Positions 1 to 18,052 of a DNA stretch of 18,052 nt are shown one piece after another. Both the position numbers and the translations under genes were made by a program. The stretch covers positions 1 through 18,052 of the forward strand of contig CAYPCH010000079.1 of the NCBI GenBank assembly GCA_964409165.1, in the 5' to 3' direction. This DNA comes from an uncultured Oscillospiraceae bacterium. GTDB taxonomy: Bacteria; Bacillota; Clostridia; Acetivibrionales; Acetivibrionaceae. The first letter of the stretch is position 1. Each line of letters begins with the position of its first letter. The notes under the pieces were generated by a model. The model was not told the origin of the DNA. It searched no databases and saw nothing but the letters and a program-made list of their open reading frames with translations.

Positions 1-182
1 CCGGACTATTTAGCACTACATCAAAAAATGGGGAAACTCAAAATGAGTATATGTTTACATATCACCTGCATTATTATATAATTACAGTATAATTTACTCC
101 ACATATATTATATGCATCTATTGGCATTCAATATAAACCCTTAAATAATATTTTTTAAGTTTAAGACGAGGTGGGTGAAATC

Positions 183-1880
183 ATGTTGAGAGTTAAAGGA
201 AAAGGCGTTAAAATTTTGGCATCTCTTTTAGTGAGTATTTTGACATTCATTAGCTCCCTTTCTGTTATCAATGTATCTGCAATGAATGGCCACTCAAAAT
301 ATTATAACGTGTATTGGCCTTACGTCAATGACCACTGGTCGAGCAAAAGCATGCATTGGTCTTCGTACTACACAAACCAATTTTCTTCCAATCATTACTG
401 GCCTTCTGGAAACTGGAGAACTTCTACCCCTGAAAATCAGGGTATGGACTCAAAAAAACTTCTTGAAATGTTTAAAGCAATTCAGGATGAAAAAACACCT
501 ATACACAGTATTTTAATTATAAAGAACGGATATCTGGTTACAGAAGCTTATTTTAGCCCATATAACGAAAATATCAAACACGGCATTTACTCCTCAACAA
601 AAAGCATAATTTCCTCACTTATAGGTATTGCTATTGATGAAGGTTACATAAAAGGCACTGACCAAAAGGTTCTTGATTTTTTCCCTGATGTTCAGTTTGG
701 CGAAGAAGGCTATCTTGCCGAGTCAATTAAAAAATACCAAGTTAAGGATATGACAATAGAGCATTTATTGACCATGTCTGCGGGACATACTGAAGATTCA
801 TCAAATCCAATTTTTATGAGCAAATATTTCCCTCAGACATTTTTTAGTCTTCACTTTTCTTCAAAGCCCGGAACAAAATTTTTGTATGATAGTGGTGCAA
901 CCCATTTATTATCAGCTATTCTTTCTAAGGCAACAGGAGTGACTACAGAAGCTTATGCTAAAAAGCACTTGTTTGACCCTATGATGATAACCGATTACTC
1001 TTGGGATAAAGACCCTAACGGCACATATCTTGGAGGGTGGGGAGCATATTTAAAGCCCCGAGACATGGCCAAATTCGGATATCTTGCTTTGAAGGAAGGC
1101 AAATGGAATAACAAACAACTTATTCCTAATGAATGGCTTAAAACTGCTACCAGTAAGCATATAGACGGATATTGGGGAAATACAAGAGCAGATGACTACG
1201 GATATCTTTGGTGGATTAATCCGTTTGGCGGTTTCAGAGCTGACGGTTACGGAGGACAGTATATTTTTGTATTACCGGAGCAGGATCTTGTTGCGGTATT
1301 TACGGCCGGTGTTAATTATAGTGAAAAAATGCAACCACTAAATTGTATGACAGATTTCATACTGCCGTCTATAAAATCATCCAGACCATTGAAAGCTGAT
1401 CCTATGACAAATTGGAAATTGCAAGTCTTGATTAAAAGTCTTCAATACCCAAAGCCACAAAAGGTTGCAGTTCTGCCAGAAATCGCAAAACAAATATCAG
1501 GTAAAACTTATATCATGAATTCAAATATTCAAACCATATCCTTTGATTTCAATAGCAGAAATTCCTGCACGTTGAAAATCAAACAGATGGATAGCGAGCA
1601 TAGGTTGAAAGCAGGGCTGGATGATATCTACAGAATATCTGAAGCAACAAAGGTTGGCGGTTTTACTCTATACCCTAATTACACAAAAGTTGCATTAAAG
1701 GGCAATTGGGTCAATGATAATACTTTTGAAATTGACTGGAGTTATTTCGGAGAGCCCTACAGAGGGATTTATAAATTCACATTCAATGATTCCAATGTGT
1801 TGCTGGAGATTAATGAGTACCTAGAGGATTCAAGTTATATGACCTCTTCATATAAGGTTATAAACGGAAAAGCTGAATAG
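183..1880 (+). CDS. Secreted serine hydrolase, beta-lactamase/PBP fold, with a C-terminal extension domain
   Basis: N-terminal signal peptide (KILASLLVSILTFISSLSVINVSA). S-x-x-K motif (YSSTKSI) typical of class C beta-lactamase-family serine hydrolases. The supplied ORF starts at a GTG at 171; the ATG at 183 has a better-placed GAGGTG RBS. Confidence 0.65.
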   Translation: MLRVKGKGVKILASLLVSILTFISSLSVINVSAMNGHSKYYNVYWPYVNDHWSSKSMHWSSYYTNQFSSNHYWPSGNWRTSTPENQGMDSKKLLEMFKAIQDEKTPIHSILIIKNGYLVTEAYFSPYNENIKHGIYSSTKSIISSLIGIAIDEGYIKGTDQKVLDFFPDVQFGEEGYLAESIKKYQVKDMTIEHLLTMSAGHTEDSSNPIFMSKYFPQTFFSLHFSSKPGTKFLYDSGATHLLSAILSKATGVTTEAYAKKHLFDPMMITDYSWDKDPNGTYLGGWGAYLKPRDMAKFGYLALKEGKWNNKQLIPNEWLKTATSKHIDGYWGNTRADDYGYLWWINPFGGFRADGYGGQYIFVLPEQDLVAVFTAGVNYSEKMQPLNCMTDFILPSIKSSRPLKADPMTNWKLQVLIKSLQYPKPQKVAVLPEIAKQISGKTYIMNSNIQTISFDFNSRNSCTLKIKQMDSEHRLKAGLDDIYRISEATKVGGFTLYPNYTKVALKGNWVNDNTFEIDWSYFGEPYRGIYKFTFNDSNVLLEINEYLEDSSYMTSSYKVINGKAE

Positions 1881-1976
1881 ATAAGCCCAAAATATATACA
1901 TTGATCAATATGTTGCGAAACCTCTTTTGCAACATATTGACATATATAAGAATAATATTACGATTAAAAATAGTCC

Positions 1977-2006
1977 TTGACAGGATTATGTTTATTGGGC
2001 TATAAT
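1977..2006 (+). promoter_or_regulatory. Sigma-A-type promoter, TTGACA-18-TATAAT, about 200 nt upstream of the rhodanese gene
   Basis: Perfect -35 hexamer TTGACA (1977-1982) and perfect -10 TATAAT (2001-2006) with an 18-nt spacer on the plus strand. Confidence 0.4.
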
Positions 2007-2212
2007 TATAAATGTAACACAAAATGCCAATGTATATTTCTATTAGTGCAAATTCTTGTAACGTTTTTTTATTTCTACTATTATTTCTCAAACAAAAAAA
2101 TTGTGTTATTTTTATATTTATATTATTTTTATTGCTTAGAGTAAATGTTGTCTGGTATAGATAATGTTTGTTCTAATATATCAATACGGTTAAAAGAAGG
2201 GAAGGTATTAAA

Positions 2213-3199
2213 ATGAAAAAGAAAATGATGGTGCTTTTTTCTGTCGCGTTACTTATTACTTCGCTGTTATCTTCAAGTATAGCTTATGGTCAATGTATGA
2301 ATGGACCAAACAAATGTATGCATAAGCAAAGCAAAGATATGGATAAACTAAGCAAATGTATGCATAAACCAAACAAAGAAAAATTTGAGGCAATCGTTTC
2401 AACAGATTGGTTGCAAGACAATCTTGACATGAAAGACCTTGTTATACTTGATATAAGAACCTCTGACGAATATGAAGCCGGTCATATCGTAGGTTCAATC
2501 AACATTCCTTTAGAAGTTCCTTTTTCAGCCTGGATAACTATGACTGATGGTCTTCTTTTTGAACTACCTGATACAGAAGAATTATTCAACACTTTGGGAA
2601 ATTTTGGGATTTCAAAAAAATCAAAAGTTGTTATTGTTACATCTGTTTCAGACCCCTTTGCAATAGGTGCTGGTCCGAGGGTAGCTTGTACATTGATATA
2701 TGCAGGGGTTAAAAACGTTTCCATATTAGATGGCGGTCACGCTAAATGGGCTTCCGAAGAAAAGGCTGTGACCACTGAAGTACCTGAAATTTCACCAAAA
2801 ACGTTTGACGGCAAAATAAATAATATTTTTGTGCCCATTGATTACGTTGAAAGCAAGATTGGCGAGTCAGTTATAATTGATAACAGAGATTATAACGTTT
2901 ATACCGGAGAAGTGATTGAACCCTATGCTCCCAAGGCAGGTCACATACCAACAGCAAAGTCTTTACCAGCACCATTGATGTGGAATGAGGACGGTACTTA
3001 TAAAAGTATTGATGAGCTGAAAGATATGGCTAGAAGTGTAGCTTGGAAAAACGATAAAATCATAGTATATTGTGGCGTAGGCGGGTATGCCAGCTCATGG
3101 TGGTTCATATTATCAGAGGTACTCAAATACCCACATGTCGAATTTTATGATGGCTCGGCTGAAGAATGGGTAAGATACAACGATGTGGTATTAGATTAA
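2213..3199 (+). CDS. Tandem-rhodanese thiosulfate/3-mercaptopyruvate sulfurtransferase, exported or lipoprotein form
   Basis: Signal peptide followed by Cys. Two rhodanese domains: an N-terminal inactive-type domain (DIRTSDEYEAGHIVGSINIP, no catalytic Cys) and a C-terminal active domain with the catalytic loop YCGVGGYAS. Strong RBS AAGAAGGGAAGG. Confidence 0.8.
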   Translation: MKKKMMVLFSVALLITSLLSSSIAYGQCMNGPNKCMHKQSKDMDKLSKCMHKPNKEKFEAIVSTDWLQDNLDMKDLVILDIRTSDEYEAGHIVGSINIPLEVPFSAWITMTDGLLFELPDTEELFNTLGNFGISKKSKVVIVTSVSDPFAIGAGPRVACTLIYAGVKNVSILDGGHAKWASEEKAVTTEVPEISPKTFDGKINNIFVPIDYVESKIGESVIIDNRDYNVYTGEVIEPYAPKAGHIPTAKSLPAPLMWNEDGTYKSIDELKDMARSVAWKNDKIIVYCGVGGYASSWWFILSEVLKYPHVEFYDGSAEEWVRYNDVVLD

Positions 3200-3414
3200 T
3201 TTTGATGATGTAAATATTTTTTTATAATTTGAAATGAACAACTCCTCCCTGGCAATATTCTAAAACAATGACGCCACGGAGGAGTTTATTTATGCCATCG
3301 TTACCTAAAAAACAGTTACCTCTTCTTCGACAATGCTAACGCAATAACCGGTTTGCCTTTCTATATAATTCCAGGGACAGCGTACCTGTCCCTCTGTCTC
3401 TGCTCTGTCTCTTG

Positions 3415-4353
3415 CTATTCCAATGAAACCTGTTTGCCATTCACTATCAATTCCGCATTTGGCGTGGTATTATAATTTTCACAAACAAGAGCCTTGTCCT
3501 TGGCTTCAATACTAATTTTCCCTCCTTGCAGATCAATTAAGTCATTGGATTTGATACCATTATTTTTTGAATAAATACTAACATTTCCTCCATTTATAGT
3601 TACCTTCGAAATTGCCGAAATTCCTTCATCTTTTGCATTAATTTCAATATCTCCCCCATTGAACTCCACATAGCCAAATGAAATCTGTGTATCATTAGTT
3701 GCCTTGATTCCATCGTCTCCCGCATTTATTCTGACTCTTCCACCACTTTGCATAAAATAATCCTTGCCTTTAATGCCACTTTTTTTGGCAACAATAGTAA
3801 CATCACCGCTTTCAATCCGCAAAGTATCTCTACTGGTTATTCCATCGTTGTAATTGGCATTTACATGCAACGCTCCTTGACCTTTAATCACAAGGTCAGC
3901 TCTTGAAAAGATGGTGGCGTCCGGTTCGGTTTCCGCTCCAGTATAAGTGTAATTCGTTGAATCCGTAAAAATATTCTTTGTTCCATCAGCCAAGTTAAGA
4001 ATAATTTCCCCCGCTTCTTTTACATAAAAAGGCGCACTGTCAAGGCAAGATATATTGACATTGTCCAGAACAATTGTAACTGTTCCAGAAGTATCAACGA
4101 TAATTTGTCCGTTACTCAACGTCCCTCTTATGGTATAGGTTCCCGGCGAAGTAATGGTTGCTTTGTTCTTATCTATCTCGACAGCGCTGGATTTAGTAGT
4201 TATGGATGTTTTTGAAAGTGTAATCAGCCCAGTTGTGTCCACGTTCTCTTCTAAGCTCGTATCACCCGTTTGATTTTGACATCCTTGCAACAGAAAAACC
4301 ATTAGTAAAATAGCCATGAATACAGGTAAAAATTTAGTTCTCATATTATGCAC
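3415..4353 (-). CDS. Lipoprotein with parallel beta-helix-type repeats (possibly Cthe_2159-like carbohydrate-binding family)
   Basis: Lipobox LLQGC after a signal peptide. Repeated GxxVxIxAKDxGIKx segments (GDVTIVAKKSGIKGKD, GDIEINAKDEGISA, GNVSIYSKNNGIKSND, GKISIEAKDKAL) suggest beta-helix rungs. Sits downstream of the two-component operon on the same strand. Confidence 0.55.
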   Translation of the reverse strand: MHNMRTKFLPVFMAILLMVFLLQGCQNQTGDTSLEENVDTTGLITLSKTSITTKSSAVEIDKNKATITSPGTYTIRGTLSNGQIIVDTSGTVTIVLDNVNISCLDSAPFYVKEAGEIILNLADGTKNIFTDSTNYTYTGAETEPDATIFSRADLVIKGQGALHVNANYNDGITSRDTLRIESGDVTIVAKKSGIKGKDYFMQSGGRVRINAGDDGIKATNDTQISFGYVEFNGGDIEINAKDEGISAISKVTINGGNVSIYSKNNGIKSNDLIDLQGGKISIEAKDKALVCENYNTTPNAELIVNGKQVSLE

Positions 4354-4472
4354 CCCTCATCTTAGAATAAATTATTTAAAACTACTTTTTAAACTTGTTT
4401 ATATTCCTAAAATCCACTTTTTCTGACTATATAATACCGCCTAATTATTAAAAGAACATTAAAACTCTAAAC

Positions 4473-5840
4473 TTAAAGCTTTAAACTTGCACAAGAGAAA
4501 GAAAAAGTAAAAGTACTTCCTTTATCAATATTGCTTTCAACCTTAACATATCCACCATGAATTTTTGCAATTTGCCTTACCATCGAAAGCCCAAGCCCCA
4601 TGCTTCCACTATCATTGGCTGCACGTGAAGGATCCACTTGATAAAACCTGCTCCATATCTTGTCAATTTGATCTGGATGAATGCCAATACCGTTATCAGC
4701 CACAGACAAAAAAATTATTTCTTTTTCCCGATACAGACGCACACGAACCTCTCCACCTTCCCTTCCATACTCATAAGCGTTACTGATAAGATTGGACAAC
4801 ATCCTTATAAAAAGAAAGCGGTCAACAATAGCCTGTATTCCCGATTCGATATCTGTAATCATCGAAATATTGCCGGCATTGATTTCTGTTTGCTCATTGC
4901 ATACCATCTCGACAAGTTCACTTAGGTCTGTATCTTCAAATATAGCTTTTTCAACCCCCTGCTCCAATCTTGTAAATATTAATAGCTGCGAAATCAAGCG
5001 GGACATCCGGGTGGCCTGACGTTTTATTGTTTCTAAAGATTCACGGTATTCTTCCTGTGCAGAAGAGTGTTCAAGGGCAAACTCGCACTGGGAAAGTATT
5101 ACAGAAATCGGAGTGCGCAACTCATGTGATACATCTGATGTAAACTGCTTTTCTTCATCAAACGATGCTTCTAAACGTTTAAACATTCGATCAAATGTCT
5201 CTGCCAGCCTGTAGATTTCATCACTACCACGTTCTAAACCTACTCGTTGCGACAAATCGCTTCCTTCGTTGATTTCGTTAGCTGCATTTATAATTCTATC
5301 CACGGGTTTAAAGGCAGCTTTTGCTATTTGGTACCCTACTAGCGCTGCAAGCACCACAATAAACGGCAACAGAATAAATGCAGATTTCATTACAGAACCT
5401 AAAATTTCTGAATTACTATCCGCAGGAATAAACCCGCGAATCCAAAGGTTCTCGTGTTTCTTAAATGTTATCAGCCTGTCAAATATATAATATTTCTGAC
5501 CGCCCGATACAACAGTTTTTACTTCTCCCTCAAGCAATGGTGTGTATGTTTGAAAGCCACTGGGTATATGCCCGTCAATCAACCTGTAATCCAAAGTGTA
5601 AACCACCGAAAAAACACCATTTTTGAAATAGGCAAAATCTTTGTCTGTCTCAACCTCTCCGTCATCATACTCCACTTCATCCATGTTTGCCTCTACAACA
5701 CGCACAAGAGTGCCCCGAGCATCATTTTCTGTCACATAATCGCTTAAATAGGTTAAAAAACACAGCATCAGTACTACCAGTATCAACATTAACAGTGTGT
5801 ACCATAATGTAACCCTCATTTTTATCGATAATCTCTTCAT
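4473..5840 (-). CDS. Sensor histidine kinase (TM - periplasmic domain - TM - HisKA - HATPase_c)
   Basis: H-box HELRTPISVI. G-box DNGIGIHPDQIDKIWSRFYQVD and GLGLSMVRQIAKIHGGY. Two hydrophobic TM segments. Start ATG overlaps the stop of the upstream response regulator (ATGA). Confidence 0.85.
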   Translation of the reverse strand: MKRLSIKMRVTLWYTLLMLILVVLMLCFLTYLSDYVTENDARGTLVRVVEANMDEVEYDDGEVETDKDFAYFKNGVFSVVYTLDYRLIDGHIPSGFQTYTPLLEGEVKTVVSGGQKYYIFDRLITFKKHENLWIRGFIPADSNSEILGSVMKSAFILLPFIVVLAALVGYQIAKAAFKPVDRIINAANEINEGSDLSQRVGLERGSDEIYRLAETFDRMFKRLEASFDEEKQFTSDVSHELRTPISVILSQCEFALEHSSAQEEYRESLETIKRQATRMSRLISQLLIFTRLEQGVEKAIFEDTDLSELVEMVCNEQTEINAGNISMITDIESGIQAIVDRFLFIRMLSNLISNAYEYGREGGEVRVRLYREKEIIFLSVADNGIGIHPDQIDKIWSRFYQVDPSRAANDSGSMGLGLSMVRQIAKIHGGYVKVESNIDKGSTFTFSFSCASLKL

Positions 5841-6511
5841 GATTCTACCCTCAATACATAGCCGCTTCCTCTTATTGTATGGATTAGTTTGGTTTCGAAA
5901 CCATCGTCAATCTTTTTTCTAAGATACCGGATATAGACATCGACAACATTAGAACCGCCATCATAGTCAAAGTTCCAGATATGGCTCTCTATCTTTTCCC
6001 TTGACAATACAATTCCTTTGTTCCTGATAAGGTATTCGAGCACTGCAAACTCTTTTGCCGACAGAGTTATACTCTGTGTCCCCCGTTTTACTGTGTGGCT
6101 GTTTATATCAACTGTTAAATCCTTAATGGTATAAATGTTGGTTGCATTTCCGGTTTTCTCCCGTGTCATAACACGGATACGTGCCATGAGTTCATCAAAT
6201 GAAAAAGGCTTTACCAGATAATCATTTGCACCTGTATCCAAACCCTTCACACGGTCAGAAATGGCATCGCGTGCAGTTAATAGTATTACAGGGGTAATAT
6301 CACCCTGCTCGCGCATACGACGTAACACTTCAAGTCCATCTACCTTGGGCATCATAATATCGAGTATGACTGCGTCATATTCAGTCAATTCTATATAGTT
6401 AAGGGCATCAATCCCGTCAAAACAGGAATCCACTCCGTACCCTTCAGCTATAAGCTTCTTGACGATGATTCTATTTAAATCTCTCTCATCTTCAGCCAAA
6501 AGTATACGCAT
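5837..6511 (-). CDS. OmpR/PhoB-family response regulator
   Basis: Receiver domain (MRILLAEDERDL ... ILDIMMPKVDGLEV) plus C-terminal winged HTH. The supplied ORF is extended at its 5' end. The ATG at 6511 (MRILL) is preceded by GAAGGGAGAG at the right spacing. Confidence 0.85.
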   Translation of the reverse strand: MRILLAEDERDLNRIIVKKLIAEGYGVDSCFDGIDALNYIELTEYDAVILDIMMPKVDGLEVLRRMREQGDITPVILLTARDAISDRVKGLDTGANDYLVKPFSFDELMARIRVMTREKTGNATNIYTIKDLTVDINSHTVKRGTQSITLSAKEFAVLEYLIRNKGIVLSREKIESHIWNFDYDGGSNVVDVYIRYLRKKIDDGFETKLIHTIRGSGYVLRVES

Positions 6512-6571
6512 GACCATCTCTCCCTTCAATACCGCTATAACAAATTCTATACCCAATACATTAAGAGCAGA

Positions 6572-6667
<96 letters not shown>

Positions 6668-6708
6668 TCATGTCCTAATTCTATCACAAACAATTTGAAA
6701 TCAAAACA

Positions 6709-6738
6709 CAAACCCAGTAAAGTAATTTGCTGGGTTTG
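6709..6738. promoter_or_regulatory. Palindrome CAAACCCAG-N12-CTGGGTTTG (candidate operator) between the truncated WYL fragment and the divergent RlaP promoter; paralogous copy at 14739-14768
   Basis: Perfect 9-bp inverted repeat. The 14739-14768 copy reads CAAAACCAG-N12-CTGGTTTTG, i.e. the C-to-A change in one arm is matched by a G-to-T change in the other arm. Confidence 0.5.
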
Positions 6739-6799
6739 CACTTTAAATTCCTCTAATACACTTATGTAATGTAAAACCTTTATTAAACTCAATATAATA

Positions 6800-6808
6800 T
6801 GGTATAAT
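6800..6808 (+). promoter_or_regulatory. Extended -10 promoter element (TGgTATAAT) for the RlaP operon; RBS AGGAGAA at 6827-6833
   Basis: TGnTATAAT at 6800-6808, 30 nt upstream of the ATG at 6841. Weak -35. Confidence 0.4.
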
Positions 6809-6840
6809 TTAAAACAAAAGTTGTTTAGGAGAAATAAAAT

Positions 6841-7614
6841 ATGCGGGATATTATACTCAACAAGCTCAGTGCCATTGAAAAGGAAAATAACATCAAAATC
6901 CTCTATGCTGTTGAATCCGGTAGCAGAGGTTGGGGGTTTGCATCTCAAGACAGCGACTACGATGTACGGTTTATATACACTCATCCCACTGACTGGTACC
7001 TTTCCATTGAAGATAAAAAGGATTTTATTGAGGTTCCAATCAATGACTTGTTGGATATAAACGGTTGGGATATCAGAAAGGCTTTTCTACATTATAAAAA
7101 ATCAAATCCTACATTAATGGAATGGCTAAGTTCACCTATAGTGTATATAGAAAACTATAGTGCTGCACAGAGAATGAGAGAATTACTGCCTTTTTACTTC
7201 TCGCAGGTGCCTACAATCTATCACTATCTTCATATAGCAAGAAATAAGTTCGAAGAGGTTATTGCAACAAACCAAGTCAAAATCAAACATTATTTTTATA
7301 TTTTAAGACCCATCCTTGCATGTATGTGGATTGAAAAGAACAATGCGACTCCTCCAATGGAGTTTTGCAAGCTAATGGCTGAACAGCATTTGGATAGTGC
7401 TCTGCTTAATGAAATTAATAAGCTGCTTGAGAAAAAGACTTCTGGTTTGGAAATCGATATCGAACCAAAAAGCTCTATTATTATTGATTTTCTCAAAAAT
7501 AAGATAACTCAATTTGAGCAACATCTCAAGACAGTCAAGAAAGAAAAAACATCCGGTTATGAAGCCTTAAATCTTCTATTTCGTGAAACACTTAAGGAAA
7601 TCTGGGGCGATTAA
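6841..7614 (+). CDS. Polymerase-beta-fold nucleotidyltransferase, PF10127/RlaP-like (RNA-ligase-associated NTase family)
   Basis: Minimal NTase motif ESGSRGWGFASQDSDYDVRF (GS ... DxD), followed by a helical domain (NPTLMEWLSSPIVY). This family is known, from my recollection of the RNA-repair gene-neighbourhood literature, to co-occur with RtcB. Confidence 0.7.
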   Translation: MRDIILNKLSAIEKENNIKILYAVESGSRGWGFASQDSDYDVRFIYTHPTDWYLSIEDKKDFIEVPINDLLDINGWDIRKAFLHYKKSNPTLMEWLSSPIVYIENYSAAQRMRELLPFYFSQVPTIYHYLHIARNKFEEVIATNQVKIKHYFYILRPILACMWIEKNNATPPMEFCKLMAEQHLDSALLNEINKLLEKKTSGLEIDIEPKSSIIIDFLKNKITQFEQHLKTVKKEKTSGYEALNLLFRETLKEIWGD

Positions 7615-7652
7615 GAAAAATGATATATCCCAAAATTTAAAGGAGTTAGTGT

Positions 7653-8654
7653 ATGGGTATGCAGTACATAAAAGACAAGTTGAATTCGGGCAAATACGAG
7701 TTTCTAAGGACAGATCCGCACCTTGGAAGTAATATATTAATCCTTACTTTGGCCGGGTCTATTGCTTATGGAACCAATGTTGATACCAGTGATATTGATG
7801 TCAGGGGCGTTGCGTTAGAAACAAAACAGGATATTATGGGATTATCAAGCTTTGAGCAGTTCGAGGACAGAACCACAGATACAGTAATTTACGGACTCAA
7901 AAAGTTTATTACTCTGTGTCTTAACAGCAACCCAAATGTTCTGGAGATTCTAGGTACAAAACCTGAGCATCTTCTTATTATAACAAAAGAAGGTCAACTT
8001 TTAAGGGATAATGTTGATTTGTTCTTATCCAAAAAAGCAATTCAGAGTTTTGGAAATTATGCAACAGCCCAGCTTAGAAGACTGCAGAATGCTCTTGCAA
8101 GAGATAGTTACCCTCAAGCAGAAAAGGAGCATCATATCCTTAATAGTATATTAGGACAAATGGATCACTTAAAACGGACTTACAAACGCTTTACAGACAG
8201 CGAAATCAGCTTATACATTGATCAATCGGATAAAGAAGAAATGGACACAGAAATATTTATTGATATAAGCATGAAACATTATCCACTAAGAGATCTTAAA
8301 AATATCTATTCAGATATGAATAATATTGTAAAGGATTACTCCAAACTGAATCATCGGAACAGCAAAAAGGATGTTTTTCACCTCAACAAGCATGCCATGC
8401 ATCTGATTAGGCTCTTGGTTACAGGCACAGAAATTCTTGAGGGCAAAGGGATCAATACATACAGAGAAAAGGAACGTGAATTTTTTCTTGATATACGCAA
8501 AGGGAAGTACAGCTATAACGATGTATTTAAGATGGTTGACGAGTACGAGCGCAGGTTCAAATCCGCAGCTGAAAATACATCCCTTCCTGATGAACCGGAT
8601 TATAAACGTGTCGAAGAATTAATGATAGAGATTTATAGCAAAATATTATTATAG
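7653..8654 (+). CDS. Second, divergent polymerase-beta-fold nucleotidyltransferase (paralog of the upstream RlaP-like gene)
   Basis: LTLAGSIAYGTNVDTSDIDVRGV (GS ... DxD NTase core) and a similar downstream helical region (NSNPNVLEILGTKPEHL). 38-nt gap from the upstream gene with its own RBS AAGGAG. Confidence 0.65.
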   Translation: MGMQYIKDKLNSGKYEFLRTDPHLGSNILILTLAGSIAYGTNVDTSDIDVRGVALETKQDIMGLSSFEQFEDRTTDTVIYGLKKFITLCLNSNPNVLEILGTKPEHLLIITKEGQLLRDNVDLFLSKKAIQSFGNYATAQLRRLQNALARDSYPQAEKEHHILNSILGQMDHLKRTYKRFTDSEISLYIDQSDKEEMDTEIFIDISMKHYPLRDLKNIYSDMNNIVKDYSKLNHRNSKKDVFHLNKHAMHLIRLLVTGTEILEGKGINTYREKEREFFLDIRKGKYSYNDVFKMVDEYERRFKSAAENTSLPDEPDYKRVEELMIEIYSKILL

Positions 8655-8768
8655 TGTTATAGCGAGCGAAGTAGTGAACCAATTTTTTCTTAAAAACTAC
8701 TTCTGCAGAACTTCATCGATATGTCTTTGCTCTTTTTATTATTAACTCAACTTTCCCACTTATAGTAT

Positions 8769-8807
8769 TTTGAGGATCTGGTTGCTCATAAAAAAGCCTG
8801 CTACTTT
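8769..8807. terminator. Rho-independent terminator hairpin between convergent RlaP2 and rtcB (12-bp stem AGCCTGCTACTT/AAGTAGCAGGCT)
   Basis: Perfect 12-bp stem with 9-nt loop. On the minus strand it is followed by TTTTTTATG (terminates the rtcB transcript). An A-run precedes it on the plus strand, so it could be bidirectional. Confidence 0.6.
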
Positions 8808-8860
8808 GTATAATCAAGTAGCAGGCTAATATAATGGTATGCCTTTTATTTAGAAGCATT

Positions 8861-10045
8861 TTAGTCGTCTGAAGCCTTAAAGTTATAAATAGGTTTAATT
8901 ATTTTGTTGATTTCTACAGTGTCGCGGATATTTTCAACAATCTCTTCAATAGGTTTATATGCAAGCGGTGCCTCATCAAGCGTATTCATTGACATTGAGG
9001 TAGTAAATATACCCTCCATTGACTTTTCGAACTCCTCTAATGACAGACTACGTTTTGCTTGTTTTCTGCTCATCAACCGTCCAGCACCATGAGGCGCAGA
9101 TTGATTCCAATCAGAATTACCCTTTCCTGTTGCAATGATACTTCCATCCCTCATGTTTATAGGAATAATAACCACTTCGCCTTTTTTTGCAGATATGGCT
9201 CCTTTTCTCAGAATCATTTCATCAAGATCTATATAATTGTGTATTGTGGTAAAACTATCCACCACGTTAAACTCCATTTCCCGTATAATAACCTCTGCAA
9301 TAGCCTTTCTATTATACTCGGCAAATTTTTGAGCTATATGCATATCATGTATGTAATATTCAAAAGCTTCGCCTTCAACATATGATAATGAATCCTTGAC
9401 TTTTGCTTTCTCTTTTTCGATTTCTTCCTGAATTTCCTTTGTTCTTCCTTGTGACTTTAGCTTCGCAATAATTGAGTCATTGCTTCTCCTTGCAATTTCC
9501 TTTGTTGCTCTTTGCTGGTAACACTCAGCGATTTGTTTGCCCAAATGCCTGCTCCCTGAATGTACAACCAAATAAATATTTCCTTCATCATCTTTATTCA
9601 TCTCAATGAAGTGATTTCCTCCACCTAAGGTTCCAATGCTTAAGGATGCCCTTACCAAATCGACATGTTCTTTGCATTTTAAGCCCTCAAGGTCTATATA
9701 TTCTTTGTATTCATGGACTGTTTCACGTACATCAAATCCACTTGGAACATAGCTTCGTATTGTGCTGTCAAGTTTATTAAAGTCAATCTTTGAATTATCA
9801 AGCATGCTGACAAACATCCCACAGCCAATATCAACACCTACCAGATTGGGAACAATCTTGTCTTTTATAGTCATAGTTGTTCCAATAGTACATCCTGCAC
9901 CGGCATGTGTATCCGGCATAATTCTGATATTACTGTCCTTGACAAATTCCTGATTGCAAAGTTCCTGAATTTGTTCGGCAGCCTTTTCCTCTATATTGTT
10001 TGTGAACACTTTTGCTGTGTTAAATTTGCCTTTGATTTCTATCAT
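8861..10045 (-). CDS. rtcB: RtcB RNA-splicing ligase (3'-phosphate/5'-hydroxyl RNA ligase), short archaeal-like form
   Basis: Diagnostic RtcB motifs: IMPDTHAGAGC, GGGNHFIE, VHSGSRHLG, NQSAPHGAGR. Confidence 0.9.
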   Translation of the reverse strand: MIEIKGKFNTAKVFTNNIEEKAAEQIQELCNQEFVKDSNIRIMPDTHAGAGCTIGTTMTIKDKIVPNLVGVDIGCGMFVSMLDNSKIDFNKLDSTIRSYVPSGFDVRETVHEYKEYIDLEGLKCKEHVDLVRASLSIGTLGGGNHFIEMNKDDEGNIYLVVHSGSRHLGKQIAECYQQRATKEIARRSNDSIIAKLKSQGRTKEIQEEIEKEKAKVKDSLSYVEGEAFEYYIHDMHIAQKFAEYNRKAIAEVIIREMEFNVVDSFTTIHNYIDLDEMILRKGAISAKKGEVVIIPINMRDGSIIATGKGNSDWNQSAPHGAGRLMSRKQAKRSLSLEEFEKSMEGIFTTSMSMNTLDEAPLAYKPIEEIVENIRDTVEINKIIKPIYNFKASDD

Positions 10046-10131
10046 AACCTCACCACATTTCTACAATTTTGTATTAATAACCTCCCTTGCCTTAAGTTTA
10101 TTAAAATCAAGGGAGGTTGGTGTAGACCAAG

Positions 10132-11271
10132 CTATTTTTTCAATTTCATTACCCCACATTTTTTGTCACTGCTTTTATTGGAAAGCAGTGTATTCAACTG
10201 TTCTAGCAAGCTACCTCCACCTGTTAGCGATACATTGCCGATCTTCTCACAAATCTTCTCTAAGAACTCAAGCTCTTTTAACCTATAAAGCGTCTGGTTT
10301 TCCTCCATAAGCTTTGCAGTATTTAAAAGACTCCTTGTTGAAGCAACTTCTTCCCTTCTAGTGATAACGTTAGCCTGAGCCTTTTTTTCAGCAATCAGAA
10401 CAGTATTTAAAATTTCCTTTATTTCACCAGGCAATATAATATCCTTAACACCGGCAAACAGGAATTCTACGCCATAACTGTTGCTTTTCTCTTTCAATTT
10501 TTCAAGAACATAGCTTCCAATCTCCTGCTTTTTCAAAAGAAGATCATCAAGCTTTAAGGCACCGACATACTCTCTCAAAATCAACTGCAAAACTATATAA
10601 ATCTGTTCCTCAAAAGATTTTACTTCAACAACCTTTAACGGATCTATTATCCTGTAATGGCACACAAAATTTAAACGTAATGTGATCTTATCCTCTGTCA
10701 TAATTTCCTGTCCGGTCATATCTAACTGTTGTTGCCTTAAATCTACATTCTTTACGGCAACATGCACAGGACTTTTCCAAAAGAAATACCTGCCGGGTTC
10801 CAACGTTTTCTGTATTACATTGTTATAATAAAGGATACCTTTTTCATTATTTCCAACCTCATAATAGCCCACAAAAGCCGCCAGTTTAGGGCTATTGTAA
10901 GTTGAAGCATCTATATCCGACTTTACTTCAGGATTTCTAATATCCACAACTGTAAAATCATGTTTTTTAAGAACATTCCAAAATGCATATTTACCTGATT
11001 TAAGTACATCCACAAGCTTACCATCTTCAAAATGAATGGCAATCTCATTATCCTGGACATCCATCACTGTAAGCTCCTTTGAAAGCTCTCGGTCTCCAAG
11101 GAACAGATTTATATTTTTGCCTGCTACATCAAAGGCTTTATTTACATCGGACACAACAACACTATATTTTATAAACGGATTAAGGTGGTACTTTCCAGGC
11201 TTCAAGCATTTAATATAGTTTCCGTCTTTGAACAATAAACCTCTTTCATCATTTTTGATATTTACCTTCAT
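10132..11271 (-). CDS. SPFH/band-7 (slipin-family) protein, soluble form with three N-terminal beta-repeat copies
   Basis: C-terminal half has the SPFH core (LKVVEVKSFEEQIYIVLQLILREYVGALKLDDLL ... coiled-coil EKKAQANVITRREEVA). The N-terminus has three copies of an (E)RGLLFKDGxYxKxLKPGKYxxNP-type unit. No predicted TM helix. The supplied ORF starts at a GTG at 11331; the ATG at 11271 (MKVNIK) with AAGGGA upstream is the more likely start. Confidence 0.7.
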   Translation of the reverse strand: MKVNIKNDERGLLFKDGNYIKCLKPGKYHLNPFIKYSVVVSDVNKAFDVAGKNINLFLGDRELSKELTVMDVQDNEIAIHFEDGKLVDVLKSGKYAFWNVLKKHDFTVVDIRNPEVKSDIDASTYNSPKLAAFVGYYEVGNNEKGILYYNNVIQKTLEPGRYFFWKSPVHVAVKNVDLRQQQLDMTGQEIMTEDKITLRLNFVCHYRIIDPLKVVEVKSFEEQIYIVLQLILREYVGALKLDDLLLKKQEIGSYVLEKLKEKSNSYGVEFLFAGVKDIILPGEIKEILNTVLIAEKKAQANVITRREEVASTRSLLNTAKLMEENQTLYRLKELEFLEKICEKIGNVSLTGGGSLLEQLNTLLSNKSSDKKCGVMKLKK

Positions 11272-11561
11272 TTTAATCCATCCCTTCGATAAACTAATAA
11301 TTTTTGCAACCTTTTTCAAGAATCCTCCCACAACATCAGCGGAGTGCTGCTTGAGGATATTTACTCACAGATCGTTATACATGGCTGCCTCTAAAGTTAC
11401 AGGCATTGCCAAGCATTGCCTGATTACTTTTTATACAGGCTCATGTATAAGGATAGGCTTGTTATATCCGGTATCCGCACACTTCAGAGCCTAAGTTCCG
11501 GTGCTTTTGCAAAAGTTCTGCAAAAGCCTGAGGATTCTCTCCAAAGATTCCTGTGAATTAC

Positions 11562-11703
11562 CTCGATTAAAAGTCGAGTGCTAAACCATAGCATTCAGAT
11601 CCCTAATCTGATGGGGATTTGAACCCCTTTTTCATTGCCTTATGCTCTGCCTCTGAGCTAATCACTTTGCAGTAATGGAGGAATCGAACCTCCGACACTA
11701 AGG
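11562..11703 (-). ncRNA. Candidate structured ncRNA: two tandem, circularly permuted tRNA-like modules (Y-RNA-like/YrlA-type tRNA mimic) with a tRNA-Lys(UUU) anticodon stem-loop
   Basis: Minus strand reads: CCTTA-GTGTC-[GGAGG TTCGATT CCTCC]-[ATTACT GCAA AGTGAT]-TA-[GCTC AGAGGCA GAGC]-A-TAAGG (TAAGG pairs with the 5' CCTTA), then [GGGG TTCAAAT CCCC]-[TCAGAT TAGGG ATCTGA]-AT-[GCTA TGGTT TAGC]-A-[CTCGA CTTTTAA TCGAG]. Both T-loops match the TTCRAWT consensus. The D-arm is tRNA-Lys-like. Lies in a 545-bp gap between a terminator and the SPFH-rtcB genes. Confidence 0.4.
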
Positions 11704-11833
11704 TTTTTTGCTCCAACTTTCCAGGCATACCTTTTATAATAAAAATAAAAGGCACCGCGAGACCATTTAGAAATCTCCGCATAAGGAACAGGAACAATAT
11801 TATTATACAGGTATAAAATACTAATTGACAGAC

Positions 11834-11870
11834 AAAAAGTTTGCAACCTTTGTCACGTTGCAAACTTTTT
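11834..11870. terminator. Bidirectional intrinsic terminator (14-bp stem AAAAAGTTTGCAAC/GTTGCAAACTTTTT) immediately downstream of the phosphatase-like gene
   Basis: Perfect inverted repeat with 9-nt loop, flanked by a T-run on the plus strand (TTTTTATATAAT) and TTTTTG on the minus strand. Followed on the minus strand by a TGTATAAT -10-like element (11802-11809). Confidence 0.5.
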
Positions 11871-11876
11871 ATATAA

Positions 11877-12208
11877 TTAAAACATGTCTATGTATTCAGA
11901 AACGCGAGATATTAATATTTCAATCAATTCCTCATCCATAAAAGAATAGTCATCTGATATATCCAGAATGATTACTTTTTTATCCTTGAGGATATCTCCA
12001 AATTTTTCTTGAATTCTTCTCAAGTGTTTTTTCTCCATTACAAAGATTATGTCTGCCCAGCCAATATGACCGCCTGTCACTTTAATTCTAGCATTACTTT
12101 CTGTTCCAGCTGATCTTACTTCGTGACCATTAGTACCATTAAAAATCTTCTCAGCCGTAAGACTTCTCCATTTATTTCTACTGCATAAAAATAGTACCTT
12201 TATGTTAA

Positions 12209-12212
<4 letters not shown>
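11877..12212 (-). CDS. Small LMW-PTP-fold phosphatase (COG4551-type predicted protein tyrosine phosphatase / ArsC-like P-loop)
   Basis: N-terminal P-loop VLFLCSRNKWRS (C-X5-R-S) as in low-molecular-weight PTPs and arsenate reductases. Only 111 aa. Stop codon overlaps the start region of the WYL gene (ATGA-type coupling at 12209-12212). Confidence 0.65.
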
Positions 12213-14791
<2,579 letters not shown>

Positions 14792-14794
14792 TAG

Positions 14795-15177
14795 CTATCC
14801 AACCTCTATGTATTTGGGATCTATAAAATCGGCAAGCCACACTTTTTCATTTCCTTTATAAAACGTAATTCCCTCATTCCAAGCATCCATAGAATTTATA
14901 ATAAGTAAAGCAGGATGGTCATCTCTCCTTTTACCAACTTGTAGAGCCATATCTGTGTCAACAGCCAAGTGAACATACTGCCTTCCTTTAGGAATCAATC
15001 CCTTTTCCTTAATCATTGATAAGAATCGCCTTGTTGTTCCATGAAATAAAACTTCAGGTGGCTGCAATGATTCCTTTATTATCCTCTGAGGAATTGAATG
15101 CCCGTACAAAGCTCTTATTCCCATGGTGCATGCCTCAATGCAAAAGACATAGCTTTACTTAATCTTGTATAATCCAT
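14795..15177 (-). pseudogene. kptA: Disrupted tpt1/kptA (RNA 2'-phosphotransferase): N-terminal 20 codons in one frame, C-terminal NAD-binding lobe (109 aa) in another, with about 50 codons missing between them
   Basis: C-terminal ORF has Tpt1 motifs (GIRALYGHS, LFHGTTRRF, QYVHLAV, VGKRRDDHPALLI, KVWLADFIDPKYI). Just upstream in the +1 frame: MDYTRLSKAMSFALRHAPWE-stop (Tpt1 N-terminal LSKxLSxxLRHxPE motif, RBS AGGAAGG). The roughly 55 residues that normally separate LRHxPE from IRAxQGHS are absent. Confidence 0.6.
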
Positions 15178-15327
15178 TTATCATCAACCTTCCTAAAAAA
15201 CATCATTTTTATCCATTATATTCGAGCAGCTTATCAATTAATTATATCCCCAATAACTGCTCCAAGTATAAAAATCACCTCGCAAGCATACCCAAATTTG
15301 CACGATTACCATACTTTCTAAATCCTT

Positions 15328-15477
15328 TTACACTCTCTGCGCTACCGCAACTCTCTCATCAATATTCCCTCTCAACTCAACATATGGAAGCTTACGTTCC
15401 TTCAGATCAGCAATAATCTGTTTCTGGAATATATGCCGCTTCTGGTCTCCCGAGCGATTCCATCCTTTAATCTTCAT
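15328..15477 (-). CDS. Small hypothetical ORF (49 aa, MKIKGWNRSGDQKRHIFQKQIIADLKERKLPYVELRGNIDERVAVAQRV), not in the supplied ORF list
   Basis: Strong RBS AAGGAGAG 8 nt upstream of the ATG. Located between the macro domain gene and the tpt1 remnant on the same strand. No recognisable family. Confidence 0.35.
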   Translation of the reverse strand: MKIKGWNRSGDQKRHIFQKQIIADLKERKLPYVELRGNIDERVAVAQRV

Positions 15478-15506
15478 TTCAACCGCTCTCCTTATTTCCT
15501 TAAGTT

Positions 15507-16010
15507 CTATGTAGCTTCAGTATATTCGCTATATGTATCCTCATCAAAGCAAACCATCAAAACTTTCTCAATGTTAGAATTCGTATCAAGAAACCCCTTT
15601 ATCTCATTAATTGCTATCACTGCTGCCCTTTCTACTGGAAATCTGTATGCTCCTGTACTTATTGATGGGAAAGCTATAGTTTTTATACCATACCTGGCCG
15701 CTAGTTCCAAAGAATTTCTATAACAATCAGCCAATAGTCCATCTTCTCCCCTGTTTCCTCCCTGCCACACAGGACCCACAGTATGGATGACCCACTTAGC
15801 GGGAAGTCTATATCCTTTAGTTATTTTTGCCTGTCCGGTTTTGCATCCATGTAGCTTCATGCATTCCATAACAAGTTTAGGTCCGGCTGCTCTATGAATA
15901 GCACCATCAACACCTCCCCCGCCAAGTAGTGAACTGTTTGCTGCGTTAACTATAGCATCAATAACTTGTTTTGTTATATCTCCCTTAATAACATCTAGTC
16001 TATTTATCAT
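15507..16010 (-). CDS. Macro domain protein (MacroD/YmdB-type ADP-ribose-1''-phosphatase / O-acetyl-ADP-ribose deacetylase)
   Basis: Canonical macro motifs: [28 protein letters not shown], and the downstream G-rich loop. Probable start at the second ATG (MINRLD, 16010), which is preceded by GGGAGG. Confidence 0.85.
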
Positions 16011-16264
16011 AATATCGCCTCCCAATATTTAACATCAGCAACCTTATCTCTAACATCTCTATTTCGTGAATTAATCATTTGTTTCAACTGCTTTTACATC
16101 TGCAGATAATGCGTAAGTATTGTTTCAGAGATTAAGTGAATATAGTTTTCCAAAGATATATTCTCTTTCAGTAATTATTTTCTTATCCTATTTTAGGTTG
16201 TATCTAATCTTCCTCTACTAAACCTTGCCTGTTTTTCAATATCTCTTTTACTTAAGCCCCTATC

Positions 16265-17476
16265 CTATTCTGTTTCATTATCCAAGACATCTTGCTCAAA
16301 AATCTTTGTATTAACAGCTTCTTGCTCCAATTTGCAATTATTCTCAAGCATATAGTCAATCACTTCACTAAAGTTGCTATCCCTTAGTCTTAGTAGCCTT
16401 TTACGATCATTTTCTGTAAGCTTTTTAGTATATTGGATATTCTCTTTTAGTGTGGCAGTATCCATTTTATAAGGTCGGAACTCCACCCCTGTTTGACCTT
16501 TCAAATGTTCAAATATATAAAACCCACCGGCATCTATGTCACCAAAATGATAAAAAGGCGTACCAGGATTTTGATGGTGTATTCTTTTGATAAATTCACG
16601 CCTAATATTATTATGATAACCGCCAAGATAAATTGCAAACATACCTTTATCACTAAAAGTATGAAAACTTGTTAAATTCTCGATAGTTATTACAGCCGTT
16701 CCTTTTACATCAATCGTTCCCACATCTGGTAATATAATAGAAGAAATTGCAATATCACCACCAAGTTTTGTCAAATCTATTATTTGGTCATTTAGTGTAA
16801 TACTGCCCGCACCCTTAAAATTTACGTATGTAGGATTTTTAATGATGTTTAAATTGCCTAGAACCTGATCTTTATCAGGAAAATCCCCATATTCGTATAA
16901 TAGGTTTATTACCTTGGAAGATAAAGCTTCAAATATCTTAGAATCTCTAAAAACTCTTACGGAAAAATCTCTGACAAAAATTTCAATTTCGACTTTCAAT
17001 AGCTCATCAACAGCTATCAAAATATTCTCCAGCTCTGACAAATCATTATTAAAGAATTGCACAGGTTTGTTTAATGCAATCCGTTCACATTGAGTTTCGC
17101 AATATTTCATTAAGATGGGATTTCTCAATTTATATTTTTCCATCAAATGAAGAATAGCCGAATTTGTATCCTTTTTAGGCGACCTTCCAACATAATTATA
17201 TACTTGTTCCAAGCTATTCAGATTTAAAACAATATCTTTATAAACTTTTGCCGAATTTGCTTGTGCAAATATGAATTGCTTTCTTATTAAGATGTCTATA
17301 GCCTCGTTTATCAAGTTAAACGCTTCATAGTTTGAATGATCAGCATACTGAGGAAACAAGGAAGAAACTTTGACCATGAACCTTTGATTTACCTTGTTAT
17401 CCCCTATAAAACTTTTGCTTCTTTCAAACTTGTCCAACAATTCATTAATTATCTGACTCTCAAATCTGCTCCTCAT
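16265..17476 (-). CDS. jetD: JetD/MksG-like protein (DUF3322 N-terminal + DUF2220 Toprim/TopoVI-A-like C-terminal domain) of a Wadjet-type SMC system
   Basis: C-terminal Toprim signature: acidic E in ITIENLTSF and DxD in HFGDIDAGGFYIF. About 400 aa. Start overlaps the stop of the upstream SMC-like ATPase (ATGA). Confidence 0.6.
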   Translation of the reverse strand: MRSRFESQIINELLDKFERSKSFIGDNKVNQRFMVKVSSLFPQYADHSNYEAFNLINEAIDILIRKQFIFAQANSAKVYKDIVLNLNSLEQVYNYVGRSPKKDTNSAILHLMEKYKLRNPILMKYCETQCERIALNKPVQFFNNDLSELENILIAVDELLKVEIEIFVRDFSVRVFRDSKIFEALSSKVINLLYEYGDFPDKDQVLGNLNIIKNPTYVNFKGAGSITLNDQIIDLTKLGGDIAISSIILPDVGTIDVKGTAVITIENLTSFHTFSDKGMFAIYLGGYHNNIRREFIKRIHHQNPGTPFYHFGDIDAGGFYIFEHLKGQTGVEFRPYKMDTATLKENIQYTKKLTENDRKRLLRLRDSNFSEVIDYMLENNCKLEQEAVNTKIFEQDVLDNETE

Positions 17477-18052
17477 AGGTCATACTCCTCAATAATGCTT
17501 GTCGTACCCTCCCTCATTGCCATTAGAATCGTGTCTACCTTTTCGCCAATTATCTCAATTTTTGAAGGTGGTGTGGCAAGTATAATCTGGAAATTCTGAC
17601 TGTTTAAAAAATCCATCATTGAGCTGATACGGTTATCGTCCATCTTGTCAAAAGCTTCGTCAAACATAATAATTCTGATTGTATCACCAAGCTTATAGAG
17701 CTGGACAAAGGATGCTGCTATAGCTACATAATATGGTGTTTGGGTTTCTCCGCCACTTTTTTCACCATATATTTTCGAAAATCGCTGTACTATCCCATCT
17801 TTCTTCTCCACAATAATATCATAATCAAGATATCTTCTGTAATCTGTATATTCTAAAAGCACCTTCTCTCCCTTGTCATCATAAGCAGTTAACTTGGCAA
17901 ATAGGTCTTCCATCTCTTCCTTATATTCATCATCAAAGGCTCTGGACCATAAATTAAATCCTGCTTCATTGTTTTTTGACATAATCATTTGATAGATGCT
18001 TTCTTTTTTCTTATTGTGAGTCAACTCAAACTTGTAGCTGTCGTCACCATAG
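17473..18052 (-). CDS. jetC: C-terminal end of a JetC-like SMC/ABC-type ATPase (partial; the gene continues beyond the window end)
   Basis: ABC signature-like GEKSGGETQ, then Walker B/D-loop IIMFDEAFDKMD. The frame stays open to the last base of the window, so the apparent start at 18024 is a TTG and an artefact of the window edge. Confidence 0.5.
   Translation of the reverse strand, partial: YGDDSYKFELTHNKKKESIYQMIMSKNNEAGFNLWSRAFDDEYKEEMEDLFAKLTAYDDKGEKVLLEYTDYRRYLDYDIIVEKKDGIVQRFSKIYGEKSGGETQTPYYVAIAASFVQLYKLGDTIRIIMFDEAFDKMDDNRISSMMDFLNSQNFQIILATPPSKIEIIGEKVDTILMAMREGTTSIIEEYDL

Follow-up and report, generated by a model that had tools for sequence, protein, structure and literature searches.

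Inverted repeats are the binding sites of the solved WYL regulators DriD and BrxR. The DriD site is a 20-bp palindrome, which at recA lies 17 nt upstream of the -35 box, and which is conserved in sequence and present at several promoters of its regulon (PMC9186387). BrxR binds an 11-5-11 inverted repeat located between promoter and gene (PMC9122601). In PafBC-type activation, tandem WYL paralogues act on target promoters in which a functional -35 is missing and a conserved motif lies upstream (PMC9186387). The rsr-yrlBA-rtcBA RNA-repair operon of Salmonella is under the control of RtcR and sigma-54 (PMC7790460, PMC4201824).

The DNA studied here has a WYL regulator pair next to an RtcB gene. 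The window, meaning the whole stretch of 18,052 nt that was analysed, encodes RtcB, an SPFH protein, a small phosphatase-like protein, WYL2 and WYL1 on the minus strand. It also holds two copies of a palindrome. Judged from its sequence and from its relatives, this palindrome is probably an intrinsic-terminator-like insulator before the WYL1 promoter.

WYL1 (13341..14675, minus strand) is an HTH-WYL-WCX regulator of 444 aa, matched by Pfam WCX at 6.8e-14 and by WYL below threshold. WYL2 (12209..13384, minus strand, 391 aa) is its diverged paralogue, and the two ORFs overlap by 44 nt. A search of both sequences against the PDB gave no matches. The structure model of WYL1 (pLDDT 66.8) has a fold that matches DriD most closely (E 2.7e-13), and also PafBC, CapW and BrxR. 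The predicted WYL1 promoter, P2, has its extended -10 (TGATAGAAT) at 14708..14716 on the minus strand. This assignment is based on consensus and conservation: orthologues keep the element as T(A/G)TG(A/G)TAGAAT, about 40 nt 5' of the ATG. RlaP1 and RlaP2 (PF10127) are on the plus strand, and their operon has an extended -10 of its own (TGGTATAAT, 6800..6808, plus strand) with TGnTATAAT equivalents in orthologues.

The left palindrome reads CAAACCCAG-TAAAGTAATTTG-CTGGGTTTG (6709-6738), the right one CAAAACCAG-CAAAGTAATTTA-CTGGTTTTG (14739-14768). The first-pass annotation had described these as 9-bp inverted repeats around 12-nt spacers, with a single arm difference that is mirrored on the other side. 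The arms, spacers and coordinates are exact in both copies, and the mirrored difference is indeed there, at arm position 5, which is A:T in one copy and C:G in the other. The outermost spacer bases differ in mirrored fashion too (left T...G, right C...A on the plus strand), and the next three spacer bases also pair (AAA/TTT). The spacer is therefore partly self-complementary, which makes each palindrome a stem of 13 bp, closed by a 4-nt loop and containing a single wobble or mismatch. A search of the window for the degenerate dyad, allowing up to 3 mismatches, returns these two sites only, where shuffles expect 0.03.

How much should be made of the mirrored change? By our own estimate, two substitutions among 18 arm positions would hit a single pair and restore Watson-Crick pairing with a chance of about (1/17)x(1/3), or roughly 2%, which is suggestive, not decisive. 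In addition, the two palindromes are not independent occurrences, because both lie inside one direct repeat of about 173 nt. The left copy of this repeat is at 6578..6750 (repeat families D2 and D3), and the right copy is at 14607..14780. The copies are 79-89% identical along their length, with one indel, and 82% identical overall. Each contains, in order on the minus strand, the hairpin, a U/T-rich stretch, the extended -10 TGATAGAAT, the ribosome binding site GAGGAG, and an ATG with the first 20 WYL1 codons.

Each window copy is 82-83% identical to L004, a locus from another species, while copy against copy gives 82%. On this divergence the two copies are judged to be old: they diverged long ago or derive from different lineages. 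Their divergence is that of orthologues from different species, so the mirrored base-pair difference is the ordinary covariation seen between orthologues, and not a trace of recent selection within this genome. Such covariation would have built up while both copies sat in working contexts.

The left copy probably no longer sits in such a place. Its WYL1 5' remnant (6572..6646, minus strand) is truncated and stops after 24 codons (24 protein letters). The duplicate of the P2 extended -10 (TGATAGAAT, 6678..6686, minus strand) now faces this remnant and, downstream of it, the genes for an OmpR-type response regulator and then a histidine kinase. The block from WYL1 to RtcB lies on the far side of the RlaP genes, and only the WYL1 5' stub stands beside RlaP1, so the left copy is a rearrangement relic. 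A rearrangement would have split the RlaP genes from the WYL1-RtcB block and left behind about 173 nt by RlaP1, containing hairpin, promoter, ribosome binding site and 20 WYL1 codons. Termination is probably no longer a function of the left copy.

As RNA, both palindromes fold well. On the minus strand, which is the WYL1-sense strand, the right hairpin is CAAAACCAGUAAA-UUAC-UUUGCUGGUUUUG, a 13-bp stem closed by a tetraloop, with a folding energy of -15.7 kcal/mol (z -4.14). The left hairpin, CAAACCCAGCAAA-UUAC-UUUACUGGGUUUG, has one C/A mismatch on the minus strand and reaches -21.3 kcal/mol there (z -4.8); on the plus strand its 13-bp stem is without mismatch, at -18.9 kcal/mol. All four versions, two copies on two strands, are far stabler than shuffles (z -3.4 to -4.8). 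Each A/U-rich stem has just 4 G-C pairs.

On the minus strand each hairpin is followed by a U-rich tail. For the right hairpin this is CUUAUUAUUCC (14728..14738, minus strand), which overlaps the -35 and UP-element position of the WYL1 promoter; for the left one it is UGUUUUGAUUUC (6697..6708, minus strand). Both tails are U-rich yet interrupted, with about 6 U in the first 9. The right dyad had been placed over the -35 region of WYL1. It is near that region, but abuts it, ending 3 nt upstream of where a -35 hexamer would lie for the extended -10.

A terminator pattern scan (at least 5 T in 8) lists the right copy as one of four sites in the window and omits the left, probably owing to the internal mismatch. 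As the scan is not enriched over shuffles (4 sites against 4.9), the match of the right hairpin is by itself no evidence. A cruder terminator finder, run on the WYL1 upstream regions, proved too strict or too noisy for a usable statistic, and overlooked the left copy along with several hairpins that are plain to see. In searches of the window, no Rfam family covers the palindrome, and the tRNA scan gave no match.

Better evidence comes from relatives. There are about 190 WYL1 homologues in Clostridia, and 88 loci were fetched (57 genomic, 23 metagenomic and 8 further). In the usual layout RlaP1 and then RlaP2 point away from WYL1, which is followed in its own direction by WYL2, in some cases a phosphatase gene, about 500 nt of non-coding DNA, SPFH and RtcB. 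Clostridium has WYL1, WYL2 and RtcB in that order, or a Y RNA followed by Ro60, RtcB, WYL1 and WYL2. In every sufficiently long locus a WYL2 homologue adjoins WYL1, either after it or before it (L048/L049).

These loci share another cis element, here called motif A. It is 21 nt long, found family-wide, and has the consensus TTGCAAnnTTTTTGTCTGTAA, followed after N17 by TATAAT. Alignment covered 52 instances, and more loci match a relaxed TTGCAAnn pattern. Motif A is always on the WYL1 strand, with its GTC 23 nt from a TATACT or TATAAT. It is kept in most sufficiently long loci, from Clostridium to Acetivibrio and Desulfosporosinus, and stands in two kinds of place: before WYL1 or a gene X in the RlaP-WYL1 intergenic region, and before the non-coding region that precedes SPFH or Ro60 and RtcB. 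The window has one occurrence (TTGCAAACTTTTTGTCTGTCA, 11826..11846, minus strand, 1 mismatch to the query, -10 TATAAT at 11802-11807), where 0.01 is expected. It lies upstream of the Y-RNA-like ncRNA, SPFH and RtcB. Neither copy of the 173-nt repeat contains motif A.

The hairpin is far less widespread. A covariance model built from six hairpin instances was run over 83 sources, about 1.1 Mb. In this search and among the 88 fetched loci, only a small sub-clade carries the hairpin, in nine loci with eight distinct sequences. The carriers are the two window copies, L004 (to which L067 and L084 are identical), L006, L008, L059, L086/87 and L088; of these, only L084, L086/87 and L088 were new from the covariance search and seven contig look-ups. 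L006 comes from Ruminiclostridium cellobioparum DSM 1351, a cultured organism, and has its hairpin at 4524-4553. There is a decayed remnant in L036/L063, and a weak, possibly unrelated match in L041. In all carriers the hairpin has the same position, directly 5' of the WYL1 extended -10 promoter. No dyad was found outside the duplicated WYL1 5' module, either in the window or in the 1.1 Mb of related loci.

Within the carriers, pairing is conserved. Over the eight distinct hairpins, 93.3% of 104 pair cells hold standard pairs. Two shuffle controls gave 15 of 500 (reaching 93.3%) and 13 of 500, which is only moderately convincing, given that related sequences can reach such values without structure and that the sample is eight sequences. 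When the partner is slid by 1-3 columns, pairing falls to 33-55%. Double-sided changes are seen at two pairs: position 5 occurs as A-U, G.U, C-G and G-C, and position 8 as A-U, G-C and G.U.

The exceptions tell us which strand matters. Deviating cells in the hairpin alignment are 21 G.U against 2 A.C, which means that the orthologous structures fold on the WYL1-sense strand and poorly on the opposite strand. We estimate that this corresponds to about 11 independent G.U events against 2 A.C, for a binomial p of about 0.01. Sense and antisense folds are, in kcal/mol, -13.9 and -5.7 for L006, -16.8 and -4.5 for L008, and -12.4 and -7.2 for L004. As double-stranded DNA, the 9-bp arms of the two window copies mirror each other, whereas in L004, L006, L008, L086 and L088 the symmetry is broken, by G.T on one strand only. 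Nothing about a double-stranded protein site would explain why the tolerated changes are precisely the ones that leave RNA pairing intact on a single strand. The earlier suggestion of either a selected dyad for a dimeric regulator or an RNA hairpin thus stands in its second half: pairing is conserved, and compensatory and G.U changes keep it on the WYL1-sense strand only. The dimeric operator is not supported.

The palindrome would then be the DNA image of a minus-strand RNA hairpin with a 13-bp A/U-rich stem, a tetraloop and a U-rich stretch. This hairpin would halt transcription arriving from upstream, be it from the decayed KptA gene in the window or from gene X or an exonuclease gene in relatives. 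WYL1-WYL2 would be expressed from their own extended -10 promoter. Sequence, repeat structure, pairing pattern, strand asymmetry and gene contexts are observed directly, and from these we infer actual termination.

The gene contexts are as follows. The right hairpin begins 27 nt past the stop of a co-directional ORF, that of a KptA/Tpt1 pseudogene (14795..15177, minus strand). Its N-terminal part has 20 codons and then a stop, and its C-terminal ORF covers just positions 75-176 of the Pfam model. Also upstream are a macro-domain gene and JetD/JetC fragments. More generally, six of the nine hairpin loci have a co-directional ORF whose end lies 17-53 nt upstream of the hairpin. Besides the KptA pseudogene, these ORFs are an RNase T-like exonuclease (L008), a 226-aa ORF (L084) and, in L006, L059 and L086, gene X, which is uncharacterised and 170-200 aa long. 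In L004 and L088 a motif A promoter points at the hairpin and no long ORF intervenes. Homology between the L004 leader and that of gene X in L006 suggests that gene X has been deleted from L004. Only the left window copy has no co-directional gene or element upstream, yet its hairpin is intact. L001, L005 and L062 have an upstream co-directional gene and no clear hairpin. With KptA, gene X and an exonuclease upstream, genes that are unrelated, the hairpin evidently travels with the WYL1 promoter module. This would also be expected, equally, of a protein site linked to the promoter.

The resemblance to Rho-independent terminators of low-GC Firmicutes is clear in several respects. A stem-loop and a U-rich run stand between a co-directional ORF and the next promoter, compensatory and wobble changes keep the pairing on the transcribed strand, and an A-run upstream of the palindrome mirrors the U-run. 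There are differences, however. The stem is long and, with its 4 G-C pairs, A/U-rich. The U-tract has interruptions and serves at the same time as upstream sequence for the promoter that follows, and one copy has nothing left to terminate. With such a U-tract and so few G-C pairs in the stem, termination may be weak or partial.

The window repeats this design at another place. A perfect 14-nt inverted repeat, AAAAAGTTTGCAAC-N9-GTTGCAAACTTTTT (11834..11870, minus strand), follows the phosphatase-like gene and has the shape of a terminator, and the T-rich sequence upstream of the next promoter forms its 3' arm and U-tract. This 3' arm and its T-run make up the 5' part of motif A, and the inverted partner is kept in many loci. 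Other long A/T-rich stems 3' of genes in the window are at 1905-1940 and 8795-8827.

The first alternative to an insulating terminator is that a dimer of WYL1, WYL2 or both binds the dyad as double-stranded DNA, autoregulating WYL1 at the right copy and controlling the RlaP operon at the left. This is unlikely, although there is something to be said for it. Like the DriD box and the BrxR R-BOX, the palindrome is an inverted repeat in the promoter region of an HTH-WYL-WCX gene. The modelled WYL1 fold is nearest DriD and PafBC, and the solved WYL regulators DriD and BrxR do bind inverted repeats. The dyad spans roughly -38 to -67 of the WYL1 promoter, where an activator could plausibly bind, and it accompanies that promoter and not any one upstream gene. 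The left copy is also still intact with no gene to terminate.

What speaks against such an operator is conservation. In a 20-member family alignment of WYL1, the predicted recognition helix H135-148 is almost invariant, and S134, K136, T137, R140, K141 and E144 are invariant. The DNA target should then be equally conserved, but the dyad is missing from most orthologous promoters, and unlike the DriD and BrxR sites its sequence is not conserved among orthologues. The complementary 5' arm is absent in L001, L002, L060, L062, L065/L082 and L066/L083, despite the shared promoter. The WYL1 proteins of these loci are orthologues at 78-82% identity, and the loci even retain the 3' arm and the T-rich tail (...GGTTTTGTATTTTGCTTCC...). 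In L081 (78%) the hairpin search gives no match, and a separate promoter region is lacking too, as a TatD gene ends 11 nt before its WYL1 ATG. Since close orthologues with the same promoter do without the dyad, it must be dispensable for WYL1 control. Where orthologues do have the half-sites, these are asymmetric as double-stranded DNA and pair as sense-strand RNA, so the symmetry is one of RNA only, again unlike DriD and BrxR. Arm position 5 takes A:T, C:G, G:C and G.T, and can therefore not be a base-specific contact.

Nor is the dyad present at the other promoters of the locus, a further difference from the DriD and BrxR sites. The promoter of ncRNA, SPFH and rtcB is without it and bears motif A instead. 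The copy on the RlaP side, which does lie roughly where it had been reported (61 nt from the opposite-strand RlaP extended -10, against a claimed 70 bp or so), owes its presence to a segmental relic, in which 20 codons of WYL1 also survive. The first-pass annotation had proposed autoregulation of WYL1 through the dyad, and a regulon that places the RlaP and rtcB operons under WYL control by the same means. Autoregulation is not supported by an element that exists in a sub-clade only and is gone from close orthologues sharing the promoter. The regulon finds no support at either end, with no dyad at the rtcB promoter and a rearrangement relic at RlaP.

A regulated attenuator has a similarly small chance of being the right description. 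Here the hairpin, placed between an inducible motif A promoter (with or without gene X) and WYL1, would set read-through or allow it conditionally, so that regulator dosage follows induction. A weak U-tract and an A/U-rich stem suit partial termination, and motif A does lie upstream of the hairpin and WYL1 in L004, L006, L059, L086 and L088. In sister lineages (L002, L017-L021, L052, L054) motif A directly precedes WYL1, from which it follows that the coupling of WYL1 to motif A is ancestral. However, no antiterminator structure and no conserved leader were found, and neither window copy has motif A upstream. An attenuator is also a refinement of the terminator model, and inseparable from a plain terminator by sequence alone.

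Somewhat less likely still is a reading that joins these possibilities. In it, the hairpin is a tunable insulator or an extra, lineage-specific operator of an Acetivibrio/Ruminiclostridium sub-clade, and uncouples WYL1-WYL2 from the damage-inducible motif A promoter. The copy on the RlaP side would still be in use, for example as DNA bound by WYL proteins at the dyad, or through the stem-loop serving them as a nucleic-acid ligand. If true, this would link the RlaP nucleotidyltransferases to the RNA-repair response.

It is about as improbable that the palindromes have no function at all. Both would then be leftovers of a duplicated ancestral hairpin, the mirrored change would be a matter of chance or history, and nothing would now be under selection. 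The left copy is within an obvious pseudogene fragment, the gene upstream of the right copy is a pseudogene as well, the copies are old at 82% identity, and L036/L063 carry a decayed version. Against this, both stems are perfect over 9 bp and have 12 of 13 pairs intact in a repeat that is otherwise some 18% substituted, and the hairpin is kept across at least eight diverged sequences.

Finally, a DNA-level site where a recombinase uses a cruciform or hairpin would explain why rearrangement junctions cluster here, with scars adjoining the element in the left window copy and in L084 (a leader fusion) and an internal WYL1 fragment fused directly after the hairpin remnant in L036, but it is very improbable, since no integrase or transposase adjoins the element in the window, junction positions vary between genomes, no target duplications were seen, and the G.U asymmetry favours RNA.

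That the hairpin is a degenerate motif A was also considered and rejected. The left copy shares TGCAAAC with motif A, but the right copy and the orthologous hairpins have no match, and in L004, L006, L059, L086 and L088 the two elements are both present and separate.

As a terminator-like hairpin of an ordinary sort, with a rearrangement scar, the palindrome itself matters little. The more interesting objects of the WYL-RtcB locus are motif A and an ncRNA of about 450 nt. Motif A is a stronger candidate than the palindrome for a WYL docking site, going by its distribution. Its promoters have no canonical -35: we read the hexamers TGTAAA and TGTCAA as a poor fit to TTGACA. In this, motif A and the WYL pair seem to resemble PafBC-type activation more than the palindromic operators of DriD and BrxR. 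As with PafBC, the WYL1 and WYL2 genes are in tandem and overlap, the motif (unlike the palindrome) is asymmetric, abuts the -35 position and keeps a fixed 23 nt from a TAnAnT -10, and it precedes both regulator genes and repair genes. Unlike PafBC, this is a locus of Clostridia, the motif sequence is another one, and the cargo is RNA repair, not DNA repair. TTGTCTGT may resemble the mycobacterial RecA-NDp motif.

Three Clostridium loci have TGGCAA-N5-TTGTC, which suggested a sigma-54 promoter. This was ruled out because most motif A instances have TTGCAA, with no GG, and TTGT in place of TTGC. Motif A would provide a concrete candidate DNA target of the two WYL proteins for control of an RNA-repair operon outside the RtcR/sigma-54 paradigm.

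Motif A appears to drive the ncRNA, which is conserved and structured, has tRNA-like and YrlA-like modules, and lies at 11332..11806 on the minus strand, between motif A and SPFH-RtcB. RNAalifold predicts 71 pairs, of which 23 show compensatory changes. Apart from a YrlA match below threshold and a tmRNA fragment at 11640-11767, Rfam finds nothing in the window. Compared with rsr-yrlBA-rtcBA of Salmonella, the window has a WYL pair and not a CARF-AAA+ enhancer-binding protein, a promoter that looks sigma-70-like, an SPFH protein in place of Ro60, and an ncRNA that measures about 450 nt. Shared between the two are an RtcB ligase encoded with a tRNA-like Y RNA and one dedicated regulator, and some relatives of the window (L039) have Ro60/TROVE as well.

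The best candidate for the promoter on which the tandem regulators WYL1 and WYL2 would act is a sequence element we call motif A. It consists of TTGCAAnnTTTTTGTCTGTAA, followed 17 nt on by TATACT or TATAAT, and in the window it spans, together with its -10 box, positions 11802-11846 of the minus strand. The motif is found in most of the related loci (among L001-L076) and is oriented along the WYL1 strand without exception. It sits 5' of WYL1 or of gene X, and also 5' of the ncRNA/Ro60/SPFH-RtcB unit; locus L002, for example, has it at 9897-9915 and at 15779-15797.

Directly after the phosphatase-like gene, at 11834-11870 on the minus strand, lies a perfect 14-nt inverted repeat, AAAAAGTTTGCAAC-N9-GTTGCAAACTTTTT, the 3' arm of which coincides with the 5' part of motif A. 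Since the inverted partner of this part is kept in many loci, the sequences suggest one of two arrangements: either a terminator that overlaps a promoter element, or a second, inverted half-site.

Gene X encodes a conserved protein of 170-200 aa (L006 3916-4497, L059 2782-3384, L086 863-1381), and the L059 copy, the only one scanned, has no Pfam match. It is located between the nucleotidyltransferase gene RlaP1 and the terminator-like hairpin, where it is predicted to be transcribed from motif A. Neither the window nor L004 has the gene, although L004 does keep the gene X leader.

The structured ncRNA occupies 11332-11806 of the minus strand. It is non-coding, about 450 nt long, and conserved across genera in an alignment of 16 loci (A3), in which GGATACCGG is invariant. 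Its tRNA-like modules are a T-arm (GGAGGTTCGATTCCTCC), a D-arm-like element (TAGCTCAGnGGTAGAGCA) and a second T-arm (GGGGTTCGAATCCCC). The fold predicted by RNAalifold has 71 pairs, 23 of them with compensatory changes. The sole Rfam match is to the Y RNA family model YrlA, below threshold (33 bits against 69). Because this region is a conserved structured RNA with tRNA-like modules, the 86-aa ORF at 11603-11863 is probably spurious.

In Clostridium punense (L039, 6290-11691) motif A is followed, in this order, by a YrlA-like RNA, Ro60/TROVE, RtcB, WYL1 and WYL2. Here the RNA scores 36.9 bits and matches the model over its full length. Like the Salmonella operon this is an rsr-Y RNA-rtcB unit, but it has the WYL pair where Salmonella has RtcR.

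In the left copy, the duplicate of the extended -10 promoter and RBS of WYL1 (6508-6686, minus strand) is now directed into genes for an OmpR-type response regulator (5837-6556) and a histidine kinase (4473-5840), possibly through promoter capture. Other genomes bear different rearrangement scars at this spot: in L036 (3703-3905) a hairpin remnant runs straight into a piece from inside WYL1 (residues about 112-160), and in L084 (1240-1500) an unrelated upstream ORF is joined to the motif A leader. Rearrangements thus seem to be frequent around the 5' end of WYL1.

Within WYL2, a 42-nt unit is present in three exact tandem copies (12974-13103), encoding a repeated 14-residue protein unit. Such a G+C-rich repeat is unusual for a region whose GC content is about 36%. 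The three copies make WYL2 longer than the genes called after WYL1 in six relatives, which measure 336-380 aa.

A pseudogene of the RNA 2'-phosphotransferase KptA/Tpt1 lies at 14795-15177 on the minus strand. Its N-terminus runs for 20 codons (MDYTRLSKAMSFALRHAPWE) up to a stop, and the 109-aa ORF that follows matches Pfam positions 75-176 and no others. At 16265-18024 on the minus strand, adjoining KptA and the macro-domain gene, are Wadjet components: JetD (JetD_C, E 3.7e-22) and a JetC/SbcC-like ATPase, of which the C-terminal end is present. The RNA-repair locus thus borders a defence system.

Follow-up and report, generated by a model that had tools for sequence, protein, structure and literature searches.

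The locus studied here raises the question of what is encoded by 142 nt (positions 11562-11703, minus strand) upstream of a slipin gene and an rtcB gene in an 18,052-nt stretch of DNA, referred to below as the window. An earlier note on this sequence had read them as a ~140-nt Y-RNA-like sRNA carrying a tRNA-Lys anticodon arm. The analysis revealed two tandem circularly permuted tRNA-like domains in the flagged segment, and every sequence element that had been listed for the two modules was found in its place. The size of the unit had to be revised: the modules constitute about one third of a ~490-nt structured RNA with about 16 helices (minus strand, ~11795-11305), in which the domains follow in the order P1, P2, module 1, module 2 and a 3′ domain, P5-P10. 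The whole RNA (11305-11795, minus strand; a putative start site and the end of P5a are taken as its ends) would form the 5′ leader of the slipin-rtcB transcript. Its MFE is -169.7 kcal/mol (z = -6.1), a value matched by none of 100 shuffles. RNAalifold analysis of 16 sequences gave 95 pairs, 46 of them with compensatory changes, and module 1, module 2, P1/P2, P5a and the P5b-P10 helices were all found again in an independent RNAalifold run. Members of the family are 380-490 nt long.

Module 1 (11638-11703, minus strand) was assigned by an Rfam YrlA match and by covariation, and it has the YrlA topology claimed for it. A closing stem CCUUA/UAAGG (11703-11699/11642-11638, with an A preceding UAAGG) replaces the anticodon stem and encloses the 5-nt V loop GUGUC (11698-11694), the T arm GGAGG-UUCGAUU-CCUCC (11693-11677), the loop-closed acceptor AUUACU-GCAA-AGUGAU (11676-11661), which is followed by UA, and the D arm GCUC-AGAGGCA-GAGC (11658-11644). 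In a sequence-only alignment of 19 loci 97.6% of the module 1 pairs are kept and 14 of 20 have changed on both sides; the covariation score was not reached in any of 500 shuffles. All four helices are kept, three of them with both-side changes, and the D stem is invariant. The GNRA tetraloop and the CCTTA/TAAGG closure had been taken as signs of a selected fold; the closing stem indeed covaries, but the GNRA loop is not conserved, being GCAA or GUAA in close relatives and GCUA, GAUA or a longer loop elsewhere. Module 1 is clade-specific, found in only ~23 of 113 anchor-positive loci.

Module 2 (11562-11627, minus strand) is near-universal among members of the RNA. It consists of the T arm GGGG-UUCAAAU-CCCC (11627-11613), the closed acceptor UCAGAU-UAGGG-AUCUGA (11611-11595), the D arm GCUA-UGGUU-UAGC (11592-11580) and an anticodon-like arm CUCGA-CUUUUAA-UCGAG (11578-11562, loop CUUUUAA 11573-11567). 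R1, a covariance model built here for this module, scores 70.9 bits in the window. This second permuted module thus retains a complete anticodon-like arm. Across 83 distinct sequences 93% of the pairs are kept and 13 of 15 have changed on both sides (0/500 shuffles). A long outer helix using the D and anticodon arms of module 2, proposed by the single-sequence fold of 11540-11720, was rejected because these arms covary on their own. Thus, the compensatory changes in both modules, each unmatched in 500 shuffles, argue for a selected fold and not for tRNA debris.

Neither module resembles a canonical tRNA (RF00005) in its acceptor: covariation supports loop-closed acceptor hairpins instead. ARAGORN found 0 tRNA genes, in line with the earlier expectation of no canonical call. 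Encoding of the 3′ half (T arm and 3′ strand of the acceptor) before the 5′ half (5′ strand of the acceptor, D arm, anticodon arm) is shared with the permuted tRNA genes of Cyanidioschyzon merolae and with two-piece permuted tmRNA, and an RtcB-type ligase encoded nearby, as here, could in principle join ends. In contrast to these genes, the acceptor hairpins of the modules are only 5-6 bp with a short loop, there is neither a BHB motif nor a CCA context, degenerate D stems are frequent and the module is covalently continuous with large flanking domains. In sequence and predicted fold, nothing suggests maturation of the module to a decoding tRNA.

The two 5′ hairpins were identified by covariation and RNAalifold (for P1, in a MAFFT alignment of 88 loci). 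P1 (11757-11780, minus strand; GC-G-GAGAU/GUCUC-GC) has a conserved loop with a pairwise difference of 0.20, and P2 (11723-11756, minus strand) is a long hairpin, GGUGCCUUUUAU/AUAAAAGGUA..CU, with a conserved GGUAU bulge region. Taken jointly, the two hairpins retain 84.5% of their pairs, with a covariation score of 0.371 (0.212 for shuffled alignments).

In the 3′ domain, also on the minus strand, six long-range helices with covariation surround an internal loop, GGAUACC/UCAA, that is invariant. The domain is closed by P5, whose 5′ strands lie within 11530-11549. P5a pairs AAUCUUU (11549-11543) with AAAGGUU (11314-11308) and was located by duplex energy, RNAalifold and MFE; P5b pairs GAAUCCUC (11537-11530) with GAGGAUUC (11327-11320) and was located by covariation, RNAalifold and MFE. 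P6 (GCUUUUGCA-GAACUU-UGCAAAAGC, 11503-11527) is a local hairpin that differs in sequence among loci, with evidence from MFE and from compensatory pairs in RNAalifold. The remaining helices were recognized by long-range covariation: P7, CCGGAAC (11501-11495) with GUUGUGG (11334-11328); P8, GGC (11491-11489) with GCU (11340-11338); P9, AGUGUGC (11483-11477) with GCAGCACU (11350-11343); and P10, GGAUAU (11469-11464) with AUAUCC (11360-11355). Between P9 and P10 are the invariant GGAUACC (11476-11470, pairwise difference 0.02) and, on the other side, UCAA (11354-11351). According to the alignments, the distal part of the domain (11361-11463) is variable in both sequence and length. In sequence-only block alignments of 111 distinct loci, 77% of P5b-P10 positions are paired vs 63% after shuffling, and the covariation score is 0.466 vs 0.233, with slid controls reaching at most 0.232. 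For P5a, the own-locus duplex energy is -10.5 vs -6.7 kcal/mol cross-locus, the own strand being the better partner in 100 of 111 loci. An alternative in which UCCGC (11342-11338 region) pairs with P1 5′ GCGGAG, or with GCGGA of the GGAUACC block, was considered and rejected: covariation was 0.16 and the pairing clashes with P9 and P8.

No Rfam family was matched at gathering thresholds anywhere in the window. An Rfam 15 E-value scan of 11250-11950 gave nothing credible except YrlA and tRNA, and the non-tRNA domains (P1, P2, P5-P10) matched no curated Rfam 15 family.

With an iterated nhmmer profile the RNA was found in 78 of 80 species-level genomes (Bacillota), each time upstream of slipin and on its strand. 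Among metagenome loci, many of which are on incomplete contigs, a module was matched in 56 of 80. The architecture of the RNA is kept at 46-47% slipin identity (L138, L152). The RtcB RNA ligase gene of the window (8861-10045, minus strand; Pfam RtcB 6.8e-65, NCBIfam) lies downstream of slipin in the same operon, as the next gene, and the tRNA-like modules are 290-430 nt upstream of the slipin ATG. Of the proposed association with slipin and RtcB, the first part holds, but a nearby RtcB was seen at only 22 of 80 slipin loci. Since RtcB is often absent, the RNA and slipin form the constant pair, so that the invariable partner of the tRNA mimic is an SPFH protein and not the ligase. The repair genes adjoining the pair vary by locus and may be RtcB, RlaP, Pnkp/Hen1 or none: in Paenibacillus ehimensis the pair is beside Hen1-Pnkp, and in Shimazuella it has no repair-gene neighbours. 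PADLOC assigned slipin, RtcB and RlaP to no defence system and matched only WYL regulators. No match to the RNA was found by blastn in phage and plasmid collections. When viral contigs were scanned for the pattern T arm, gap, GGATACCG, >120 hits were obtained; none of them fits the RNA profile or carries slipin, and they were therefore discarded as chance or tRNA hits.

The slipin gene itself (10132-11271, minus strand; Pfam Band_7, conserved start) encodes a stomatin-family SPFH protein. Its sequence matches in PDB are stomatin, QmcA and HflK. The AF2 model (mean pLDDT 79) predicts beta repeats, the SPFH domain and a 65-residue helix, and Foldseek searches with it returned SPFH cage proteins and major vault protein. 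Matches to the model include the ring- or cage-forming stomatin, HflK/C and QmcA; the alignment with major vault protein extends over >410 columns with TM 0.33-0.45, for a model of medium confidence (pLDDT 79). By inspection, no hydrophobic segment was seen at the N-terminus, and the protein appears to be soluble.

What could such an RNA do? We consider the chances about even (roughly 0.5) that it is the RNA subunit of a slipin ribonucleoprotein, by analogy with the YrlA Y RNA and Ro60. It would be made from a candidate promoter of its own, at the 5′ end of the slipin(-rtcB) transcript, and would be to slipin what YrlA is to Ro60 in the rsr-rtcB operons. P1 and the constrained 3′ domain may hold the RNA on an oligomeric, cage-forming, MVP-like slipin, and its tRNA-shaped modules would present a tRNA elbow (T loop/D loop), in most cases together with an anticodon-like loop. 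Elbow and loop displayed in this manner could recruit or position RtcB, RlaP, end-healing enzymes or damaged tRNA substrates.

This association was partly anticipated. According to the summary in 10.1101/312249, Burroughs and Aravind (2016) predicted b7a-tRNA, an Rsr-less band-7-associated tRNA-like ncRNA, beside a Band-7/SPFH gene in an RtcB repair operon; it was proposed as the cognate RNA of Band-7, and the two as a cofactor pair for RNA ligases. The placement described there is also seen in the window, where the modules adjoin slipin and RtcB is next, and the same arrangement was observed in the 78 of 80 genomes mentioned above. Judged by that citing summary, b7a-tRNA is very likely the same association as the slipin-linked RNA. 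Compared with b7a-tRNA as summarized, the tRNA-like part has here a circularly permuted order and a loop that closes its acceptor, and it can be doubled by a YrlA-type module in tandem. It accounts for only 65-140 nt of a 380-490-nt RNA whose 3′ domain is conserved and not tRNA-like.

Bacterial Y RNAs and the predicted Band-7-associated RNA have been the only hints of dedicated tRNA mimics in RNA repair. The mimic linked to slipin is no small tRNA-like gene: it forms one domain within a large structured RNA that is widely conserved and without a family in Rfam. This RNA offers a testable object, with ~16 defined helices, an internal loop that is invariant and accessible to mutation, and cultivable carriers (Ruminiclostridium, Paenibacillus, Shimazuella), and opens the question of how SPFH scaffolds and tRNA mimicry are connected in RNA repair.

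In the vault particle, major vault protein, which has an SPFH-like shoulder, is combined with vault RNA, and the vault protein TEP1 carries a TROVE domain. The slipin locus likewise combines an SPFH-type protein of the cage-forming kind, whose model aligns with MVP, and a dedicated non-coding RNA. There is, however, no sequence or Rfam similarity to vault RNAs, and the resemblance, known here from sequence and model, is an analogy only. We treat as speculative, and rather doubtful, a bacterial vault-like particle in which a soluble MVP-like slipin ring or cage would be assembled around or on the 380-490-nt RNA and damaged tRNAs or enzymes of tRNA repair would dock on the tRNA-shaped modules, giving an RNA-repair or quality-control compartment. 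If true, it would make the RNA a new large structured class in Bacillota and the prokaryotic counterpart of MVP-vault RNA. It also raises the question of a third, bacterial relative of the Ro60-Y RNA and MVP-vault RNA pairings.

The position of the RNA could also be explained by a cis-regulatory role. The structured 5′ UTR would then control transcription, translation or stability of the slipin-rtcB mRNA and no RNP life would be needed; one route would be for the tRNA mimics to bind a protein that handles tRNA or a signal of tRNA damage, much as the thrS operator imitates tRNA-Thr. The strand of the RNA is invariably that of slipin, and it lies directly upstream, with 25-35 nt to the slipin start across loci (33 nt from the RNA end to the ATG in the window). 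It has its own candidate promoter (11802-11831, minus strand; CTGTCA, 18 nt, TATAAT, found by consensus scan), whose -10 box at 11807-11802 is aligned with TATACT in 13 relatives. A strong hairpin just 3′ of the LMWPc-like gene (11832-11872, minus strand; -20 kcal/mol, z = -5.3) is likely a terminator and would separate the upstream operon from the RNA promoter. WYL regulators are adjacent, and no terminator-like site was seen in the interval between the RNA and the ATG. Such tight 5′ adjacency fits a cis-acting leader as well as it does an RNP subunit.

Part of the evidence against regulation comes from the slipin start. The conserved start is ATG 11271 (MKVNIKNDERG), downstream of GTG 11331 to which the earlier note had measured a 545-bp gap; with the conserved start, the upstream gap is 605 nt. 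GGAGGAUUC (11328-11320) was considered as a slipin Shine-Dalgarno sequence sequestered by GAAUCC. This was rejected, as the true ATG is 50 nt downstream; the conserved N-terminus makes this block the 3′ strand of P5b and not a ribosome-binding site. The actual Shine-Dalgarno sequence and start codon are outside all conserved helices. No mutually exclusive alternative pairing was supported either: the 5′ leader and box X upstream of P5b, whose pairing was suggested by MFE, formed a better duplex within their own locus in only 42 of 87 cases. The E. coli thrS operator and T-box leaders are examples of tRNA-based control of a downstream gene, and a structured 5′ leader that uses tRNA shape or recognition is common to them and to the slipin RNA. 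They differ from it in that here no Rfam T-box match and no antiterminator/terminator alternative were found, the Shine-Dalgarno sequence and start are free of conserved pairings, and the RNA is much larger; indeed, ~16 helices in 380-490 nt far exceed the needs of known translational operators. As the sole function, cis regulation is in our opinion unlikely, but the cis-leader and RNP-subunit roles are compatible and not mutually exclusive.

A further possibility is that the anticodon-like arm is bait, decoy or sensor for an anticodon nuclease. A ribotoxin would cut the arm, and the RNA would either titrate the toxin or, through cleavage and resealing by RtcB, report damage. The loop of the window is that of tRNA-Lys(UUU), the PrrC target, and other members have GUU, GUA, UUC or UCU. 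These four triplets belong to tRNAs that known ribotoxins cleave. In 66 of 83 distinct members the loop retains the tRNA frame C32-U33-NNN-A37-A38 and has U or G at position 34, and genes for RtcB, RlaP, which acts on cleaved tRNA ends (PMC12776372), and phosphatases are nearby. Hughes et al. suggested that YrlA might be a competitive inhibitor of an anticodon nuclease; Salmonella YrlA, however, was not cleaved by the SOS-induced nuclease (PMC7790460).

Comparison of members argues against such bait. Although present in the window, the UUU loop is a feature of this sequence: 16 triplets were seen in all at the anticodon position, UUU in 11 of 66 seven-nt loops, and close relatives have the loops CGGUCAC, CUGUUAA and UUGAAAA. 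Within the window's clade the pairwise difference of the triplet is 0.40, against 0.46-0.53 for other unconstrained loops and 0.08-0.09 for T loops. Arms-race hypervariability, sought in the same clade, was not detected, the triplet varying as other free loops do. Thus, neither purifying nor conspicuous diversifying selection is visible on it in these alignments, and the triplet appears to carry no conserved information. The stem stays CUCGA/UCGAG while the triplet changes, which indicates that no particular tRNA is being copied. In ~10 of 74 loci the arm is absent or replaced, and some lineages have lost the arm and the D stem or keep them in degenerate form, so that no single tRNA-like surface beyond the T arm and closed acceptor is universal. 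Because the triplet drifts like a free loop and several lineages lack the arm, the attractive idea of a PrrC/tRNA-Lys-specific decoy has no comparative support and had to be dropped. A nuclease-bait function in general, which would leave most of the conserved RNA (the 3′ domain) unexplained, we regard as improbable.

Could the RNA be a genuine YrlA-family Y RNA, working with an Rsr/Ro60 encoded elsewhere in the genome? The only credible Rfam match in the RNA is YrlA (RF02553), at 11640-11701 with 33.3 bits (E=2.3e-5; 35.5 bits in L138). The match supports the YrlA-like reading of module 1 as far as its tRNA-like part is concerned (model positions 23-85 only), but it is half the gathering score of 69 bits. 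Permuted order and tRNA-like D- and T-arm sequences are shared with YrlA, as are the RNA-repair (RtcB) neighbourhood and a presumed scaffold protein as partner of the RNA. According to the summary in 10.1101/312249, Burroughs and Aravind found YrlA sometimes beside Band-7 genes. In YrlA the Ro60-binding helix is formed by the 5′ and 3′ ends of the RNA and contains the motif GNCGAAN0-1G (Chen et al. 2014, PMC4201824). Here nothing matches model positions 1-22 and 86-114, which make up that helix, and the motif is absent from the minus strand of 11300-11800. YrlA is ~110 nt and closed by its own ends, whereas module 1 is internal to a ~490-nt RNA, its ends being held by a 5-bp stem. It is also optional: most members are without it, and the single-module RNA of L033 had no Rfam match at E<=1. 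The earlier statement that no rsr is present proved correct, as no TROVE/Rsr domain was found among the ORFs of the 18-kb window, and the partner here is an SPFH slipin. A true Y RNA is therefore very improbable.

Finally, we give next to no credence to the idea that the modules are what is left of scrambled tRNA genes, be it an old integration site or a tandem tRNA pair in decay: a plain tRNA model (RF00005) does give a weak hybrid match from the module 1 D arm to the module 2 T arm (22.2 bits, E=0.05, threshold 29 bits), but what the compensatory changes preserve is the closing stem together with the loop-closed acceptors, not a canonical acceptor, and they thereby contradict this reading, while the element and its flanking domains are conserved in 78 species-level genomes and no integrase or att context adjoins it in the window. 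As to origin, the model of the permuted module gives scores at the junctions between genuine tandem tRNA genes as well (L074), which makes descent from tandem tRNAs plausible. At the distant locus L152, a canonical tRNA-Lys(UUU) is found beside slipin in addition to the upstream RNA.

On the minus strand, the intergenic stretch that follows the LMWPc-like gene (stop at 11877) and precedes slipin holds, at exactly the places assigned to it, every element of the two tandem permuted tRNA-like modules listed by an earlier note. In module 1 the closing stem is formed by CCUUA (11703-11699) and UAAGG (11642-11638, preceded by an A), and its strands enclose a 5-nt V loop, the T arm GGAGG-UUCGAUU-CCUCC (11693-11677), the loop-closed acceptor AUUACU-GCAA-AGUGAU (11676-11661) and, after UA, the D arm GCUC-AGAGGCA-GAGC (11658-11644). 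Module 2 comprises the T arm GGGG-UUCAAAU-CCCC (11627-11613), the closed acceptor UCAGAU-UAGGG-AUCUGA (11611-11595), the D arm GCUA-UGGUU-UAGC (11592-11580) and the anticodon-like arm CUCGA-CUUUUAA-UCGAG (11578-11562). As had been expected, ARAGORN called no tRNA. An Rfam scan at gathering thresholds returned zero matches. The gap lies before the slipin gene as claimed, but its length had been given as 545 nt, counted to GTG 11331; the conserved slipin N-terminus MKVxIKNDERG places the start at ATG 11271, and the non-coding gap is therefore 605 nt.

Conservation was analyzed in 80 species-level genome loci encoding slipin relatives and 80 metagenome loci, one of which (L132) shares 99% identity with the window. 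With the intergenic region as a single-sequence query, nhmmer matched 40 genome loci, all in slipin orientation, and the iterated profile matched 78 of 80 across about 380-470 profile positions. The conserved blocks of the alignment extend well beyond 11562-11703: a 5' hairpin, a further hairpin CAGUGCC...GGUAU.CUG, the module 2 T arm, a GAAUCC box, GCAC.G...GGCU.UG, the invariant GGAUACCG, CU.AAGC.....UCCGC, GGAUUC and AAAGGU. The two permuted tRNA-like domains are thus parts of a multi-domain RNA of about 490 nt, within which they are under structural selection.

That the fold of both modules is selected, as had been proposed, is demonstrated by covariation. A covariance model of module 2 built in this analysis scored the window copy at 70.9 bits and matched upstream of slipin in nearly all loci. 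In the module 2 alignment (83 distinct sequences), which leans towards structure because it was fitted to the covariance model, 93% of cells pair, 13 of 15 pairs are changed on both sides, and the covariation score is 0.372 against 0.127 for shuffled alignments (0/500 reach it) and at most 0.083 with slid partners. Stem swaps remain clear in the slid controls and in the raw sequences (AUCGC/GCGAU, UCAGAU/AUCUGA, CUUGC/GCAAG), and CUCGA/UCGAG is further exchanged for CUCCA/UGGAG. For module 1, aligned with plain MAFFT from 19 loci, the corresponding values are 97.6% of cells, 14 of 20 pairs, and 0.350 against 0.144 (0/500 shuffles) and at most 0.102; its closing stem occurs as CCUUA/UAAGG, CUGAA/UUCAG, CCGUG/CACGG, CCGAA/UUCGG and GUUGU/ACAAC.

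The flanking domains behave in the same way. Covariation of the 5' hairpins P1 and P2 was found in 88 loci. Sequence-only block alignments of helices P5b, P7, P8, P9 and P10 of the 3' domain (111 distinct loci) gave 77% pairing against 63% shuffled and a covariation score of 0.466 against 0.233 (maximum 0.256 in 300 shuffles; slid controls at most 0.232). Helix P5a varies in register and was therefore tested by duplex energy: the own-locus mean was -10.5 kcal/mol against -6.7 across loci, own being better in 100 of 111. Unguided RNAalifold on 16 full-length sequences recovered every one of these helices (95 pairs, 46 with compensatory changes), and the window RNA folded alone gave z = -6.1. 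No other single-stranded element of the RNA is as tightly constrained as an internal loop of the 3' domain, GGAUACC (11470-11476, minus strand) opposite UCAA (11351-11354, minus strand), which is nearly invariant in more than 110 loci and could not be matched to any known RNA motif.

The RNA had been regarded as associated with a slipin-rtcB pair. The slipin half of this holds, the RNA being matched in 78 of 80 genome loci, but tblastn with the window proteins placed RtcB close to just 22 of the 80 slipin loci and RlaP close to 15. Hen1-Pnkp is the other bacterial RNA-repair system, and in Paenibacillus ehimensis (L161 880-4740, plus strand) Hen1 and Pnkp are immediately upstream of the RNA-slipin pair and RtcB is absent; in Shimazuella kribbensis (L162) the pair stands alone, with no RNA-repair gene within 7 kb. 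RNA and slipin are therefore the constant unit, and their genomic pairing is obligate. Slipin belongs to the stomatin family, and no hydrophobic segment was seen by inspection of its N-terminus. Its AF2 model (pLDDT 79) consists of three beta-hairpin repeats, an SPFH domain and a 65-residue helix; Foldseek matched it to cage-forming SPFH proteins, the longest alignments (>410 columns) being with major vault protein. By analogy with Y RNA and Ro60, we infer with a probability of about 0.5 that this RNA forms an RNP with slipin, as its RNA subunit. In such a particle the 3' domain would provide the platform to which the protein binds, and the tRNA-shaped modules would be adaptors that engage tRNA-handling enzymes or substrates.

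A hairpin at 11872-11832 (minus strand; 16 bp, A/U-flanked, -20 kcal/mol, z = -5.3) directly follows the LMWPc-like gene and is likely a terminator, possibly a bidirectional one. Its 3' arm stops a single base short of the -35 element (11831-11826) in the putative RNA promoter, whose -10 box TATAAT (11807-11802) is aligned with TATACT in relatives. From this aligned box after a strong hairpin we infer a dedicated promoter with a start near 11795. The final helix ends at 11308, no terminator-like site was found between the RNA and the slipin ATG 33 nt further on, and the sequence suggests co-transcription with slipin-rtcB. This position would suit a purely cis-acting leader, an explanation that we consider unlikely: the SD and start codon lie outside all conserved pairings and an alternative fold is not supported.

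The CUUUUAA loop of a tRNA-Lys anticodon is indeed present in the window, but the Lys triplet is not conserved. Among 83 distinct members the loop has 7 nt in 66, with the frame C32 (59), U33 (58), N34 (40 U, 24 G), N35, N36, A37 (61), A38 (60); 16 different triplets occur (UUU 11 times, UUC 10 times), and close relatives of the window have CGGUCAC, CUGUUAA and UUGAAAA. Within the window's clade the pairwise difference of the triplet is 0.40, against 0.46-0.53 for other free loops and 0.08-0.09 for T loops, 0.02 for GGAUACC and 0.20 for the P1 loop. About ten lineages are missing the arm altogether. The conserved information is therefore the tRNA elbow and the non-tRNA 3' domain. The proposed role as decoy or sensor, a bait for anticodon nucleases, fits the tRNA-like loop frame but is improbable with an unconstrained triplet and a dispensable arm.

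At permissive thresholds YrlA was the sole credible Rfam match in 11250-11950 (11640-11701, 33.3 bits, E=2.3e-5), spanning model positions 23-85 of 114, the tRNA-like module only. YrlA is defined by a Ro60-binding helix with GNCGAAN0-1G and a tRNA-like module of V, T, acceptor stem-loop and D (Chen et al. 2014, PMC4201824). The module is shared, whereas GNCGAAN0-1G is absent from the window RNA, and Pfam scans of the window ORFs agreed with the earlier note in finding no TROVE/Rsr; a true Y RNA served by a distant Rsr is very improbable. The plain-tRNA match was weak (22.2 bits, E=0.05) and joins the module 1 D arm to the module 2 T arm. The earlier preference for a selected fold over tRNA debris was well founded: both modules covary, and debris has a negligible probability.

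A band-7-associated tRNA-like ncRNA (b7a-tRNA) next to RtcB was predicted by Burroughs and Aravind (2016), as reported by Wang et al. (2018, 10.1101/312249), who add that YrlA occasionally adjoins Band-7 genes and that these b7a-tRNA and YrlA-Band-7 predictions are unvalidated; the association of Band-7/SPFH with tRNA mimics in RNA-repair loci had, as represented there, already been predicted in print. To our knowledge, Rfam 15 and the searchable papers, Burroughs and Aravind (2016) excepted, contain neither the permuted topology and tandem arrangement with a YrlA-type module, nor the 5' hairpins and the large, covarying 3' domain that contains the invariant loop, nor slipin rather than RtcB as the constant partner. 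The P. aeruginosa rtc locus likewise embeds an SPFH gene (PMC13086221).

Pfam analysis of the window ORFs identified RtcB, Band_7 (slipin), the LMWPc-like protein, two WYL/WCX regulators, a Tpt1 fragment, a Macro domain, JetD, JetC and two RlaP genes. The tandem RlaP (PF10127) nucleotidyltransferase paralogs (6841-8654, plus strand) face rtcB in convergent orientation. Of the two, the first matches over its full length (7.9e-90), and the second, at 333 aa, is the longer and is divergent. RlaP adds nucleotides to 3' ends of cleaved tRNAs ahead of ligation (PMC12776372). In the LMWPc-like protein (111 aa; 11877-12212, minus strand), the match to the low-molecular-weight phosphatase family is confined to that family's first ~40 residues; conservation at about 90% identity in L002, L003 and L009 marks it as a real gene, and the operon's end-healing phosphatase may be this protein. 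The Tpt1/KptA RNA 2'-phosphotransferase ORF (14795-15124, minus strand; PF01885) is a C-terminal fragment, 109 aa aligned to 75-176 of 177, with no N-terminal part in the 200 nt upstream, so the gene is probably truncated. An intact O-acetyl-ADP-ribose deacetylase-like Macro-domain gene occupies 15507-16025. JetD (Wadjet, Toprim-like C-terminal domain) and a JetC/SbcC Walker-B fragment (16265-18024, minus strand) reach the window edge, and the RNA-repair operon therefore adjoins a defence system.

Of the 113 anchor-positive loci, only about 23 carry module 1, and these belong to Clostridia-like lineages, Thermoactinomycetaceae and some distant lineages; the single-module RNA, for example of Paenibacillus L033, has no Rfam match at E<=1. 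In L087 (2057-2142, plus strand) the module 1 acceptor loop holds an extra hairpin insertion of ~17 nt (GUCAGGUAACUGAC). Large insertions can therefore be accommodated there, which would be expected of a loop facing away from the functional surface. The permuted-module model also scores junctions within the 17-gene tandem tRNA array of L074 (1477-3098, plus strand), a caveat for searches that use it. At these junctions a T arm and acceptor 3' strand from one gene come before an acceptor 5' strand, D arm and anticodon arm from its neighbour, and together they resemble the permuted module; this suggests tandem tRNA genes as a possible source of such a module. On Paenibacillus contig NZ_BTCK01000007.1 (L034, L039) two slipin paralogs are separated by about 5.5 kb. 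The stretch gives two matches to the module 2 model (L034 881-948 and 3066-3133; scores 64.8 and 71.2 bits), and the one at 71.2 bits, which precedes the L034 slipin, is one of that locus's two anchor-positive sites. In L152 the space separating a distant slipin from an RtcB-like ORF holds a canonical tRNA-Lys(UUU) (1970-2044, plus strand; Rfam 66 bits and ARAGORN) with a GC-rich hairpin after it, and the two-module RNA is also present upstream of slipin at this locus; the tRNA may be the b7a-tRNA that the literature describes as 'strongly resembling an authentic tRNA'. At the distant slipin locus L160, a TD-1 RNA (575-685, minus strand; RF03155, 69 bits, above threshold), unrelated to the present finding, lies about 1.4 kb upstream of the module match (2038-2101) on the opposite strand.

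What the first reader, a model, noticed from the sequence alone, without database searches (positions are those of the whole stretch)
14795..15177. Tpt1/KptA RNA 2'-phosphotransferase is broken by an internal deletion plus frameshift; the NAD-binding lobe may still be expressed alone
The Tpt1 N-terminal motif (LSKAMSFALRHAPWE) is present with a good RBS but stops after 20 codons. The conserved C-terminal lobe (GIRALYGHS ... HGT ... VGKRRDDHP) restarts at an ATG in a different frame 7 codons before that stop. The roughly 55 residues that normally lie between these motifs, which include most of the RNA-binding lobe, are missing. The LRH-derived codons fortuitously create a GAGG 8 nt before the C-lobe ATG, so a standalone ADP-ribosyltransferase lobe is conceivable. 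Either this is a decaying gene in a defense island, or a split/trimmed Tpt1 with altered substrate use.
Basis: partly seen in the sequence, partly recalled or inferred. Interest (0 to 1): 0.6.

Follow-up and report, generated by a model that had tools for sequence, protein, structure and literature searches.

The report
Broken Tpt1 gene in decaying operon
This is the leftover of an RNA 2'-phosphotransferase (Tpt1/KptA) gene that lost 157 bases by slippage between two short repeats; it lies in an ADP-ribose-handling operon shredded by several other deletions, so it is an ordinary pseudogene.

Summary
On the minus strand, a 20-codon ORF (15177-15115) carries the Tpt1 N-terminus. A 109-codon ORF (15124-14795) in another frame carries the whole NAD+ lobe.

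Close relatives (85-95% identical) all have a 540-nt, 179-codon gene. Against them the window lacks exactly 157 nt (52 codons + 1 nt). The deletion lies between imperfect 11-nt direct repeats, GAATAtGAGCT and GAATAaGAGCT.

The same junction occurs in six contigs from at least five datasets, so it is not an assembly error.

[quoted passage not shown] The first two tetrad residues are stranded on the 20-residue peptide.

The ancestral operon was NrtR-NADAR-PARG-Macro-PnuC-NadR-ARH-Tpt1. Here it is cut down to an intact Macro gene plus fragments.

Three related lineages carry other, independent Tpt1 lesions. The short Tpt1 database entries I checked were calling artefacts, so I found no natural C-lobe-only family.

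Verdict: a recent pseudogene. A stand-alone NAD+ lobe remains conceivable but has no positive support.

The parts
15115..15177 (-). N-terminal remnant of Tpt1: 20 codons plus a TAA stop (MDYTRLSKAMSFALRHAPWE*). It carries Arg15-His16, the first two residues of the catalytic tetrad, and sits behind the ancestral ribosome-binding site AGGAAGG.
   Evidence: Identical to residues 1-20 of the L008 protein. Residue mapping to CthTpt1 Arg18/His19.
15110..15120 (-). Deletion junction, GAATAAGAGCT. It is the single surviving copy of two imperfect 11-nt direct repeats (GAATAtGAGCT and GAATAaGAGCT) that lie 157 nt apart in intact orthologues.
   Evidence: The two blastn segments overlap at 15109-15120. 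Alignment A1 shows a 157-column gap. Repeat sequences in seven relatives.
14795..15124 (-). 109-codon ORF: Met-Gly, then residues 73-179 of the ancestral protein. This is the last strand and linker of the RNA lobe plus the complete NAD+ lobe. It keeps Tyr77, the His-Gly-Thr motif, Arg118 (fourth tetrad residue) and the KRRD motif.
   Evidence: Pfam PF01885, profile positions 75-176 of 177, E = 2.3e-18. 85-93% amino-acid identity to 179-aa relatives. No substitution at columns that are at least 90% conserved. AlphaFold2 model: roughly residues 20-109 score pLDDT 87-97 in 10-residue blocks; residues 1-13 are mostly below 50.
14739..14768 (-). Terminator-like hairpin followed by a T-rich tail, 27 nt after the Tpt1 stop codon. 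It is the retained 3' end of the old operon.
   Evidence: It is the only terminator-like site in 14600-16400.
15278..15477 (-). Remnant made by another deletion. The first 7 codons of a PnuC-like gene (MKIKGWN) are fused to the last ~60 codons of a NadR-like gene. It includes the 49-aa ORF at 15328-15477.
   Evidence: blastn to L008 positions 7055-7095 and 8620-8811. L008 ORFs. tblastn of NadR residues 277-338. Junction sequences.
15507..16025 (-). Macro-domain gene, the only gene of the ancestral operon still intact. Its likely start is the ATG that gives 167 aa.
   Evidence: Pfam Macro, profile positions 1-118 of 118, E = 4.5e-47. 85.7% nucleotide identity to the L004 macro gene. Called as 167 aa in L024-L027.
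16080..16268 (-). Degenerate fragments of the NrtR (Nudix plus winged-helix) repressor gene: its 5' end and upstream DNA, joined to a piece that matches residues ~150-206.
   Evidence: blastn to L004, L008 and L010. tblastn of NrtR residues 150-206 at 47-62% identity.

Best explanation
The region is a non-functional remnant (pseudogene) of a 179-codon Tpt1/KptA RNA 2'-phosphotransferase gene.

A single 157-bp deletion occurred between two imperfect 11-bp direct repeats, GAATAtGAGCT at codons 20-23 and GAATAaGAGCT at codons 72-75. Replication slippage or illegitimate recombination is the likely cause. The deletion removed codons 21-72 and shifted the frame.

It left a 20-codon N-terminal ORF and, starting at an out-of-frame ATG inside the Pro18-Trp19 codons, a 109-codon ORF for the NAD+ lobe.

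The winged-helix RNA lobe and the third residue of the Arg-His-Arg-Arg tetrad are gone, and the first two tetrad residues sit on a separate peptide. Neither product can therefore carry out 2'-phosphate transfer.

The event is one of at least four deletions that reduced an NrtR-NADAR-PARG-Macro-PnuC-NadR-ARH-Tpt1 operon to one intact Macro gene plus fragments. This operon pairs an ADP-ribose 'writer' with 'erasers' and NAD-salvage genes.

Shown here: the deletion, its repeats, its presence in independent assemblies, the loss of catalytic residues, and the decay of the operon. Inferred: the loss of activity, the slippage mechanism, and that the ORF stays open only because the deletion is recent.
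For: **The deletion**
- The closest relatives are all about 179 aa and 85-93% identical; none is 109 aa.
- DNA alignment shows one 157-nt gap flanked by 11-nt imperfect direct repeats.

**Not an artefact**
- An identical 91-nt stretch across the junction occurs in six contigs (plus one duplicate retrieval of the NCBI contig). They come from JGI, NCBI, ENA and Logan assemblies of at least five datasets and are 99.6-100% identical to the window.

**Loss of catalytic parts**
- CthTpt1 (PDB 6E3A) aligns without gaps at an offset of +3.
- The essential tetrad Arg18/His19/Arg68/Arg121 and the lobe boundary at residues 85/86 (PMC6333775) map as follows: Arg15/His16 lie on the 20-aa peptide, Arg65 is deleted, and Arg118 is retained.

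**Decay of the operon**
- NrtR is reduced to fragments, PnuC-NadR is collapsed to a 49-codon fusion ORF, and ARH, NADAR and PARG are absent. Relatives keep different subsets of these genes.

**Independent Tpt1 lesions in relatives**
- W30 to TGA in L001-L003, E20 to TAA in L009, and a +1 frameshift at codons 18/19 in L031/L032.
- The literature describes Tpt1 as inessential in exemplary bacteria (PMC6333775 abstract).

**No natural short family found**
- The top 120 homologues are at least 149 aa long, except one on an 891-nt contig.
- Three short cluster representatives were checked. One was a miscalled start, one was cut by a contig end, and one had an in-frame stop upstream.
Against: - The 109-codon ORF is still open and has no substitution at strongly conserved columns.
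- It has an ATG right at the junction, a GAGG 8 nt upstream created by a lineage-specific synonymous change, and a 10-nt overlap with the upstream ORF that would allow termination-reinitiation.
- No terminator-like site separates it from the intact Macro gene.
- The NAD+ lobe is an independently folding module that binds NAD+ on its own surface (PMC8464070), and AlphaFold2 models it confidently.
- The selection test has no power. The window branch has 1 synonymous and 3 non-synonymous changes in the C lobe, and the population has no SNP in the region.
Confidence: 0.85

Rival explanations
1. The trimmed gene still works in a new way. The 109-aa NAD+ lobe is translated alone, by reinitiation after the 20-codon ORF or from the GAGG site. 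It then acts as an NAD+/ADP-ribose-binding protein or a weak NADase/ADP-ribosyltransferase, perhaps together with the adjacent Macro protein.
For: - The ORF is open and conserved columns are unchanged.
- There is an ATG at the junction, and a lineage-specific change turns AAGG into GAGG 8 nt upstream.
- No terminator separates it from Macro, and the terminator after the stop codon is retained.
- NAD+ contacts lie only in the C lobe and the lobes fold separately (PMC8464070).
- The AlphaFold2 model is confident for roughly residues 20-109.
- Four lineages have lesions that all fall in the N lobe and leave the C-lobe ORF open.
Against: - Three of the four essential tetrad residues are absent from the product.
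- The variant is found in a single near-clonal population, and its 90% cluster has only 2 members.
- With about 4 substitutions on this branch, an open 109-codon frame is what neutrality predicts.
- The neighbouring genes are shredded.
- No verified C-lobe-only family exists among the cases checked.
- A search with the C lobe as query favours finding lesions upstream of it.
Confidence: 0.08
2. The gene is dead, but its loss was selected rather than neutral. Once the repressor NrtR and the ADP-ribose 'erasers' were lost, an unregulated Tpt1 that caps 5'-phosphate RNA ends with ADP-ribose and consumes NAD+ became harmful. Knock-out lesions were then favoured.
For: - There are four independent lesions in a small clade.
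- In three of the four lineages (window, L009, L031) no intact NrtR gene lies next to Tpt1.
- Tpt1 enzymes can ADP-ribosylate 5'-phosphate ends, and PARG, macrodomain and ARH enzymes reverse this (PMC6182162 title and abstract; PMC11833690).
Against: - L001 has the W30* lesion although NrtR, NADAR, PARG and ARH are present. L011 keeps an intact Tpt1 without ARH or Macro.
- The sample is small and was found through C-lobe similarity.
- General operon decay explains the same data.
Confidence: 0.2
3. The break is an assembly or sequencing artefact, and the organism has a continuous 179-codon gene.
For: None found. The idea rests only on the general possibility of a collapse at repeats.
Against: - The junction is identical in six contigs assembled by different pipelines from at least five datasets.
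- The flanking repeats are only 11 nt long, too short to collapse an assembly.
Confidence: 0.01
4. It is a member of a naturally short Tpt1 family that has only the NAD+ lobe.
For: About a fifth of the 150 best cluster representatives are shorter than 150 aa, and one (P0173) is 109 aa and starts MIRALYGHS.
Against: - P0173 lies inside an intact 182-codon ORF with a GTG start.
- P0152 starts at a contig end.
- P0125 follows an in-frame stop, with the N-lobe sequence upstream in the same frame.
- The window's own N-terminal 20 codons and the 157-nt gap relative to 95%-identical DNA show that the short form is derived.
Confidence: 0.01

Closest known systems
Clostridium (Acetivibrio) thermocellum Tpt1, CthTpt1 (PDB 6E3A/6EDE), and the Tpt1/KptA family PF01885
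   Same: The intact orthologue in L008 aligns to CthTpt1 over 177 residues without gaps (E about 1e-76). The window keeps the complete NAD+ lobe, including the His-Gly-Thr motif, Arg118 (CthTpt1 Arg121) and the KRRD motif, plus the first 20 residues with the LSK and Arg-His motifs.
   Different: Residues 21-72 are deleted. These form most of the winged-helix RNA lobe and include the Lys63/Arg65 equivalents of CthTpt1 Lys66/Arg68. What remains is split between two reading frames.
Nudix (NrtR)- or WYL-regulated ADP-ribosylglycohydrolase-centred operons with Macro and NADAR, predicted to counter ADP-ribosylation (Iyer et al. 2022, PMC9503650, section 3.8)
   Same: Relatives of this locus encode NrtR, NADAR, PARG, Macro and ARH/ARG in one operon. 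Modules are gained and lost between close genomes, as that paper describes.
   Different: - That paper selected its systems for lacking a linked ADP-ribosyltransferase, whereas these operons end with Tpt1/KptA.
- Some of these operons also carry PnuC and NadR.
- In the window the defining ARG gene and the regulator are gone.
Ordinary bacterial pseudogenes formed by deletion between short direct repeats
   Same: An imperfect 11-bp direct repeat flanks the deleted segment, with one copy left. The result is a frameshift and a premature stop, and further deletions lie nearby.
   Different: Nothing substantive. The only unusual detail is that the junction happens to place an ATG in frame with the remaining lobe.

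Membership tests
Tpt1/KptA RNA 2'-phosphotransferase (PF01885) | Significant sequence similarity to the family profile | tested here: met
   The 109-aa ORF matches PF01885 with E = 2.3e-18, but only over profile positions 75-176 of 177. Relatives are 85-93% identical over this part.
Tpt1/KptA RNA 2'-phosphotransferase (PF01885) | Two-lobe architecture in one polypeptide: an N-terminal winged-helix RNA lobe (CthTpt1 residues 1-85) plus a C-terminal NAD+ lobe (residues 86-182) | tested here: not met
   Codons 21-72 are deleted and the rest is split over two frames. Lobe boundaries come from PMC6333775 and the gapless alignment to 6E3A.
Tpt1/KptA RNA 2'-phosphotransferase (PF01885) | [quoted passage not shown] | tested here: not met
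   Arg15-His16 occur only in the 20-aa peptide, the Arg65 equivalent is deleted, and only the Arg118 equivalent lies in the 109-aa ORF.
Tpt1/KptA RNA 2'-phosphotransferase (PF01885) | Conserved NAD+-lobe residues (His-Gly-Thr, RQYVHL, VGKRRD) | tested here: met
   Every column that is at least 90% conserved among 120 homologues is unchanged in the window.
Tpt1/KptA RNA 2'-phosphotransferase (PF01885) | NAD+-dependent removal of an RNA 2'-phosphate | not testable with these tools
   This needs an enzyme assay or complementation of yeast tpt1-delta.
Pseudogene (degraded copy of a functional gene) | Derived from an intact ancestral gene that is still present in close relatives | tested here: met
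   A 540-nt gene is present in L004, L005, L007, L008, L010 and L011, at 86-95% nucleotide identity on both sides of the gap.
Pseudogene (degraded copy of a functional gene) | A disrupted reading frame that is real rather than an artefact | tested here: met
   The 157-nt deletion gives a frameshift and a stop after codon 20. The junction is identical in six contigs from at least five datasets.
Pseudogene (degraded copy of a functional gene) | Relaxed selection after the lesion | tested here: inconclusive
   The window branch has 1 synonymous and 3 non-synonymous unique changes in the C lobe. Pairwise dN/dS is 0.26-0.37, against 0.22 for the nearest intact pair. There are no SNPs within the population. 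The number of changes is too small to decide.
Pseudogene (degraded copy of a functional gene) | No functional product is made | not testable with these tools
   This needs transcript, peptide and activity data.
NrtR-regulated ADP-ribose-processing operon (ARG-centred systems of PMC9503650) | An intact Nudix or WYL sensor-regulator and an ARG/ARH hydrolase at the core | tested here: not met
   In the window NrtR is reduced to fragments at 16080-16268 and no ARH match remains. Relatives have both genes.

The most novel reading that the evidence does not exclude
The N-lobe lesions are not random decay. In four related lineages the lesions all fall at codons 18-30, or start there, and spare the NAD+ lobe. 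In the window a lineage-specific synonymous change also strengthens a Shine-Dalgarno-like site before a junction-borne ATG. This could mean that a stand-alone NAD+ lobe is kept and expressed as an NAD+/ADP-ribose-binding or NAD-consuming partner of the adjacent Macro protein.
Probability: 0.07. Interest if true: 0.5.

Novelty: already known. Interest (0 to 1): 0.15.

Why it matters
As a pseudogene it matters little. It should be annotated as a disrupted Tpt1/KptA gene rather than as a 'putative RNA 2'-phosphotransferase', which is the name one source gives the 109-aa product.

The wider picture is mildly useful. In Acetivibrio-like clostridia an operon joins Tpt1, a 'writer' that consumes NAD+, to four kinds of ADP-ribose hydrolase, NAD-salvage genes and the ADP-ribose-sensing repressor NrtR. 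This operon is being dismantled differently in almost every genome examined, and Tpt1 was knocked out at least four separate times. That fits the view that bacterial Tpt1 is dispensable. It also gives a natural set of genotypes for asking what this enzyme does in bacteria.

Tried and rejected
**Assembly error.** Rejected. The junction is identical in six contigs from at least five datasets.

**Natural short Tpt1 family.** Rejected.
- The library of 50%-identity cluster representatives does contain many short entries.
- The three I traced to DNA were a miscalled start inside an intact 182-codon ORF (P0173), a contig-end truncation (P0152), and a gene with an in-frame TGA upstream (P0125).

**P0022 and P0054 as further lesions near codon 20.** Rejected. 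Both start 'MELDENGW', but their ORFs are open upstream. The normal start position carries ATA or ATT behind a strong ribosome-binding site, so these are unusual start codons or start-codon losses, not breaks.

**Selection tests.** No usable signal from pairwise dN/dS, branch-specific substitutions or population SNPs.

**Programmed frameshifting to fuse the two ORFs.** Considered and rejected from the sequence. There is no slippery heptamer at the overlap, and a fused product would still lack 52 residues.

**Other scans.**
- The Rfam scan of the window found nothing.
- The promoter scan gave no more sites than shuffled sequence.
- The window's own genome is not among the GTDB species representatives; the best match is 93% identical over the C lobe.

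Full report
**What is there**

On the minus strand, ORF 15177-15115 encodes MDYTRLSKAMSFALRHAPWE followed by TAA. ORF 15124-14795 encodes a 109-residue protein starting MGIRALYGHS. The two overlap by 10 nt and lie in different frames.

The long ORF matches Pfam PF01885 (Tpt1/KptA), but only over profile positions 75-176 of 177 (E = 2.3e-18). The short ORF is too small for a profile hit. It is identical to the first 20 residues of the intact protein in the closest genome.

- The ATG lies 7 nt, not 7 codons, before the stop.
- The gap is 52 codons plus one base.

**Mapping the lesion**

A search of the large protein collection with the 109-aa ORF returned 381 hits. The closest 16 are 79-89% identical, and 13 of those 16 are 179 aa long.

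I fetched DNA for several of these, and for five genomes found in the GTDB set. The genomes include a Bacillota MAG, Anaerobacterium chartisolvens DSM 27016, an Acetivibrio MAG and A. alkalicellulosi DSM 17461.

In blastn the window matches these genes in two blocks that overlap by about 11 nt. The blocks skip 157 nt of the relatives. The multiple alignment shows one clean 157-column gap.

In the relatives the left edge reads CCATGGGAATATGAGCT and the right edge reads AAAGAATAAGAGCT. The deletion therefore lies between imperfect 11-nt direct repeats, GAATAtGAGCT and GAATAaGAGCT, of which the window keeps one copy at 15110-15120. Because 157 = 3 x 52 + 1, this one event explains both the internal loss and the frameshift. 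Slippage between the repeats is my inference about mechanism.

**Is it real?**

An exact look-up found the 109-aa protein on six contigs: JGI 3300038805, an NCBI anaerobic-digester metagenome (LSQX01137679), ENA ERZ941572, and Logan assemblies of SRR8925752, SRR14585993 and SRR3166067.

A pattern scan for the junction in the metagenome collection found the NCBI contig again. All of these loci carry an identical 91-nt stretch across the junction and are 99.6-100% identical to the window. The break is therefore a fixed feature of one near-clonal population, not an assembly error.

The population has only three SNPs between 13000 and 18052, and none lies in the Tpt1 remnant.

**What was lost**

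The intact orthologue aligns to C. thermocellum Tpt1 (PDB 6E3A) without gaps, with residue n corresponding to CthTpt1 residue n+3.

The structure paper (PMC6333775) sets out the relevant features:
- The RNA lobe is residues 1-85 and the NAD+ lobe is residues 86-182.
- An Arg18-His19-Arg68-Arg121 tetrad is essential.
- Mutating the Runella equivalents of the first and third residues slows the chemical steps by hundreds of fold.

In the window these features map as follows:
- Arg15-His16 sit on the 20-residue peptide.
- The Lys63/Arg65 equivalents are deleted.
- Only Arg118 remains in the 109-aa product.

That product consists of two foreign residues, the last strand and linker of the RNA lobe, and the full NAD+ lobe. 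Loss of 2'-phosphotransferase activity is thus a strong inference from established structure-function work. It has not been measured.

**Context**

In relatives Tpt1 closes an operon of the form NrtR (Nudix plus winged helix), NADAR, PARG, Macro, ARH, Tpt1. A DUF7638/7639 gene often follows. The closest genome also has PnuC and NadR between Macro and ARH.

A tblastn comparison of all these proteins against eight loci shows that nearly every genome has its own pattern of losses.

| Locus | State of the operon |
|---|---|
| L004 | Complete except for a truncated DUF7638 gene |
| L005/L006 | Macro cut to 58 aa |
| L007 | Only stubs of NADAR and PARG |
| L008 | Stubs of NADAR and Macro |
| L010 | ARH truncated |
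| L011 | No Macro or ARH |
| L009 | Only a 30-residue ARH stub before Tpt1 |

The window is among the most reduced:
- NrtR fragments lie at 16080-16268.
- Macro is intact (15507-16025; Pfam E = 4.5e-47).
- A 49-codon ORF (15328-15477) fuses the first seven PnuC codons to the NadR C-terminus.
- There is no ARH.
- Then comes the broken Tpt1.
- A terminator-like hairpin follows at 14768-14739.

Outside the operon remnant, Wadjet genes lie upstream: JetD and the end of JetC in the window, and JetA-D in L024. Two WYL/WCX regulators, an LMWPc-like ORF, an SPFH protein, RtcB and two RlaP genes lie downstream.

So 'decaying gene in a variable island' is correct. The gene's own unit, however, is an ADP-ribose/NAD operon. 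It resembles the Nudix- or WYL-regulated hydrolase-centred systems predicted by Iyer et al. (PMC9503650), with the difference that a transferase, Tpt1, is attached. Published work shows that Tpt1/KptA enzymes can ADP-ribosylate 5'-phosphate ends and that PARG, macrodomain and ARH enzymes reverse this.

**Recurrent loss**

Three other lineages in the same clade carry independent lesions.

| Lineage | Lesion | Where seen |
|---|---|---|
| L001-L003 | TGG to TGA at Trp30 | At least five contigs |
| A. alkalicellulosi (L009) | GAA to TAA at Glu20 | One draft genome |
| L031/L032 | One-base insertion at codons 18/19 | Biogas-fermenter population, at least 24 contigs |

A more distant gene has a stop at the LSK lysine codon.

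Together with the window this makes four hits in the N lobe, each leaving the C-lobe ORF open. The pattern is suggestive. However, the loci were found by C-lobe similarity, the numbers are small, and the window's end points are set by its repeats. I record it as a weak oddity.

**Could the NAD+ lobe work alone?**

Points in favour:
- The ORF is open and differs from the family at no column that is at least 90% conserved.
- The junction supplies an ATG.
- The only window-specific change in the first 60 nt turns AAGG into GAGG 8 nt upstream of that ATG.
- The overlap with the short ORF would permit reinitiation.
- NAD+ binds only the C lobe and the lobes fold separately (PMC8464070).
- AlphaFold2 models roughly residues 20-109 with pLDDT of about 87-97, and leaves the first 13 residues mostly below 50.

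Points against:
- The branch leading to the window has only five unique substitutions, four of them in the C lobe (1 synonymous, 3 non-synonymous). An open frame is therefore expected even without selection.
- Pairwise dN/dS is only slightly raised.
- The product lacks three of the four catalytic residues.
- Its neighbours are wrecked.
- No verified C-lobe-only family exists among the short database entries I traced.

I put this reading at well under 10%.

**Verdict**

This is a recent, repeat-mediated deletion pseudogene of a well-known enzyme, inside an operon that is decaying differently across related genomes. It is ordinary in kind and of low interest. The recurrent, independent inactivation of Tpt1 in this clade is a modest side observation.

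Noticed in passing
window 15243-16268: The whole ancestral operon, NrtR-(NADAR-PARG)-Macro-PnuC-NadR-ARH-Tpt1, is reduced here to NrtR fragments, an intact Macro gene and a 49-codon PnuC-start/NadR-end fusion ORF. At least four deletions besides the Tpt1 one are implied.
   Followed up: yes
L001 9911-10450; L009 9785-10324; L031 5964-6495: There are independent Tpt1 lesions in relatives: Trp30 to TGA (L001-L003), Glu20 to TAA (A. alkalicellulosi), and a +1 insertion at codons 18/19 (a biogas-fermenter population). With the window's deletion, all four lie in or start at codons 18-30 and leave the C-lobe ORF open.
   Followed up: partly
L036 about 884-1438; L037 about 818-1360: Two more distant Tpt1 genes have ATA or ATT where relatives have the ATG start, behind a strong GGAGG-type ribosome-binding site. 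The frame is otherwise open. Gene callers started at Leu23 (TTG) instead. This could be use of a rare start codon or loss of the start codon.
   Followed up: partly
window 15134-15137 (minus strand, Leu14-Arg15 codons): A window-specific synonymous TTA-to-TTG change turns AAGG into GAGG 8 nt before the C-lobe ATG. All seven relatives compared have AAGG. This may be chance, or it may hint at selection for restart.
   Followed up: partly
window 6589-6755 and 14618-14785: This is a direct repeat of about 165 nt at roughly 88% identity. It holds the first ~19 codons of the WYL-regulator gene, its upstream region and the hairpin terminator. The copy at 6.6 kb looks like the stub of a second WYL gene next to the divergently oriented RlaP pair.
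   Followed up: partly
window 6813-8524: This 1.7-kb segment carries most of the two RlaP (RNA-repair nucleotidyltransferase) genes. It is absent from contigs L024-L026, which are otherwise 99.8% identical. It is an insertion/deletion polymorphism within the population.
   Followed up: partly
window 12974-13103: A perfect 42-nt tandem repeat (3.1 copies) lies inside ORF 12209-13384, a WCX-domain protein. In L025/L030 the alignment lacks one 42-nt unit, and gene calls give products of 382 and 368 aa there, against the 391-aa ORF listed here.
   Followed up: partly
window 11877-12212: A 111-aa ORF matches the low-molecular-weight phosphatase profile only over its first 41 of 144 positions. It may be another truncated or highly diverged gene in the WYL/RtcB cluster.
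   Followed up: no
L005 7522-7698, L006 6998-7174, L008 6944-7042: The Macro gene, which is intact in the window, is cut down to 58 aa or a 33-residue stub in other relatives. Different genomes keep different members of the operon.
   Followed up: partly
P0173/L033 504-1052; P0152/L035; P0125/L034: Short 'Tpt1' cluster representatives in the protein libraries are products of miscalled starts, contig ends or in-frame stops. They are not a real short family.
   Followed up: yes
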